Virus record (IMG/VR): IMGVR_UViG_2740892422_000008 | Reading direction: 5' to 3' (one strand) | DNA: 7,995 nucleotides | DNA from: a virus | Lineage: Duplodnaviria > Heunggongvirae > Uroviricota > Caudoviricetes | In this document: positions 1 to 7,995 of the stretch, one piece after another | Numbering within the stretch: position 1 is the stretch's first letter | How the letters are laid out: each line of letters opens with the position of its first letter | Program-made: the position numbers and the translations under genes | Notes under the pieces: generated by a model | Seen by the model: only the letters and a program-made list of their open reading frames with translations | Databases searched by the model: none | Told to the model about the DNA's origin: nothing

Positions 1-1236
1 CTACGATAACCGCGCATTCAACATAGCTACCTGTTCGTCGTTCATGTCATCAATCCACATACCGTAAATTTCATACACCATCTGCGCAGTTTCATGCCCC
101 ATCTGGCTGGCTATAAATGCCGGGTTCGCTCCTGCCGTCAACAGCCAGCAGGCAAAAGTATGTCGCGTATGGTACGGATTACGGCGGCGAATACCAGCAC
201 GTTTTACTGCTGCATTCCATCTCGCACCCAAACTGCTTACCGAGTAATAAGGTTTCTGTTTTCCGTTACACATCCTGGGCATGAAAACAAAATGCAGTTT
301 TTGCTTTTCAGTTCTGCCGTACTCCCGATGATAAAAAGTGATTTCGCTTTTGCGATGATGCCCGGTCAGTTTGTATTGCTCCTTCAGTGCTTCAAGAGCT
401 GGCTGTAGTAGTGTTACCGTCCGGATCCCCGCATTTGTTTTTGGGGGACCGAACATATCAAGTATCGTCAGGTTTCTTCTGACATTCACAATTCCCTTCT
501 CGAAATCCACATCCTCCCACGCCAGAGCTGCCAGTTCCCCGTGACGAAGCCCGGAGTAAACGGCAAATTTCCACAAGTTCTGGCTCTGTCCTTTTTCACT
601 TTCCATTAATGCATTGAATTCTGTTTTAGATAACGGGTCAGGCTTTATTCTGTTTCGCTGTAATTTTTTTACTCCTTCAAATGGTTTGGTTGATATAAAT
701 CCCGACTGATACGCAAAACGTAACAACGAACAGAGCAGGGCGATATAGTTATCAACTGTGCGCACGGTTCTTCCTTTTTTGTTGGTTCTTGGATTATCCA
801 GGTAAAGCGTTTCTCCATGCAGCAGTTCATTCCGGTAGTTTAAGATATCGCTATAACGAATATGCGATATCGGGGTACTCTCACAAATTATTATCCTGAG
901 TGTTTTTAATTGTGATTTCGTTTTCTTCATTGTGTTTGTTGTTAACTCTGTCTCTTTAATTTTTGTCCAGATATCACAAAGCTCCCCGAACGTTTTTATG
1001 ACCCTCGTTGTCACCATTTTTGCCCCAGTGCTGGACTGGGGAAAACGTCTTAAATACTCAAATTCACCGGAATTGATTTCATGAACTATCAACGCTCTTA
1101 AATTCCCGGCTTTTTTAATGTTACTGTTAGTAACCTCCCAGCCTTTCAATGTTTCCCGACATCGTTTTCCTCGAAACATGAACCAGATGCGAATGTATTT
1201 ACCTCGAATCTCGACACCTGTTGGTAATTTAGACAT
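1..1236 (-). CDS. intR: Tyrosine-type site-specific integrase, Rac prophage IntR-like (411 aa, complete; stop codon at 1-3)
   Basis: Full-length minus-strand ORF with ATG at 1234-1236. The translation matches Rac IntR as I recall it (MSKLPTGVEIRG...). C-terminal catalytic signature of tyrosine recombinases is visible (H-x-x-R in NPYHTRHTF, tyrosine in the VYEIYGMW region). Start sits 1 nt from the xis stop, the usual xis-int arrangement. Confidence 0.92.
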   Translation of the reverse strand: MSKLPTGVEIRGKYIRIWFMFRGKRCRETLKGWEVTNSNIKKAGNLRALIVHEINSGEFEYLRRFPQSSTGAKMVTTRVIKTFGELCDIWTKIKETELTTNTMKKTKSQLKTLRIIICESTPISHIRYSDILNYRNELLHGETLYLDNPRTNKKGRTVRTVDNYIALLCSLLRFAYQSGFISTKPFEGVKKLQRNRIKPDPLSKTEFNALMESEKGQSQNLWKFAVYSGLRHGELAALAWEDVDFEKGIVNVRRNLTILDMFGPPKTNAGIRTVTLLQPALEALKEQYKLTGHHRKSEITFYHREYGRTEKQKLHFVFMPRMCNGKQKPYYSVSSLGARWNAAVKRAGIRRRNPYHTRHTFACWLLTAGANPAFIASQMGHETAQMVYEIYGMWIDDMNDEQVAMLNARLS

Positions 1237-1237
1237 A

Positions 1238-1453
1238 TCATGAGTCTTTGATAAACTGATTTATCTTTGGATAGTTGTACCAGATAATCCCTCGCTTACT
1301 GTCTGGTTTCCCTAAAGGAGATACTCGTTTGAAGTGGAAGCCTTCCACCCAACAGTTCTGGCGGTATGCTTCAATTTGTCTGGCCCCCAGACCAGTGCGA
1401 AGCATCAGGCCGTATTCAACCATCCACTCTTCATTAAAGATTACTTGTGCCAT
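1238..1453 (-). CDS. xisR: Excisionase-like protein (Rac XisR/YdaQ-like), 71 aa
   Basis: ORF immediately upstream of and co-oriented with int. I chose the ATG at 1451-1453 ([15 protein letters not shown]...) because it is preceded by GAGGTG at about 6 nt spacing; the track start at 1477 is a TTG extension. Sequence matches my recollection of K-12 YdaQ. Confidence 0.8.
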
Positions 1454-1504
1454 CGCATCACCTCTGGCAGGCGCCAATGTTAGACTGAAATTGACGCCCG
1501 ATGT

Positions 1505-1520
1505 TGATTATTAATAATCA
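1505..1520. promoter_or_regulatory. Perfect 16-bp AT-rich palindrome TGATTATTAATAATCA in the ydaC-xis spacer (candidate dimeric regulator binding site)
   Basis: Exact dyad symmetry read directly from the sequence, centred 52-67 bp upstream of the xis start codon. Confidence 0.3.
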
Positions 1521-1552
1521 GCTATGAAGTTTTAATTTGAATACAATGCAAT

Positions 1553-1753
1553 TCACGACGACTGAAGTTTCTCGCAATTAAAATTTATCAGTTTTACTTT
1601 CTGCTCTCTGGAAATGCCTGCTTCTTTTTTACCTGAGAGCATTTTTTCGCATTCTGATTTGGTTAATTTTGTTTTTGAGTACCTTGTCCAGTTAGTAGGA
1701 GTGCCACCTTCCTTTTCAATAGTGGCGGTAATTTTATACATGAACACCTCCAT
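1553..1753 (-). CDS. ydaC: YdaC-like small prophage protein of unknown function
   Basis: Minus-strand ORF (…MEVFMYKITATIEKEGGTPTNWTRYSKTKLTKSECEK…) resembling Rac YdaC from memory. Start is ambiguous: ATG at 1753 (66 aa), ATG at 1741 (62 aa, preceded by GGAGG at 5 nt spacing), or ATG at 1813 (86 aa, overlaps ralR by 80 nt). The 3' end of ralR overlaps the 5' region. Confidence 0.65.
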   Translation of the reverse strand: MEVFMYKITATIEKEGGTPTNWTRYSKTKLTKSECEKMLSGKKEAGISREQKVKLINFNCEKLQSS

Positions 1754-1928
1754 TATTATTTCCAGTGGTTCGTTTATTCCATCGTTCGAGTGCTTCTTTT
1801 TCACTTCCACCATAGCCGGTTCGGGATTCGCATCCGTTACACTTCGCGCGGTAATATCCTGAAATGGCTTTCACCGTTACTGATGGACAACCACAAAAAG
1901 GGCATGGTTTGACTTTTTCATACCGCAT
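1734..1928 (-). CDS. ralR: RalR (Lar) restriction-alleviation protein / type I toxin DNase, 64 aa
   Basis: MRYEKVKPCPFCGCPSVTVKAISGYYRAKCNGCESRTGYGGSEKEALERWNKRTTGNNNGGVHV matches my recollection of K-12 RalR. Two CxxC pairs (CPFCGC … CNGC) form a zinc-ribbon-like motif. The track start at 1943 adds 5 aa; the K-12-like start is the ATG at 1928. Confidence 0.85.
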   Translation of the reverse strand: MRYEKVKPCPFCGCPSVTVKAISGYYRAKCNGCESRTGYGGSEKEALERWNKRTTGNNNGGVHV

Positions 1929-1991
1929 TGTCTTTTCTCTCATAAAATAAAATTTTGTGATGGCGGTGAGGCTACACCGCCAAAGTAAATA

Positions 1992-3044
1992 TCAGGAGCC
2001 GATATATTCTGGTTTCATATCTGTCAGTGTCGTTTTATACGCCTCATATAATTCACCCAGATGTGGCCGGGCAGCATTCAGCGTATTTTCCAGAGCAGTA
2101 AATTTTTGTTCTGCTTCTGGATCACCTGAAGAAGGTAGGTCATTTATCATCTTCTCGATACGGGCAATAGCATTGAGACGGTGATGACGCTGAACCACTT
2201 TTCCTTTAAGTTCCGTATAGAGAGCGCCAAGTGTATTTTTATGATCTTCCACTTCCTGGCGAAGTGCTGTTGTTTCCCCGGTGCTTTGTGCCTGCTCAAT
2301 ACGTTCACGGAAAGCATCGATCCAGTTTTCCCCGGCATCCTGCTCAATAATTGTTGTTTCACGTTCCGCGCGGCAAGCGGAAGTGTTTTTATGTTCCTGA
2401 ACCGGATTAATGATTTTTTCCTGTGGCTCGTCCAGTTCGTCCCTGGTGTACACTCCAAGAATCACTTCGGGGCAATAAAGGCGCGCCCAGCGTTTCAGCG
2501 CCAGATAGGCAAGCTGCTGGCGAGGATCGTCGGCCCATAGCGTTGAATTACGTGTTCTGGCCTGCGCCAGAAGTAATTCCAGTACGCGTGGTTTACTTTC
2601 GCCGCGTAGTGTTGCCTGGACACGAACACCGATCCCGTTTTCATCGGCCAGCTTCCAGCCAGGTACACGATATTCTTTCCCTTTGTCGCTCTTCCTGATT
2701 TCAAATTTCCCGATAATTTTTTCCCACGGCCCGAACCAGTCATATTCAATACGCCCGGTTAGCGGCCCACGAGTACTGATTACGGCATTAACCAGTTGCG
2801 CTTCATATCCGAGCACACCATTCACAACGAAAGTTTTCTGAGCTACTGCGTAAGGGTTCATTTGCCACTGCATCGCCTGCATGGTGATGGCCATGCAGTC
2901 TGATGGATTTCCCCGGAGGTGTTCCGGTACAGTAGCCATGCCGGAAGCCATTACCTGGGAAAATGTCTGAATTGCAGCCAGGGACTGAGGGCTGAAAACC
3001 GCAACATTAGAGTTAATATTTTCTTGTTGAGTTAATTCGTTCAT
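1992..3044 (-). CDS. Phage single-strand annealing protein, Bet/Redbeta-like (RecT/Redbeta superfamily), 350 aa, with a ~130-aa helical C-terminal extension
   Basis: ATG at 3042-3044 preceded by GAGGAAGG, 11 nt downstream of the exonuclease stop (translationally coupled pair). Core motifs align by eye to lambda Bet: GNPSDCMAITMQAMQWQMNPY…VNGVLGYE versus GDASDAQFIALLIVANQYGLNPW…VVGVDGW, and KRWARLYCPEVILGVYTRDELDE versus KRMLRHKAMIQCARLAFGFAGIYDKDEAE. It is not the K-12 RecT sequence as I recall it. Confidence 0.72.
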   Translation of the reverse strand: MNELTQQENINSNVAVFSPQSLAAIQTFSQVMASGMATVPEHLRGNPSDCMAITMQAMQWQMNPYAVAQKTFVVNGVLGYEAQLVNAVISTRGPLTGRIEYDWFGPWEKIIGKFEIRKSDKGKEYRVPGWKLADENGIGVRVQATLRGESKPRVLELLLAQARTRNSTLWADDPRQQLAYLALKRWARLYCPEVILGVYTRDELDEPQEKIINPVQEHKNTSACRAERETTIIEQDAGENWIDAFRERIEQAQSTGETTALRQEVEDHKNTLGALYTELKGKVVQRHHRLNAIARIEKMINDLPSSGDPEAEQKFTALENTLNAARPHLGELYEAYKTTLTDMKPEYIGS

Positions 3045-3055
3045 TGTGTCCTTCC

Positions 3056-6000
3056 TCAGATGCTCAGTGCTTCAAGACGACGAAGATCAAAGTCGTTTAA
3101 TTCGTCGGTATAACTTTCGGTAATCGGTGCTGGCCAGTTGTTTGTCTCCAGGGCTTCGTTTATCTGGCGTAGCGTCCGGCGATATTCCTGTCGACCAAGT
3201 TCCAGGAGTTCCTGCGAGGCTTCCACGACTGCCACCCAGTGATAGCCAGCATCTTTGTTGACGAAGATCCAGAAAAATTTGTCCAGATTTGCCACATCGC
3301 AATACATTGCTGCGCTGAGGTGATAATCACGCTCAATAATTTCACGGTGCAGGCGATCTTTCAGTCGTTCCTGTCGCACATAACCGAGGCTGACTGACTT
3401 CACGTCGGCGCAAATGCTTTCGTATGGCAGCCGGATTTCGATATCAGGACGGACCCTGATTTCCAGCCCGGTTTCTTCATCAAACCCGAAATAGCTGATT
3501 TCAGATTTGCGATCCGGGTGGTTGAGTAGCCTTGCTGCATCAGTATTGTTTTGCAGTGCAGCGTGAATATTTTTTGCCTGTTCATACATATCTGAACTGA
3601 TAAACGTTTTCCCGGCGTTTTCTTCTTGCTGGCGTTTTTGCCAGTCCTCCAGGGTAACCAGTTCCGGGCGGATTTTCCGAGCGATTTCGGTTAATTGCTC
3701 TTTCGTGCCACTGATGTTGTAAGGCAAAGATTTAGCACGTTCTTTTTTCGCCAGTTCTGGATCTACAGTTTCAATTTGCTCCAGAAGTTGCTCCCGTGTT
3801 CCACTGGTTTTCAACAGAGGAGGGAGGTTTGCATTGTATTCTCTAATGCAGGCTTTCATTGCCGATGCAGTATGTTTCTCCTCCTCCGGAATACGCCGGA
3901 ATTCCACCGGAAGCGAACCGTAAAGGATGCCTGTTTCTTCGGCTCCAGCACTTACAGACAGTGGCTGTATAAGAGTGCTGTTGTAGCTTTCGATCCACTC
4001 TTTCATCTGCTCTGGTGTCATCAGTGCTGGCAGACTGGCATTGTGTTTTTTAATGATGGCGATCAGTTCGCTAGAAGTAGTAACCACATATTCAGGAACT
4101 GGTACCGGAATGGCATATTCATCAGCGAATTTATCCGTTTCCAGAACATAGCTGTGAATGATCCGCCCACGCAGCAGTGCATCACTTTCCTCGTTCGGAA
4201 TAGTTCCGGCAATGTGCCGTCCGTGGTAATACATCAGGCTGATACGGGCATCCTTCAGCATCGTGCTGCTTATTCCGTTGGCGGAGTGATAAACCTCGTT
4301 CGGGAGGTTTTCATAGCGGCCAGGCTCGAAATATGACGGCCACATGATTTCAGTTGCTACAGGAGCTGACGCTTCACCAGTTTCATCACTGCAATCACGA
4401 TGCGGATCGCTGCCAGCATTCTCATTGTGCGGATGTTCAGCGCCTTCCATTTCCACCGGATCTTTTTCCTTAGCTTCAACCTGATTCTCTTCATCGAATG
4501 TTTCCTGGTATGTTGCGTCGCCCGTCACCGCCCCACAGTCAGGGCAGTTATCTCCGCCAGTCTGACCGCAGGCATTGCAGACTATTTCCGGTTCCTGTTG
4601 CACTACTGGCTCAGGTTGTTTCACATCCGGGCTGGTTTTTTCCGTTTCTGGCTGGTTCTGGTACACAGAATCGCGAGTCTGGATCCCCTTAACCCATTTC
4701 GGATCGTTCGGGTCGCTAATTCCGTCAACAAATTCACCACGTGATGCAGCAAGCAATTTATCGGCATCGACAGGATTTTTTGATGGAATGTTTTTCCGGG
4801 CTTCATGGAGTTCTGCCCGCAGTTCCTGATATTTCGCATCAACAGAATTTACCGGTGACTGAGCATCCAGCGGCTGCGTGTCCTGATGATGTTTAGTTGC
4901 GTCCGGTTCCATTGTTTCAGCCTCTCCCTGTTCATCTGCCGTTGTTCCAGATGGTTGCGGTTTTTCTTCATCATCCTGTTTTCCTTCTTCTGTTACTCGC
5001 TGCGGCATCGGGGCAGAGGAGCGACCGCAGGCAATATCCACGATTTCCGGATCAGGGTTGGCATGATCGGTTTCAGTCAGTACTTTGTTCAGATATTCAG
5101 TGACGTGCGCGGGGGTGACCTCGATCCCAATTGGTGCTTCTTTTACGGACGCAACCACGATGGCGCGGGAATAATCCAGCCCGCCAGGCATGGTGATGAA
5201 TTTGTCGCGGAAAACAGAAAAGGGCGGTTTATTTTCAGCGATAATTTCCTCAATGCGTTTAGCGTGTGCCGGATGAAGGTTATAGATGTCCAGATCCATT
5301 GAACGGGCCAGTACGCCAGTGGCTACGTCGCGCGCCAGTGACGTCAGATCGTGTACGAAACCTTCGCCGCGATCGGTGAGGTTTCCGCCGCCAGCATTAG
5401 CACCGGAAGCCGTGCGAGTGATGTGTGAAACACGATTACCCTTCATCCACTCTTTTGTCAGCAGTCCTCGATCGGTGTAGTCAGCGTTCAGGTATGCTTC
5501 GAAAAAAGCAGTTATCAGTCCCAGGTTTGAATTACCAGGATTAGGGAAAACTTTGTCAGTGTCACGAACCAGTTTGTGGAGTTCGCGAATTTCCAGCGGG
5601 GCGAGCAGGCTGGTTTTGTGGGAAACAGCCAGGGCAGTAACAGCCGGTAGTTCTTCAGCCCGAGCAATGTGTAATGCCTGGAGTCCGTCGCGTGAAACGT
5701 GCGTTACCGGTTTTTCGCTGCCGTGTTGAGCAAGCCAACGAATGGGCAGTTCCTGGCCAGAAATTGGGAGTAGCATATTCTCCTCAATCTCAGTCATGTC
5801 TTCGCCGTTGACGTTGGTATTGCCTTGATAGTGAGCGTTGTCTGGTGCTGCTCCCGGTTTTAGTTCCCATGTCATGGAGTCTTTGCTGAGTTGATAGCGT
5901 TCACTCCAGGTAAAATCGATCTCACCTTCAGCGGGCAGGTCATTAACGACAGGAAAATTCGTGGCAACAGCTTTAAAATAGCTGCTCAGTTTTTTACCTG

Positions 6001-6127
6001 ACTTAACGATCAGGTAGTCCAGAGTGGCACAGGTCGATTCAAAATCGTCACTTGCCCACAGGACGACGTCAGGTTCACCGGATGATTTTTTCGCTTTCCG
6101 TAACAGGAAGAGTGGTTTTGTGCTCAT
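3056..6127 (-). CDS. recE: Exodeoxyribonuclease VIII (RecE-family 5'-3' dsDNA exonuclease), 1023 aa; N-terminal ~585 aa K-12 RecE-like, C-terminal PD-(D/E)XK domain divergent with a repeat insertion
   Basis: ATG at 6125-6127 with GAGGT upstream. N-terminus [26 protein letters not shown]… matches K-12 RecE from memory. The C-terminal domain keeps RecE-type motifs (YH…GIS.S.L.D; IRVRPDIE…ADVK matching the RPD…DVK catalytic core) but is otherwise divergent. Confidence 0.88.
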
Positions 6128-6199
6128 TGTTTTTTAACCTCAACTCAGATTAAAATTCGTTTTGTTCAGTGAATGATCTTGCCGGATACACACTGTTCA

Positions 6200-6222
6200 T
6201 AGCCTGCGCCATACGCAGGCTA
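6200..6222. other. Perfect 9-bp stem / 5-nt loop hairpin in the racC-recE intergenic spacer
   Basis: TAGCCTGCG ccata CGCAGGCTA. Followed on the plus strand by TTTCTTTC, but not by a U-tract on the minus (gene) strand. Confidence 0.3.
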
Positions 6223-6228
6223 TTTCTT

Positions 6229-6504
6229 TCAGATTTCACCTTTTAATTTCATTGCAATCAGAGTTGCCAGAAATCCGGCTTTTTTTTCTGCGGGCAGATT
6301 CTTTCCGATATGCACCAGGCTCATTTTTTTGACACCTTCGTGAAGTGTTTTAACGTTGCCTGATGGACCGTCGATATCAACTACAGTGAATGGGGTTTCT
6401 TTATTTTCTGTTTTAATCACGTAGCCAATACGCTTTCCTTCCAGATTAACTTCGTGAACAATGTCATCAGTAGTTACAACAGTGGCTTCATAACTGGTAA
6501 TCAT
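6229..6504 (-). CDS. racC: RacC prophage protein, 91 aa
   Basis: MITSYEATVVTTDDIVHEVNLEGKRIGYVIKTENKETPFTVVDIDGPSGNVKTL… matches K-12 RacC from memory. ATG at 6502-6504 is preceded by AAGGAG; the track start at 6552 is an upstream extension. Confidence 0.88.
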   Translation of the reverse strand: MITSYEATVVTTDDIVHEVNLEGKRIGYVIKTENKETPFTVVDIDGPSGNVKTLHEGVKKMSLVHIGKNLPAEKKAGFLATLIAMKLKGEI

Positions 6505-6578
6505 GTTTTTCTCCTTAATTAAGGTTGAGCGAATCCCTGCCATTGCTGGCATAAATTCAGTTTCGCATAGTCAGTTAA

Positions 6579-6749
6579 TTAAAGTTCGTGTGCCATCTGG
6601 TCTTTTTCGGCACATATTTCACTACAATATTTTTTCATTTCCGTCGTTGGGATAACTCCACGCATGAAATGAAGTGGTCTTTTAATGCTTTTGCTTTCTT
6701 TAACTTCTTTATCGCAAAGGTGGTAAGCACATTTTATTTTCTTAGTCAT
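6579..6749 (-). CDS. ydaE: YdaE-like small Cys4 zinc-binding protein, 56 aa (absent from the ORF track, below its size cut-off)
   Basis: Manual translation of the minus strand gives [56 protein letters not shown], stop TAA at 6579-6581. Cys pairs C7/C12 and C42/C46. Its ATG (6747-6749) overlaps the kilR stop as ATGA, indicating translational coupling. Position between kilR and racC matches the Rac gene order. Confidence 0.8.
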   Translation of the reverse strand: MTKKIKCAYHLCDKEVKESKSIKRPLHFMRGVIPTTEMKKYCSEICAEKDQMAHEL

Positions 6750-6970
6750 CACCATGACTCCGCCTTTACAGGTAAACCATCACGACCGAGGAAGACTTTA
6801 ATCATGCAGTCAGTAATGCATGTTTTTGTGGTCAGGTTACGAATATAAAGCTTTCGCTTTTTAATATTGTTTGCCGAGGCAATATATGTCCGGCCTTCAT
6901 GAAGAACATAATCGCCAGGAGTCACACACTGACGTGGTATTTCATCAGTTCCGAAGTGATGTGCAATCAT
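6749..6970 (-). CDS. kilR: KilR, Rac prophage cell-division (FtsZ) inhibitor, 73 aa
   Basis: [73 protein letters not shown] matches K-12 KilR from memory. ATG at 6968-6970 is preceded by GGAG at ~7 nt; the track start at 6982 adds 4 aa without a good RBS. Confidence 0.9.
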
Positions 6971-7141
6971 AATTATCTCCATTTTTACAAATGAACTTTG
7001 TTGATGCGGTGCCTGGTGCCTCCAGGTGACTGCAACCAGTTAACAATTACAGTCGGCTTTCCCACCCAAACCAATAAGGACTAACATGACTTTTAACTGT
7101 GCCACGTGCGCTTAGCCGCATTCACCGCATCACAAAACTCA

Positions 7142-7193
7142 CTTTAAAAAGGGCGGACATCAGCCGAACTTCAAGAAAAAAACTGATGCCGCC
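7142..7193 (-). terminator. Candidate intrinsic terminator on the minus strand, upstream of kilR
   Basis: Inverted repeat GGCGG(a)CATCAG (7152-7163) / CTGATGCCGCC (7183-7193): 11 bp with one bulged base and a 19-nt loop. On the minus-strand transcript it is followed directly by CUUUUUAAAGU (plus 7141-7151). No U-tract follows it on the plus strand. Confidence 0.35.
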
Positions 7194-7411
7194 AGGACTA
7201 CACACAGCAATGTCGTTATTTACAACCGGAGGCGCACTCCCACCATTTAAATTTAACAGACAAGACCGACTCTTTATGGATATCGGAAATGCGCCTTCGT
7301 GTTGTGCCCGGTTTTATTTCACCACCTCCGGGCTTCGGTGGTCTCGGCTATACCCCTACAGCGAGAGCTTGTGTTAACATTTCAATACCCTTACAGTTGA
7401 GAGTTATTGAT

Positions 7412-7900
7412 ATGTTGGATATATTTACTCCATTGTTGAAACTTTTTGCTAACGAGCCACTCGAAAGACTTATGTATACGATTATCATTTTTGGTCTCAC
7501 TCTCTGGCTGATACCGAAAGAGTTTACTGTCGCATTCAATGCTTATACTGAAATACCTTGGCTCTTTCAGATTATCGTTTTTGCCTTTTCTTTCGTGGTC
7601 GCCATTTCCTTCTCAAGATTGCGAGCACATATTCAAAAGCATTATTCATTACTACCAGAGCAACGAGTATTGCTTCGTTTATCTGAGAAAGAAATCGCTG
7701 TATTTAAAGATTTCCTTAAAACAGGAAATCTTATTATCACTTCTCCTTGCCGTAACCCGGTTATGAAAAAATTAGAACGGAAGGGCATCATTCAACATCA
7801 GAGTGATAGCGCAAACTGTTCTTATTATCTCGTCACCGAAAAATACTCCCATTTTATGAAGTTATTCTGGAACAGCAGGAGTAGACGTTTTAATCGTTAG
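7412..7900 (+). CDS. sieB: SieB superinfection exclusion protein, 162 aa, two predicted N-terminal transmembrane helices
   Basis: ATG at 7412 (MLDIFTPLLKLFANEPLERLMYTIIIFGLTLWLIPKEF…), stop TAG at 7898-7900. Matches Rac SieB from memory. Hydrophobic segments at about aa 21-36 and 48-67. The track start at 7289 is a non-ATG upstream extension. Confidence 0.88.
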   Translation: MLDIFTPLLKLFANEPLERLMYTIIIFGLTLWLIPKEFTVAFNAYTEIPWLFQIIVFAFSFVVAISFSRLRAHIQKHYSLLPEQRVLLRLSEKEIAVFKDFLKTGNLIITSPCRNPVMKKLERKGIIQHQSDSANCSYYLVTEKYSHFMKLFWNSRSRRFNR

Positions 7901-7902
7901 CT

Positions 7903-7925
7903 GGTGATGCTGCCAACTTACTGAT
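7903..7925 (+). repeat. IS1 left terminal inverted repeat (IRL, ~23 bp)
   Basis: GGTGATGCTGCCAACTTACTGAT, the canonical IS1 IRL. The matching IRR lies outside the window. Confidence 0.85.
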
Positions 7926-7957
7926 TTAGTGTATGATGGTGTTTTTGAGGTGCTCCA

Positions 7958-7995
7958 GTGGCTTCTGTTTCTATCAGCTGTCCCTCCTGTTCAGC
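7958..7995 (+). CDS. insA: IS1 InsA transposition regulator, 5' fragment (GTG start; continues beyond the window)
   Basis: GTG at 7958 followed by codons for ASVSISCPSCS…, the known InsA N-terminus. Only 12 codons are inside the window. Confidence 0.8.
   Translation, partial: MASVSISCPSCS

Follow-up and report, generated by a model that had tools for sequence, protein, structure and literature searches.

The RalR/RalA toxin-antitoxin locus of an Escherichia coli Rac prophage with an exchanged recombination module

The Rac prophage of Escherichia coli K-12 harbors the type I toxin-antitoxin pair formed by the toxin RalR (ralR, b1348) and the small RNA (sRNA) antitoxin RalA (ralA, b4714; Rfam family RF02694), and the support for RalA function depends on one experimental study, performed in K-12 (Guo et al., 2014, PMC4041452). 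RalR was reported to be a non-specific DNase when overproduced, and mutation of K52 inactivated the toxin (Guo et al., 2014). The ralA gene was described as lying inside ydaC and ending on the ralR stop codon, with a 3' hairpin as proposed terminator; the 5' end of the RNA was mapped by primer extension and Hfq bound RalA (Guo et al., 2014). The "16-nt repeat" of RalA (nt 63-78) forms 11 contiguous perfect pairs with its target. The antitoxin loses part of its activity with point mutations at 63 and 64 and all of it with a four-base change of the box, and matching changes in ralR restore it (Guo et al., 2014). Mutants of the ydaC start and stop codons still neutralized RalR, and the RNA alone, expressed from pBAD, was sufficient (Guo et al., 2014).

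Here we report on a window of 7,995 nucleotides (the whole stretch of DNA that was analysed; IMG/VR record IMGVR_UViG_2740892422_000008), which the list of open reading frames (ORFs) and the comparison with K-12 MG1655 (NC_000913, 1411000-1421000; locus L001) identify as the left arm of an E. coli Rac prophage. The locus studied is very probably the described RalR/RalA locus of Rac, complete and essentially unaltered. Every element of the pair is present in the window, in its place and intact in sequence, and the layout is that of a type I system, with a toxin gene, an adjacent antisense RNA gene and complementary boxes. The pair is thus already known and occurs here as a common natural allele.

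Layout of the locus and position of ralA

Positions 1-7902 of the window match at 100% the genomes of RM10740 (from a feral pig), LR-21-1 and several porcine ETEC strains, and at least 80% of the whole window is present in 138 complete E. coli genomes. The genes and neighboring features are listed below; intR, xisR, the RecT-family gene, the recE-like gene and the further genes were assigned from the ORF list and the K-12 comparison.

1-1236, minus strand: intR
1238-1453, minus strand: xisR
1553-1741, minus strand: ydaC, also rcbA (DUF1187), coding sequence of 62 aa overlapped by ralA (Pfam PF06688, RM10740 annotation, synonymous excess)
1557-1735, plus strand: ralA, gene of the 179-nt sRNA antitoxin, antisense to ydaC (Rfam RF02694, position of K-12 b4714)
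1734-1928, minus strand: ralR (lar), coding sequence of the 64-aa toxin, a Lar-family zinc-ribbon protein (ORF, K-12 identity, Pfam PF14354, RefSeq annotation)
1962-1981, no strand: inverted repeat GGCGGTG-N6-CACCGCC between recT and ralR (alignment, BLAST limits)
1992-3044, minus strand: RecT-family gene
3056-6127, minus strand: recE-like gene
Further genes of the window: racC, ydaE, kilR and sieB

At its end (7903-7995), directly after the sieB stop codon, the window carries the terminal sequence of an IS1 element (IS1A family), at a place where otherwise identical genomes such as RM10740 carry ydaF. Two sub-threshold Rfam matches were also seen near kilR: DicF at 7151-7206 on the minus strand (39.1 bits, gathering 48), which by offset falls within the equivalent of the K-12 ncRNA kilS (b4833) upstream of kilR, and, likewise before kilR, STnc100 at 6997-7135 on the minus strand (34.5 bits, gathering 47, E 1e-4).

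The ralR reading frame is intact. Translated from the start used by RefSeq, the ATG at 1928, it yields 64 aa; an alternative in-frame ATG upstream, at 1943, would yield a RalR of 69 aa. The product is identical to K-12 RalR at 62 of 64 residues, D4E and N5K being the sole differences, and K52 is retained. It matches Pfam PF14354 (Lar_restr_allev) with 53.2 bits (cutoff 28.6) and harbors both parts of the zinc-ribbon CxxC...CxxC motif (CPFCGC and CNGC), and the RefSeq annotation of identical genomes names it RalR toxin. Depending on whether ydaC is read from the ATG at 1741 or from the upstream in-frame ATG at 1753, the two genes overlap by 8 nt (1734-1741) or by 20 nt. An initial annotation, made from the sequence alone, had proposed an intact RalR toxin overlapping ydaC by 8-20 nt, and both statements hold. 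By analogy with the K-12 experiments, the RalR encoded here would be expected to be toxic and to act as a DNase. Sequence divergence from K-12 is raised from about 1899 onwards: the region of about 1899-1982, made up of the initial 30 nt of ralR and a 60-nt upstream spacer, shows approximately 80% identity, less than the rest. Any functional difference would lie in the expression signals of ralR, not in RalA.

The same annotation expected the antitoxin in the vicinity of ralR, in the interval 1478-1950, and left it unplaced. When the whole window is compared to Rfam, RF02694 (RalA, "RalR antitoxin") matches within this interval over its full length, model positions 1-179 of 179. The hit covers 1557-1735 of the plus strand and scores 212.7 bits (gathering 170, E 2.4e-51). 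This is the same place relative to intR, xisR and ralR as that of K-12 ralA, b4714, at L001 2557-2735. Alignment of the K-12 gene to the interval, as had been suggested, places it at the same coordinates and strand with 171 of 179 positions identical, and the scenario in which no ralA homolog maps here is thereby contradicted. The differences are at RalA positions 3, 59, 105, 110, 114, 116, 123 and 126; none of the eight touches the pairing box or the terminator hairpin. As in the arrangement reported for K-12 (Guo et al., 2014), the whole of ralA falls within ydaC, on the other strand, and the last 2 nt at its 3' end are shared with the ralR stop codon. RefSeq/PGAP records of identical genomes (e.g., RM10740, L002 3053-3428) list ralR and the DUF1187 protein and omit the ralA ncRNA, which only the K-12 record carries; in such records, the sRNA can therefore be found only by homology or with a covariance model.

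The neighboring recombination module is of a different type. Relative to K-12, the window shows 95.9% identity over 1-1982 and 97.7% over 4358-7902, and the segment in between (1983-4357) shows no similarity, so that all of recT and the C-terminal part of recE are replaced. The RecT protein encoded here has 350 aa, with the Pfam RecT domain at residues 30-209 followed by a C-terminal extension of about 140 aa (the K-12 recT coding sequence has 810 nt), and the recE product of 1023 aa combines an Exonuc_VIII N-terminal domain with a DUF3799 PDDEXK-like C-terminal domain. The exchanged segment starts 247 bp beyond the 3' end of RalA, and the inverted repeat at 1962-1981 is the last stretch that can be aligned to K-12 before it. 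The worry, raised initially, that such an exchange might have cost the locus its antitoxin is not borne out: the replacement is limited to 1983-4357 and the RalA elements are unchanged. A set of 89 loci encoding RalR, taken from GTDB genomes and IMG/VR, was further divided according to recT type, counting RalA as retained at an identity of at least 90%. RalA was kept in 56 of 56 loci with the recT type of the window and in 27 of 29 with the K-12 type. Among 5,426 complete E. coli genomes, 1,854 contain at least 80% of the ralA-ralR stretch, which in about 190 of these is at least 95% identical to the version of the window. The toxin-antitoxin pair has thus survived the exchange of the adjacent recombination module, and RalA is now exactly placed.

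Pairing box, fold and expression signals of RalA

The following elements of RalA and of its target were delineated in the window.

1542-1547, plus strand: TACAAT, candidate -10 element of ralA (sequence reading, in a region identical to K-12)
1558-1595, plus strand: 5' stem-loop of RalA (Rfam helix 1, minimum free energy (MFE) fold)
1619-1634, plus strand: pairing box, RalA nt 63-78, TGCTTCTTTTTTACCT (identical to K-12 and to the wild-type box from Table 1 of Guo et al., 2014)
1702-1735, plus strand: 3' hairpin of RalA and GUAAUUUU tail, proposed weak Rho-independent terminator (Rfam helix 6, MFE fold, K-12 identity)
1791-1806, minus strand: target of RalA in the ralR mRNA, ralR nt 123-138, AAGTGAAAAAGAAGCA, codons Ser-Glu-Lys-Glu-Ala (identical to K-12, matches Table 1 of Guo et al., 2014)

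The wild-type box sequence used for comparison was deduced from the mutant list in Table 1 of Guo et al. (2014, PMC4041452). Box and target form 11 contiguous Watson-Crick pairs followed by one G-U, two pairs, a mismatch and one pair. Full-length RNAduplex predictions of RalA against the ralR mRNA gave long meaningless duplexes that were no better than those of shuffled sequences, and a windowed local duplex search was used in their place. In this search the box was the best local RalA:ralR duplex (-18.2 kcal/mol), at the published place, with an energy that does not exceed chance, being equalled or bettered by 12 of 20 shuffled sRNAs.

The terminator hairpin, identical to that of K-12, is GC-rich, pairs 1702-1707 with 1722-1727 around a 14-nt loop, and is followed by U4. 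A generic consensus scan of 1238-2100 returned no terminator at all; that of RalA escapes it, with a loop longer than the 8 nt allowed and a tail of only 4 U. No consensus promoter was found at the right place for ralA in the same interval, which agrees with the initial annotation, where no convincing promoter-plus-terminator pair could be identified. The sole good promoter-like site on the plus strand, TTGACG-16-AATAAT at 1491-1518, was rejected, as transcription from it would begin about 30 nt ahead of the mapped 5' end. Positions 1454-1554 show no difference from K-12, and in the 100 bp that precede the mapped 5' end only -2 is changed (1555, T to A), a base that is also the one altering the ydaC stop codon. 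TACAAT, at -15 to -10 and 10 nt upstream of the mapped 5' end, would be the most plausible -10 element of ralA; it was not reported by the consensus scan, and no good -35 is visible upstream of it. A -10 element lacking a -35 would be consistent with the low RalA expression mentioned by Guo et al. (2014).

Structural effects are seen for three of the eight substitutions. With G3C, the 5' stem loses its outermost G-U pair, and A114U together with A116U breaks two pairs in the inner stem of the hairpin at 90-123. This hairpin is lost from the MFE fold, in which the 5' stem-loop, the box hairpin, the terminator and a long-range helix (42-56/131-145) persist. The corresponding helix of the Rfam structure (97-101/112-116) is broken in the window and in 15 of the 31 aligned haplotypes, these being the distinct sequences out of the 89 loci, and the allele with the broken hairpin is therefore a common natural variant. 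The folding energy of RalA is indistinguishable from that of shuffled sequences (z = 0.09), and covariation analysis of the Rfam structure over the 31 natural haplotypes gave next to no support, with one compensatory pair and uncompensated breaks in several helices. Since promoter, terminator, fold and duplex signals are all unremarkable, RalA is recognizable only by homology, and the case for its function comes from the K-12 experiments. Promoter, terminator, fold stability, duplex strength and covariation taken from the sequence stay at background level for this sRNA, which calls for caution about what such scans are able to see.

The overlapping ydaC gene and natural variants of the locus

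YdaC matches Pfam PF06688 over the entire profile (positions 1-61 of 61, 128.9 bits, E 9e-38) and is annotated as a DUF1187 protein in RM10740. Over codons 1-62 of the natural haplotypes, 30 of 51 variant alleles are synonymous and 21 non-synonymous, compared to an expected synonymous share of 20.6% (rough binomial P ~3e-9, alleles being treated as independent). Likewise, five of the eight differences between the window and K-12 within RalA leave the YdaC amino acid unchanged, and the other three fall in the codons of S24T and V43I. The strand opposite RalA evolves as a protein-coding gene, and this coding constraint probably accounts for most of the sequence conservation of RalA. The population data indicate purifying selection on the ydaC ORF, so that RalA and YdaC may both be real products; neither the coding constraint nor the population data contradict the RalA genetics of K-12. 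A constraint imposed by the box on ydaC synonymous sites was also looked for: RalA positions 66, 69 and 72 are invariant, a result which, with three sites, is not significant.

Codon 63 of ydaC is a TGA stop (1553-1555) in the window, as it is in most natural loci. The K-12 gene has AGA at this codon (L001 2553-2555) and continues for 7 extra codons, up to a stop at codon 70. The 62-aa form of YdaC is thus the majority form among natural loci, and the 69-aa form of K-12 the minority. A truncation of ydaC in the present strain was considered and ruled out, the 62-aa form being the majority one and equal to the Pfam profile length.

Within the box, an 11-12 nt core is nearly invariant among the natural loci, and at RalA 75-78 substitutions occur at sites synonymous in ydaC whether or not they preserve pairing. 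Only one locus, L017, shows natural compensation within the duplex: T63A in RalA is accompanied by the synonymous ralR change A138T; a related locus, L032, presents T63A without any change in ralR. Two further loci, L073 and L090 (~1694-1860, minus strand), exhibit an in-frame 12-nt deletion that removes RalA 59-70, i.e., the box core, and their ralR is intact. Both are natural Rac variants with a K-12-type recT and constitute candidate "box-less" RalA alleles.

More distant homologs were found in Citrobacter braakii (L009) and in a metagenome-assembled genome from soil (L010), where positions 1501-1900 encode a ralR homolog of 65-71% amino acid identity followed by an intact ydaC homolog of about 60%. 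Their homologous box shows no complementarity to ralR, and the best duplexes are no better than those of shuffled sequences. Both were tried as members of the RalA family and rejected, with Rfam scores of 35 and 29 bits, far under the gathering threshold of 170, and no conserved pairing. Trans-pairing by RalA may thus be specific to the Rac prophages of Escherichia and Shigella. A separate 2.9-kb contig binned as "uncultured Roseburia sp." (CALWLV010000260.1) encodes a Rac-type ralR of 97% amino acid identity together with a RalA scoring 221.9 bits; its assignment to Roseburia is most likely a binning artefact.

Alternative readings and comparison with known systems

If the locus operates as in K-12, ralA would be transcribed from the strand opposite ydaC and would end at the weak hairpin-U4 terminator overlapping the ralR stop codon. 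RalA nt 63-78 would then pair, aided by Hfq, with ralR coding nt 123-138 and block RalR synthesis. Transcription, translational repression and the resulting neutralization of RalR are, for the window, expectations carried over from K-12. The same holds for Hfq binding and the Hfq requirement, known only from the K-12 experiments. In the literature that could be searched, RalA was not named by any independent report of Hfq CLIP, CLASH or RIL-seq. The AU-rich stretches of RalA are retained in the window. The operon annotation recET-lar-ydaCQ implies co-transcription of ralR and ydaC, and in that case RalA would in addition be perfectly complementary to the 179 nt located just downstream of ralR.

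The main competing view starts from ydaC. It holds that the RalA-like sequence is conserved mainly, or perhaps only, as the reverse complement of ydaC/rcbA, that the sRNA is possibly poorly expressed or unimportant, and that the 16-nt complementarity arises as both genes encode (E/K)-K-E-A with the same codons. The full-profile match to DUF1187 (E 9e-38), the synonymous share of the variant alleles (30 of 51 against 20.6% expected) the silent nature, for YdaC, of five of the eight RalA differences, and the uncompensated breaking of RNA pairs by two of the eight all go in this direction. So do the variation of RalA 75-78 whatever the pairing, the Citrobacter and soil loci that keep the ralR-ydaC pair in the absence of box complementarity, and the two natural loci that retain ralR after deletion of the box core. 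However, in K-12 the ydaC start- and stop-codon mutants and the RNA expressed from pBAD still neutralized RalR, box mutations abolished and compensatory mutations restored this activity, Hfq bound the RNA and its 5' end was mapped (Guo et al., 2014, PMC4041452). The natural compensatory pair of L017 also argues for the duplex, and coding constraint and RNA function are not mutually exclusive; overall, we regard this view, including its account of the complementarity, as unlikely. A related reading has a somewhat better chance and is nevertheless doubtful: the DUF1187 protein would be the ancestral and general partner of Lar/RalR, or RalA would exert a cis-antisense control on a ralR-ydaC co-transcript, and the 16-nt pairing would be recent, Escherichia-specific and dispensable. 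A partnership fits the fact that ydaC accompanies ralR homologs in genera devoid of the pairing box, and dispensability fits the two natural loci that have lost the box core and kept ralR.

Two other readings concern the toxin. According to one, the antitoxin was lost or inactivated when recT/recE was exchanged, and ralR would now escape regulation or be regulated otherwise. Nothing was found in its support, the sole relevant change being the drop to about 80% identity at ~1899-1982, by which the expression signals of ralR could differ. RalA is full length, its box, target, terminator and upstream region are intact, the non-homologous segment begins only at 1983, 247 bp past the RalA 3' end, and RalA is retained in 56 of 56 loci with the same recT type; at the sequence level, an orphan toxin is refuted and we give it virtually no credit. 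According to the other, the main role of RalR in this prophage is that of Lar, the alleviation of type I restriction first described for Rac, instead of that of a DNase toxin, and RalA would control a phage anti-restriction gene and would not be an antitoxin. The name of the Pfam family ("Restriction alleviation protein Lar") and the location of ralR within a lambdoid prophage's early recombination operon speak for it, as does the fact that toxicity was shown through overproduction, its authors themselves considering a physiological killing role unclear (Guo et al., 2014, PMC4041452). On the contrary, the same article reports that purified RalR has DNase activity and does not inhibit restriction-modification (Guo et al., 2014, PMC4041452). 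The window itself does not discriminate between Lar and DNase. A primarily anti-restriction role appears highly improbable. The described RalR/RalA toxin-antitoxin pair remains our preferred reading. The discovery value of the locus is otherwise small, and its sole mildly novel thread is the relation of RalA to the selected DUF1187 gene that overlaps it.

Among described systems, the RalR/RalA locus of K-12 Rac is the closest. The gene order intR-xisR-ydaC/ralA-ralR and the length and position of RalA are the same, the 16-nt box, the target and the terminator hairpin are identical, and the upstream 100 bp are identical except at -2. The window differs by eight substitutions in RalA, by D4E and N5K in RalR, by the approximately 20% divergence of the ralR 5' end and spacer, by the ydaC stop at codon 63 instead of 70 and, next to the locus, by an unrelated recT and C-terminal part of recE. 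Other type I systems with short pairing, divergently or trans-encoded (TisB/IstR-1, ShoB/OhsC and ZorO/OrzO), similarly combine a toxin gene with a nearby sRNA of limited complementarity (16-21 nt; Guo et al., 2014, PMC4041452). Their toxins are small hydrophobic membrane peptides, whereas RalR is a soluble zinc-ribbon protein of DNase type. Moreover, the pairing of RalR/RalA is situated within the coding region, and the sRNA gene is antisense in a third, conserved protein-coding gene. This third gene, on the strand opposite ralA, encodes RcbA/YdaC (DUF1187), a "double-strand break reduction protein" (Felczak and Kaguni, 2012). The rcbA phenotype was ascribed by Guo et al. (2014, PMC4041452) to the loss of RalA, and the population data gathered here point to purifying selection on the ORF itself.

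Follow-up and report, generated by a model that had tools for sequence, protein, structure and literature searches.

What does an exact 16-bp palindrome do in the short gap upstream of the excisionase gene of a Rac-type prophage? The question arises in the 7,995-nucleotide stretch of Caudoviricetes DNA analysed here (the window), for which a first-pass annotation had proposed that the palindrome is an operator bound by a dimeric regulator controlling the expression of xis and int. The answer that we favour, with a probability of roughly 0.6, is that the dyad is an unreported operator for the prophage regulator YdaT at a pI-like promoter of xisR-intR. The operator is possibly shared with the neighbouring antitoxin gene ralA.

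The palindrome and its neighbourhood

The DNA of the window belongs to a Rac-type prophage whose genes run here on the minus strand. The features on either side of the palindrome are the following.

1-1236, minus strand: intR, a tyrosine integrase gene (411 aa)
1238-1453, minus strand: xisR, the excisionase gene (71 aa; Pfam DUF1233, PF06806), with its ATG at 1453-1451
1459-1464, minus strand: GAGGTG, the Shine-Dalgarno sequence of xisR, as read from the sequence
1504-1521, no strand: 18-bp YdaT-box-like site, TTGATT and AATCAG around ATTAAT (TTGATTATTAATAATCAG), defined by motif scans and conservation
1505-1520, no strand: perfect 16-bp palindrome TGATTATTAATAATCA, core TGATT-N6-AATCA, with an identical K-12 copy
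1553-1741, minus strand: DUF1187/rcbA(ydaC)-like ORF, antisense to RalA
1557-1735, plus strand: RalA sRNA, the antitoxin of RalR (Rfam RF02694, 212.7 bits against a gathering score of 170)
1734-1928, minus strand: ralR, a type I toxin gene

Genes for a RecT-like protein and RecE follow farther along, beyond ralR, and the window stops short of the immunity region. In strain RM10740, which has a single mismatch to the window over 400 aligned bases, racR-ydaS-ydaT lie 8 kb from the dyad. The 5' end of RalA has been placed by primer extension at a G that matches window position 1557 (Guo et al. 2014), and ralA starts 37 bp to the right of the dyad, a neighbour that the first-pass annotation had missed. 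With ralA running to the right on the plus strand and xisR lying to the left on the minus strand, the dyad sits between two divergent transcription units.

The rcbA/ydaC frame is not the same as in K-12, the ORF ending at 1553 here and at the equivalent of 1532 in K-12 rcbA, and near this end the window and K-12 are separated by two substitutions, at 1555 and 1559. It has been argued that ydaC is not protein-coding (Guo et al. 2014). Elsewhere in the window, between a kilR-like gene and sieB, two Rfam matches on the minus strand fall below threshold, namely DicF at 7151-7206 (39.1 bits against a gathering score of 48) and STnc100 at 6997-7135 (34.5 bits against 47).

The palindrome itself was described correctly: TGATTATTAATAATCA at 1505-1520 reads the same on both strands, and no other perfect 16-bp palindrome exists in the window. 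The gap between xisR and the ydaC-like ORF measures 99 bp for a claimed 100, and the '~60 bp' given for the distance to the xis start is a fair figure, the centre lying 59.5 bp and the near edge 52 bp from the ATG. E. coli K-12 MG1655 carries the same 16 bp (NC_000913.3, 1413504-1413519), and 1911 of 5426 complete E. coli genomes contain the region. The accompanying argument that such a palindrome is unlikely by chance is weaker than it was made to appear. The expected number is 0.002 in the 99-bp spacer at the composition of the window, and 0.11-0.12 over the window as a whole (P ~0.11). Comparison of sequences indicates that the dyad is real through its conservation, not through its improbability.

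Conservation and promoter geometry

XisR-family loci were collected without reference to the dyad, from one genome per species and from viral contigs, and the 158 loci with an intact xis gene reduced to 48 distinct upstream sequences. The motif TGAT-N8-(A/T)TCA, with at most one mismatch and at 56-73 bp from the xis ATG, occurs in 47 of these 48, against ~0.9 expected by chance; in L020, which alone lacks it, other DNA has taken the place of the upstream sequence. Conservation across Rac-like prophages had been named as a check by the first-pass annotation. The flanks of the dyad in Citrobacter, Pseudescherichia, Leclercia, Enterobacter and Klebsiella cannot be aligned with those of E. coli. 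Another gene stands upstream in those five genera, with neither ralR nor ralA present, and it ends with its stop codon inside the dyad; since the dyad is kept there, the site belongs with xis and not with ralA.

What is conserved is a pair of half-sites of 5-6 bp around a free 6-bp spacer, and not the perfect 16-bp palindrome as such. The spacer occurs as ATTAAT, ATAAAT, ATGAAT, ATCCCT, CTTGAA, CCTGAG and TTGAAT with the half-sites kept, and central symmetry is broken in L004, L053, L095, L160 and L146-L152, so that exact palindromy over 16 bp would be incidental. Positions 5 and 12 of the dyad co-vary in such a way that they can still pair (T/A in 43 loci, A/T in 30 and C/G in 3, with one exception), which is the signature of a site for a symmetric dimer. 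Within the limits of sequence evidence, this co-change and the shared architecture in 47/48 upstream sequences support the proposal of an operator for a dimeric regulator.

The spacing between the half-sites also bears on whether the element could be read by a global regulator of the host, be it as a Fur-like 7-1-7 arrangement, an FNR-like TTGAT/ATCAA pair or a site for a nucleoid protein. TGAT and ATCA are 8 bp apart in every variant, compared with 7 for Fur and 4 for FNR, and the half-site classes differ among prophages of related hosts, where they follow the YdaT type of the phage. These observations outweigh, in our view, the best Fur 19-mer match of 13/19, the identity of TTGAT and ATCAA with FNR half-sites, the classic FNR/CRP position of -41.5 and the published involvement of RpoS and H-NS in Rac excision, and we regard a host regulator as very unlikely. 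A Fur box in particular was rejected because all homologous sites have a spacing one base too long and because the resemblance is not conserved. The score of 13/19 here falls to 9-11/19 in most relatives, which is the shuffled background (mean 9.3), and the decision of the first-pass annotation not to call the site a Fur box was sound. An FNR site, TTGAT-N4-ATCAA, was likewise set aside, the spacing being N8 in all 47 variants.

It could also be asked whether the dyad has a function at all. A chance palindrome in AT-rich DNA would need none, and besides the window-wide expectation given above, this reading can draw on the similarity of the region within E. coli, where 80 loci with identical XisR show only 3 dyad variants (two central and one in a half-site), too little variation for a test of constraint. 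The dyad would be equally functionless as a passive leftover of the junction at which mosaic modules recombined, a reading consistent with a prophage next to yebY (L004), with an unrelated integrase and excisionase, in which homology to the window starts exactly at the left edge of the box (window 1504; L004 12001), so that the operator coincides with a mosaic module boundary. Neither idea fits well with the retention of the dyad in 47/48 distinct lineages with unalignable flanks, with the symmetric co-change at positions 5/12 or with the fixed distance to a -10-like hexamer, and a functionless dyad strikes us as extremely improbable.

The architecture is not universal among YdaT-type phages, since the cultured phages HK225, HK639 and mEp237, with a YdaT-like cII and phi80-type or other int-xis genes, have no such dyad upstream of int/xis. 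In ZF40, the region upstream of int/xis holds an inverted repeat that is only loosely similar, plus a hairpin. This Pectobacterium phage (L110) also carries a perfect TGATTATCAAGAATCA ~30 bp upstream of its YdaT-like cII, and the half-site motif therefore reaches beyond Enterobacteriaceae.

On the xisR side of the dyad a TAnnnT hexamer stands at a fixed offset in 47/47 distinct sequences. It reads TATACT in 23, TATAGT in 7, TATAAT in 2 and TATATT, TACTGT or TAAAGT in one each, the E. coli-type hexamer being TAACAT or TAATAT. A start site set 7 nt past the hexamer puts the dyad centre at -41.5 in 34 sequences, at -42.5 in 13 and at -40.5 in none. The offset holds steady at ATG distances from 56 to 73 bp, and also in L146-L152, which have no hairpin. 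The elements predicted in the window are the following.

1468-1500, minus strand: hairpin with arms at 1500-1490 and 1478-1468, its 11-nt loop holding most of the -10 hexamer
1470-1471, minus strand: predicted transcription start of xisR-intR, placing the dyad centre (1512.5) at -42.5 or -41.5
1477-1482, minus strand: TAACAT, predicted -10 of xisR-intR (fixed offset, 47/47)
1542-1547, plus strand: TACAAT (TATAAT in L004), predicted -10 of ralA, with the dyad centre at -41.5 from a predicted start at 1554

The -35 position of the predicted xisR-intR promoter reads AACATC in the window, which leaves no usable -35, and with the dyad centre at -41.5/-42.5 from the predicted start the predicted layout is that of a class II promoter dependent on an activator. 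Published K-12 start-site tables were consulted (Cappable-seq, SMRT-Cappable-seq and Adams 2021), and none of them covers 1413.4-1413.6 kb. To the right of the dyad, the predicted ralA start lies 3 nt from the published 5' end of RalA. As the dyad is near -41.5 for both predicted promoters, the box would be placed symmetrically between those of xisR and ralA in E. coli Rac-type elements.

A different promoter arrangement has also been weighed, in which back-to-back AATAAT hexamers resembling -10 elements would make the dyad a symmetric divergent promoter for xisR and ralA without any dedicated regulator. The promoter scan did return TTGACG-16-AATAAT on the plus strand (10/12) and TTAAAA-17-AATAAT on the minus strand (9/12), both with the -10 inside the dyad, and the published RpoS-dependence of the stationary-phase induction of xisR (Liu et al. 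2015) implies that some promoter must lie upstream. These hexamers and their -35 partners are not conserved, however, most relatives having TGATATCGAAATATCA or TGATTCTTGAAAATCA with TGAT and ATCA kept. Furthermore, the 5' end of RalA is at 1557 and not at ~1525, and it is a different, well-conserved TAnnnT hexamer that stands at a fixed offset downstream of the dyad. An unregulated divergent promoter is therefore quite unlikely in our judgement.

The hexamer is found in the loop of a GC-rich hairpin of 8-15 bp in 43/47 sequences. The arms of this hairpin are wholly different between lineages and yet complementary, with G.U pairs on the xis-sense strand, and it occurs at the same position in L013-L025, L111-L169, L004 and L107. 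Among E. coli loci, the reference G.U pair at 1499-1469 is replaced by A-U in 11 and by G-C in 6. RNAalifold, applied from the dyad to the ATG, returned no consensus structure because the hairpins are one column out of register between lineages, and per-sequence folds were used instead. No U-tract follows the hairpin. A terminator was considered and rejected, since the dyad is AT-rich, the adjoining hairpin has no T-run and a scan of 1200-2100 returned 0 terminator-like sites. Fold-back inhibition, with the xis Shine-Dalgarno sequence hidden in read-through RNA, was also rejected, as the unpaired probabilities of that sequence are not consistently different from those in promoter-initiated RNA.

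YdaT boxes and half-site classes

The immunity regions of Rac and CP-933P encode a protein for which very similar sites have been described. YdaT is a tetramer of helix-turn-helix domains and is viewed as a functional analogue of lambda CII (PMC9986795). The Rac protein was footprinted on ATGATTCATGAAAATCAA, which overlaps the ydaT start codon and was named the YdaT-box, ATGATT-N6-AATCAA (Wons et al. 2025, PMC11879457). That of CP-933P was footprinted on the OM operator, a perfect TTGATT-N6-AATCAA (Prolic-Kalinsek et al. 2023, PMC9986795), and each of the two proteins binds the site of the other (PMC11879457). The published YdaT-bound regions are two in Rac and one at the host gene rcsA.

Positions 1504-1521 of the window match TTGATT-N6-AATCAA at 11/12 positions, with the right spacer and an exact core, and the footprinted Rac box scores the same. 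A search of 24 kb, the whole of K-12 Rac, for the 18-mer with at most one mismatch found the dyad and the footprinted box only (0.15 expected). The core TGATT-N6-AATCA has 3 copies in K-12 Rac against 0.10 expected, a number reached in 0/100 shuffles; these are the dyad, the footprinted box and a box inside ydaW. The same three boxes are present in RM10740 (0.05 expected), and L004 has the three as well.

The exact box inside ydaW/DUF1627 lies at 11620-11635 in L003 (K-12, genome positions 1423119-1423134), at 21479-21494 in L172 and at 21112-21127 in L004. Its half-sites are constant in the E. coli loci, where the spacer differs from one to the next (TGATT[TAG]A[CT]GCGAATCA). On sequence grounds this box may be a further site for YdaT.

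Of 80 E. coli-type loci, 63 have a YdaT homolog within 10 kb; those loci without ydaT that were checked are deletion derivatives of the immunity region and are uninformative. In L041, L055, L064, L084 and L092, racR-ydaS-ydaT are deleted, ydaU/V/W are fused beside kilR or recE, and the dyad is unchanged. Where loci are compared, the half-site class tracks the YdaT subfamily of the same locus, a linkage that comparison cannot separate from that with the remaining immunity-region genes. The classes and their resident proteins are as follows.

TGATT..AATCA: K-12-like, CP-933P-like, L019-like and L021-like YdaT
TGATA[TA]..[AT]TATCA: long (179-190 aa) YdaT, L013-like and L015-like
TGATCA..TGTTCA: L010-like YdaT

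A dyad of the same class is also found at the 5' end of each ydaT homolog, over the ATG in short YdaTs and at +49 in long ones. In L015, the xis box and the ydaT box are identical 16-mers 8.3 kb apart, and in L010 one asymmetric variant occurs at both places (TGATCACCATTGTTCA and TGATCATTGATGTTCA). Matching of the xis dyad to the ydaT 5' region averaged 12.05/16 within a locus and 10.92 across loci, and 11.95 and 10.77 in a reduced set of 19 representatives, the own-locus mean being reached in 0/20000 permutations in either case, statistics that ignore the relatedness of the loci. Among xis genes 76-100% identical to that of L019, the dyad class switches with the YdaT type. L004 and phage Tritos keep the dyad with unrelated xis and int genes, which makes Xis and Int unlikely binders. 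Arginine R57, which is required for DNA binding by YdaT, is invariant across all 7 subfamilies, and most of the YdaT representatives scanned match Pfam YdaT_toxin. As a separate observation, the coding-region box at +49 in the long YdaTs (L013, L014, L015, L017, L018, L021, L022 and L023) encodes a conserved [VLM]-I-[SN]-[KR]-x-Q.

That the dyad class co-varies with the whole immunity region, and not demonstrably with YdaT alone, makes another immunity-region protein the most serious alternative, because comparison alone cannot break the linkage. The dyad would then be an operator for the Cro-like YdaS or a further immunity-linked regulator, with the same promoter geometry, and it is YdaS, not YdaT, that induces Rac excision. 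The match of 11/12 to a footprinted YdaT box, with the correct N6 spacer, argues otherwise, as does the matching second box at the 5' end of ydaT, exactly the position of the YdaT footprint. The operators of CP-933P YdaS and PaaR2 are palindromes of the GTTTAGTAA type. We accordingly rate another regulator of this kind as unlikely. A RacR operator was rejected, its consensus, (T/A)TAGGC-n3-GCCTA(T/A), being unlike the dyad.

A candidate YdaT operator beside known systems

Under the preferred reading, the dyad would be bound by YdaT, a tetrameric helix-turn-helix regulator from the ydaS-ydaT operon ~8 kb away, with each YdaT dimer reading the TTGATT and AATCAA half-sites over a non-specific 6-bp spacer. 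From a position ~42 bp upstream of the predicted xisR-intR start, YdaT would bring about class II-like activation, and the promoter would be the counterpart of the CII-dependent pI; activation is more likely than repression. The element would in this way tie the expression of the recombination genes to the lysis-lysogeny regulator. One bound YdaT might also act on both xisR-intR and ralA, the dyad being at -41.5 from the predicted ralA promoter. Four parts of this reading are inferred, namely that YdaT binds the dyad, that the hexamer serves as a -10, where transcription starts and whether YdaT activates or represses. The earlier suggestion of an operator controlling xis-int is upheld in this form, and is extended in two respects: the site also lies upstream of ralA, and its 11/12 match names YdaT as a specific candidate regulator.

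Published work on Rac bears on this reading in both directions. Depletion of RacR raises xisR and intR mRNA ~100-fold under conditions in which YdaS and YdaT are expressed, which we count in its favour, although the rise can be explained by read-through from the early-left operon. Counting against it, overexpression of YdaT left Rac excision unchanged and that of YdaS changed it (Gucwa et al. 2024, Fig. 8). The known YdaT-activated promoters have another geometry, and the E. coli -10 (TAACAT) is poor. It also speaks against a YdaT-dependent pI that a promoter upstream of xis would yield Xis and Int together.

A more elaborate version of the proposal, which we hold to be doubtful, is that the dyad is the pI-equivalent of YdaT-type lambdoid prophages, with one tetramer on one dyad serving two divergent class II-type promoters, and with the -10 of the xis promoter placed in a covarying hairpin that only read-through RNA from the early-left operon can form. 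If this dual control were true, promoter-initiated and read-through xis-int mRNAs would meet different fates.

YdaT has only recently been established as the counterpart of CII in a large group of lambdoid prophages that includes Rac, CP-933P and many enterobacterial relatives. It is known to target the immunity region and, in the host, rcsA; a link to the integration and excision genes has not been described, and the published descriptions of YdaT that were examined make no mention of a YdaT site near xis or int. If the proposal is true, a YdaT site at the xisR-intR promoter supplies that link and widens the YdaT regulon, and the RalR/RalA toxin-antitoxin pair could be tied to the same switch. 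The dyad would also offer a concrete, mutable target for studies of how RacR, YdaS and YdaT wire Rac excision, and since the site is identical in E. coli K-12, it can be tested with existing strains and plasmids.

The closest known systems are the YdaT-boxes of Rac (PMC11879457) and of OM in CP-933P (PMC9986795), which share with the dyad the same inverted repeat, the type of prophage and a spacer that is not conserved. Unlike these sites, the dyad is 7-8 kb away from the immunity region, and it lies upstream of ralA and xisR-intR instead of at the 5' end of ydaT. Its centre lies ~42 bp from a predicted start, whereas the Rac box is ~190 bp upstream of PracR4 and OM is downstream of PRE933P.

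The Fur box (GATAATGATAATCATTATC; 7-1-7) has AT-richness and the TGAT/ATCA ends in common with the dyad. A closer parallel in layout is found in the class II promoters of CRP and FNR, which, like the arrangement predicted at the dyad, have a site centred at -41.5 or -42.5, a good -10 and no -35. They differ in half-site spacing (4 bp for FNR and 6 bp for CRP, compared with 8 bp here), in the presumed binder, which for the dyad is a POU-like helix-turn-helix tetramer, and in that the start at the dyad is a predicted one.

Lambda CII binds direct repeats, TTGC-N6-TTGC, that flank the -35, and its promoter pI, being situated within xis, yields Int alone. The dyad, by contrast, is an inverted repeat upstream of xis, from which Xis and Int would be made together, and no CII-type repeat TTGC-N6-TTGC is present in 1454-1552. 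YdaT and lambda CII are themselves analogues and not clear homologues. The likeness to lambda pI lies in the arrangement: in both cases a lysogeny regulator that is encoded beside cro would have its site at a recombination-gene promoter without a usable -35.

Follow-up and report, generated by a model that had tools for sequence, protein, structure and literature searches.

The closest described relatives of the locus studied here are the RecE/RecT pair of the Rac prophage of E. coli K-12, the Red pair of phage lambda and the recET orthologues of the Gifsy-1 and Gifsy-2 prophages. The N-terminal domain of K-12 RecE has been described as of unknown function, while the nuclease domain (residues 564-866) is genetically sufficient for recombination; the PD-DXK site, His-652 and a segment of disordered DNA-capturing loops at the channel rim (residues 665-698) have also been described (PMC11611040). 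In lambda, the C-terminal domain (CTD) of the annealing protein Redbeta (Bet) binds both lambda Exo and the C-tail of SSB (PMC6393309). The C-terminal helical bundles of RecT have been proposed to couple the protein to RecE or SSB; in some predicted complexes the RecE-facing interface is a short C-terminal element only, not the whole bundle (PMC13490951). The Gifsy recET orthologues are repressed in the lysogen, and when mutationally activated they suppress recombination defects, according to two later papers that cite Lemire et al. 2008 (PMC3121763, PMC8496262).

We analysed a 7,995-nt stretch of DNA (the window) from the caudoviricete record IMGVR_UViG_2740892422_000008. The element that carries the locus is the E. 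coli Rac prophage at ttcA. We read the locus, with good confidence and chiefly from sequence comparison, as a two-component 'SynExo' recombinase of the Gifsy-prophage type residing in Rac, in which the CTD of the annealing protein (SSAP) would serve as an adaptor.

Replacement of a contiguous cassette in Rac

The gene order is that of K-12, intR-xisR-rcbA-like-ralR-SSAP-recE-racC-ydaE-kilR-sieB. The SSAP gene (1992..3044, minus strand) is an open reading frame of 350 aa with an ATG start; recE (3056..6127, minus strand; 1023 aa) is directly upstream and ends 11 nt before the SSAP start. The first-pass annotation had placed a 350-aa protein beside a RecE-type exonuclease, at the position that follows recE in K-12 Rac and holds recT (269 aa) there, and it was right on each of these points. 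A Shine-Dalgarno-like purine run, GAGGAAGGA (3049..3057, minus strand), overlaps the recE stop and reaches to within 4 nt of the SSAP ATG, a position consistent with translational coupling of the two genes.

Blastn against K-12 Rac aligned positions 1-1982 (95.9%) and 4358-7902 (97.7%) but nothing in the interval. The boundaries, at 1982/1983 and 4357/4358, enclose 2375 bp (1983..4357) that have no detectable DNA similarity to the 1640 bp found there in K-12, and that extend from about codon 591 of recE, where the catalytic domain starts, to 9 nt beyond the end of the SSAP gene. A contiguous 2.4-kb cassette has been replaced, by one or a few recombination events; outside it the Rac-type N-terminal region of RecE and the flanking genes are unchanged. 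The catalytic domain of RecE was exchanged jointly with the SSAP, a point missed by the first-pass annotation: this is no foreign SSAP set next to the nuclease of K-12 RecE, for RecE 591-1023 was replaced too.

The resulting RecE is a hybrid: its N-terminal region is of the Rac type, its nuclease domain of the Gifsy type. The whole protein has Pfam matches to Exonuc_VIII and DUF3799 and scores 1517 bits on the NCBIfam equivalog for exodeoxyribonuclease VIII, NF007259 (cut-off 1269). The N-terminal region (residues 1-590; 4358..6127, minus strand) is ~97% identical to K-12 RecE by BLASTP. The predicted PD-DXK 5'-3' exonuclease domain (residues 591-1023; 3059..4357, minus strand) is of the long Gifsy type: compared with the nuclease domain of K-12 it shows only 25-30% identity by BLASTP and is ~150 aa longer, and its C-terminal tail is unlike that of K-12 and shared with Gifsy-2. 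In an alignment of six sequences the catalytic residues H658, D895, D908 and K910 align with H652, D748, D759 and K761 of K-12; the site is intact, and the domain would be expected to have 5'-3' exonuclease activity. Multiple alignment also revealed an insertion of ~135 aa relative to K-12-type nucleases (RecE ~679-825; 3653..4093, minus strand), likewise present in Gifsy-2, that falls in the 665-698 segment of K-12 RecE. BLAST self-comparison of the insertion found no internal repeat, and a motif repeat perceived by eye is unsupported. BLASTP of the nuclease domain against lambda Exo gave no match at E<=0.01, and single-sequence AlphaFold2 modelled the domain at a pLDDT of only 35.8.

The pair is a complete Gifsy-type nuclease and SSAP unit carried on the N-terminal region of Rac RecE. 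Its breakpoint is at the junction between the region that is dispensable in K-12 RecE and the nuclease domain. The finding shows that what RecET systems exchange as a unit is not entire genes but the catalytic domain of the nuclease plus the annealing protein. Low dN/dS ratios (0.02-0.10 for the SSAP, 0.04-0.10 for the nuclease domain) indicate purifying selection on both SSAP and recE. The SSAP ratios, with intact reading frames in >160 genomes, rule out a decaying pseudogene. Among 5426 complete E. coli genomes, 193 (~3.6%) carry the SSAP gene and 1749 carry K-12-type recT.

Identity of the annealing protein

The first-pass annotation had suggested a profile search, allowing that the protein might belong to no annealing-protein family. 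The search places it in Pfam PF03837, with 147.5 bits (cut-off 24) and E 4.6e-43; residues 30-209 cover profile positions 2-190 of 198. Bet and K-12 RecT, scored as controls, gave 115.6 and 188.9 bits, and the family is common to all three proteins. The claim of an annealing protein "instead of RecT" holds in that the protein is not K-12 RecT, but not at the level of the Pfam family, nor in RefSeq, where the label is 'RecT family recombinase'. Finer classification separates the two: the best PHROG for the SSAP is phrog_561 (E 1.3e-145), and K-12 RecT belongs to phrog_148. We assign the protein to the phrog_561 subfamily (Gifsy-type 'RecT') of the RecT/Redbeta superfamily, as a predicted annealing protein distinct in sequence from K-12 RecT, and infer its annealing activity from that assignment. 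For SSAPs of this type, the genetic evidence is for the Gifsy orthologues only, which are ~49% identical (PMC3121763, PMC8496262).

Residues ~10-209 (2418..3017, minus strand) form the annealing core, predicted to be a Redbeta-like DNA-binding and oligomerisation domain. Core motifs had been said to align with lambda Bet, and they do so in profile comparison: hhalign of the SSAP family profile against the Bet family profile gave E 4.4e-4 over 138 collinear columns, pairing SSAP 42-216 with Bet 34-187 and aligning QWQMNPYA with QYGLNPWT, GPWEKII with DGWSRII, and STLWADDPRQQLAYLALKRWARL..GVYTRDE with GPWQSHPKRMLRHKAMIQCARL..GIYDKDE. (The Bet and K-12 RecT profiles were built from homologous proteins, the related loci holding only 99-100% identical copies.) On these alignments the likeness of the motifs to Bet is genuine, if distant, and the SSAP is nearer to Bet than to RecT. 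The AlphaFold2 model of the SSAP, which has two domains, has a mean pLDDT of 69 and a low pTM (0.35), with only moderate confidence in the core, and Foldseek of the full model against the PDB gave no match at E<=0.001. Searches of PDB chain sequences with phmmer and with a profile (hmmsearch) returned spurious helical matches only and no SSAP.

Three other identities for the protein can be weighed against this assignment. That it is an ordinary K-12-type RecT, misjudged by the first-pass annotation, would agree with its Pfam family, its genomic position and its RefSeq label, yet K-12 RecT is matched only at E 0.36 in BLASTP and, with no more than 36 columns aligned, at E 0.3 in hhalign; BLASTP of K-12 RecT against the Gifsy-2 homologue gave no match. 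Among NCBIfam models none matched the SSAP even at E<=1, including the RecT models NF007351 and TIGR00616, on which K-12 RecT scores 464.5 and 415.7 bits. The protein is also 81 aa longer than RecT, and the DNA of 1983-4357 is unlike K-12's. The BLASTP, blastn, hhalign and NCBIfam results refute this identity, which we regard as having practically no chance of being correct. The literal reading of the first-pass annotation, a true lambda Bet orthologue from a lambdoid phage standing beside a non-cognate RecE nuclease, is very improbable, if somewhat less so. It can draw on the remote collinear similarity described above, on a BLASTP match between Bet and the Gifsy-2 homologue (E 1.5e-4) and on phrog_10056, to which the SSAP cross-matches weakly and which Bet also matches. 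Against it, the bet_lambda equivalog TIGR01913, on which Bet scores 169.5 bits (cut-off 76.95), was not matched by the SSAP at E<=1, direct BLASTP to Bet reached only E 0.02 over 34 residues, the PHROG of the SSAP differs from that of Bet (phrog_252), and the CTDs of the two proteins are unrelated in sequence. Moreover the nuclease domain was exchanged with the SSAP and is always its companion, so the partner is cognate. Finally, in GenBank and UniRef several close homologues go by the name 'enterohemolysin' or 'RecT family enterohemolysin', a name on some database records of family members that we take to be left over from a phage clone associated with haemolysis. As a function for this protein it deserves almost no credence, given the strong match to an SSAP family and the predicted Redbeta-like core; the SSAP always adjoins, or is fused to, a RecE-type nuclease, and nothing in our analyses of it pointed to secretion or membrane activity.

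The C-terminal domain and its nuclease partner

Beyond the core, the C-terminal region of the SSAP is 141 aa long. It consists of a linker predicted to be disordered (residues 210-238, or about 193-238 in the AlphaFold2 model; 2331..2417, minus strand; pLDDT 26-41), which is weakly conserved and of variable length in the family alignment, and of the 112-aa CTD (residues 239-350; 1995..2330, minus strand), a putative nuclease-docking module. Structure prediction, which the first-pass annotation had also proposed, gave a CTD made up entirely of helices (AlphaFold2, pLDDT 78-90). That annotation had described an extra helical, charged region of ~130 aa: helices and charge are borne out (33 of the 112 residues are D/E/K/R, with a net charge of -5), but the region is not strictly extra, because Bet has a CTD of its own, of 79 aa, a three-helix domain related to lambda Orf. 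No sequence relationship between the two CTDs was detectable by hhalign (E 0.17 over 9 columns), and structural matches to the SSAP CTD were generic helical bundles. The CTD is conserved across the long-form family, and its terminal DMKPEY motif is near-invariant.

Among related viral loci, all 80 long-form SSAP loci have the long nuclease domain directly upstream. Identity in the CTD follows identity in the nuclease domain closely (r=0.976, 77 loci; likewise in two further lineages), and identity in the core does so far less (r=0.43); these figures represent ~4-5 independent lineages rather than 80 independent points. At loci L185-194 and P0013 the core is 56-57% identical, the CTD 84-99% and the nuclease 98%; on the DNA the core is flanked by the nuclease domain on one side and the CTD on the other, yet it is the core that was exchanged. 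At the Erwinia locus P0091 the values are 81% for the core, 38% for the CTD and 52% for the nuclease. Where SSAPs with similar cores have the short K-12-type nuclease as partner, a different tail, of 86 aa, takes the place of the CTD, and in phiV10 nuclease and SSAP are naturally fused. The CTD tracks the nuclease and the core does not; therefore the CTD is probably a partner-docking module, as in Redbeta. The co-evolved variant module proposed in the first-pass annotation is sustained to the extent that the module and its nuclease do seem to be mutually adapted. It is not new, being present in Gifsy-2, at the 80 viral loci and in the 193 E. coli genomes.

The co-variation could instead reflect where recombination breakpoints fall, rather than selection for a partner. 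One possible breakpoint site is the very conserved sequence that codes for WARLYCP.VILGVYT, located where the core ends. Joined to this, one may suppose that the CTD chiefly engages host factors, for example to bind SSB, or regulates oligomerisation, and that its co-variation with the nuclease is a historical accident of linkage and breakpoints. The few independent lineages behind the correlation and the possible hotspot at the core's conserved 3' end lend themselves to such a view, as do the binding of the SSB C-tail by the Redbeta CTD (PMC6393309) and the suggestion that extended C-terminal bundles may give accessory surfaces for SSB or unknown factors (PMC13490951). We nevertheless think it unlikely: the exchanged part is the core, in spite of its place between nuclease domain and CTD, and the type of tail changes with the type of nuclease among phages of similar core. 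Long-form and short-form pairs both have enterobacterial hosts, so host adaptation is no obvious cause of CTD divergence.

The adaptor reading, with the SSAP docked to its own nuclease through the CTD, would give the following course of events, which for the enzymatic steps draws on the known families. Upon derepression of the prophage, the PD-DXK domain of RecE would resect the 5' strand at a double-stranded DNA end, and the 350-aa SSAP would then be loaded on the emerging 3' single strand, where its Redbeta-like core would oligomerise and anneal complementary single-stranded DNA. The 112-aa CTD, on its flexible linker, would dock the SSAP to its own nuclease domain, as the co-variation suggests; it may also contact SSB, in parallel with the Redbeta CTD and its binding of lambda Exo and the SSB tail.

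More tentatively, and with the odds somewhat against it, the CTD might bind the lineage-specific ~135-aa insertion, as an elaboration of the DNA-capturing rim loop, or else the distinct C-terminal tail of the nuclease, a docking mode structurally unlike that of lambda Red, with the N-terminal domain of RecE independent of the cassette. If so, docking would place the SSAP on the face where DNA enters or leaves; the N-terminal domain of the hybrid RecE would prove to work whichever nuclease/SSAP cassette follows, and the locus would supply a third natively adapted SynExo pair of E. coli, possibly with recombineering properties unlike those of RecET and Red. Apart from the docking site, the comparisons show that core and CTD of the SSAP can be shuffled separately while the CTD stays matched to the nuclease, and they offer comparative support for SSAP CTDs as determinants of partner specificity. 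They also give practical guidance for the design of chimeric recombineering pairs, in which CTD and nuclease would be retained together and the core exchanged.

Comparison with known systems

The K-12 RecE/RecT pair shares with this locus the prophage, the integration site, the gene order and the PD-DXK and PF03837 superfamilies. K-12 RecT differs in having no BLAST-detectable similarity to the SSAP, which adds a structured CTD (predicted). Lambda Red resembles the present system in the design of Redbeta, which likewise joins an annealing core to a helical CTD through a flexible linker; its partner is lambda Exo, a trimeric YqaJ-like exonuclease, whereas here it is of the RecE type (Exonuc_VIII, DUF3799, NF007259). 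Family scans found no Gam homologue among the open reading frames of the window.

The exoVIII and RecT-like pairs of TL-2011b, SPN1S and phiEt88, and the 'RecET' fusion of phiV10/epsilon15-like phages, have SSAP cores 49-65% identical to the present one. Their SSAPs are always coupled to a RecE-type nuclease, by fusion in phiV10. The nuclease of these phages is of the K-12 type, short and stand-alone, with 48-53% identity to the K-12 RecE C-terminal domain, and the SSAP tail is the different 86-aa sequence.

The recombination system is of an already known and annotated kind, that of Gifsy, and the locus reveals no new kind of system; it is ordinary in kind, its mosaic is tidy, and it amounts to an E. 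coli-native RecET variant, found in the ~3.6% of complete genomes noted above. In Gifsy-2 of Salmonella Typhimurium, STM1009 and STM1008 have the same architecture: a large RecE with a nuclease domain of the 433-aa type, followed by an SSAP of ~350-370 aa. STM1008 is 48.6% identical to the SSAP over its full length, with a CTD of the same type (49%), and residues 529-959 of STM1009 are 51% identical to the RecE nuclease domain from end to end. The two systems differ by this ~50% sequence divergence, by the N-terminal region of RecE, which here is ~41% identical to that of Gifsy-2 and Rac-like instead, and by the prophage backbone, which is that of Rac at ttcA and not Gifsy.

Prophage setting and family of the annealing protein

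A Rac-type prophage of E. coli, integrated beside ttcA, makes up the window, and the queried gene is 100% identical to that of strain RM10740. Gene calls and family scans gave intR (1-1236), xisR, a DUF1187/rcbA-like ORF (1553-1813), ralR (1734-1943), the 350-aa single-strand annealing protein (SSAP) ORF (1992-3044), the 1023-aa recE (3056-6127), a racC-like gene, ydaE and kilR, all on the minus strand, and lastly sieB, the sole plus-strand gene. This is the gene order of K-12 Rac, where recE is followed by a 269-aa recT, as the first-pass annotation stated; it also had the coordinates and length of the 350-aa ORF exactly right. The RalA antitoxin sRNA (Rfam RF02694) was found at 1557-1735 (+), scoring 212.7 bits where the gathering threshold is 170; it is antisense to the DUF1187/rcbA-like ORF, adjoins ralR and overlaps the ralR ORF, thus the Rac RalR/RalA type I toxin-antitoxin pair is conserved next to the swapped cassette.

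The first-pass annotation had read the 350-aa protein as having Bet-like core motifs and as not being the standard RecT, and had proposed an HMM search. That search finds membership in an annealing family: residues 30-209 match Pfam RecT PF03837 (147.5 bits, E 4.6e-43), which also takes in lambda Bet (115.6 bits) and K-12 RecT (188.9 bits). The PHROGs differ, the best for the SSAP being phrog_561 'RecT-like ssDNA annealing protein' (E 1.3e-145), while Bet falls in 252 and K-12 RecT in 148. No NCBIfam model matched the SSAP even at E<=1, nor its Gifsy-2 homologue, with controls behaving as expected (Bet to TIGR01913; K-12 RecT to NF007351 and TIGR00616). Pairwise BLASTP was not significant against K-12 RecT (E 0.36) and marginal against Bet (E 0.02, a 34-residue motif); the Gifsy-2 homologue was found by Bet (E 1.5e-4) but not by RecT. 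Family profiles built from 258, 78 and 110 sequences were compared by hhalign: window family against Bet gave E 4.4e-4 over 138 collinear columns (window 42-216 on Bet 34-187, at 34% probability), against RecT E 0.3 over 36 columns, and Bet against RecT E 0.014 over 129 columns. By these sequence comparisons the SSAP is best classed as an annealing protein that is yet strictly neither RecT nor Bet: within the RecT/Redbeta superfamily it forms a third subfamily, lying a little closer to Bet than to RecT. The Bet likeness is real, though remote.

The subfamily is very large: at E<=0.001 there are 4716 cluster representatives (50% identity), most having only the core in common. The SSAP gene occurs in 193 of 5426 complete E. 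coli genomes, annotated 'RecT family recombinase', and K-12-type recT in 1749 of them. In GenBank and UniRef many subfamily members still bear the name 'enterohemolysin' or 'RecT family enterohemolysin', which is at odds with every sequence, structure and context result here. An SSAP 100% identical to the window's E. coli Rac protein is recorded in 'Actinobacillus phage vB_Apl-pPE4' (PP818812.1, 796-1845; named host Actinobacillus pleuropneumoniae), which could be E. coli prophage sequence, wrongly attributed or present as a contaminant, or else a transfer of unusually recent date. The Bet search also returned several E. coli proteins (P0284-P0295 and P0310; one on 77 contigs), 275-331 aa long and mostly of 307 aa, in which at least about 75% of lambda Bet (PF03837) is joined to a phage-integrase domain (PF00589); deletions in defective lambdoid prophages probably fused the two.

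An AlphaFold2 model (30-sequence alignment, mean pLDDT 69) has a core of moderate confidence, a predicted disordered linker (~193-238) and an all-helical C-terminal domain (CTD, 239-350, pLDDT 78-90), bearing out the helical C-terminal region noted at first pass. The CTD is conserved across the long-form family, ending in a near-invariant DMKPEY, and its sequence shows no detectable relation to that of the Bet CTD or the RecT tail. Its structural matches are generic helical bundles only, among them UvsW.1, a likeness also noted for some RecT C-terminal extensions (PMC13490951).

The exchanged cassette and the integrity of its genes

In BLASTP the window RecE is ~97% identical to K-12 RecE up to residue 590; beyond it identity is 25-30%, with ~150 residues more. 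The DNA matches K-12 Rac at 95.9% over window 1-1982 and at 97.7% over 4358-7902, and the intervening 1983-4357 (2375 bp) has no detectable DNA similarity to the corresponding 1640 bp of K-12. The right junction is recE codon 590/591, and the left lies 9 nt beyond the SSAP stop codon. The break in RecE together with these DNA boundaries shows that the nuclease catalytic domain and the SSAP were exchanged as a unit, not the SSAP alone. This is the main correction to the first-pass annotation, which saw a non-RecT partner beside a RecE-type exonuclease: the partner is indeed not RecT, but the exonuclease domain was itself swapped. The RecE N-terminal domain has no known function (PMC11611040).

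That N-terminal region (4358-6127) is mosaic elsewhere: among related loci (L166-L194) with nuclease domains 97-100% identical to the window's, identity over the first 590 residues varies between 55% and 100%, so in other lineages recombination has left at least one further boundary near codon 590. At the left junction (1982/1983) lies a GC-rich inverted repeat, GGCGGTG-N6-CACCGCC (1962-1981, minus strand), starting one base into the K-12-homologous flank and 10 nt downstream of the SSAP stop; a T-rich stretch comes only 9 nt further on, extending to the ralR ATG, so the repeat is not a canonical intrinsic terminator.

Both genes look functional from their sequences. The PD-DXK signature and extra histidine (motif described in PMC11611040) are intact, window H658, D895, D908 and K910 aligning with K-12 H652, D748, D759 and K761. 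Pairwise dN/dS against 95-99.8% identical alleles indicates purifying selection (0.02-0.10 for the SSAP, 0.04-0.10 for the nuclease domain), and a Shine-Dalgarno-like purine-rich run, GAGGAAGGA, overlaps the stop codon of recE, with its end 4 nt upstream of the SSAP ATG. In one E. coli locus (L250, CP101983.1, ~1985-4980) recE has no gene call and the downstream SSAP gene is intact; the N-terminal-region matches switch from one frame to another around codon 306, so this recE looks frameshifted.

Two features set the long nuclease type apart from the K-12 one, a ~135-aa insertion (window residues ~679-825) and a different C-terminal tail, both shared with the Gifsy-2 nuclease. In our alignment the insertion maps inside K-12 RecE residues 665-698, disordered loops at the channel rim with a presumed role in DNA capture (PMC11611040). 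By eye the insertion (3653-4093, minus strand) holds an 18-letter and a 16-letter motif pair, which would suggest internal duplication of short helical units; this is unsupported, since BLAST self-comparison of the insertion reported no repeat.

Matching of C-terminal domain and nuclease

The pairing is conserved: all 80 long-form SSAP loci on viral contigs (SSAPs 53-100% identical) have a large ORF ending just upstream with a long-type C-terminal domain (45-100% identical), and none has a K-12-type nuclease. Across 77 loci, standing for perhaps four or five lineages rather than 80, identity to the window nuclease domain co-varies with that of the CTD (r=0.976) far more than with that of the core (r=0.43). 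Loci L185-194 have cores of 56-58%, CTDs of 82-85% and nucleases of 97-98%; for L195-242 the values are ~74%, ~46% and ~50%. An E. coli homologue (P0013) has core 57%, CTD 99% (linker 100%) and nuclease 98%, and an Erwinia one (P0091) 81%, 38% and 52%. On the DNA the core is flanked by the nuclease domain and the CTD, so the piece exchanged is the middle one. Breakpoints may simply cluster in a highly conserved coding stretch at the core's end. The SSAPs of TL-2011b, SPN1S, phiEt88 and phiV10, however, have cores similar to the window's (49-65%) with a different tail of 86 aa, and are paired with or fused to a short K-12-type nuclease; the phiV10 protein is a natural fusion of such a domain (48% to K-12 RecE 595-862) with a window-type core (61-65%). 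We take the co-variation as evidence that the CTD is a partner-matching module, matched to the nuclease where the core is not. This fits the Redbeta CTD, which binds lambda Exo, loading Redbeta on the resected strand, and also the SSB C-tail (PMC6393309), and a coupling role, to RecE or SSB, recently proposed for the C-terminal helical bundles of RecT (PMC13490951). In SPN1S (L247) an HNH endonuclease gene (2539-2949) separates the exonuclease VIII and SSAP genes, which abut or overlap in TL-2011b and phiEt88; a homing endonuclease may have inserted into this SynExo pair.

By analogy with the Red and RecET families, the RecE domain would resect 5'-3', the SSAP would be loaded on the 3' overhang through CTD docking, its Redbeta-like core would oligomerise and anneal, and the module would be repressed in the lysogen.

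The first-pass observation was correct and its interpretation partly right: the annealing protein and its nuclease look co-adapted, but the module type is known and annotated. The general idea of C-terminal domains as coupling modules is likewise already published. Modestly new are the exact position, at the RecE domain boundary, of the mosaic junction inside the gene, the finding of a Gifsy-type nuclease on a Rac N-terminal region, and the comparative evidence that the CTD, not the core, stays nuclease-matched. The cassette is a Gifsy-type one, akin to the recET of Gifsy prophages that has been characterised genetically: its nuclease domain shares 51% identity end to end with the C-terminal domain of Gifsy-2 STM1009, and its SSAP 48.6% over the full length with the adjoining STM1008. 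[quoted passage not shown] 2008).

Follow-up and report, generated by a model that had tools for sequence, protein, structure and literature searches.

The window (the whole stretch of 7,995 nucleotides analysed) very probably carries an allele of the Rac-prophage recET that originated by modular recombination of the phage type, in which a K-12-like RecE segment (residues 1-585) was joined to another RecE-type PD-(D/E)XK nuclease that arrived with its own RecT-family annealase of the Gifsy-1/2 and HK225 kind. The prophage, its integration site (ttcA), and the gene order are all common to the window and K-12 Rac. The recE gene (exodeoxyribonuclease VIII; 3056..6127, minus strand) is an intact frame of 1023 codons that is chimeric relative to K-12, and its product is annotated as recE in RefSeq (WP_032084365.1). 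K-12 RecE (exonuclease VIII), in comparison, comprises 866 aa, has RecT as partner, and its nuclease domain has been solved (PDB 3H4R). The whole-protein equivalog model NF007259 of NCBIfam scores the window product at 1517 bits (cutoff 1269), and the C-terminal 438 aa alone still obtain 340 bits (E=2.8e-101).

The chimeric nature of the gene follows from deterministic sequence comparison, so that chance is not an issue. The first 585 residues (4373..6127, minus strand) align to K-12 RecE without gaps and with 570 of 585 residues identical (97.4%), as the earlier note had expected. From residue 586 onwards the identity collapses instead of staying uniform along the protein, and the stretch that the note had singled out as divergent (3059-4372) corresponds exactly to residues 586-1023. 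At the nucleotide level (blastn), the window matches K-12 Rac with 95.9% identity at positions 1-1982 and with 97.7% at positions 4358-7902. The 2375 bp in between (1983..4357), comprising the nuclease domain and the entire recT-family gene, have no blastn match to K-12 Rac and stand in place of 1640 bp there (2978-4617 of the K-12 locus). Both ends of this block are sharp, with the identity dropping from 96-100% in the flanks below detection over about 20 nt (at 4358 and 1982). In 100-nt windows the identity to K-12 rises from 45-57% (window starts 4201-4286) over 78% (start 4336) to 96% (start 4386), and the flank nearest the right-hand joint is about 95% identical over about 250 nt. This joint (4358..4372, minus strand, with K-12 homology from 4358) directly follows the ...DETGE codons (aa 582-585). 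On the left, the block has its edge just past a hairpin between recT and ralR, GGCGGTG-AGGCTA-CACCGCC (1962..1981), which is conserved in the junction alignment with K-12; a terminator scan gave no call for it. The minimal unit used experimentally consists of RecE from aa 588 together with recT (PMC3945230). The natural joint at aa 585/586 essentially coincides with this engineered cut, and a review draws the boundary of the nuclease domain at the same place.

The swapped module is not restricted to the window. Of 5426 complete E. coli genomes, 193 contain it and 1751 contain the K-12 type. The block is present at a coverage of at least 80% in 159 complete genomes, which stem from numerous hosts and countries; three of these genomes are 100% identical to the window over nt 1-7902. 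The RecE proteins of the Salmonella prophages Gifsy-1 and Gifsy-2 and of the coliphages HK225, mEp237, and SPN3UB share the same long nuclease (98% of the domain aligned, at 51-52% identity) including the same segment of about 206 aa between the two core blocks. Their RecT proteins have a tail as in the window, are about 49% identical, and end in ...MKPEY. The N-terminal region of RecE of the Gifsy/HK225 type is likewise long and contains the Exonuc_VIII domain of Pfam, but is only 29-41% identical to that of the window. Judged by these identities the window RecE is a hybrid of two lineages, with an N-terminus of the K-12 Rac type and a nuclease of the Gifsy/HK225 type. A further relative is Escherichia phage Rac-SA53 (KU052037; the Rac allele of the E. 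coli STEC719 type), whose nuclease is 97.7% identical and which has the same ETGE joint and the same attachment site. Its RecE is 1048 aa long and has other patches in the N-terminal region, and its RecT is about 58% identical to the window protein in the core and about 79% in the tail. The allele can be called poorly described only in part: we found no paper that analyses the recE joint itself, but the allele is already listed as recE and RecT-family in RefSeq, and it belongs to the type known from Gifsy-1/2, HK225, and mEp237. Throughout the population the nuclease module (96-100% aa identity) is attached to RecE N-termini with 55-100% identity to that of the window, and to two RecT types. 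A supposed third RecT type (H55) turned out to be only a deletion derivative. The units of exchange in the population are smaller than the single cassette which the earlier note had assumed.

A breakpoint within recE at the boundary of the N-terminal region and the nuclease, with one contiguous block affected, was also what the note had proposed, but the direction of the replacement does not follow, because K-12 could equally be the recombinant. The long nuclease and the tailed RecT might be the older state in Rac-like phages, from which K-12 Rac would have originated by acquiring the short nuclease and the short RecT. We regard this reversed polarity as a serious possibility, although we would not favour it. 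In Gifsy-2 and HK225 the long nuclease occurs together with a homologous long N-terminus (41% and 29-33% identity, respectively), and many representatives have both the long N-terminus and the 206-aa inter-core segment. However, long N-termini with short inter-core segments exist as well (P0169, P0192, P0196), and in E. coli the K-12 block occurs nine times as often. The identity of the flank beside the joint fits either direction, and a three-way comparison of the window, K-12, and Rac-SA53 near the joint is uninformative given the patches of Rac-SA53.

The domain that the block introduced into RecE (aa 586-1023; 3059..4372, minus strand) is a divergent RecE-type PD-(D/E)XK nuclease. It is 157 aa longer than that of K-12, to which its core is only about 25-29% identical in two blocks (BLASTP). 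All RecE motifs that the earlier note had listed beyond the breakpoint are present: YHSANGIS (aa 613-620), IIHSYVLE (656-663), RVRPD (891-895), CADVK (906-910), and NNWPA (996-1000). The active site is of the same His/Asp/Asp/Lys type as in K-12 RecE, with H658, D895, D908, and K910 aligning to H652, D748, D759, and K761. The catalytic His658 (4154..4156, minus strand), the role of whose K-12 equivalent has been discussed in a review, is invariant in 100 homologs. The remaining active-site residues by alignment, E876, D895 of the RPD, and D908 and K910 of the DVK motif, are encoded at 3398..3502 (minus strand); the first three (E291/D310/D323 in the alignment) are also invariant among the 100 homologs and K910 (K325) nearly so. 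Structure prediction, performed for the monomer, gives a PD-(D/E)XK fold like PDB 3H4R with the catalytic residues kept, so that the RecE fold is retained as had been claimed. This prediction is based on the alignment of 100 sequences and supersedes a first one from 15 sequences, whose core was unreliable (pLDDT 62) and whose model gave no meaningful match in Foldseek. The domain had no sequence-family match to the lambda Exo / YqaJ family. Lambda Exo and Red-beta belong to different families than RecE and RecT, and lambda Exo, a single-domain trimer, has Glu where RecE has His and lacks an N-terminal extension. For the window RecE we infer exonuclease activity, polarity, and ring assembly.

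The domain contains a helical-repeat insertion at about aa 682-840 (about 140 aa; 3608..4084, minus strand), which in the alignment takes the place of the K-12 loop 665-698. According to a review these K-12 residues are DNA-capturing loops. The insertion is predicted to be all-helical with a pLDDT of more than 90 and contains internal repeats (hhalign, probabilities of 97% and 95%), and the length classes of this region rise stepwise among the homologs. Its resemblance to the SAP/HeH DNA-binding motifs is without statistical significance. The insertion probably enlarges the DNA-binding rim.

The nuclease domain is under strong purifying selection (dN/dS of 0.07-0.11), while the ratio for RecE residues 1-585 is 0.46-0.56. 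This bears on whether the gene only looks intact and is in fact a functionless relic, decaying within a defective prophage. Rac of K-12 is such a defective prophage, some carriers have a split or IS-interrupted gene (H11), 'PD-(D/E)XK nuclease-like' fragments, or, in one case, a deletion derivative, and the dN/dS of about 0.5 means that the N-terminal region evolves under relaxed constraint. However, the frame of 1023 codons and all catalytic residues are preserved, the constraint on the nuclease is strong, and the module is present in the deposited phage genome Rac-SA53. A relic is therefore improbable. There is hardly any chance that rapid evolution in situ, and no recombination, produced the divergence of the C-terminal domain; the residual identity to the K-12 domain does indicate common ancestry, but the boundaries of the block are discrete, and the same module, at 97-98% identity, is found on different N-termini and with different RecT cores. 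Lastly, an assembly or sequencing artefact is ruled out by the presence of the block in the 159 complete genomes, including the three identical ones.

The second gene of the block (1992..3044, minus strand) encodes a single-strand annealing protein of 350 aa. As in K-12, it lies directly downstream of recE, in the same operon. It starts 11 nt past the recE stop with GGAAGGA ahead of the start, whereas recE and recT of K-12 overlap by 8 nt. Contrary to the earlier description of this partner as non-RecT, the protein matches the RecT model of Pfam (PF03837; 147.5 bits, cutoff 24, E=4.6e-43), which is also matched by K-12 RecT, and thus belongs to the RecT family. The subfamily, however, is different: the window annealase falls into phrog_561 (E=1e-145) and K-12 RecT into phrog_148, no match was obtained with NCBIfam including NF007351 and TIGR00616, where K-12 RecT scores 464 and 416 bits, respectively, and BLASTP detects no pairwise similarity between the two proteins (E=0.36). 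A phmmer search against solved structures gave no match either. The RecT core domain spans aa 30-209 (2418..2957, minus strand; Pfam envelope) and is followed by a C-terminal tail of about 110 aa (aa 239-349, ...LTDMKPEYIGS; 1998..2330, minus strand; delimited by a tail HMM), which K-12 RecT does not have.

Related loci were collected with two queries, the alignment of 15 sequences and the K-12 domain. The tail adjoins the long nuclease in all 79 informative viral loci and is found in none of the 80 K-12-type control loci, which represent essentially one lineage. The tail-bearing loci include annealases with K-12-like (phrog_148) and unrelated (phrog_3657) cores, and in total the tail accompanies the nuclease clade of the window over at least four different annealase cores. 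We had considered that the tail docks on the helical insertion of RecE. This was rejected because the tail is present with an inter-core segment of only 108 aa (L175) and absent beside distant nucleases with segments of 137, 175, and 207 aa. As far as the co-occurrence within related enterobacterial modules indicates, on which the link is based, the tail tracks the enterobacterial nuclease clade and not the insertion. The tail is the best candidate for the putative contact between exonuclease and annealase, and could be a partner-matching module. Exonucleases and annealases are coupled through protein-protein interaction (PMC11611040).

Upstream of the joint, the RecE N-terminal region contains the Exonuc_VIII domain (PF06630; aa 2-178, 5594..6124, minus strand, E=3.2e-97) and, in the linker, a zinc-ribbon-like CxxC...CxxC motif read from the sequence (aa 517-532; 4532..4579, minus strand), which is kept in K-12 RecE and in DnaQ-type proteins. 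In these latter proteins the ETGE joint connects to a DnaQ-like 3'-5' exonuclease domain, which was found in 4069 genomes. The DnaQ-like '3'-5' exonuclease' of Qin-type lambdoid prophages (e.g. WP_000102147.1, 812 aa) has the Exonuc_VIII domain and the zinc-ribbon linker in common with the window RecE (57% identity over window aa 50-590), and the homology stops at the same ETGE position; in two such genes (L180 and L181) it begins at 4363 and 4362 of the window. The C-terminal domain, however, is a DnaQ/Rv2179c-like 3'-5' exonuclease (PF16473) and not a PD-(D/E)XK nuclease, and the gene is not followed by one for an annealase. Reuse of the joint after ETGE is remarkably frequent, and otherwise the exchanges are ordinary phage module shuffling. 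It might be, and we propose this only tentatively, that the N-terminal region of RecE and its zinc-ribbon linker together form a nuclease-agnostic scaffold whose swap joint is fixed directly after DETGE and, in E. coli prophages, leads into a short PD-(D/E)XK nuclease (K-12), a long one with helical-repeat arms (window), or a DnaQ-like exonuclease of opposite polarity, and that the annealase tail is a portable adaptor that matches any core to the nuclease clade of the window. If so, the function of the RecE N-terminus would not depend on the strand that the nuclease degrades, and the partner specificity of RecET would reside in a small tail that can be transferred.

For the recombinant allele as such the following mechanism can be envisaged. 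By analogy with K-12 RecE the nuclease domain would degrade the 5' strand from dsDNA ends, with the helical repeats at the position of the presumed DNA-capturing loops providing a larger DNA-binding rim. The RecT-family partner would coat the resulting 3' single strand and anneal it to the complementary strand. We propose that a specific protein contact ties each exonuclease to its own annealase, and that for this reason the two differ from K-12 as a single block. The C-terminal tail, accompanying the nuclease clade whatever the core, would be the best candidate for this contact. For the partner specificity of RecE and RecT the primary source is reportedly Muyrers et al. 2000. K-12 recET is silent unless activated, and expression of the window allele in lysogens may be rare.

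The allele offers a natural confirmation that the RecE nuclease domain and RecT are an evolutionary as well as a functional unit. It also represents a second RecET pair that is native to E. coli, intact, and selected. Full-length RecE N-termini are helpful in linear-linear recombination, and the pair could be tried in recombineering with the full-length N-terminus included. The annealase tail provides a concrete candidate for the determinant of exonuclease-annealase specificity, an aspect explicitly left unanalysed in a 2025 survey of lambdoid recombination modules (PMC12315714). Finally, the fact that nucleases of opposite polarity share one joint offers a starting point for explaining the N-terminal domain of RecE.

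The recE gene (3056-6127, minus strand) is a mosaic, as the earlier note had proposed: 570 of the first 585 residues are identical to K-12 RecE, and from residue 586 onward the two proteins align only weakly and in two blocks. At the DNA level the window is 95.9% identical to K-12 Rac over positions 1-1982 and 97.7% over 4358-7902, and the 2375 bp in between (1983-4357), for which no match was found in K-12 Rac, stand in for 1640 bp of K-12. This single unmatched block supports a breakpoint within recE and a joint exchange of the nuclease domain and the annealase gene. As to the direction implied by the word "replaced", either K-12 or the window could carry the exchanged version. The right joint is located directly 3' of the DETGE codons, and K-12 identity in the conserved flank is about 95% over the first ~250 nt (4386-4636) and 97-100% thereafter, a profile consistent with homologous crossing-over in a related donor. 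The left joint lies downstream of the stop codon of the recT-family gene, just past a hairpin between recT and ralR (1962-1981; GGCGGTG-(6 nt)-CACCGCC) that is conserved with respect to K-12 and differs in the loop alone. The hairpin was not called by the terminator scan; it may serve in RNA processing or stability, or as a conserved linker used for recombination.

The C-terminal region has a PD-(D/E)XK fold, as several results show. Pfam places a PDDEXK-like DUF3799 match on RecE residues 836-1000, the NCBIfam exonuclease VIII equivalog model scores the protein at 1517 bits (cutoff 1269), and among solved structures a sequence match was obtained only with 3H4R, the nuclease domain of K-12 RecE (E=2e-7). 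An initial structure model from 15 close homologs had a poor core, and an AlphaFold model from 100 diverse homologs reached a pLDDT of 95.8 and a pTM of 0.79; MGME1, Cas4, the AdnAB/RecB nuclease domains, LHK-Exo, and lambda Exo rank next among the matches. In the 100-sequence alignment H658, E876, D895, and D908 are invariant and K910 is nearly so, and the conserved catalytic columns are the equivalents of H652/D748/D759/K761, which form the PD-DXK site of K-12 RecE (PMC11611040). The RecE motifs listed in the earlier note were all located (residues 613-620, 656-663, 891-895, 906-910, and 996-1000). The nuclease domain is under strong constraint, with a dN/dS of 0.11 against Rac-SA53 and of 0.07 against an 86%-identical relative, whereas the N-terminal region (4373-6127) is much less constrained (0.46-0.56).

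Compared to K-12, the domain contains about 140 additional residues that separate the two core halves (residues ~682-840), and which are predicted to be all-helical and were modelled confidently with both the 15 and the 100 homologs. Profile-profile comparison resolves the insertion into internally duplicated helix-linker-helix units (680-725 against 748-800, probability 97%; 748-800 against 801-841, 95%). Across the 100 homologs, segment lengths at this site fall mainly into classes of about 60-67, 94-111, and 203-210 residues, with rarer intermediates of 137, 156, and 175-184 and longer forms of 224 and 231 residues. Such length classes are what copy-number changes of a unit of about 35-40 residues would give. 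The insertion site corresponds to K-12 residues 665-698, the presumed DNA-capturing loops (PMC11611040), and we therefore infer that the insertion forms an enlarged DNA-capturing rim. Resemblance to SAP/HeH motifs is suggestive at most (Pfam E=0.075-0.1), and a structure search with the insertion found no relative.

The 350-residue partner encoded downstream (1992-3044, minus strand) shows no BLASTP similarity to K-12 RecT and does not match the NCBIfam RecT models. It is nevertheless a RecT, and to call it "non-RecT" was wrong, because it matches the Pfam RecT model (E=4.6e-43) that is also matched by the RecT proteins of K-12, Gifsy-2, and Rac-SA53. It belongs to a different RecT subfamily (phrog_561; K-12 RecT is in phrog_148) with a C-terminal tail of about 110 residues (residues 239-349; 1998-2330). 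The K-12 RecE nuclease domain also matches PHROG 561, since this family is modelled on RecE-nuclease/RecT fusions. A single fused protein of this kind is encoded by phiV10 (locus L010, 1616-3376); its RecT core shares 61% identity with that of the window, and the tail is absent.

A homolog of the tail is carried by the ORF following the nuclease in all 79 informative loci with the long nuclease type, and was found in none of the 80 K-12-type loci, which all represent one lineage. Beside this nuclease clade the tail is attached to no fewer than four distinct annealase cores: four of the 79 loci (e.g. L058) combine it with a K-12-RecT-like core (phrog_148, 33% identity to K-12 RecT, E of about 2e-22), and another one (L077) with a core of phrog_3657, a family of unknown function, that has no Pfam match. 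Across eight sampled independent lineages, a tail HMM detected the tail beside nucleases of the enterobacterial Gifsy/Rac-like kind, one of which has an inter-core segment of only 108 residues, and did not detect it beside more distant nucleases with segments of 137-207 residues. Thus, the tail follows the nuclease clade and not the insertion, and binding of the tail to the insertion was rejected on the same grounds. By analogy to the C-terminal domain of Red-beta and lambda Exo, the tail may rather act as a partner-matching adaptor. A protein-protein interaction links the exonuclease step to the annealase step (PMC11611040, citing Muyrers 2000), and recombineering with dsDNA requires both members of a specific pair (PMC11611040). 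The experimental unit consists of RecE from residue 588 plus recT (PMC3945230), and the natural joint at residues 585/586 is close to this cut. Shuffling of partner-interaction domains was judged likely in a 2025 survey of lambdoid Rec modules but left unanalysed there (PMC12315714).

The nuclease domain is 97.7% identical to that of Rac-SA53 and 50-52% identical to those of Gifsy-1/2, HK225, mEp237, SPN3UB, FSL SP-016, PHB10, and several Klebsiella phages. The RecT partners parallel the nucleases (49-64% identity), and the N-termini of the RecE proteins of these phages (961-1129 residues) are just 29-41% identical to that of the window. PP818812.1, deposited as Actinobacillus phage vB_Apl-pPE4, has an identical RecT (100%) and a nuclease domain of 97.3% identity, which points to a Rac-like phage derived from E. 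coli or to a mis-assigned host. Of 5426 complete E. coli genomes, 193 have the window block, in every case on the chromosome and in 159 of them near full length, and 1751 have the K-12 block. The Rac-SA53/STEC719 type, with a RecE of 1048 residues, is a third allele of this site; it has the nuclease domain and the joint in common with the window and differs in its RecT core. In 80 IMG/VR loci the nuclease domain (96-100% at the amino acid level) is joined to N-termini with 55-100% identity to that of the window and accompanied by two RecT types, so that, in the population, exchange proceeds in units smaller than the block seen against K-12. The N-terminal region (4373-6127) is also patchy against Rac-SA53, with no nucleotide match at 5474-5830 and only 72-87% identity at 4540-4660, 4720-4780, and 4900-4960.

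The module sits in the left arm of an E. coli Rac-type prophage integrated at ttcA, with intR, xisR, a DUF1187 gene, ralR (1734-1928), the recT-family gene, recE, a racC-like gene, ydaE, and kilR on the minus strand and sieB on the plus strand. Nucleotides 1-7902 are 100% identical in E. coli RM10740 and two further complete genomes. The final 93 nt (7903-7995), directly after the sieB stop codon, are an IS1 end, which accounts for the tens of thousands of places found by BLAST with the whole window; sieB and the IS1 end match within one joined place in only two complete genomes, as two pieces about 515 bp apart, so that an identical junction was not confirmed in these two. The RalA antitoxin sRNA (1557-1735, plus strand; Rfam RF02694, 212.7 bits) overlaps the DUF1187 gene and the 3' end of ralR, to which it is antisense, so that RalR/RalA make up an intact type I toxin-antitoxin pair. 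E. coli E300010 (locus L006, 5010-6591) carries a deletion derivative of the window allele, in which the middle of the recT-family gene is fused to a truncated recE, both annotated as pseudogenes.

The linker adjoining the joint (4358-5000, RecE residues ~376-590) matches 4388 of the 5426 genomes, mostly in genes annotated as "exonuclease" or "3'-5' exonuclease". Two such genes from Qin-type prophages lie beside rspB (L180, 2885-5356; L181, 2897-5335) and encode proteins of 823 and 812 residues, one of them 57% identical to RecE residues 50-590. Both share the CxxC...CxxC zinc-ribbon linker and ETGE with the window, after which they run into a DnaQ/Rv2179c-like 3'-5' exonuclease domain (PF16473, E of about 2e-67), and neither is followed by an annealase gene. 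Nucleotide homology to the window stops at 4362/4363, at most 5 nt from the K-12 joint, and the DnaQ-type module is present in 4069 of the 5426 genomes. One position thus carries three different grafted nuclease domains, which belong to two folds and are predicted to act with opposite polarity. In its main text, the 2025 paper names DnaQ-like nucleases and is silent on the common RecE N-terminus (PMC12315714). In summary, the RecE/RecT pair of the window looks functional, is already annotated in databases, and represents the known Gifsy type within a Rac prophage. The by-products are of greater interest: a hard-wired joint at ETGE that DnaQ-type exonucleases also have, an annealase tail that is portable between cores, and a putative DNA-capture loop expanded by repeat units.

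Follow-up and report, generated by a model that had tools for sequence, protein, structure and literature searches.

Small antisense RNAs encoded by phages provide the closest described systems for the element presented here. OOP RNA of phage lambda is a constitutive antisense RNA of 77 nt that has a promoter of its own and ends at an intrinsic terminator. Located in the rightward (pR) operon, it is complementary to the end of cII together with the adjoining intercistronic region, and the duplex of OOP and mRNA is cut by RNase III. The sar RNA of phage P22 (68–69 nt) is encoded on the opposite strand of the arc–ant spacer, convergent with the strong operon promoter, and it covers the ribosome-binding site of ant and blocks translation directly. 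In the Rac prophage RalA is described as the antitoxin of RalR with a demonstrated toxin–antitoxin role (PMC4041452). The same prophage contains racC and recE, which have been described as a linked pair: RacC blocks the retron toxin RcaT and RecE triggers the same retron. A widely used recombineering system is also based on the recET genes of Rac. In MG1655 these genes are reported to be completely repressed, their activation being known from sbcA mutants and from lambda-rev phage (PMC3945230).

Here, we analyze a hairpin located upstream of recET, in the spacer between racC and recE, in a stretch of 7,995 nucleotides from the tailed-phage record IMGVR_UViG_2740892422_000008 (Caudoviricetes), in the following called the window. 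The explanation that we consider probable as a whole is that of a plus-strand terminator that ends a short antisense RNA, which would be transcribed from its own promoter and act as a regulator in cis. Its parts differ in strength and are weighed separately below.

Genomic setting of the spacer

All genes from intR through kilR are located on the minus strand, and sieB at the far end of the window is the only one on the plus strand. Between racC and recE (Table 1) there is a spacer of 101 bp (6128–6228), in good agreement with the approximately 100 bp given in a first-pass annotation of this DNA. Read on the minus strand, the hairpin is found 5 nt past the racC stop codon and 71 nt ahead of the recE start codon. 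The same annotation had implied an origin from K-12, which does not hold: the window is 100% identical to E. coli RM10740. An alignment of positions 6100–6260 with K-12 MG1655 reveals one difference, at position 6259 inside racC, and the spacer is identical. This means that data obtained with K-12 apply directly to the spacer of the window, with coordinates in NC_000913.3 corresponding to window positions plus 1411259. There are no mismatches to K-12 in 6120–6231 versus 48 in 5900–6700, and just 4 in 5001–6127. A reading of the spacer conservation as a sign of selection was rejected because divergence is likewise low in 5001–6127, which points to the boundary of a mosaic block.

Table 1. Positions of genes and of observed, predicted and candidate elements around the racC–recE spacer (window coordinates)
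Feature	Positions	Strand	Remarks
recE	3056–6127	−	1023 aa in the window; start codon 6125–6127
Candidate sigma-70 promoter	6127–6156	+	−35 TTGTTT 6127–6132, 18-bp spacer, −10 TAAAAT 6151–6156
Variable body	6158–6198	+	about 40 nt up to the terminator stem, 45% identical between alleles; flanks 94–100%
Inferred antisense RNA	6164–6227	+	64 nt, 5' stem-loop and terminator; 3' end measured, 5' end predicted
Predicted 5' stem-loop	6167–6195	+	CAGUG...CACUG in allele A, GAGUGAUGAA...UUCUUCACUC in allele B
Stem-loop, very probably a terminator	6199–6223	+	ATAGCCTGCG / CCATA / CGCAGGCTAT, 10 bp, −16.1 kcal/mol as plus-strand RNA
Short T-tract	6224–6228	+	TTCTT, or TTTCTTTC counting the last stem T; outside the racC coding sequence
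racC homologue	6229–6504	−	91 aa; TGA stop 6229–6231

Other parts of the window show further peculiarities. The region 1983–4357, which comprises a RecT-family gene (1992–3044, 350 aa) and the 3' part of recE (approximately 1300 nt), has no nucleotide similarity to K-12 Rac, and the remainder of the window is 96–98% identical to it. The pattern suggests a mosaic exchange of the recombinase gene and of the C-terminal, nuclease-encoding end of recE. Between the stop of the recT-family gene (1992) and the start of ralR (1928) an 8-bp G+C-rich hairpin (TGGCGGTG/aggcta/CACCGCCA, 1961–1982) is followed by a U-rich tail (UCACAAAAUUUUAUUUU) on the minus strand only, and it may represent a minus-strand terminator or processing site after recT. 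RalA is found at 1557–1735 on the plus strand (Rfam RF02694, 212.7 bits, full-length) and, as in K-12, it is situated opposite the end of ralR and a DUF1187 gene. The K-12 small RNA KilS (b4833) corresponds to window positions 7146–7243. Inside this region there is a DicF match on the minus strand (7151–7206) that remains below the Rfam threshold (39.1 bits versus a gathering score of 48), and just downstream, in the kilR leader, a likewise sub-threshold match to STnc100 (34.5 bits, 6997–7135, minus strand). KilS may be a relative of DicF that, like DicF, precedes a cell-division inhibitor gene.

The stem-loop and its strand

The 9-bp arms that had been reported, TAGCCTGCG (6200–6208) and CGCAGGCTA (6214–6222) with the loop CCATA, are present exactly as placed. 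An extra A–T pair extends them to a perfect 10-bp stem (6199–6208 / 6214–6223) with a 5-nt loop and 6 G–C pairs. In 500 dinucleotide shuffles of the window a perfect stem of 10 bp or more with a loop of 3–8 nt turned up 0.05 times per window, and one of 9 bp or more 0.21 times. Among six terminator-like sites in the whole window the racC–recE hairpin is the strongest. The window contains two perfect hairpins of at least 10 bp versus the 0.05 expected, and the second one (AAGATTTCCT/taaaac/AGGAAATCTT, 7707–7732) lies inside the sieB coding region.

A U-tract had been claimed for the plus strand only, and this is indeed the case: the stem is followed by the T-rich tail TTCTTTCAGA on the plus strand and by GAACAGTGTG on the minus strand. 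It has to be considered that the plus strand consists of 31% T and that T-runs are commoner there by chance. As plus-strand RNA the stem-loop fits the class of intrinsic terminators, being G+C-rich with a stem of 10 bp, a loop of 5 nt and a folding energy of −16.1 kcal/mol. The U-rich tract comprises the T at the base of the stem plus TTCTTTC (6 of 8 U) and is short and interrupted (UUUCUUUC), which places the K-12 and window type, here called allele A, at the weak end of the class. A consensus scan called a terminator at the hairpin on the plus strand only.

An RNA 3' end at the hairpin in vivo

Term-seq of MG1655 (Adams et al. 2021, PMC7815308, Supplementary file 1) contains a 3' end at 1417486 on the plus strand, which was classed as antisense to racC. 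It corresponds to window position 6227, 4 nt past the stem, where the RNA ends with ...GGCUAUUUCU-3'; the printed sequence context gives the same end as ...CGCAGGCUAUUUCU. The table shows 50 nt of sequence before and 10 nt after each 3' end, a layout that was confirmed on ChiX. The end is covered by 185664, 146140 and 296292 reads in three condition lists (PMC7815308), which were assigned to LB at OD 0.4, LB at OD 2.0 and M63 glucose on the assumption that they follow the file order. For ChiX these lists give 445279 and 552306 reads and for SokC 66697 (PMC7815308), so the RNA ending at 1417486 reaches approximately 40% of the ChiX count in the first list. This position and its recurrence in three conditions uphold what the first-pass annotation had offered as a fallback, namely that the hairpin terminates an antisense transcript. 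We conclude that it is very probably an intrinsic terminator of the plus strand, opposite to the racC–recE–recT operon. A longer antisense transcript could also account for the RNA detected at 1417486, which would then be its stable 3' fragment.

Two alleles of the spacer

For a comparative analysis viral contigs were scanned for the conserved block TTTTTAACCTCAACTCAGATTAAAAT, and loci of E. coli, Shigella, E. ruysiae and phages were added. The resulting 138 related loci contain 26 distinct spacers that fall into two discrete alleles. Besides allele A there is an allele B, found e.g. in phage vB_Apl-pPE4 and in strain ETEC4075. Among 5426 complete E. coli genomes, 1594 contain a full-length copy of allele A and 268 one of allele B. 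RacC homologues were found in Escherichia and Shigella only, and among them neither a third allele nor deeper covariation was detected; RacC proteins with just 56–69% identity to that of the window still adjoin a spacer of allele A or B. The phage vB_Apl-pPE4 (PP818812.1, locus L014) was deposited as a phage of Actinobacillus pleuropneumoniae, and its kil-ydaE-racC-recE region, which is Rac-like, is unexpected for this stated host. The identity of this region to the window amounts to 84% across the 241-nt spacer query and to 94–95% in the flanking recE and racC.

Divergence between the alleles begins one base past TAAAAT and extends over the variable body (Table 1). The transcribed segment, differing between the candidate −10 box and the terminator, thus behaves as an exchangeable module, as far as can be judged from the sequences. 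A hairpin is found at the same position in both alleles, with the arms ATAGCCTGCG/CGCAGGCTAT in A and AGGCCTGCAC/GTGCAGGCTT in B. In the alignment its nine core pairs are paired on the plus strand in all 19 distinct variants, including compensatory double changes at two of them (AU to UA and AU to GC, or the reverse). All 14 non-Watson–Crick cells in these core pairs, distributed over three positions, are G·U on the plus strand and equivalent to C·A mismatches on the minus strand. As this asymmetry goes back to about four independent substitutions (roughly 1 in 16 by chance), it is, taken alone, only suggestive of the plus strand. The loop-closing position of allele A runs in the opposite direction: a U·G pair there favours the minus strand, on which the stem has 11 bp and −17.3 kcal/mol versus −16.1 kcal/mol on the plus strand. 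Natural variants retain the plus-strand hairpin and weaken its minus-strand counterpart, with −14.0 versus −7.5 kcal/mol in B7 and B22, −14.2 versus −11.9 in A13 and −18.3 versus −15.8 in B24.

In both alleles the T-tract is restricted to the plus strand, allele B having the longer one (TTTCTTTTTTT). The short stretch that separates the stem from the racC stop codon is non-coding and T-rich in both, and much more so in B. On the minus strand a U-run past the stem is absent from all 26 spacer variants, the tail being GAACAGUGUG in A and CUGAGUGAAG in B.

In several loci (L027, L030, L055 and others) the loop, corresponding to window positions 6209–6213, is inverted in place, CCATA being exchanged with TATGG in allele A and ACT with AGT in allele B. 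Such inversions are typical of template switching within a palindrome and show that a DNA hairpin forms, and the RNA stem is left unchanged.

A candidate promoter and the predicted antisense RNA

Upstream of the terminator a candidate sigma-70 promoter (Table 1) has the best score of a position weight matrix within 600 nt and ranks about 11th among 7968 plus-strand positions of the window; a stricter consensus scan did not call TTGTTT-18-TAAAAT. Across the aligned loci it is invariant except for one T/C exchange in the −35 box. This conservation is ambiguous since the same bases serve recE on the other strand as start codon and ribosome-binding site (Shine–Dalgarno sequence). A transcript starting near G6164 and terminating at 6227 would lie wholly inside the racC–recE spacer, between the recE Shine–Dalgarno sequence (6138–6141) and the racC stop codon. 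The RNAs predicted for both alleles fold into two hairpins with −24.9 and −26.8 kcal/mol (z = −4.9 versus shuffled sequences), and the motifs AGTGA and CACT of the 5' stem-loop are kept in both. On balance we favour, by a modest margin of belief, that the RNA has this promoter of its own and a size of 64 nt, both being predictions from the sequence.

On the mRNA strand (6132–6155, minus) the Shine–Dalgarno region of recE can pair with the complement of the candidate −10 box; the inverted repeat TTTTAACCT/AGATTAAAA (89%) at these positions would form a weak hairpin that sequesters GAGG. Two further candidates were rejected. A minus-strand ORF of 16 codons (MNSVYPARSFTEQNEF) starting in the 3' arm of the allele A hairpin has lost both frame and sequence in allele B. 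Targets in trans were sought in the window and in 20 long allele B loci, where matches of 9–10 nt to the body of the RNA occur at chance level, an example being ATAAATGTCC inside recE of several allele B loci.

In the annotation of NC_000913.3 there is no non-coding RNA at the spacer, and the nearby RalA and KilS are annotated. Positions 6100–6260 gave no Rfam match on either strand at E ≤ 1, and the supplements of ROSE and TERMITe contain no entry for the racC–recE site. The literature that was searched mentions neither the sequence nor the coordinates nor a small RNA at racC. The 3' end is known from a published supplementary table, and in this literature it has apparently been neither named nor annotated nor discussed.

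Alternative explanations

The best surviving alternative, which we nevertheless regard as unlikely, accepts the plus-strand terminator and dispenses with a dedicated small RNA. The hairpin would then act as an insulator that stops spurious antisense transcription from the AT-rich recE before it enters racC–ydaE–kilR and proceeds towards sieB; with the same low likelihood the abundant 3' end would belong to a decay product that is kept stable by the hairpin. In horizontally acquired DNA antisense promoters within genes are frequent, and weaker promoter-like sites are found on the plus strand further upstream (−10 hexamers at 5776–5781, 5974–5979 and 5911–5916). It also fits that none of the 229 candidates in a small-RNA sequencing catalogue of 2011 is located at the racC–recE locus. 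However, a read count of this height relative to ChiX in all three conditions is high for spurious antisense RNA, which is normally removed by Rho, and the best promoter match is found directly upstream, 71 nt from the 3' end. In addition, the two alleles differ exactly between promoter and terminator, with the 5' stem-loop kept in each of them.

The first-pass annotation had placed the function of the hairpin on the mRNA strand, where as a terminator, pause or processing site it would limit expression from racC to recE and help to keep recET silent. For this there is the stability of the minus-strand hairpin in allele A, which equals that on the plus strand, its distance of only 5 nt from the racC stop codon and the silence of recET in wild-type K-12 (PMC3945230); a 3' hairpin could also stabilize a processed racC message. 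Findings given above run against such a barrier, because a minus-strand terminator lacks its U-tract throughout the 26 variants and natural variation lowers the stability on this strand while the plus-strand hairpin is kept. The Term-seq lists contain no minus-strand 3' end between 1411575 and 1418562, which is a weak argument as the leftward operon is repressed in those cultures. Silencing of racR de-represses racC, recE, recT, ralR, xisR and intR together (bioRxiv 10.64898/2026.09.06.749655), and this joint response indicates read-through and control at the RacR-repressed promoter. Neither of the two specific mechanisms proposed for the barrier could be substantiated. As to a Rho site, the minus strand past the stem is, judged by eye, not visibly C-rich or G-poor, unlike a Rho loading site, and the K-12 list of Rho termination regions has none with a 1414xxx–1418xxx coordinate (Adams Supplementary file 2). 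As to an RNase III target, the stem measures 10 bp on the plus and 11 bp on the minus strand and stays below about two helical turns (roughly 20 bp or more). Stems of 10–11 bp are too short for a classical RNase III substrate. Altogether a role of the hairpin as barrier to recE expression is improbable.

That the palindrome acts as DNA, i.e. as site of a dimeric protein, cruciform or recombination hotspot, is hardly credible, since against the perfect DNA symmetry and the inverted loops (which show that a DNA hairpin forms during replication or repair) stand several variants that break this symmetry but keep G·U pairing on one RNA strand, the free variation of the loop and of two stem positions between the alleles, the location of an RNA 3' end exactly where a terminator predicts it, and a copy number (median 1, at most 3 places per genome that has the sequence) that also speaks against a dispersed REP-like repeat, recE and racC being annotated under every match among those listed.

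Possible function of the antisense RNA

Returning to a terminated antisense RNA with its own promoter, a role in cis is proposed because the RNA would be complementary over its whole length to the racC–recE mRNA in its intercistronic part. It may act as a cis-antisense regulator after the operon has been switched on. Once repression by RacR is lifted, a sense–antisense duplex of approximately 64 bp could form and serve as substrate of RNase III, which we consider the most likely route, and cleavage would separate or destabilize the racC and recE–recT messages. As a second possibility head-on transcription from the convergent antisense promoter might interfere with the operon. A regulatory role of this kind is suggested by the arrangement of the locus and remains a tentative proposal, to which we give less credence than to the promoter and size of the RNA.

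Still more speculative, and in our opinion rather doubtful, is the idea that the two mutually non-complementary alleles represent specificity types of a constitutive, allele-specific antisense RNA of Rac-like prophages. If this were true, the RNA would cleave or silence only the matching racC–recE message, either that of its own induced operon or that of an incoming phage of the same type. It would thereby set the ratio of RacC to RecE or mediate an immunity-like exclusion between Rac-like phages, and it could add to the long-known silence of recET in K-12. The two-allele structure makes this specificity hypothesis readily testable.

As regards its nature, the element is very probably an intrinsic terminator of ordinary kind, and probably that of a cis-antisense small RNA of the prophage. 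Such an RNA would be the third small RNA of the Rac prophage after RalA and KilS, and it would add post-transcriptional control to an operon thought to be governed by RacR only. Should it be functionless, the finding reduces to the correct strand for an ordinary terminator.

Comparison with known antisense and small RNAs

OOP and the predicted Rac spacer RNA are both small lambdoid antisense RNAs, regulation being only predicted for the latter. They share no sequence similarity, and the Rac spacer RNA has no match in Rfam. OOP overlaps the coding end of cII, whereas the Rac RNA, as predicted, covers non-coding spacer only and belongs to the leftward recombination operon. With P22 sar it has the intercistronic antisense position in common. 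In contrast with sar, the predicted Rac RNA ends approximately 23 nt short of the recE Shine–Dalgarno sequence, and therefore neither occlusion of this site nor a direct block of translation is expected unless its 5' end is located further upstream.

The hairpin resembles the canonical intrinsic terminators of E. coli small RNAs such as ChiX in its G+C-rich stem (about 10 bp), its short loop and its U-rich tail, within which the Term-seq 3' end is located. ChiX and other Hfq-binding small RNAs have a tail of 7 U, whereas that of allele A is short and interrupted (UAUUUCU) and that of allele B is long. RalA, finally, differs in being a molecule of 179 nt with an Rfam family of its own, compared to the unannotated and much shorter spacer RNA, which is without a toxin partner. 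Nevertheless, both are encoded by the same prophage, on the plus strand and opposite to the leftward operon, and both are expressed in the lysogen.

Follow-up and report, generated by a model that had tools for sequence, protein, structure and literature searches.

The kilR-ydaE gene pair of a Rac-type Escherichia coli prophage: an overlapping junction compatible with translational coupling, and natural KilR-YdaE fusions

The stretch of DNA analysed here (7,995 nucleotides, hereafter the window) is of Rac-type E. coli prophage. Over bases 6200-7300 it matches the chromosome of strain RM10740 with 100% identity; in that strain the prophage element adjoins ttcA, and the RefSeq gene list comprises intR, xisR, ralR, recT, recE and a racC-like gene, together with a YdaE family protein, kilR, sieB, ydaF, racR, ydaS and ydaT. 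The early leftward operon of such a prophage would be read in the order KilS leader, kilR, ydaE, racC and recE, all of them here on the minus strand. KilS (7146-7243), a northern-verified small RNA (PMC8175672), lies in the 5' leader of kilR, upstream in the same transcription unit, its 98 nt being 100% identical to K-12 b4833. The coding sequences of kilR (6749-6970) and ydaE (6579-6749) come next, and racC (6229-6504) is the next gene 3' of ydaE, after a gap of 74 nt. Further along, recE (3056-6127) encodes exonuclease VIII, here of 1023 aa, and it stands downstream of ydaE in almost all loci examined. No promoter-like and no terminator-like site was found on the minus strand from kilR to racC; in particular, the search between ydaE and racC found no terminator-like site. 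Of 5426 complete E. coli genomes, 1882 contain kilR DNA and 1820 contain ydaE DNA.

The upstream gene of the pair encodes the FtsZ/MreB inhibitor KilR, of 73 aa, in an ORF that ends with TGA at 6751-6749. The protein matches NCBIfam NF008465 at 162.8 bits (cut-off 92) over model positions 1-73 of 73, and PHROG 294, the family also represented by Pfam PF27398, at E 5e-38. The 73-aa start is preferred over an upstream ATG at 6982 because a Shine-Dalgarno-like GGAG (6977-6980, minus strand) stands 6 nt before ATG 6970; the upstream ATG is without such a site, and in the longer ORF that begins there the NF008465 model covers residues 5-77. RefSeq annotates kilR and ydaE alike on the identical RM10740 DNA and in K-12 MG1655. 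KilR agrees with its K-12 counterpart at 71 of 73 residues, the differences being F51C and R55C, and the 12 C-terminal residues, which form an unstructured tail, are identical. This tail is required for toxicity in a length-dependent manner, the identity of the last three residues being unimportant, and K-12 KilR expressed from a plasmid without a partner is fully toxic (PMC12482147). The preliminary description took KilR to be intact, and the near-identity to an experimentally toxic protein, with the essential tail preserved, bears this out. Given 97% identity to the tested K-12 protein, the KilR of the window is expected to be toxic and to block FtsZ ring formation. The KilR alignment is too diverse for building a search pattern.

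The downstream gene encodes YdaE, a Cys4 zinc-binding protein of 56 aa whose ATG lies at 6749-6747; the assignment rests on the ORF and on family matches. YdaE matches NCBIfam NF041288 (YdaE_coli) along its full length at 86.3 bits (cut-off 35), and it also matches PHROG 1520; Pfam PF27493 covers the same family. An intact kilR-ydaE pair at 6579-6970 had been proposed at the outset, and two intact minus-strand ORFs fill exactly that interval, both of them matching the families in question above cut-off. Cysteines C7, C12, C42 and C46 are invariant among homologues, as is, very nearly, the tail YCSxxCAExDQMAHE, and the C-terminal helix is conserved. The four cysteines agree with the zinc binding originally ascribed to the protein, which is also given in the K-12 annotation and, with Blindauer 2002 as its source, in PMC6892955. 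It had likewise been said that YdaE is without an established function, and the papers found name none beyond zinc binding. The family is tiny, with 33 clusters at E ≤ 0.001 in 1.84 billion representatives, and its members occur almost only in prophage or phage contexts and in about a third of E. coli genomes. An AlphaFold2 model depicts a small zinc ribbon of two hairpins plus a helix (pLDDT 84.7). A Foldseek comparison of this model with the PDB gave nothing significant, the best hits (E 0.2) being ribosomal zinc-ribbon proteins, and a profile search of PDB sequences with YdaE found no match. Structure prediction offered no functional lead.

Across 23 nucleotide alleles, pN/pS is 0.18 for kilR and 0.37 for ydaE. 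Within ydaE it is 0.09 in codons 1-12 and 0.14 in codons 41-56, where zinc ligands and the C-terminal helix are encoded; the centre stands at 0.61. Thus, ydaE is a working gene under purifying selection. The K-12 Rac pair (b1352/b4526) consists of the same genes in the same order, with an identical junction and its one-base overlap, but K-12 YdaE is identical at just 41 of 56 residues and K-12 RecE has 866 aa rather than 1023. The low YdaE identity is accounted for by a divergent, apparently imported patch in the centre of the gene (6621-6710, minus strand), which is 67-80% identical to K-12 between flanks of 90-100% identity. In the comparison of the window with K-12, dS is 0.45 for ydaE and 0.04 for kilR, a difference of ten times, and dN/dS over the central ydaE codons 13-40 is about 0.5-0.56. 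Positive selection on the centre was considered and rejected: the allele value given above and the 0.56 against K-12, together with the high dS, point to imported mosaic sequence.

At the junction the minus strand reads GCG GAG TCA TGG TGA TGA CTA AGA. The TGATGA within it (6746-6751) is made up of the kilR stop TGA (6751-6749), the ydaE ATG (6749-6747) and a second in-frame TGA (6748-6746). The preliminary description had the genes overlapping by four bases, in an ATGA; in fact they share a single base, within TGATG, and the string ATGA at 6749-6746 takes its TGA from the second in-frame stop behind the real kilR stop. This one-base overlap is kept in 87 of the 87 Rac-type loci that yielded both genes cleanly, as TGATG in 53 and as TAATG in 34. 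A Shine-Dalgarno-like GGAG for ydaE lies 8 nt before the ATG (6758-6761, minus strand), in kilR codons 70-71, so that the last codons of the KilR tail carry the ydaE Shine-Dalgarno sequence; it is kept in all Rac-type loci but three, and those three have GGAA. Other in-frame starts for ydaE are a GTG at 6752-6750 and an ATG at 6753-6755 (minus strand). The latter would give a 58-aa form (MVMTKK...) with a 7-nt overlap and is the start used by database entries P0001 and P0004, but GGAG is just 2 nt away from it and it is probably not the main start. The annotated ATG at 6749 is favoured because its distance from GGAG is suitable and because it agrees with the way in which proteins of other lineages start, M-x-(K)-IKCAY.

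The junction can also fold into a hairpin of 6 bp, AGUCAU-GGUG-AUGACU (6744-6759, minus strand), whose stem takes in the ydaE AUG and the final two Shine-Dalgarno bases and which is a candidate coupling element. Its predicted stability is -7 kcal/mol, with z -2.6 for the TGA form and -3.2 for the TAA form, and 1 of 200 shuffled sequences was as stable. The element is weak and lineage-specific, being lost in the three GGAA variants and absent from other lineages. The surrounding 131-nt junction region is no better folded than shuffled sequence (z -1.08), and only the local 16-nt hairpin stands out.

A stop/start overlap and a Shine-Dalgarno sequence for the second gene within the first are the geometry of a coupled pair, and they therefore fit translational coupling of kilR and ydaE, which is plausible on this basis. 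Ribosomes that end kilR would halt at the UGA (6751-6749) directly on the ydaE AUG, with GGAG 8 nt upstream, and for this reason ydaE is most likely translated largely by ribosomes that have read kilR. Such ribosomes might re-initiate at ydaE, or might melt the small hairpin that pairs its AUG, and by either route YdaE would be produced whenever KilR is. The overlap by itself is not unusual, since overlaps and very short gaps are common in the RM10740 prophage, where, of 14 pairs of neighbouring genes on the same strand, 2 overlap and 6 are within 11 nt of each other. Nor would coupling by itself fix the KilR:YdaE ratio, and the fixed proportion originally suggested for the two products goes beyond what the junction conveys.

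Outside the Rac-type loci the arrangement varies, but other lineages also have ydaE close behind the gene before it: in about 45 loci ydaE begins 11 nt after an HK225-type kil, the spacer containing GGAGG, and in about 40 it overlaps a 38-aa ORF by 8 nt. In HK225 the spacer before ydaE is 33 nt. A strong Shine-Dalgarno sequence precedes ydaE in every lineage. Seen from the KilR side, ydaE is directly downstream in 78 of 78 Rac-type loci and follows kilR in none of 34 TL-2011c-type (Stx-type) loci. A phage collection yielded KilR relatives in 150 records and YdaE relatives in 14. Unrelated genes follow kil in phi80, TL-2011c, GZ7 and CobraSix, and the YdaE profile found no match in these four. 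KilR-family phages with Gam/RecT/Exo or other modules are without YdaE; TL-2011c and CobraSix carry gam between kil and their recombinase gene. In Shigella phage POCJ13 an intact kilR (93% identical) is followed only by some 70 nt of decayed ydaE, from which the start and a cysteine codon have disappeared, and recE is kept despite the loss.

The view from YdaE is similar. Among 184 YdaE loci, the upstream gene is a separate KilR gene in 128, an unrelated 38-aa ORF in 42 (most with an 8-nt overlap) and another gene in 7 (small in the six inspected); the two domains are fused in 5, and 2 loci are located at contig ends. At one locus (L039) a YdaE that is 100% identical over residues 4-56 stands behind a different gene and has an AGGAG of its own. 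Of 181 testable loci, 179 have RecE downstream of YdaE, and the other two are IS-disrupted remnants. YdaE thus tracks RecE more tightly than KilR. This linkage may reflect shared ancestry instead of function, because the sampled YdaE loci represent one broad prophage family. The frequent uncoupling of the two genes shows that YdaE is at most an optional accessory of KilR. A separate question was whether the 38-aa ORF ('X') of Gifsy-type prophages is what remains of a KilR gene. A PARQQAV stretch, and an end, LAQKGDP, that resembles the LNGKGDP closing the KilR part of the fusions, spoke for this, but profile-profile comparison (hhalign) gave a probability of just 3% over 9 columns, too low to show homology to KilR, and the reading was dropped. 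The KGDP motif may be conserved because it is encoded by AAAGGAGATCC, the ydaE Shine-Dalgarno sequence. A search of viral contigs with P0040 found no relatives.

The two proteins also occur as one. A profile search brought up the 124-aa protein P0055, with a KilR N-terminal part and a YdaE C-terminal part, and a follow-up search found at least six fusion clusters at 90% identity, with proteins of 124-129 aa. The clusters have 56, 21, 20, 207, 3 and 1 member sequences and share 56-72% identity with P0055. All contain both Pfam domains, KilR (PF27398) and YdaE (PF27493), and one takes its name from Atlantibacter hermannii. On long contigs the order is repressor, fusion, recE and recT, so that the fusion occupies the position of kilR-ydaE in Rac. 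The fusions (Atlantibacter hermannii; P0055, P0065-P0069) thus resemble Rac in their domains, domain order and position between repressor and recE/recT, whereas they differ in being one polypeptide, with a linker of 10-20 residues in place of the stop/start overlap, and in a KilR part that resembles Kil of the HK225 or phi80 type more closely than it does Rac KilR.

Two independent types of fusion can be distinguished, and in one of them the original GGAGGGAG and ATG survive within the reading frame. In P0068 what was once the spacer, AGC CAT TAA CGGAGGGAGTC ATG, has become AGC AAT TCT TTA CCG GAG GGA GGA ATG, and the former Shine-Dalgarno sequence and ATG are therefore now codons. In P0055, P0065, P0066 and P0067 the parts are joined via ...KGDP-M.... 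The fusion junction falls in the C-terminal tail of KilR. The AlphaFold2 model of one fusion protein has two confident domains and a pTM of 0.49, and hence no confident contact between the KilR and YdaE domains; its best PDB matches are generic SH3-like barrels with E above 0.1. A fused ORF that has persisted over such divergence, and that has arisen twice, is a classical sign of cooperating proteins.

Taken as a whole, these observations are best explained by an operon pair with coupled translation in which YdaE is an optional accessory of KilR, an account to which we give an even chance. YdaE is not required for KilR toxicity, and it would be an optional accessory module of a division and elongation inhibitor, acting on or beside its critical C-terminal tail. 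On this reading YdaE might bind KilR physically and might enhance, temper or redirect it. The proposal that YdaE modulates KilR or acts with it is strengthened by the single-ORF fusions, two independent events that lend new comparative support to a functional link; it is weakened by the frequent uncoupling and by the toxicity of KilR alone, and a partnership, if there is one, would be of the optional kind. A literature search found no paper testing YdaE together with KilR. A stronger version, which we regard as possible but rather doubtful, holds that KilR and YdaE are two halves of one unit, the zinc ribbon binding or extending the KilR tail and thereby tuning or redirecting its action, for example on the balance of FtsZ and MreB inhibition, on KilR stability or on KilR release. 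If that were so, the KilR phenotypes recorded in K-12 with kilR alone would be those of half of the natural effector, and the fused and split forms would constitute a natural fusion/fission series of a phage cytoskeleton inhibitor.

The main competitor, a serious one though we incline against it, is that the overlap is ordinary phage compaction, with ydaE starting independently and serving a function unrelated to KilR, and with the fusions as tolerated accidents. YdaE would then belong with the RecE/RecT module, in the position taken by gam in Gam/RecT/Exo phages, or would be a free-standing early accessory gene. Much of the locus survey is what this explanation would predict: RecE stands downstream of YdaE almost without exception (179/181), KilR-family loci with Gam/RecT/Exo or other modules do without YdaE, gam sits between kil and the recombinase gene in TL-2011c and CobraSix, and YdaE is found behind genes other than KilR and, in HK225, beyond a spacer of 33 nt. 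The strong ydaE Shine-Dalgarno sequence of every lineage, the general frequency of overlaps in the prophage and a fusion model lacking a confident domain contact fit it as well. Compaction does not readily explain why fusions that arose at least twice have persisted at 56-72% identity to P0055. As for the tie to recE, this may be shared ancestry within the one broad prophage family sampled, and POCJ13 has retained recE after losing ydaE.

An improbable alternative makes YdaE an antidote to KilR, akin to type II or type IV toxin-antitoxin systems, co-made to neutralise basal KilR. TraDIS may tend to call short prophage genes 'essential' in error. One TraDIS study lists ydaE among genes with few insertions, beside the antitoxins higA, hipB and relB, while itself cautioning about over-reporting (PMC5821084); in another Tn-seq study ydaE insertions were enriched under stress, not depleted (PMC5064937), and the Keio ydaE deletion is viable (PMC7012810). 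The study of KilR leaves its membership of a toxin-antitoxin system open (PMC12482147), and fused toxin-antitoxin proteins such as CapRel do exist (PMC13423816), but pairing here is not obligate, KilR without YdaE and YdaE without KilR both being found. Most KilR-family phages are without YdaE, POCJ13 has kept kilR intact after ydaE decayed, and the pair shows no sign of autoregulation, of a labile antitoxin or of the gene order customary in toxin-antitoxin systems. Least probable of all, to the point of being barely tenable, is the idea that YdaE handles zinc, as a zinc chaperone or in the manner of a metallothionein, and has nothing to do with its neighbours. YdaE gives a weak Pfam match to prokaryotic metallothionein (PF02069), and PMC6892955, citing Blindauer 2002, lists it as a putative zinc chaperone; but the score of 19.9 bits is below the Pfam cut-off of 33, a single metal site is to be expected because there are only four cysteines, which counts against a metallothionein-like protein, and the family is tiny, is found almost exclusively in prophage and phage contexts and is present in only about a third of E. 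coli genomes.

The kilR-ydaE pair is real and intact and is already annotated in the best-studied E. coli strain; what the natural fusions add is a stronger and easily tested case for partnership. KilR is the main lethal gene of Rac once silencing by Rho fails. It has this standing likewise when NusG silencing fails (PMC5793797), and it acts as a host checkpoint under oxidative stress (PMC5793797, PMC12482147). The study of KilR action expressed kilR alone (PMC12482147). Should YdaE be a partner, work that includes it would be needed to revisit how KilR dose switches cells between filamentation and rounding and what the tail does, and a 56-aa protein known only for zinc binding would gain a function. 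If YdaE belongs instead with RecE/RecT, it bears on the biology of RecET recombineering. If neither partnership holds, what is left is merely a compact gene pair that was already annotated.

Several known systems bear comparison with the pair. The kil gene of lambda is likewise an early leftward-operon gene that adjoins recombination genes. Lambda Kil, DicB and T7 Gp0.4 resemble KilR in that they are small early proteins of phages and prevent the FtsZ ring from forming (PMC12482147), but they have no sequence relationship to it; moreover, lambda Kil requires ZipA, whereas KilR does not and also disturbs MreB (PMC12482147). The papers found report no zinc-finger partner gene for any of these three. 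Pairs of the CbtA/CbeA type (type IV) also combine a cryptic-prophage toxin that hits FtsZ and MreB with a small co-encoded partner (PMC12482147); they differ in that there is no homology, in that KilR often occurs without YdaE, and in that there is no sign of YdaE counteracting KilR.

For YdaE itself, the closest resemblance outside its family is to Rtr1/RPAP2 (PF04181), which matches residues 8-54 at 32.1 bits, just below the cut-off of 33. The likeness lies in the four-ligand pattern, CxxxxC (CxxC in some homologues), a spacer and CxxxC, which also recalls an SmtA/GATA-like zinc finger; unlike Rtr1/RPAP2, YdaE has only 56 aa and is without the phosphatase region. Some databases still name YdaE homologues Rtr1/RPAP2.

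KilR-YdaE fusion ORFs retain, internally and directly ahead of the YdaE domain, a Shine-Dalgarno-like sequence and an in-frame ATG (4163-4258 in L189 and 5163-5252 in L102, two of the loci compared with the window). Because these elements are retained, a single fusion ORF might give rise to both the fusion protein and free YdaE. A few more distant YdaE-domain proteins, represented by clusters P0058 and P0059 (189-190 aa) and P0061 (135 aa), have larger N-terminal regions that are unrelated, and the YdaE zinc ribbon thus behaves as a C-terminal module joined to varied partners.

A conserved 38-aa ORF lies ahead of ydaE in prophages of the Gifsy type and in many of the Klebsiella/Enterobacter type, an arrangement found at about 40 loci (2383-2650 in L004, which is Gifsy-2; L016; and loci in the range L110-L187). 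This ORF, whose product ends in ...LAQKGDPDA, overlaps ydaE by 8 nt (ATGCATAA), and its KGDP codons, AAAGGAGATCC, are also the ydaE Shine-Dalgarno sequence. In other genomes the 38-aa ORF and YdaE are fused, as 86-100 aa proteins (clusters P0035, P0036, P0043, P0044, P0050, P0052 and P0053). Some prophages carry another small conserved protein, of 63-78 aa, which either separates ydaE from the kil position or stands in place of kilR (2796-3032 in L039, 2297-2491 in L107, 2770-2988 in L017, and also in L177 and L185); its N-terminus is hydrophobic, it contains two cysteines, and its sequence follows the pattern MNTLFALVLTV...QQCE.AAVEQ.V.G.CYPV.

Within the window, a central patch of ydaE of about 90 nt (6621-6710, minus strand) is 67-80% identical to K-12, whereas its flanks are 90-100% identical. 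Synonymous divergence from K-12 in the patch is tenfold that of kilR, which indicates a small import, by recombination or gene conversion, within the 171-nt gene.

A length difference is seen in recE (3056-6127, minus strand), the product of which is 1023 aa in the window versus 866 aa in K-12; RecE ranges from about 950 to 1150 aa in related prophages. The 5' end of the window gene (5721-6127) is nearly identical to that of K-12, and the extra length therefore lies deeper in the gene.

The Rfam model of RalA (RF02694), the small RNA that serves as antitoxin in the type I toxin-antitoxin system RalR/RalA, matches the window at 1557-1735 on the plus strand (212.7 bits versus a gathering score of 170); the window prophage therefore carries this system also. 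The 5' leader of kilR is occupied by the KilS small RNA (7146-7243, minus strand), identical across all 98 nt to K-12 b4833, which has been verified by northern blot (PMC8175672).

High-throughput data on K-12 ydaE are contradictory between studies: few insertions were recovered by TraDIS, making the gene 'essential only by TraDIS' (PMC5821084), whereas Tn-seq gave insertion enrichment under several chemical stresses (PMC5064937), and the Keio mutant showed reduced susceptibility to type VI secretion attack by Agrobacterium, a phenotype that was only partly complemented (PMC7012810). The wrong name 'cell division protein FtsZ' is widespread for KilR homologues in public annotation, although these proteins are FtsZ inhibitors and not FtsZ; phage phiSTEC1589-Stx1c (L003, 2253-2492) is one example among many database entries.

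Follow-up and report, generated by a model that had tools for sequence, protein, structure and literature searches.

The gene kilR, which encodes a toxic inhibitor of cell division, probably has its 5' regulatory region on the minus strand of the spacer that separates it from the divergent gene sieB. In this reading, to which we assign a probability of about 0.75, the region comprises two RNA modules, the small RNA KilS and a structured leader. The spacer was analyzed within a window of 7,995 nucleotides, the whole stretch of viral DNA under study, in which the kilR coding sequence, specifying an FtsZ inhibitor, covers positions 6749-6970 on the minus strand (RefSeq annotation) and the sieB coding sequence covers 7412-7900 on the plus strand (RefSeq annotation; Pfam SieB PF14163, E = 1.5e-31). 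With the ATG of kilR at 6970 (-) and that of sieB at 7412, the spacer comprises 441 bp (6971-7411); it has the same length as that of MG1655 and deviates from it at two positions, both outside kilS, one of them being the MG1655 allele G7012A. According to the list of open reading frames it is the longest stretch of the window without a long reading frame, as the initial annotation had stated. The additional description of this region as gene-free was wrong, since the ncRNA gene kilS (b4833) of the MG1655 RefSeq annotation maps to 7146-7243 (-) with identical sequence. The small RNA that had been considered for this region therefore exists and is the published and annotated KilS, encoded on the minus strand in the sense of kilR. 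KilS is already known; the leader, hitherto unannotated, is a new member of an RNA family that is already on record yet uncharacterised. Both modules stay below the respective Rfam thresholds, and for this reason they are missed by annotation pipelines outside MG1655. The spacer is left unannotated by RefSeq in most non-MG1655 genomes.

The kilS gene is located at 1418405-1418502 (-) of MG1655 in RefSeq, and 98 of its 98 nucleotides are identical to positions 7146-7243 (-) of the window. It represents the same gene, with the strand and the distance of 176 nt to the downstream kilR ATG unchanged, and no difference was detected within the sRNA itself. Bar et al. (2021; PMC8175672) described KilS as an sRNA that depends on Hfq, is verified by northern blotting and has a transcription start of its own. 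In the retrieved passages of this report, KilS requires Hfq for accumulation, builds up in stationary phase, is classed solely as kilR 5'-UTR-derived and has few RIL-seq interactions, three of which are listed, with yncL as the partner; they contain no description of a structured leader downstream of KilS, and DicF is not mentioned anywhere in the paper. The 98-nt RNA folds with -34.9 kcal/mol (z = -3.28), its 5' domain being followed by an intrinsic terminator. The probable seed CAUUGCUGUGUGUAGU at 7197-7212 (-) recurs in KilS-type modules elsewhere, among them those of the Stx1c phage and GER2, and it pairs with the yncL 5' UTR (-40 to -16) at -18.9 kcal/mol (p = 0.018 versus shuffles, a modest statistic). 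No pairing beyond chance was detected between KilS and the kilR translation initiation region. An action of KilS on ftsZ in the manner of DicF was rejected, as the best duplex was no better than those of shuffles (p = 0.67) in a low-power test; this comparison of duplexes with shuffles is crude and also fails to recover the known DicF-ftsZ pairing. Published data on transcription starts indicate an independent promoter of KilS (PMC8175672), which is probably located in the region CTTGTCTGTTAAATTTAAATGG at 7244-7280 (-) that is conserved in Rac-like prophages. The region resembles an extended -10 promoter whose -35 element is weak; its hexamers are weak, and it is absent from the results of the consensus promoter scan.

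The GC-rich stem-loop that had been noticed as terminator-like is indeed a terminator and specifies the 3' end of KilS. The hairpin GGCGGCAUCAG...CUGAUGUCCGCC spans 7152-7193 (-) and is followed by the U-tract UUUUU at 7146-7150 (-), with the annotated end of KilS at 7146. A GC-rich hairpin with a subsequent U-tract, the hallmark of an intrinsic terminator, is present on the minus strand only; on the plus strand an A-run precedes the stem-loop, which indicates that the terminator acts on the minus strand. It escaped the consensus scan because its loop exceeds 8 nt. In close relatives, this loop carries a deletion of 1 nt.

The comparison with Qin-type prophages identified KilS, as judged from the alignments, as the Rac counterpart and a diverged relative of DicF. 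The Rfam model of DicF (RF00039) matched positions 7206-7151 (-) with 39.1 bits (E = 6.8e-6) and thus below the gathering threshold of 48; genuine DicF reached 76.7 bits in a covariance-model search of the same kind, and KilS-type copies ranged from 35 to 43 bits. Positions 6990-7165 of the window share about 80% identity with the ydfC-dicB spacer of Qin-like prophages in approximately 2000 further E. coli genomes. The alignment of the Rac and Qin-type sequences revealed a common terminator and leader and a different 5' tail: the KilS terminator matches the flanks of the DicF terminator in Qin-type loci nucleotide by nucleotide, with the GGCGG...CCGCC stem and the UUUUUAAAGUGA tail in common, and the leader downstream is about 80% identical. 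The gene order ydaG-ydaF-(sieB)-KilS-leader-kilR corresponds to the Qin-type order ydfA-ydfB-ydfC-DicF-leader-dicB, so that both sRNAs occupy the same early-left operon slot after DUF1391 (ydfA/ydaF-type) genes and lie about 170 nt ahead of a gene encoding a small cell-division inhibitor. The two loci differ in the 5' seed, the ftsZ-pairing DicF seed UUUCUGGUGACGUUU / UUUCUGGUGACGUU being absent from the Rac sequence in the alignment, and in the downstream gene, which is dicB there and kilR here. In terms of gene order, the downstream gene has been swapped, whereas both RNA modules have been retained. Moreover, seed types and downstream genes were found in mixed combinations across loci. A single sRNA scaffold with variant seeds appears to underlie KilS and DicF, and the different 5' seed leads to the expectation that KilS regulates other targets than DicF, the published one being yncL and not ftsZ. 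The homology of KilS and DicF may have been described before; Faubladier and Bouche (1994) and Conter et al. (1996) may have pointed to a dicF-like sequence of Rac.

The absence of the DicF seed UUUCUGGUGACGUU, the DicF score under the threshold and the few RIL-seq interactions of KilS, with three listed in the retrieved passages of PMC8175672, would also be expected if KilS were a decayed DicF pseudogene, the surviving part of which is a terminator with no regulatory function of its own. We regard this as quite unlikely, in view of the Hfq-dependent accumulation of KilS (PMC8175672), the complementarity of its seed to the RIL-seq partner yncL and the KilS-type 5' sequence GCUGUGUGUAGUC, which is kept across a number of unrelated contexts, among them GER2 and L140, whose flanks differ.

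The second module of the kilR 5' region is an STnc100-like structured leader of about 130 nt at 7003-7131 (-), located between KilS and kilR and ending 32 nt ahead of the kilR ATG, for which Rfam matching, folding and covariation yielded a five-helix junction with a pseudoknot. Its fold has an energy of -52.1 kcal/mol (z = -3.02). In 38 leader sequences, 99.1% of the cells pair, compared with 26-42% once the 3' partners were slid, and seven pairs show changes on both sides. The comparison of covariance across relatives that had been recommended in the initial annotation hence gave strong support for a structured RNA at approximately 7003-7131 (-), as the helices P1, P2b, P3 and P4 are held paired by compensatory double substitutions in 24 cells, a value matched by none of 500 shuffles. 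The same helices were recovered by RNAalifold, and P1 to P4 also by the folding of the single sequence. P1 is formed by the 5' strand GAUGCGGUG at 7123-7131 (-) and CACCGCAUC at 7003-7011 (-), according to covariation and RNAalifold, with covariation of its outer positions in the wider family. The P2 hairpin at 7104-7119 (-) was deduced from the alignment and RNAalifold. The pseudoknot, invariant in the subfamily, joins CAGUUAA at 7093-7099 (-) with UUAACUG at 7037-7043 in the loop of P3, and the equivalent helix covaries among 116 diverse family members (74 distinct helices; Mann-Whitney p = 5e-27 versus cross-pairings). The P3 hairpin GACUGUAA[UUGUUAACUGG]UUGCAGUC at 7028-7054 (-), with 7047-7054 paired to 7028-7035 and the loop in single brackets, is based on covariation and shows compensatory double changes in four pairs; in the wider family a perfect 7-bp stem is present in 55% versus 4.7% of cross controls, with 45 distinct stems. 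The P4 hairpin CCUGG[AGGCA]CCAGG at 7012-7026 (-), obtained by covariation and RNAalifold, includes an SD-like GGAGG and displays a compensatory UA-to-GC change in P7 and a Klebsiella phage. Across the 116 diverse copies from Enterobacterales, stems and pseudoknot vary in sequence with complementarity kept. The leader is followed by the kilR translation initiation region at 6971-7002 (-), with the SD sequence GGAG at 6977-6980 and the ATG at 6970, and there is no terminator between the leader and the SD sequence and start codon of kilR. A tRNA-like identity of the five-helix junction was rejected, since ARAGORN detected nothing in the window and no Rfam tRNA match overlaps the leader.

The leader also accounts for the short repeats and palindromes listed in the initial annotation. 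CCGCAT at 7116 and 7125, CACGTG at 7103 and GTTAAC at 7039 and 7373 are all present; each of them is individually at chance level as a DNA hexamer, with about 0.1 occurrence of any given hexamer expected in 441 bp. They were rejected as DNA motifs of the protein-binding type and are parts of the folded leader RNA: CCGCAT, CACGTG and the GTTAAC at 7039 matter only because they lie inside this conserved structure. The CCGCAT repeats correspond in the RNA to AUGCGG, their complement, in P1 and P2, the CACGTG site, likewise within P2, arises from a single Rac-specific C-to-U change, and GTTAAC at 7039 represents the invariant loop of P3. The location of these motifs in covarying helices and loops argues against a plain divergent-promoter spacer without any gene, in which the promoter of sieB would be accompanied by dispersed DNA motifs and by a terminator-like hairpin that is bidirectional or acts on the plus strand. 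Such an organization would fit the divergent orientation of kilR and sieB, the promoter-like hexamers close to sieB and the empty RefSeq annotations of most genomes other than MG1655, but it is contradicted by the annotation of kilS in MG1655 and the corresponding northern-blot and RIL-seq data (PMC8175672), by the T-run that follows the hairpin on the minus strand only and by the lack of significance of the second hairpin of the spacer, and it is considered highly improbable.

In the Rfam search, positions 26-154 of the 206-position STnc100 model (RF02076) matched 7135-6997 (-) with a score of 34.5 bits (threshold 47). Overall, the leaders of dicB, kilR and terB reach about 31-43 bits with this model and thereby stay below the gathering score. 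The common core shared with STnc100, EcOnc27 and PasD consists of the GGUGAAU junction and the 3' part CACCNGGAGGCACCNGGCACC, with the same order of helices from P1 to P4, and the junction of the kilR leader is closed by a GGUG/CACC helix and accompanied by the terminal CCNGG-AGGCA-CCNGG hairpin, as in STnc100. Like the leader, these RNAs are prophage-borne, multi-copy and confined to Enterobacterales, across which the shared STnc100 core pattern was found. In contrast to the STnc100 model, P2 is built otherwise in the leader, the match proceeds without the 3' extension, and an open reading frame follows in place of a terminator, so that the leader is not a discrete, independently terminated RNA; the pseudoknot is missing from the Rfam structure line and present in the leader model. 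On the basis of these features, the kilR leader is assigned to the STnc100 family as a diverged, sub-threshold member. It has been published that STnc100 copies of EHEC are transcribed, one of them overlapping the Hfq-bound sRNA EcOnc27, and that PasD is related to the STnc100 family.

With respect to its genomic distribution, the leader element is a portable cassette, located directly ahead of dicB in more than 70 loci, of kilR in about 30 loci, of terB/tciA in P7 and D6 and of other small open reading frames. In the dicB, kilR and terB contexts, an SD sequence and a start codon follow 20-45 nt past P1, with no terminator, whereas a T-run within 80 nt was detected in 46 of the 120 copies of the wider family. 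Many members of the wider family are thus followed by a terminator and not by an open reading frame, so that the fold need not be a cis-acting leader. These terminators, along with the discrete expressed RNAs represented by canonical STnc100 copies, one of which overlaps Hfq-bound EcOnc27, and the relationship of PasD, would be in accordance with a second trans-acting Hfq-binding sRNA of the EcOnc27/PasD/STnc100 type that is processed from the kilR 5' UTR. This reading is nevertheless unlikely, since the dicB, kilR and terB contexts are devoid of a terminator and provide an SD sequence and a start codon 20-45 nt after P1, the Rfam match stops at model position 154 with the 3' extension missing, and the retrieved passages of the RIL-seq study behind KilS reported no such RNA at the locus (PMC8175672). 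The element is a pseudoknotted five-helix junction with invariant loops, and its core is coupled in some cases to a terminator and in others to the SD sequence and start codon of a gene for a small toxic protein. Such alternative couplings would be expected if a single sensor domain were attached to different expression platforms. We attach rather low confidence to the speculation that the leader is a cis-regulatory RNA which senses a factor or a ligand, or a signal dedicated to processing, and not another sRNA.

The arms of the element are near-identical across unrelated phages and its centre is variable, the flanking modules occur in mixed combinations, and one locus (L067) is chimeric with a breakpoint within the P3 loop. 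These observations could reflect a DNA-level boundary sequence of about 130 bp that serves as a recombination joint for sRNA and toxin modules and not as a functional RNA. Such a role in place of an RNA is very unlikely in the light of the compensatory double substitutions in P1, P2b, P3 and P4 (24 cells; 0 of 500 shuffles), the 116 diverse copies that stay complementary despite sequence change and the accumulation of STnc100-family RNAs in cells. The roles as boundary sequence and as RNA are mutually compatible. It is a tentative and on the whole improbable idea that an sRNA of the DicF/KilS type with a variable seed, the leader and a division inhibitor form a portable three-part cassette that recombines freely among lambdoid and P1-like phages.

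Taking KilS and the leader as the two RNA modules of the kilR 5' region, a weak promoter near 7244-7280 would drive the synthesis of KilS (7243-7146), which ends at the intrinsic terminator. This terminator may act as an attenuator and form a barrier between upstream transcription and kilR, and transcripts reading through it would carry the pseudoknotted leader (7131-7003) into kilR. The leader would then act in cis on the toxic gene via mRNA processing or stability or via the control of translation or elongation. This arrangement resembles attenuator-type leaders of toxic prophage genes and 5'-UTR-derived sRNAs that arise by premature termination, in which a short RNA likewise ends at an intrinsic terminator ahead of a coding sequence. 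A downstream toxic gene that is expressed only upon read-through is a feature of attenuator leaders that is proposed here for kilR, and transcription termination is indeed the known level at which kilR is silenced. In contrast to attenuator leaders, no alternative anti-terminator structure was found in the kilR leader region, and the published silencing of kilR, from which OxyS releases the gene, depends on Rho/NusG termination and not on an intrinsic terminator; this dependence is not explained by the intrinsic terminator alone.

KilR has been published as the toxic product that makes inhibition of Rho/NusG lethal in K-12 and as the mediator of the growth arrest induced by OxyS. The two-module RNA architecture shared by the 5' region of kilR and by dicF-dicB provides concrete elements that can be mutated to study the control of KilR. 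If KilS and DicF indeed represent one scaffold, they would provide a natural example of the retargeting of an sRNA through seed replacement. The leader, in turn, belongs to a very widespread and expressed prophage RNA family (STnc100/EcOnc27/PasD). Additionally, a published machine-learning study found sequence variants near stx2 and kilR to be predictive of clinical outcome.

The open reading frames 7099-7377 (+) and 7348-7539 (-) were rejected as coding sequences, since Pfam contained no family for either of them. The former, which had already been noted to lack an RBS, does exist as an open frame of 92 codons with a GTG start (92 aa), but its interpretation as a real gene has virtually no likelihood: besides the missing Pfam family and RBS, it is antisense to KilS and the leader, it is covered by no RefSeq annotation, and the 1-nt deletion in the KilS terminator loop of relatives would shift its frame.

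Regarding the second GC-rich hairpin at 7321-7342, the ACCACC/GGUGGU stem and the preceding T-run are present as described, but the region is not significantly structured and does not exceed shuffled sequence in stability (minus strand, z = -0.66; plus strand, z = -0.08). The minimum-energy fold lacks the hairpin, with preference for a competing GCCCGG/CCGGGC stem; the hairpin has no U-tract on either strand and was rejected as a terminator or attenuator. A stem of 5-6 bp persists in one diverged locus (L135). The hairpin may have a minor role.

At the sieB end of the spacer, the comparison with a sieB-less Rac-like prophage, in which ydaF immediately adjoins the sequence that extends leftward from about 7358, indicates that sieB is an independently inserted cassette starting near 7359. 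The left end of this insertion (7359-7411 on the plus strand, about 53 bp) presumably holds the sieB promoter. The SieB protein may begin at Met1 (7412) or at Met21 (7472). The promoter scan reported TTGAGA-17-TATATT at 7397-7425, overlapping the annotated sieB start codon, as a better match than the sequence proposed initially, TTGTGT (7369) and TACAGT (7392) spaced by 17 bp, which agrees with the consensus at 7 of 12 positions and stays below the scan threshold. As the latter candidate lies inside the sieB-specific insertion, a promoter at this position is plausible.

The window represents the left arm of a Rac-type prophage, in which int, an xis-like gene, ralR (with the RalA antitoxin RNA), recT, recE, racC, ydaE and kilR follow each other in this order on the minus strand and are succeeded by sieB on the plus strand. 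The 441-bp spacer between the ATG codons of kilR (6970, minus strand) and sieB (7412) has a G+C content of 45.8%, equal to that of the whole window, and according to the ORF listing it is the longest segment of the window devoid of a long ORF. Its designation as gene-free is contradicted by the kilS ncRNA gene (b4833), which is annotated on the minus strand of the MG1655 RefSeq genome at 1418405-1418502 and corresponds, with the offset set by the kilR start, to window positions 7146-7243 with an identical sequence of 98 nt. The small RNA that had been suspected in the spacer is therefore KilS, already annotated, but its strand and identity had been missed; other RefSeq genomes mostly carry no annotation in the spacer. 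In the passages of PMC8175672 dealing with KilS, the RNA is described as predicted by RIL-seq and verified by northern blot, as present in the wild type and missing in an hfq deletion, as building up in stationary phase and, according to published TSS sets, as a possible product of its own promoter, with yncL as a recorded RIL-seq partner.

The stem-loop at 7152-7193, correctly recognized as terminator-like, is the terminator of KilS, since the A-run preceding it on the plus strand provides a U-tract (7146-7150) behind it on the minus strand. These data show KilS to be a genuine sRNA that ends in an intrinsic terminator; as far as the sRNA is concerned, the finding was thus already known and annotated. 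Within KilS, the conserved segment 7197-7212 is complementary to positions -40 to -16 of the yncL 5' UTR (-18.9 kcal/mol; p = 0.018 versus shuffles), and revealed no complementarity beyond chance to the ftsZ initiation region. The second GC-rich hairpin of the initial annotation (7321-7342) is not the favoured fold of its surroundings, the stability of which equals that of shuffled sequence on both strands (z = -0.66 and -0.08); its role as a terminator is ruled out because neither strand carries a U-tract behind it.

A search of the window against Rfam, run permissively so that sub-threshold matches were kept, yielded a match to DicF at 7206-7151 (minus strand; 39.1 bits, threshold 48, E = 7e-6) and one to STnc100 at 7135-6997 (minus strand; 34.5 bits, threshold 47, E = 1e-4). 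The latter covers the leader, by which we mean the stretch separating kilR from the KilS terminator. This stretch is near-invariant among very different phages save for a variable central insert. An alignment of 38 distinct leader copies yielded five helices on the minus strand: P1 (7123-7131 with 7003-7011), P2 (7104-7119), a short helix GG(A/C)...(U/G)CC closing the variable insert (7101-7103 with 7055-7057), P3 (7047-7054 with 7028-7035, loop UUGUUAACUGG) and P4 (7022-7026 with 7012-7016, loop AGGCA). As the linkers between them measure 0-3 nt, the leader would form a five-helix junction. The covariation test, covering P1 to P4 and the pseudoknot described below, revealed helices kept by two-sided changes: standard pairs occupied 99.1% of the cells, compared with 26-42% when the 3' partners were slid by 1-3 columns, and seven pairs changed on both sides (24 cells), a number reached by 0-1 of 500 shuffles. 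RNAalifold independently returned the same helices and added the short GG(A/C)...(U/G)CC helix, with seven double changes. The Rac leader alone folds into P1, P3 and P4 (-52.1 kcal/mol, z = -3.02).

In addition, CAGUUAA (7093-7099) is complementary to UUAACUG (7037-7043) in the P3 loop, and this putative pseudoknot cannot be tested within the subfamily, as both strands are invariant there. When one genome per species was scanned for the core pattern GGTGAAT...CACCNGGAGGCACYNGGC, at least 120 loci were obtained from many genera of Enterobacterales; a genome often contained several of them, and some were arranged in tandem. In 116 distinct sequences among the matches listed, the segment following P2 and the P3-loop region were far more complementary within than between sequences, with helices of at least 7 bp in 37% versus 8% (Mann-Whitney p = 5e-27) and 74 distinct helices; in the same set, a perfect 7-bp P3 stem occurred in 55% versus 4.7% in cross controls, with 45 different stems, and outer P1 positions covaried as well. 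Accordingly, the predicted leader fold including the pseudoknot is well supported by within-sequence complementarity and covariation across the family. One main alternative holds that the element is a recombination joint acting at the DNA level; the covariation data speak against a role confined to the DNA level.

All motifs listed in the initial annotation were found at their assigned positions. Single hexamers in the spacer are at chance level, about 0.1 being expected per given hexamer in 441 bp, and the motifs are accounted for by the leader RNA: both CCGCAT copies are complements of AUGCGG in P1 and P2, GTTAAC at 7039 represents the P3 loop, and CACGTG owes its presence to a C-to-U change specific to Rac, by which a G-C pair of P2 has become G-U. 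The MG1655 spacer differs from the window only at 7012 and 7138; the G-to-A change at 7012 (minus strand) affects the otherwise invariant closing base of P4, leaving a C-A mismatch in place of the C7026-G7012 pair, and is not present in the K-12-like clinical assembly BHUCD01. The leader of an IMG/VR contig (L067) is a chimera of a Rac-type 5' and a Qin-type 3' P3 arm with resulting stem mismatches, and looks like a product of recombination within the invariant P3 loop.

In the loci examined, the leader ends 20-45 nt before the downstream start codon. The downstream genes are of the dicB type at more than 70 loci and of the kilR type at about 30, terB/tciA in P7 and D6, and several unrelated small ORFs, some of them membrane-associated in appearance. 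Against STnc100, all of them reach 31-43 bits, which is below the threshold of 47. The leader is a conserved folded RNA located right ahead of toxic small genes and adds a new, sub-threshold member to an RNA family that is known but functionally uncharacterised. One main rival to a role in cis is a processed trans-acting sRNA. STnc100 copies are transcribed in EHEC, where one of them, located downstream of stx2, overlaps with the Hfq-bound sRNA EcOnc27, and the EPEC sRNA PasD has been described as STnc100-related; among the matches listed, a T-run follows within 80 nt in 46 of 120 wider-family copies and an ORF preceded by an SD sequence within 90 nt in 25 of 120. In P7 (L004, 2304-2616) and D6 (L005, 2304-2621) the leader lies 38 nt ahead of terB/tciA, within the C1-controlled tRNA-ban operon of P1-like phages and about 110 nt downstream of a tRNA-Sec-like structure (46.6 bits, threshold 47). 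STnc100-like copies also occur in tandem, 200-550 bp apart, and in large numbers per replicon in several Enterobacterales, for instance on the Pantoea plasmid pAPP145_2 (L163/L176) and at loci L190, L195 and L211.

The spacer was detected at a coverage of at least 80% in 1760 of 5426 complete E. coli genomes, and its kilR-proximal 175 bp matched roughly 2000 further E. coli genomes at about 80% identity; the sites examined among the latter are ydfC-dicB spacers of Qin-type prophages, abutting dicB directly. In the alignment, DicF and KilS occupy one and the same slot and have in common the GGCGG...CCGCC terminator as well as the UUUUUAAAGUGA tail, whereas their 5' single-stranded parts are completely different, the DicF seed UUUCUGGUGACGUU being absent from Rac. 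The Rac-type 5' sequence GCUGUGUGUAGUC is also present in an Stx1c phage, in phage GER2 (with a different downstream gene) and at other loci. Among loci with the same downstream leader, the DicF seed is combined with dicB at 68 and with kilR at four, the KilS type with kilR at 23 and with dicB at one, and other seed variants with various downstream genes at several. KilS and the leader are therefore homologous to the dicF-dicB region. In our view KilS operates in the manner of DicF, being an Hfq-dependent sRNA built on the shared terminator scaffold, but it fails two tests that define DicF, one being the Rfam score and the other the ftsZ seed; a main rival reading regards it as a functionless DicF remnant. 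The paper in which KilS was named (PMC8175672) does not mention DicF, and a dicF-like sequence in Rac may already have been noted by Faubladier and Bouche (1994). At locus L140 (E. coli SCPM-O-B-8794, around 1453-1563, minus strand) an STnc100-like element precedes a KilS-type module (GCTGTGTGTAGTCTTGGCGG...), so that the two modules occur in reverse order too.

The kilR gene is silenced by Rho/NusG-dependent termination, from which it is released when OxyS lowers NusG. The KilS terminator may shield kilR both from the KilS promoter and from early-left transcription, which here would also have to traverse about 490 nt of antisense sieB that is not translated; transcripts reading through would carry the leader, which might then influence kilR expression in cis, be it through processing, stability, ribosome access or elongation. 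The arrangement in modules, with an sRNA, a leader and a division inhibitor, is modestly interesting and makes the control of kilR testable. An upstream in-frame kilR ATG at 6982 (minus strand; MEIIMIAHH...) overlaps the SD sequence of the annotated 73-aa start at 6970, and the ORF listing contains the 77-aa form.

A Rac-like prophage of an O121 strain (L134, 1501-1935) contains kilR, the spacer and then ydaF without sieB, ydaF being joined directly to sequence matching the window up to about 7358. This comparison shows sieB to be a separately inserted cassette (moron) with its left end near 7359, antisense within the early-left operon and contributing only 53 bp to the spacer. The sieB promoter candidate of the initial annotation lies inside this part and matches 7 of 12 consensus positions, while a promoter scan detected TTGAGA-17-TATATT at 7397-7425 (10 of 12) as the best match in the region. 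This candidate overlaps the annotated sieB ATG, and residue 21, with which the Pfam SieB domain begins, is an in-frame Met (7472). Both features raise the question of where sieB really starts, or whether internal initiation gives a shorter product. Elsewhere in the window, the full-length RalA antitoxin sRNA was identified at 1557-1735 (plus strand; Rfam RF02694, 212.7 bits), antisense to ralR, the two forming the type I toxin-antitoxin pair known from Rac.

What the first reader, a model, noticed from the sequence alone, without database searches (positions are those of the whole stretch)
7142..7193. Terminator-like hairpin plus U-tract on the minus strand, upstream of kilR
An 11-bp, GC-clamped stem with one bulge is followed on the minus-strand RNA by CUUUUUAAAGU, about 170 nt upstream of the kilR start. 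Leftward transcripts from the immunity region would meet it before kilR, ydaE, racC and recE. That fits a lambda tL-like barrier keeping the toxic kil gene and the recombination genes silent unless antiterminated. The 19-nt loop is large for a canonical terminator, so efficiency is uncertain.
Basis: seen in the sequence. Interest (0 to 1): 0.4.

Follow-up and report, generated by a model that had tools for sequence, protein, structure and literature searches.

The report
Terminator of the known KilS sRNA
The hairpin is real, but it is the already annotated terminator of KilS, a small Hfq-dependent RNA of the Rac prophage that starts only 98 nt upstream, and not a lambda-style barrier that waits for an antiterminator.

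Summary
On the minus strand, 7152-7193 forms an 11-bp stem with one bulged U and a 19-nt loop, followed by C-UUUUU-AAAGU.

The hairpin and U-tract are the 3' end of KilS (b4833; window 7146-7243, minus strand). KilS is a 98-nt sRNA annotated in MG1655. Bar et al. 2021 described it, with an Hfq-dependent northern signal, a mapped start site and the RIL-seq partner yncL.

The hairpin, the U-tract and the whole ~175-nt kilR leader are homologous to the DicF terminator and dicB leader of prophage Qin. The Rfam DicF score is 39.1 bits, below the threshold of 48. In 113 of 117 related viral loci a hairpin plus U-tract sits at the same place, with varied inner stems and loops.

The published barrier that silences kilR against transcripts from the immunity region is Rho/NusG-dependent (trac, inside racR). 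I found no N-like gene and no leftward boxA.

One point was not mentioned in the papers I could read. KilS nt 23-48 match RprA nt 51-75 at 24 of 26 positions. That stretch is the one predicted to pair with csgD, dgcM and yncL.

Novelty of the finding as given: already known.

The parts
7146..7243 (-). KilS sRNA (b4833), 98 nt. The 5' end (start site) is at 7243 and the 3' end is the last U of the U-tract at 7146.
   Evidence: The MG1655 RefSeq annotation lists ncRNA kilS at 1,418,405-1,418,502 (-); this maps to the window with an offset of L003 + 3740. The sequence is 100% identical to K-12. Bar et al. 2021 give coordinates, northern probes, start site and RNase E site.
7152..7193 (-). Terminator hairpin. 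The 5' arm is 7193-7183, the 19-nt loop 7182-7164, and the 3' arm 7163-7152 with a bulged U at 7157.
   Evidence: KilS northern probe 1 (GCGGACATCAGCCGAACTTCAAG) equals the plus strand at 7154-7176, so it detects the minus-strand loop and 3' arm. Homologous to the DicF terminator.
7146..7150 (-). U-tract of five U, preceded by C at 7151 and followed by AAAGU.
   Evidence: The tail CCGCCCUUUUUAAAGUGA is identical in DicF of Qin and nearly invariant in 113 of 117 related loci.
7250..7258 (-). Candidate extended -10 element (TGTTAAATT) for the KilS start site at 7243.
   Evidence: Read directly from the sequence. The start site 1,418,502 comes from Thomason et al. as tabulated in Bar 2021 Table S6. 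The element is conserved in Rac-type loci. Inferred only; it was not listed by the sigma-70 scan, which requires a -35 match.
7196..7221 (-). RprA-like seed, KilS nt 23-48 (AAAUAACGACAUUGCUGUGUGUAGUC). The reported RNase E site is at 7212 (KilS nt 32), directly 5' of the 16-nt core.
   Evidence: 24 of 26 positions match RprA nt 51-75. There is a weak Rfam RprA hit. This stretch is predicted to pair with yncL, csgD and dgcM. The RNase E site 1,418,471 is.
6971..7145 (-). Conserved structured kilR leader, homologous to the dicF-dicB spacer of Qin. A 21-bp closing helix pairs 7143-7123 with 7011-6990.
   Evidence: Alignment with Qin. Sub-threshold Rfam STnc100 hit at 34.5 bits. RNAalifold on 14 diverse leaders gives 45 pairs, 5 of them with compensatory changes.
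6749..6970 (-). kilR, the 73-aa FtsZ inhibitor, which is the gene downstream of the terminator.
   Evidence: Annotation in K-12.
7412..7900 (+). sieB, divergent from KilS.
   Evidence: Pfam SieB, E = 1.5e-31; annotation.
7903..7995 (.). Left end of an IS1 copy, inserted 2 nt after the sieB stop codon and inside the 3' end of ydaF. K-12 has no IS1 here.
   Evidence: K-12-type matches end at window 7902 and IS1 matches begin at 7902-7903.

Best explanation
The hairpin and U-tract are the Rho-independent terminator of KilS, a 98-nt Hfq-dependent sRNA of the Rac prophage. They probably also serve as its Hfq-binding 3' module.

Shown (by annotation and published data). Transcription starts at a promoter in the sieB-kilR spacer (start site = window 7243). 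The RNA ends at the last U of the tract (7146). The RNA accumulates in stationary phase and is absent in a hfq deletion strain.

Shown here. The element is a paralogue of the DicF terminator of prophage Qin. Homology begins at the 5' arm (UGGCGG), runs through the U-tract, and continues through the whole structured leader to the start codon of the downstream cell-division inhibitor (kilR here, dicB in Qin). The same hairpin-plus-U-tract position is kept in nearly all related prophage loci, while the loop and inner stem vary.

Inferred. Because kilR lies downstream with no other mapped promoter, the terminator also acts as an attenuator. Only polymerases that read through it, whether they started at the KilS promoter or further upstream, enter the kilR leader. 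This gives a discrete sRNA plus a small amount of kilR mRNA, as in the dicF-dicB arrangement. It is one leaky layer beneath the Rho/NusG-dependent silencing that is known to keep kilR off.

Inferred. After RNase E cleavage at nt 32, the processed KilS carries an RprA-like seed at its 5' end and the terminator at its 3' end, and pairs with yncL.
For: - Annotation: kilS b4833 lies exactly over the hairpin, and the sequence is 100% identical to K-12.
- Bar et al. 2021: coordinates 1,418,502 to 1,418,405, northern blot verified, signal absent in the hfq deletion strain, stationary-phase accumulation, own start site, RIL-seq partner yncL. One northern probe covers the loop and 3' arm of this hairpin.
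- Fold: -19.5 kcal/mol, z = -3.3.
- Rfam DicF hit over the full model, 39.1 bits, E = 4e-7, and alignment with Qin dicF through dicB.
- 113 of 117 viral loci anchored on the downstream leader keep a hairpin of -12 to -25 kcal/mol directly before the T-tract. There are 36 sequence variants, including GGUGG/CCACC, ACCAG/CUGGU and GGGUAUC/GAUACCC stems.
- The DicF terminator is reported to produce the 53-nt DicF, while read-through transcripts reach dicB (PMC5069750).
- KilS is present in about 1,455-1,534 of 5,426 complete E. coli genomes, mostly at 99% identity or more.
Against: - The 19-nt loop and a tract of only five U are atypical for an efficient terminator. Its efficiency is unknown.
- The curated Term-seq 3' ends of Adams et al. 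2021 contain nothing at 1,4184xx, kilR or sieB, so the RNA is rare in the conditions they sampled.
- Only one of the two start-site data sets supports the 5' end.
- The formal covariation test on the mixed alignment is weak. The outer 5 bp are almost invariant, only 2 sequences show CG to UA, and the covariation score is reached by 48 of 500 shuffles. The structural support therefore comes from different stems folding at the same place, not from column-wise covariation.
- The attenuator role for kilR is an inference. No kilR promoter or read-through measurement was available to me.
Confidence: 0.85

Rival explanations
1. The hairpin is a lambda tL-like barrier for leftward transcripts from the immunity region. 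It keeps kilR, ydaE, racC and recE silent unless a phage antiterminator modifies RNA polymerase.
For: - Position in the leftward operon: racR, ydaG, ydaF, (sieB), hairpin, kilR.
- The homologous DicF terminator ends part of the dicB-operon transcripts.
- Hairpin plus U-tract, conserved in relatives.
Against: - The demonstrated barrier is Rho-dependent: trac inside racR. Failure there is lethal through kil even though this hairpin is present. Lowering NusG raises kilR mRNA.
- KilS has its own start site 50 nt upstream of the stem.
- There is no N-like protein between racR and the hairpin.
- There is no leftward boxA.
- In this window an IS1 lies between the immunity region and the hairpin.
Confidence: 0.1
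2. The hairpin is an inert fossil: a decayed DicF copy left by recombination among lambdoid prophages, with no present function for the prophage or the host.
For: - The Rfam DicF score is below the gathering threshold (39.1 against 48).
- The ftsZ-pairing part of DicF is not retained.
- The family is highly mosaic.
Against: - An Hfq-dependent RNA of the right size is detected, and it forms chimeras with yncL on Hfq.
- The stem is kept intact in 11 distinct KilS-type variants despite very different loops.
- Sequence identity is 99% or more in about 1,200 genomes.
Confidence: 0.05
3. The palindrome acts on the plus strand, for example as a terminator or operator affecting sieB, rather than on the minus strand.
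For: The plus strand also folds (-17.1 kcal/mol, z = -3.6).
Against: - No U-tract follows the stem on the plus strand (AGGACUACAC).
- sieB starts 220 nt downstream and no plus-strand gene ends here.
- In homologous loci that lack sieB (Qin) the element is kept in the orientation of the downstream inhibitor gene.
Confidence: 0.02

Closest known systems
KilS sRNA of Rac (b4833; Bar, Argaman, Altuvia and Margalit 2021, PMC8175672)
   Same: It is the same element. The coordinates map exactly and the sequence is 100% identical to K-12. The finding covers its terminator hairpin and U-tract.
   Different: Nothing differs in sequence. The paper's main text mentions neither DicF nor RprA, so the family relationships described here are additions.
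DicF sRNA of Qin (Rfam RF00039) and its terminator in the dicB operon
   Same: - The stem base is the same (UGGCGG...CCGCC), as is the tail CUUUUUAAAGUGA.
- The roughly 170-nt structured leader downstream is the same.
- The position is the same, directly upstream of a small cell-division inhibitor gene in the early-left operon. The upstream gene is also related (ydaF and ydfA are both DUF1391).
   Different: - The score is below Rfam's threshold (39.1 against 48 bits).
- The loop and inner stem differ, and the register of the 3' arm is shifted.
- The 3' half of DicF that pairs with ftsZ and pykA, and the 5' part that pairs with xylR, are not conserved.
- KilS has its own start site, whereas DicF is cut out of a long operon transcript.
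- The downstream gene is kilR, not dicB.
RprA sRNA (Rfam RF00034)
   Same: - KilS nt 23-48 match RprA nt 51-75 at 24 of 26 positions. In both RNAs this stretch sits just 5' of the terminator.
- It is the stretch predicted to pair with csgD, dgcM and yncL.
- yncL is a reported partner of both RNAs.
   Different: - There is no overall homology (28.1 bits against a threshold of 70).
- The 5' hairpin and the terminator are different.
- The part of RprA predicted to pair with rpoS (nt 29-52) is absent from KilS.
- RprA is a core-genome gene under Rcs control (Rcs control as stated in the review PMC4152358).
Lambda tL1 with the N/nutL antitermination system
   Same: An intrinsic terminator early in the leftward operon, upstream of a kil gene and the recombination genes.
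   Different: No N homologue and no leftward boxA were found. The silencing of kilR is documented as Rho/NusG-dependent, not as relieved by a phage antiterminator.

Membership tests
Rho-independent (intrinsic) terminator | G+C-rich stem followed directly by a U-tract on the transcribed strand | tested here: met
   11-bp stem with a 5-bp all-G/C base (GGCGG/CCGCC), then C and UUUUU.
Rho-independent (intrinsic) terminator | Compact loop (typically 3-8 nt) | tested here: not met
   The loop is 19 nt as drawn, and the consensus scan did not report the site. The minimum-energy fold adds pairs inside the loop and leaves a tetraloop and a 3-nt internal loop.
Rho-independent (intrinsic) terminator | RNA 3' ends at the U-tract in vivo or in vitro | not testable with these tools
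   Published KilS 3' end is 1,418,405, which is window 7146, the last U. It is absent from the curated Term-seq list of Adams 2021.
Rho-independent (intrinsic) terminator | Stem kept in related sequences | tested here: met
   113 of 117 loci and 36 variants all fold to a hairpin abutting the T-tract. Column-wise covariation is weak.
KilS (b4833) | Same sequence, strand and position between sieB and kilR | tested here: met
   (100% identity to K-12 MG1655).
KilS (b4833) | Hfq-dependent transcript of about 98 nt | not testable with these tools
   Northern blot and RIL-seq in PMC8175672.
DicF (RF00039) | Covariance-model score at or above Rfam's gathering score (48 bits) | tested here: not met
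   39.1 bits, E = 4e-7 to 7e-6, full model positions 1-52.
DicF (RF00039) | Terminator stem base, U-tract and downstream leader, with synteny upstream of a division-inhibitor gene | tested here: met
   Alignment A1 with Qin. Downstream genes across 117 loci are dicB, kilR or a 94-aa ORF.
DicF (RF00039) | 3' half able to pair with the ftsZ ribosome-binding site | tested here: not met
   The loop sequence differs. The best DicF-ftsZ duplex uses DicF nt 32-53 at the ftsZ ribosome-binding site (-22.9). KilS has no equivalent; its best duplex uses its 5' end at another ftsZ site.
Lambda tL1 with N/nut antitermination | N-like antiterminator gene between repressor and terminator | tested here: not met
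   YdaF is DUF1391; YdaG gives a weak UBA-like match; no N family hit.
Lambda tL1 with N/nut antitermination | nut site (boxA/boxB) on the leftward transcript | tested here: not met
   The only boxA-like match in the K-12 region is on the plus strand inside racR, and 3.8 matches are expected by chance. boxB was not searched.
RprA (RF00034) | Covariance-model score at or above the gathering score (70 bits) | tested here: not met
   28.1 bits, E = 0.36.
RprA (RF00034) | The conserved single-stranded stretch AUUGCUGUGUGUAGUC before the terminator | tested here: met
   16 of 16 in the core and 24 of 26 in the extended match.

The most novel reading that the evidence does not exclude
KilS is a mosaic prophage sRNA made of an RprA-type seed joined to a DicF-type terminator and leader module, and it acts as a prophage-borne seed paralogue of RprA. 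After RNase E cleavage at nt 32, the motif AUUGCUGUGUGUAGUC would lie at the 5' end of the processed RNA. It would then pair with the same sites that RprA is predicted to use in csgD, dgcM (ydaM) and yncL. Rac would in this way feed into curli and biofilm control. More widely, seeds and terminators are exchanged as modules in the early-left operons of lambdoid prophages. The same seed occurs with at least three other hairpin types, including a hairpin of about 70 nt, with no Rfam family, found just downstream of a cI-like repressor gene in the one locus examined in detail; loci with this hairpin come from several Enterobacterales genera.
Probability: 0.45. Interest if true: 0.55.

Novelty: already known. 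Interest (0 to 1): 0.25.

Why it matters
As submitted, the finding rediscovers the terminator of an annotated sRNA, so it adds little by itself. It does correct a plausible but wrong picture. kilR is not held back by a lambda-like terminator and antiterminator pair. The layers are Rho/NusG-dependent termination upstream and, probably, a leaky intrinsic terminator that also makes an sRNA.

The by-products are more useful. KilS can be placed in the DicF family of 'terminator plus structured leader' modules that precede prophage cell-division inhibitors. Its seed is that of RprA. This gives concrete, cheap experiments on whether a cryptic prophage taps into the RprA/CsgD biofilm circuit. It also gives a caution for RprA studies in rac+ strains: probes or knock-outs may be confounded by a second RNA with the same seed.

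Tried and rejected
- Consensus terminator scan. It did not list the site because of its loop limit. I replaced it with my own scan plus shuffles. The first version timed out. The second showed that the pattern alone is not rarer than chance.
- Column-wise covariation on 32 hairpin variants. The result was weak, because the DicF-type and KilS-type inner stems are in different registers. I relied on per-variant folds instead.
- Full-length RNAduplex of the sRNAs against targets. It gave meaningless long duplexes no better than shuffles. I replaced it with windowed scans.
- Term-seq evidence. The Adams 2021 supplements have no entry for this locus, and no supplements are held for Dar and Sorek 2018.
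- Original papers not held: Faubladier and Bouche 1994, Conter et al. 1996, Cardinale et al. 2008 and Papenfort et al. 2015. From memory only, the 1994 paper reported dicF-like sequences in Rac. [quoted passage not shown] The cap on papers stopped a look at the 2025 KilR paper.
- Small ORF in the kilR leader. I considered it by eye and rejected it, because the reading frame is broken by an indel in Qin.
- tRNA genes next to the long-hairpin relatives: none were found.
- Genome-wide pattern scan. By my own estimate, about a third of its 36 hits, in unrelated phyla, are what chance predicts for a 19-base pattern in 596 Gb. Only the Enterobacterales hits were used.

Full report
**1. Where the window comes from**

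The window is the left arm of the E. coli Rac prophage. Its content, in order:
- an ORF that runs off the left end of the window (1-1236, minus strand), not examined here;
- the RalA sRNA (Rfam 212.7 bits at 1557-1735, plus strand);
- two long minus-strand ORFs, 1992-3044 and 3056-6127. By order they correspond to recT and recE, which precede racC in K-12, but I did not check them individually;
- racC, ydaE and kilR (6749-6970, minus strand);
- sieB (7412-7900, plus strand);
- the end of an IS1 from 7903 onward.

**2. The observation**

The minus-strand RNA from 7193 to 7141 reads GGCGGCAUCAG, then a 19-nt loop, then CUGAUG-U-CCGCC, then C, UUUUU and AAAGU.
- The 66-nt minus-strand RNA folds at -19.5 kcal/mol, with z = -3.3 and none of 200 shuffles as stable. 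The minimum-energy fold adds pairs inside the big loop.
- The plus strand folds as well but has no U-tract after the stem.
- The tool's own terminator scan did not report the site, because it only allows loops of 3-8 nt.
- In my own scan, loosely defined hairpin-plus-T-tract sites are about as common in dinucleotide shuffles (5.4 +/- 2.1) as in the window (7). This site is the only one on the minus strand, the most stable of the seven (-18.7 against -18.2 for the next), and the only one followed by an unbroken T5 run.

**3. What it is**

The RefSeq annotation of MG1655 carries an ncRNA, kilS (b4833, 'small RNA KilS'), at 1,418,405-1,418,502 on the minus strand between kilR and sieB. This maps to window 7146-7243, and the window is 100% identical to K-12 there. 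The hairpin and its five U are therefore the 3' end of KilS.

KilS was described by Bar et al. 2021 (PMC8175672). What that paper reports:
- It was predicted from RIL-seq (Hfq) data under the name 'sieB.kilR.IGR' and classed as encoded in the kilR 5' UTR.
- It was verified by northern blot, with the signal absent in a hfq deletion strain and accumulating in stationary phase.
- Its size was taken from RNA-seq.
- A start site at 1,418,502 (Thomason et al.) led the authors to say it 'can be transcribed from an independent promoter'.
- An RNase E site lies at 1,418,471.
- yncL is its RIL-seq partner.
- One of the two northern probes equals the plus strand at 7154-7176, so it detects the loop and 3' arm of the hairpin discussed here.

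Upstream of the start site the sequence has TGTTAAATT (7258-7250), a plausible extended -10 element. This is my reading, not a tested promoter.

KilS matches are found in 1,534 of 5,426 complete E. coli genomes, and 1,455 of these cover at least 80% of it. Most are at 99% identity or more, and none of the 12 records listed had an annotated feature under the match.

**4. Family relationship: DicF**

A permissive Rfam scan gives a full-length match to DicF (RF00039) at 7151-7206 on the minus strand. The score is 39.1 bits against a gathering score of 48, with E = 4e-7 to 7e-6. Immediately downstream, at 6997-7135, there is a match to STnc100 (34.5 against 47 bits).

Aligning the Rac spacer with the Qin ydfC-dicF-dicB region shows where the homology lies:
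- It starts at UGGCGG, the 5' arm of the terminator.
- It includes the tail CCGCCCUUUUUAAAGUGA.
- It continues at high identity through the whole leader to the start codon of kilR (Rac) or dicB (Qin).
- The sequences 5' of the hairpin, the loop, and the downstream genes are unrelated.

The gene order is parallel in the two prophages. In Rac it is repressor (racR), small genes (ydaG, ydaF), sRNA, division inhibitor (kilR). In Qin it is dicA, then ydfA, ydfB and ydfC, then DicF, then dicB. YdaF and YdfA are both DUF1391 proteins.

[quoted passage not shown] The 3' half of DicF pairs with ftsZ (PMC5069750). KilS does not keep that part. In windowed duplex scans, DicF nt 32-53 pair with the ftsZ ribosome-binding region (-22.9 kcal/mol), and KilS has no equivalent. 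KilS therefore resembles DicF in its terminator and in how that terminator works, but it fails Rfam's membership threshold and lacks DicF's targeting sequences.

**5.

I scanned IMG/VR for an 18-nt anchor in the conserved leader, about 120 nt downstream of the hairpin, so that the hairpin itself was not selected for. With the K-12 Qin locus and the window itself added, this gave 117 loci with enough upstream sequence.
- 113 of the 117 have a hairpin ending directly at a T-tract followed by AAAG(T/C)GA. There are 36 distinct 70-nt variants, folding at -12 to -25 kcal/mol.
- The stem base GGCGG/CCGCC is nearly invariant. Three 70-nt variants (two in the trimmed alignment A2) have the double change GGUGG/CCACC.
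- The inner stem comes in several versions: AUCAG/CUGAU in KilS-type, a shifted CAGU/ACUG in DicF-type, ACCAG/CUGGU, and GGGUAUC/GAUACCC.
- Loops range from about 8 to 19 nt. Eleven KilS-type stem variants carry quite different loops.

A formal pair count on a joint alignment is unimpressive: 75% of cells are paired, and the covariation score is reached by 48 of 500 shuffles. The reason is that the two main classes pair in different registers. The fair statement is that a terminator hairpin at this position is strongly conserved, the loop is not, and classical column-wise covariation is limited.

The module precedes dicB (78 loci), kilR (21) or an unrelated 94-aa ORF (4). The remaining loci have other or no called ORFs. 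Seeds, stems and downstream genes occur in mixed combinations, for example a KilS 5' part with a DicF-like hairpin in L100 and L122.

**6. The leader**

RNAalifold on 14 diverse leaders predicts a 21-bp closing helix. In the window it pairs 7143-7123 with 7011-6990. It begins three nucleotides after the U-tract and ends about 20 nt before the kilR start codon. It encloses three smaller hairpins. Five of the 45 predicted pairs show compensatory changes. Such a long helix is a plausible RNase III site and would fit the reported 72-nt DicF form. That link is my inference.

**7. Is it the barrier that silences kilR?**

The published evidence points elsewhere.
- Shashni et al. 2014 place a Rho-dependent terminator, trac, inside racR. 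They state that failure of termination there is lethal because of kil, and that trac is strongly NusG-dependent (PMC4150792).
- Barshishat et al. 2018 show that OxyS lowers NusG, that kilR mRNA rises about three-fold, and that toxicity requires kilR (PMC5793797).

When Rho or NusG fails, enough polymerase passes this hairpin to kill the cell, so the hairpin is at most a partial block.

I found no N-type system either. YdaF is DUF1391 and YdaG has only a weak UBA-like match. The one boxA-like octamer in the K-12 region is on the wrong strand and is fewer than chance would give.

In this particular window an IS1 sits 2 nt after the sieB stop codon, inside the end of ydaF, between the immunity region and KilS. 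The KilS promoter is therefore probably the main native source of leftward transcription here. That last step is an inference.

**8. Most likely mechanism**

Polymerase starts at 7243 and mostly stops at the U-tract, giving KilS. The hairpin with its U-tail is the usual Hfq-binding 3' module of such sRNAs (established knowledge, not tested here). A minority of polymerases read through into the structured kilR leader.

- Shown or published: the RNA, its two ends, and its Hfq dependence.
- Shown here: the homology to the DicF module and its conservation.
- Inferred: the attenuator role and the read-through fraction.

**9. An unexpected extra: an RprA seed**

KilS nt 23-48 (AAAUAACGACAUUGCUGUGUGUAGUC) match RprA nt 51-75 at 24 of 26 positions, with a 16-nt exact core. 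Rfam's weak RprA hit comes from this stretch.

Some relatives extend the identity to 20 nt (ATTGCTGTGTGTAGTCTTTG). A 20-nt match between an sRNA of about 100 nt and about 10 kb of known sRNA sequence is expected by chance roughly once in a million trials. This is my own arithmetic.

The reported RNase E site (KilS nt 32) lies just 5' of the core, so a processed KilS would begin with the motif.

Windowed duplex scans gave the following:

| Target site | RprA (kcal/mol) | KilS (kcal/mol) |
|---|---|---|
| csgD 5' UTR, at ACUACACACAGCAGU | -24.6 | -25.6 to -28.4 |
| dgcM, just after the AUG | -17.3 | -16.6 |
| yncL 5' UTR | -16.1 | -17.8 to -21.4 |

- The csgD and dgcM locations agree with the RprA sites described in the review PMC4152358.
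- yncL is listed among RprA targets common to TRIC-seq and RIL-seq (bioRxiv 10.1101/2025.09.11.675593), and it is the KilS partner in RIL-seq.
- Bar et al. do not mention RprA. A phrase search for RprA-like, RprA paralog or homolog and similar-to-RprA returned four papers. Judged by title and abstract only, none concerns a prophage RNA with the RprA seed.

Caveats:
- These are predictions without accessibility terms.
- KilS is rare.
- The second published northern probe overlaps the shared motif, and RprA has a similar size (106 nt). The loop probe is specific.

**10. The same seed elsewhere**

A genome-wide pattern scan for the seed followed by GGCGG found three kinds of hit:
- Rac-type loci, mostly in Escherichia and Shigella. 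Citrobacter braakii has a related locus with the KilS-type 5' part and the GTGAATGCGGC leader motif, but a different loop and no leader anchor.
- Chance hits in unrelated phyla.
- A distinct class in Citrobacter, Rahnella, Mixta, Erwinia, Izhakiella, Scandinavium and one Pseudomonas. Here the seed is followed by a hairpin of about 70 nt and CCGCCCUUUUU. Superficieibacter and Pseudocitrobacter carry the same seed with a shorter hairpin before the same tail.

No Rfam family matched the five loci of this class that I scanned (L130, L131, L134, L144, L150), at E up to 0.01. In the four loci whose ORFs I listed (L144, L150, L157, L164), the same set of ORFs follows the seed-plus-hairpin element. 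Only in L157 (Pseudocitrobacter, the shorter-hairpin form) did I identify, by eye, a cI-like repressor gene directly upstream on the same strand. I did not take this further.

**11. Verdict**

The feature is real and functional, but already known: it is the terminator of KilS. The family placement (the DicF-type terminator and leader module) and the RprA-type seed are the parts that may be new and are testable.

Noticed in passing
window 7196-7221 (-): KilS nt 23-48 match RprA nt 51-75 at 24 of 26 positions, with a 16-nt exact core AUUGCUGUGUGUAGUC. This stretch is predicted to pair with the same csgD, dgcM and yncL sites as RprA, and yncL is a reported partner of both RNAs. The KilS paper does not mention the similarity.
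   Followed up: partly
window 6990-7143 (-): The kilR leader is a conserved structured RNA. A 21-bp closing helix pairs 7143-7123 with 7011-6990 and encloses three hairpins. It is shared with the dicF-dicB spacer of Qin and matches Rfam STnc100 below threshold. It is better conserved than the genes on either side and is a plausible RNase III site.
   Followed up: partly
window 7903-7995: An IS1 end starts 2 nt after the sieB stop codon, inside the 3' end of ydaF. K-12 has no IS1 here. It separates the immunity region from KilS and kilR in this strain.
   Followed up: partly
loci L130, L131, L134, L144, L148-L150, L164, L142 (motif coordinates): The RprA-type seed followed by GGCGG, a hairpin of about 70 nt containing CUUCAACC...GAAGAUAAUGUUCU, and CCGCCCUUUUU occurs in several Enterobacterales genera and one Pseudomonas. 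No Rfam family matched the five loci scanned. The same ORF set follows the element in the loci examined. A cI-like repressor gene directly upstream was seen only in L157, a related locus whose hairpin is shorter and lacks that motif.
   Followed up: partly
loci L100, L122, L053, L014 and others: Seed, terminator stem, leader core and downstream gene (dicB, kilR or a 94-aa ORF with no Pfam match) occur in mixed combinations. This suggests modular exchange by recombination within this short region.
   Followed up: partly
window 1557-1735 (+): RalA, the antitoxin sRNA of the RalR/RalA type I toxin-antitoxin system, with a full-length Rfam match (212.7 bits). Known and expected in Rac.
   Followed up: no
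window 6199-6223 (+): A perfect 10-bp palindrome (ATAGCCTGCG...CGCAGGCTAT) with a T-rich tail on the plus strand, in the gap between the long ORF ending at 6127 and racC, although the flanking genes are on the minus strand.
   Followed up: no
window 7289-7350 (both strands): Overlapping G+C-rich inverted repeats (GCCCGG...CCGGGC and CCACC...GGTGG) between the KilS promoter and sieB, with no U-tract on either strand. Their function is unknown.
   Followed up: no

Follow-up and report, generated by a model that had tools for sequence, protein, structure and literature searches.

The 7,995-nt stretch of DNA analyzed here (hereafter the window, to which all positions refer) carries at 7412..7900 a gene that can, with near certainty, be identified as the intact sieB of a Rac-type lambdoid prophage of Escherichia coli. 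Rac sieB is a known, named and routinely annotated gene. Its product belongs to the SieB family of superinfection exclusion proteins, which also includes those of phages P22 and lambda, and in the window it is immediately followed by the left end of an IS1 element.

Identity and extent of the sieB gene

The gene and the evidence that defines it are as follows.

7412..7900, + strand: sieB coding sequence (Rac-type SieB), defined by the open reading frame, the Pfam and PHROG matches, 99% identity to K-12 b1353 and the annotation of RefSeq relatives

The frame opens with an ATG at 7412, closes with a TAG at 7898-7900 and comprises 162 codons. Its product matches the Pfam SieB family (PF14163) over residues 21-160 with 109.4 bits, against a cut-off of 26 (E 1.5e-31), and the PHROG 6399 profile, described as SieB superinfection exclusion, over residues 1-162 (E 9e-70). 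The SieB protein of the K-12 Rac prophage (b1353, NP_415870; 162 aa) differs from it by a single substitution, Val4 in K-12 being replaced by Ile4 in the window. The first-pass annotation had described the gene as full length, and the exact reading frame, the Pfam score and the length of the product relative to both b1353 and its orthologues bear this out. Full-length orthologues of 162-167 aa are found in Citrobacter, Yersinia and other genera at 69-76% identity, which argues for constraint on the SieB protein. The Rac-type branch of the family is small, as a HMMER search of 1.84 billion representative proteins with the window SieB yielded just 38 clusters at E <= 0.001. An NCBIfam profile search returned no match for the window protein, and none of the defence models in PADLOC-DB 2.0 matched it at E <= 1; the latter result indicates that SieB is missing from this catalogue and says nothing against a role in defence.

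An alternative gene model of 203 aa, starting at the in-frame ATG at 7289, is used in phage records of approximately 38 kb and in a protein cluster with 1,724 members. We rejected this model because family members begin at the position equivalent to 7412; the upstream start is also disfavoured by the P22 RNA start, which maps to approximately 7387, downstream of 7289. The 203-aa annotation is probably the result of an over-extended start. The record of phage vB_EcoS-673R7, in which sieB is annotated as a 203-aa product at 6613-7224, also gives ydaF the name "head-DNA stabilization protein D", apparently in error. The protein database contains, besides, numerous partial or chimeric products with 93-100% identity to no more than a part of SieB, some of them extending beyond the matched part; these would fit a gene that is often disrupted in E. 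coli assemblies or, alternatively, contig ends.

The Rac arm and its distribution

The gene lies at the end of a Rac left arm. When positions 1..7902 are compared with the Rac left arm of E. coli RM10740, only 2 of the 7,902 bases differ, and all the left-arm open reading frames in the window are intact. On the minus strand the order is intR, xisR, a DUF1187 gene, ralR, recT, recE, a racC-like gene, ydaE and kilR, followed by sieB on the plus strand. Nearly identical copies of the sieB region occur in about a quarter of the complete E. coli genomes searched (approximately 1,370 of 5,426).

The closest known counterpart is the Rac sieB of K-12, which is likewise flanked by kilR and ydaF. Across the kilR-sieB spacer and the gene itself (6983-7902) only 3 of 920 bases are different, and the two strains have the same promoter block, so that data obtained in K-12 can be applied to the window. 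There are two differences. In K-12 the 3' end of sieB overlaps an uninterrupted ydaF, whereas in the window an IS1 begins shortly past the stop codon, and the recombination module (1992-6127, minus strand) is a variant in which recE and recT encode 1023 and 350 aa, as opposed to 866 and 269 aa in K-12. Both recE/recT variants can be found beside an identical SieB protein. In the segment that holds the racC-like gene, ydaE and kilR (6229-6982) 54 of 754 bases differ from K-12, and the junction at approximately 6982/6983 constitutes a mosaic boundary relative to that strain. At the other end of the arm, the RalA antitoxin small RNA is recognized on the plus strand at 1557-1735 with 212.7 bits, above the gathering threshold, opposite the ralR toxin gene (1734-1943, minus strand), and the Rac type I toxin-antitoxin pair ralR/RalA thus appears to be present and intact.

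Predicted architecture of SieB

Hydropathy analysis and an AlphaFold model of the window protein (pLDDT 88) delimit three segments.

7469..7519, + strand: first hydrophobic (membrane) helix, residues 20-36, by hydropathy; helix 17-33 in the model, pLDDT approximately 95

7553..7615, + strand: second hydrophobic (membrane) helix, residues 48-68, hydropathy peak 2.2-2.5; helix 51-78 in the model

7655..7867, + strand: predicted cytoplasmic C-terminal domain with a winged-helix-like fold, residues 82-152, from the AlphaFold model

The two membrane helices postulated in the first-pass annotation are therefore recovered by both approaches, at residues 20-36 and 48-68 by hydropathy and at 17-33 and 51-78 in the model. 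The model starts with a helix at the N-terminus, continues with a membrane hairpin of two helices and ends in a domain with a putative winged-helix-like fold. The part of the protein that follows the helices is basic, with a net charge of +12. Taken together, we infer that Rac SieB is an inner-membrane protein with both its N- and C-termini in the cytoplasm.

Relationship to the SieB proteins of lambda and P22

When 50,697 phage records were searched by tblastn with the window SieB, neither lambda nor P22 was found; the only matches were three Rac-like phages of approximately 38 kb with a 99% identical sieB. Because this search missed both phages, kinship was established through Pfam, pairwise BLASTP and fold. 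The SieB proteins of lambda and P22 score 103.5 and 101.4 bits, respectively, against PF14163. In pairwise BLASTP the window protein shares 27% identity with lambda SieB over 150 residues (E 8e-14) and shows no significant similarity to P22 SieB. When the model was compared with predicted structures of viral proteins, however, the sole match at E <= 0.001 was a 195-aa protein of P22 (E 7e-4), described as the "initial portion of N operon", the size and location of which fit the sieB open reading frame. The three proteins also have a common hydropathic layout, with two helices followed by a C-terminal domain. Membership of the SieB family is hence solid, and the relationship to the studied proteins of P22 and lambda is a distant one (20-27% identity).

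The position of the gene points in the same direction. In Rac, lambda and P22 alike, sieB lies inside the early-left region and reads against the early-left operon, its neighbors being kilR and ydaF (both on the minus strand) in Rac, ral/orf28 (minus) and N (minus) in lambda, and ral (minus) and gene 24 (minus) in P22. Lambda SieB, an unannotated reading frame at 34482..35036 of J02459, resembles the window gene in its PF14163 domain, in a NEPLER-MY motif that precedes helix 1, in its early-left antisense position and in an upstream promoter block with a CCCYTACAG repeat pair. It differs in being approximately 20 residues longer, the extra residues falling in the linker after helix 2, and in having N and ral as its neighbors, where the Rac gene has ydaF and kilR. 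Exclusion activity has reportedly been described for lambda SieB by Ranade and Poteete in 1993.

P22 SieB shares with the window protein the PF14163 domain, the helix and C-terminal layout, the position and the orientation of its gene, and the place of best viral structural match, together with an in-frame methionine at the start of helix 1, where the shorter P22 product Esc begins. It differs in length (192 aa), in sequence (approximately 20% identity) and in its C-terminal part, which is nearly neutral (net +1) as opposed to net +12 in the window. It is only in P22 that phenotype, Esc and antisense RNA have been demonstrated. The RexA/RexB system of lambda, a prophage-expressed abortive exclusion involving a membrane protein and arrest of the infected cell (PMC6379469), is a functional analogue and no relative of SieB: it requires two proteins, and we found no sequence or fold relation between them and SieB.

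A conserved block upstream of sieB

Two features were delimited in the region preceding the gene.

7349..7380, + strand: putative sieB promoter, aligning with the annotated P22 sieB promoter (BK000583)

7353-7361 and 7388-7396, + strand: direct repeats CCCCTACAG and CCCTTACAG, 35 bp apart from start to start, flanking the putative promoter and RNA start

The segment from approximately -90 to -15 relative to the sieB ATG aligns across Rac, lambda and P22, and identity between Rac and P22 is 60% upstream of sieB and falls to 27% over the first 70 bases of the coding sequence. Within this block, the hexamer TAACAT (7375-7380) is aligned to the -10 region of P22, and the P22 sieB RNA start maps to approximately 7387 in the window, which would result in a leader of approximately 25 nt. 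Given this alignment with the promoter and RNA start of P22, the window sieB appears to retain its own, native promoter. The assignment is made by homology only, as a consensus promoter scan did not pick up the 7349..7380 element. The same scan returned 3 sites against 2.2 expected, which is not above chance; the best of them (TTGAGA-17-TATATT, 7397-7425) was not relied on as a sieB promoter, given this chance-level count and the fact that it straddles the start codon. Terminator-like sites were not found.

The repeats of the CCCYTACAG type gave 2 matches against 0.08 expected by chance. The pair occurs once, directly upstream of sieB, in every fetched locus with an uninterrupted sieB upstream region, lambda and P22 included, and its 35-bp spacing is kept. 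A hairpin-like sequence, CACCTCCGGGCTTCGGTGG, lies ahead of the pair at approximately 7322-7345 on the plus strand, in an arrangement that is conserved in Rac, lambda and P22.

An internal methionine and a possible antisense RNA

In P22, exclusion operates within a scheme that combines SieB, the shorter product Esc and an antisense RNA (PMC10883804, PMC10002423). A candidate counterpart of the Esc start can be located in the window.

7472..7474, + strand: Met21 codon, candidate internal in-frame start for a short product (7472..7900), suggested by family conservation and P22 Esc

All 27 family members compared (27/27) have a methionine either in the Met21 column or two columns further on, the background frequency of methionine being 2.8%. 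Esc itself starts at Met25 of P22 SieB, which aligns two columns past Met21 of the window protein. No clear ribosome-binding site precedes position 7472, nor can one be made out ahead of esc in P22. With regard to an antisense RNA of the sas type, which would switch translation from SieB to Esc, the promoter scan of the minus strand between 6900 and 7995 gave no promoter-like site, and a DicF-like RNA match on that strand (7151-7206) lies upstream of the putative sieB RNA start. This match, on the kilR strand of the kilR-sieB spacer, reaches 39.1 bits (E 7e-6), below the Rfam gathering threshold of 48, and coincides with the small RNA kilS (b4833) annotated in K-12. An STnc100-like match on the minus strand at 6997-7135 is also below threshold.

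The IS1 junction

The 3' flank of sieB contains two further features.

7903..7995, + strand: IS1 left end, with the terminal inverted repeat and the insA GTG at 7958 (offset 56), running off the window

7897..7902, - strand: last sense codon (Ser) and stop of ydaF, the rest of which is split off by IS1, from a base-by-base reading of the junction

Similarity to uninterrupted Rac sequences ends at 7902, and all 93 bases of 7903-7995 agree with the left termini of 768-bp IS1A elements annotated in three genomes, which substantiates the earlier description of sieB as adjoining a mobile element. IS1 thus begins 2 nt past the sieB stop codon and replaces the native 3' flank. In uninterrupted relatives ydaF converges on sieB and overlaps its 3' end by 4 nt; as a consequence, the junction cuts ydaF at its last codon and leaves sieB whole. 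IS1 copies in relatives are bordered by target duplications of 8-9 bp, and a 9-bp duplication at this site (7894-7902, TCGTTAGCT) would hold the stop codons of both genes, so that both reading frames would be complete. The exact junction between sieB and IS1 was not matched in GTDB representative genomes, nor was it present in one piece in the complete E. coli genomes searched, and the contigs that encode the exact window SieB all have an uninterrupted ydaF. The IS1-matching part of the query finds a median of 11 places per complete E. coli genome.

Independent IS1 insertions were observed in the same interval of other strains, each with a target duplication of 8-9 bp. In JX21CE35 the element follows the position equivalent to 6987, which lies 5 nt ahead of the start of kilR; in strain H1 it follows 7384, between the putative sieB -10 region and the RNA start; and in strain 573 it follows 7817, inside sieB. 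Insertions in the kilR-sieB-ydaF interval may have been selected for blocking transcription into the toxic kilR gene. The common orientation of the IS1 copies near sieB was discarded as an ascertainment artefact, arising from same-strand joining in the search.

Possible protection of the host and alternative explanations

For lambdoid and T phages K-12 serves as the standard permissive host, and any exclusion exerted by its SieB must consequently be narrow; a broad or strong phenotype of Rac SieB is unlikely. We found no report of a Rac SieB phenotype in the literature searched. In RNA-seq data from wild-type BW25113, sieB reaches 0.72 and 0.43 TPM, a level that matches that of a silent operon in the same table, as compared to approximately 79 TPM for racR (PMC7553319, S6 Table). 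Such low expression does not exclude function, as it is compatible with a toxic abortive-infection protein. The main text of the same study, a genome-wide phage-resistance screen, names lit of prophage e14 and does not name sieB (PMC7553319), which, taken with a truncated Dub-seq table, we count as weak negative evidence on protection.

In P22 the SieB system does stop superinfecting phages of the P22 type in the middle of their lytic cycle (PMC10883804), and the general statement that SieB of lambdoid phages aborts the growth of superinfecting phages, made in the first-pass annotation, is accordingly true of the P22 system and of P22-like phages (PMC10883804). The same annotation went on to propose that the region probably still gives its host an anti-phage phenotype. 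Here the SieB family, the intact gene, the helices and the neighboring IS1 all stand, but "probably still" goes too far, since the evidence for protection comes only from P22 and lambda proteins that are 20-27% identical to this one. A functional role for the Rac branch is plausible through family membership; a measurable anti-phage phenotype of the window copy is a real possibility, if one that falls somewhat short of the probable.

The most serious competing explanation is that sieB is a silent passenger, an intact gene in a recently shared prophage arm that affords the host no protection against phages, and we regard it as somewhat unlikely. The 7.9-kb arm differs by just 2 bases from that of other E. 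coli strains, and with the arm near-identical between strains the intactness of sieB says little on selection. The near-background level of sieB mRNA in K-12 and the lack of a reported phenotype in the literature searched fit this explanation, as do the IS1 copies that split sieB (strain 573) or its promoter (H1) without obvious cost and the many truncated or chimeric sieB products in the protein database. It is harder to reconcile with the persistence of full-length orthologues, at 69-76% identity, in Citrobacter, Yersinia and other genera, or with the fact that gene, position and promoter block have all been retained in lambda, P22 and Rac, although the proteins are only 20-27% identical; toxic abortive-infection proteins are, moreover, usually expressed at low levels. 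A different emphasis would make the IS1 insertion the relevant event. IS1 is classically polar in either orientation, and the element could insulate kilR-racC-recE-recT-ralR from the repressor-controlled early-left promoter, leaving sieB as a bystander. The insertion does fall between ydaF and the part of the operon on the side of kilR, and other strains have independent IS1 copies in the kilR-ydaF interval, including the one situated 5 nt ahead of kilR. The toxicity of KilR is known (PMC5700373), and a kil::IS2 strain of lambda has been listed (PMC3961180). Yet IS1 is very abundant anyway, with a median of 11 matching places per genome, and its right side falls outside the window, where the remaining prophage may be deleted or rearranged. 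This explanation, which is in any case compatible with a functional sieB, we consider unlikely.

It could also be argued that the locus is primarily regulatory, with transcription from the sieB promoter running head-on against the early-left operon and damping recET as well as the toxic kilR, with the protein in a secondary role. In keeping with this, sieB has an antisense orientation relative to the early-left operon in all three of Rac, lambda and P22, the upstream block is better conserved than the coding sequence, and P22 has antisense RNA control at this location (PMC10002423). The two-helix and winged-helix architecture is conserved across distant members of the family, however, genetic work on P22 attributes exclusion to the SieB polypeptide (PMC10002423), and the very low transcription of sieB in K-12 would interfere little; a regulatory locus of this kind therefore seems highly improbable.

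Proposed mechanism and significance

The explanation that we prefer, and which as a whole we judge likely, is that the window carries the intact Rac sieB, still joined to its own promoter region, and that its product is a membrane protein which may act like that of P22. By analogy with P22 SieB, it would be produced by the resident prophage and function in abortive infection. It may be triggered by a product from the middle of the lytic cycle of certain lambdoid phages, probably sensed via the winged-helix domain, and the response would be a shutdown of cellular synthesis, most plausibly brought about by membrane disturbance through the membrane and N-terminal parts of the protein. A shorter in-frame product starting at Met21 may restrain the full-length SieB, as Esc does in P22. 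Expression is probably very low, and protection is likely to be confined to a narrow set of phages that lack an escape function of their own.

A more detailed version of this proposal can be put forward, although in its entirety it is improbable. In it, SieB would be a single-gene abortive module, a winged-helix membrane sensor restrained by its own short form starting at the internal methionine; the CCCYTACAG pair would be a shared control element; and IS1, inserted in the 9 bp that hold both stop codons, would spare sieB and ydaF while cutting kilR-recET off from their promoter.

The finding in itself carries little weight, given that Rac sieB is common and already annotated. In the literature searched we found no description of the predicted hairpin and winged-helix layout, of the invariant internal methionine or of the promoter repeats, and it is these that provide testable handles on the mechanism of SieB.

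Follow-up and report, generated by a model that had tools for sequence, protein, structure and literature searches.

An IS1 left end within the overlapping sieB and ydaF termini of a Rac-type prophage arm

The stretch of DNA analysed here (the window; 7,995 bp) consists, up to its final 93 bases, of a Rac-type left arm, from a cryptic prophage of E. coli, in which the minus strand carries, in order, intR, xisR, a DUF1187 gene in the ydaC position, ralR, a RecT-family gene, recE, a gene in the racC position, ydaE and kilR, and in which sieB lies on the plus strand (Table 1). Its assignment to Rac follows from the gene order intR...recT recE...kilR sieB, and from a ttcA-type gene (PF01171, 311 aa) that is found beside intR on the source contig. 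In two relatives that match the arm without a single mismatch (loci L015 and L017), the racR and ydaS-ydaT module is present to the right of sieB-ydaF. Two proteins of the arm are very common: the exact RecE protein occurs in 370 blocks of the assembly collection and the exact IntR protein in 855. The window also contains a full-length match to the RalA sRNA (Rfam RF02694; 212.7 bits, E 2.4e-51) at 1557-1735 on the plus strand. This match shares bases with the DUF1187 gene and adjoins the ralR ORF, opposite to it in strand; RalA acts as antitoxin to the type I toxin RalR.

The sieB gene is intact, and the Pfam SieB family is assigned to an identical gene. A longer sieB ORF, starting at 7289, would encode 203 aa in place of the annotated form. 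Base 7421 is an A, where nearly all other genomes have a G, and this yields a rare V4I variant of SieB whose exact protein was found in 5 contigs in its 162-aa form and in 10 contigs in its 203-aa form within a large assembly collection. Contigs that share SieB V4I carry either of two recombination modules, with L014, L016 and L021 having the pair of 866 and 269 aa; because the same SieB variant accompanies either RecE/RecT module, the Rac left arm is mosaic.

Convergent to sieB on the minus strand is ydaF, whose 3' end has a 4-bp overlap with that of sieB, across the sieB stop, and which is annotated in relatives at L001 4498-4653 and L005 15897-16052, with a protein that ends in ...WLEKHTVS before its stop. 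It is here that the prophage is interrupted. In all genomes listed by megablast, the alignment to Rac-type prophages runs precisely to 7902, and in relatives the uninterrupted site reads ...AATCGTTAGCT followed directly by TACTGTGTGC..., so that the boundary at 7902/7903 is fixed without ambiguity by the empty-site sequence. From 7903 onward the window reads GGTGATGCTGCCAACTTACTGAT..., identical to the ends of four complete copies annotated in RefSeq as 'IS1-like element IS1A family' (loci L002, L003, L004 and L010), which served as our references and against which the whole of 7903-7995 shows 0 mismatches in 93 bases. The terminal inverted repeat that starts at 7903 we take to be about 23 bp long, and the GTG of insA lies 55 nt inside the IS1 end, the same offset as that of the annotated coding sequence in L002. 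The final 93 bp of the window are thus a true IS1A-type left (insA-proximal) end, joined to the prophage exactly after 7902.

These results bear out the factual part of what a sequence-only reading of the same DNA had described, namely an IS1 left end that begins 2 bp past the sieB TAG, has its far end outside the window and is missing at this place from K-12. The annotation of MG1655 has sieB, ydaF, a 44-aa 'phage protein' in the ydaG position and then racR. That reading gave the position correctly, but it overlooked that ydaF runs across the sieB stop. Rather than falling between genes, the IS1 interrupts the ydaF ORF, immediately before its last sense codon.

Table 1. Features of the window, in window coordinates, and other IS1 copies found in Rac-type left arms.
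Feature	Position	Strand	Details
Rac-type prophage left arm	1..7902	-	genes on minus strand, sieB on plus; in relatives, minus-strand genes downstream of the candidate RacR-side leftward promoter
intR	1-1236	-	
RecT-family gene	1992-3044	-	350 aa
recE	3056-6127	-	1023 aa
sieB	7412..7900	+	162 aa as annotated in relatives; intact; stop TAG 7898-7900
Expected target-site duplication	7894..7902	.	TCGTTAGCT, 9 bp adjoining the IS1 end; one copy in view
ydaF remnant left of IS1	7897..7902	-	last sense codon AGC 7902..7900, stop TAA 7899..7897
IS1 left end	7903..7995	+	93/93 identity to IS1A-family; truncated where the source contig ends
Promoter-like site CTGCCA-16-TATGAT	7910..7937	+	inside IS1 end, directed into insA; consensus scan only, 9/12
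insA start	7958..7995	+	GTG, VASVSISCPSCS...; 12 codons in view; same direction as sieB
IS1, strain H1	upstream of sieB		duplication AACATTTCA
IS1, strain 573	inside sieB		duplication GCGCAAACT
IS1, CP057090	between recT and ralR		duplication GTGATGGCG
IS1, strain AF3 (NZ_OZ547117.1)	L004 3823-4590, after ydaG-position gene		no duplication; left AACGCCGGG, right GACGCTTGC

In the NCBI draft contig JRGC01000034.1 (16,694 bp; assembly GCA_000754855.1), one of the few contigs with the SieB V4I protein, the final 7,995 bases match the window byte for byte. The contig physically ends at window base 7995, inside the IS1, so that the far side of the element is not on the record. IS1 is a multi-copy element, which is why the contig, and with it the window, stops after 93 bp of it; the stop at 7995 looks like a repeat-induced break in a short-read assembly.

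The left side of the junction was looked for in 5,426 complete E. coli genomes and in viral contigs, GTDB species representatives, metagenome contigs, plasmids and phages, and occurred in none of them. A right junction, defined as either IS1 end followed by 0-14 nt and then TACTGTGTGC..., was not found in genome, metagenome or viral contigs, with a pattern that would overlook the variant IS1 end ...GTCACTACC present in locus L003. All 12 of the other examined contigs that encode the SieB V4I protein have an empty site. Two relatives, GCA_012780385.1 (L015) and Logan ERR769162 (L017), show 0 mismatches over positions 1-7902 and yet are empty at the site, and the complete genomes of RM10740 and PEC422 differ from the same interval at 2 and 3 positions, respectively. 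Since relatives with no mismatch have the empty site, and since the junction is absent elsewhere, sequence comparison indicates that the insertion of IS1 at sieB is very recent and confined to one strain.

Within the loci examined, Rac-type left arms contain four other copies of IS1, each a solitary 768-bp element, and 3/4 of these are flanked by perfect 9-bp duplications (Table 1). The exception is the copy in strain AF3, after which come a hypothetical gene, a DinI-like pseudogene and sitD, which are not Rac genes; beside this element, racR and the right-hand portion of Rac seem to be gone. Other mobile elements have also entered the arm. In several pig ETEC genomes that are near-identical to the window, recE contains an IS21-family element (IS100-type istA/istB), at 6050-7851 of L027 and L030, as another independent insertion event in the Rac arm. 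At a contig end of GCA_026737135.1 (L013 1-115), which has the same recE, the sequence departs from Rac near window position 7311, some 100 bp before the annotated start of sieB, and passes into unrelated DNA, which may mark another mobile-element junction.

The event that we consider probable for the window is a simple insertion, in which an IS1A-type element transposed into the overlapping convergent ends of sieB and ydaF, in the Rac-type cryptic prophage by ttcA of GCA_000754855.1, and duplicated the 9 bp TCGTTAGCT. A full IS1 has 768 bp and comprises insA and insB', joined by a programmed -1 frameshift, and a right inverted repeat. The right end of the present copy would read ...AAGTTGGAGTCATTACC, and the far side of the insertion ...CATTACC-TCGTTAGCT-TACTGTGTGCTTCTCC...; sieB would be intact on the left and ydaF on the right, with its terminal Ser codon and stop regenerated, and beyond it the ydaG-position gene, racR, ydaS and ydaT would follow in the same order as in the nearest relatives. 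When we simulated a 9-bp duplication of TCGTTAGCT, the Ser-stop of ydaF was restored on the far side, and both sieB and ydaF came out intact. An insertion of this kind can thus leave coding unaffected, as both of the overlapping convergent 3' ends are regenerated by the duplication. A simple insertion with a duplication is in keeping with the long-term evolution experiment, in which 5/5 IS1 movements were simple and had duplications (PMC11708052). As to the choice of target, the right flank (the 20 bp to the right of 7902; L005 15903-15922) contains two 7-mers from the IS1 ends, the left repeat's CTTACTG and the right repeat's CTCCAAC; one or more shared 7-mers of this kind arise in 10.6% of shuffles, and the homology between IS1 end and target is for that reason weak.

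An unlikely but realistic alternative is that the IS1 marks a rearrangement, through adjacent deletion or through IS1-IS1 recombination leading to deletion or inversion, with no target duplication, in which case ydaF, the ydaG-position gene and racR would have been removed or relocated, perhaps along with the prophage's entire right part. What makes it realistic is the copy in AF3, which lies about 320 bp further right, lacks a duplication and gives way to non-Rac genes as far as sitD, with the rest of Rac missing beside it. A whole-window query finds 20-34 matching places per close complete relative, some of them presumably ends of IS1, and partners for recombination between IS1 copies were therefore probably available. 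The loss of duplications via adjacent deletion or IS-IS recombination is moreover well documented (PMC11708052), and Rac is itself a mosaic, half of which is missing from over half of strains (PMC5700373). Against this stands the record of IS1 itself, as 3/4 of the neighbouring copies and all five events of the evolution experiment were simple; in that experiment about 17% of all IS events did come with deletions, and all of these involved IS150 (PMC11708052). The range of viable deletions is also limited, because removal of racR is lethal in K-12 when ydaS and ydaT are kept (PMC5700373). Finally, relatives with no SNP indicate a very young event, which leaves little time for a second step.

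It is highly improbable that this IS1 end is the border of a larger insert bounded by IS1 copies, such as a composite transposon or an IS1-flanked island. IS1 does flank composite transposons such as Tn9, only 93 bp of the element are in view, and at least 5,000 plasmid records have matches to IS1 ends, in line with how common the element is on plasmids; against such an insert, 4/4 of the other IS1 copies in the Rac arm are solitary 768-bp elements. Least probable of all is an assembly artefact in which the final 93 bases were misjoined to the end of the sieB contig with no IS1 there, since the join, although known from just one draft contig, at its end (the listing under 2 samples may be one record twice), falls exactly at both boundaries, the first base of the IS1 repeat and the last base of the empty site, which is the pattern of transposition and unlike a random misjoin, and since short-read contigs normally stop shortly inside multi-copy repeats.

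If the insertion is a simple one, no ORF need be damaged, and its effect is therefore to be expected on transcription and not on coding. In the empty-site relative RM10740, consensus scans, whose hits are consensus matches only, returned a strong, near-consensus promoter-like site, TTGACA-17-TATAGT (11/12), on the minus strand between racR and the ydaG-position ORF (L005 16395..16367). This site lies about 470 bp to the right of the insertion point and is directed leftward to ydaF, sieB (in antisense) and kilR, with no minus-strand terminator-like site found by the scan of RM10740 between it and kilR, and it is a candidate for the PL-type promoter of Rac. When RacR is titrated, ydaF, ydaG, kilR, ydaE, racC and ydaC rise together by 40-70-fold (PMC11014345), and a deletion from sieB to ydaU, which loses racR and keeps kilR, is viable (PMC5700373). 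Both the co-induction and the viability of the sieB-ydaU deletion fit a RacR-controlled leftward transcript with its start to the right of sieB and the minus-strand genes of the window in its path. From the co-induction data, together with the literature, ydaFG are probably co-transcribed with kilR-recET.

The IS1 would sit between this racR-side leftward promoter and kilR-ydaE-racC-recE-recT-ralR-xis-int. IS1 insertions are polar in either orientation, and the element has an internal terminator. Because IS1 is classically polar, RacR-controlled expression of kilR, recET, xis and int should weaken, and the element may block, through its polarity, transcription from the RacR-side promoter into kilR-recET-xis-int. 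On the other strand, the 768-bp IS1, which points in the direction of sieB, would separate the overlapping 3' ends of sieB and ydaF, and read-through from sieB would enter insA. The sieB-ydaF pair is listed in the ExcludonFinder paper among K-12 pairs with transcriptional overlap between neighbouring genes (PMC12288877).

The sequence-only reading had also proposed that outward promoter activity of the IS1 could alter the expression of neighbouring genes. This proposal is not supported by the consensus scan, which finds no minus-strand site at the junction, and whose sole site in the IS1 end, the plus-strand site of Table 1, points inward and presumably coincides with the IS1 left-end promoter. 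A hybrid outward promoter was considered by manual reading and set aside, as the TTGGCA in the IS1 end is met only by poor -10 candidates at 16-18 nt.

We put forward only tentatively, and as something rather doubtful, that the IS1 is a 'grounding' mutation, by which the toxic KilR and the excision functions would be uncoupled from prophage derepression with all ORFs intact, or else that it marks a loss of the immunity region or right arm. Were grounding to be true, a cryptic prophage would have been locked in place while every one of its ORFs was kept intact through the target duplication, and a polar effect on kilR-recET-xis-int, if true, would provide a small, clean example of an insertion sequence that stabilises a cryptic prophage. 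IS1 insertions in cryptic prophages are routine, and the present case comes from a single draft assembly, so it has little import beyond the strain. Of wider use are two points of reading: a window that ends inside a multi-copy insertion sequence may be a contig end, in which case what follows is unreadable from the same record, and insertions in overlapping convergent stop codons can be coding-neutral by virtue of the duplication.

When set beside known systems, the prophage shares with the Rac of K-12 its attachment at ttcA, the order intR-xisR-ydaC-ralR-recT-recE-racC-ydaE-kilR-sieB and a ydaF that overlaps the sieB stop, together with the RalA sRNA, and differs from it in having no counterpart there to the IS1 at sieB/ydaF and in the sizes of its recombination proteins, since the K-12 RecE and RecT have 866 and 269 aa and those of the window 1023 and 350 aa. 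The terminal 93 bp of the element are identical to those of the IS1A/IS1R-type IS1 of E. coli K-12 and relatives, from which it differs in location. The copies in H1, 573, AF3 and CP057090 are of the same IS1 type and lie within the same few kb, but they occupy independent sites, and none has the junction seen in the window. Classical polar IS1 insertions are those in gal and lac, and activation of recE by insertion is known from sbcA-type events and from Tn5. The present arrangement resembles the polar gal and lac insertions in that an insertion sequence would lie between a promoter and the downstream genes of an operon, here kilR-recET; it differs from the insertion-activated recE cases (sbcA-type, Tn5), as no outward promoter is predicted at the window junction. 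The IS1 at sieB involves no departure from the known behaviour of either IS1 or Rac, and is an ordinary, young and strain-specific insertion.
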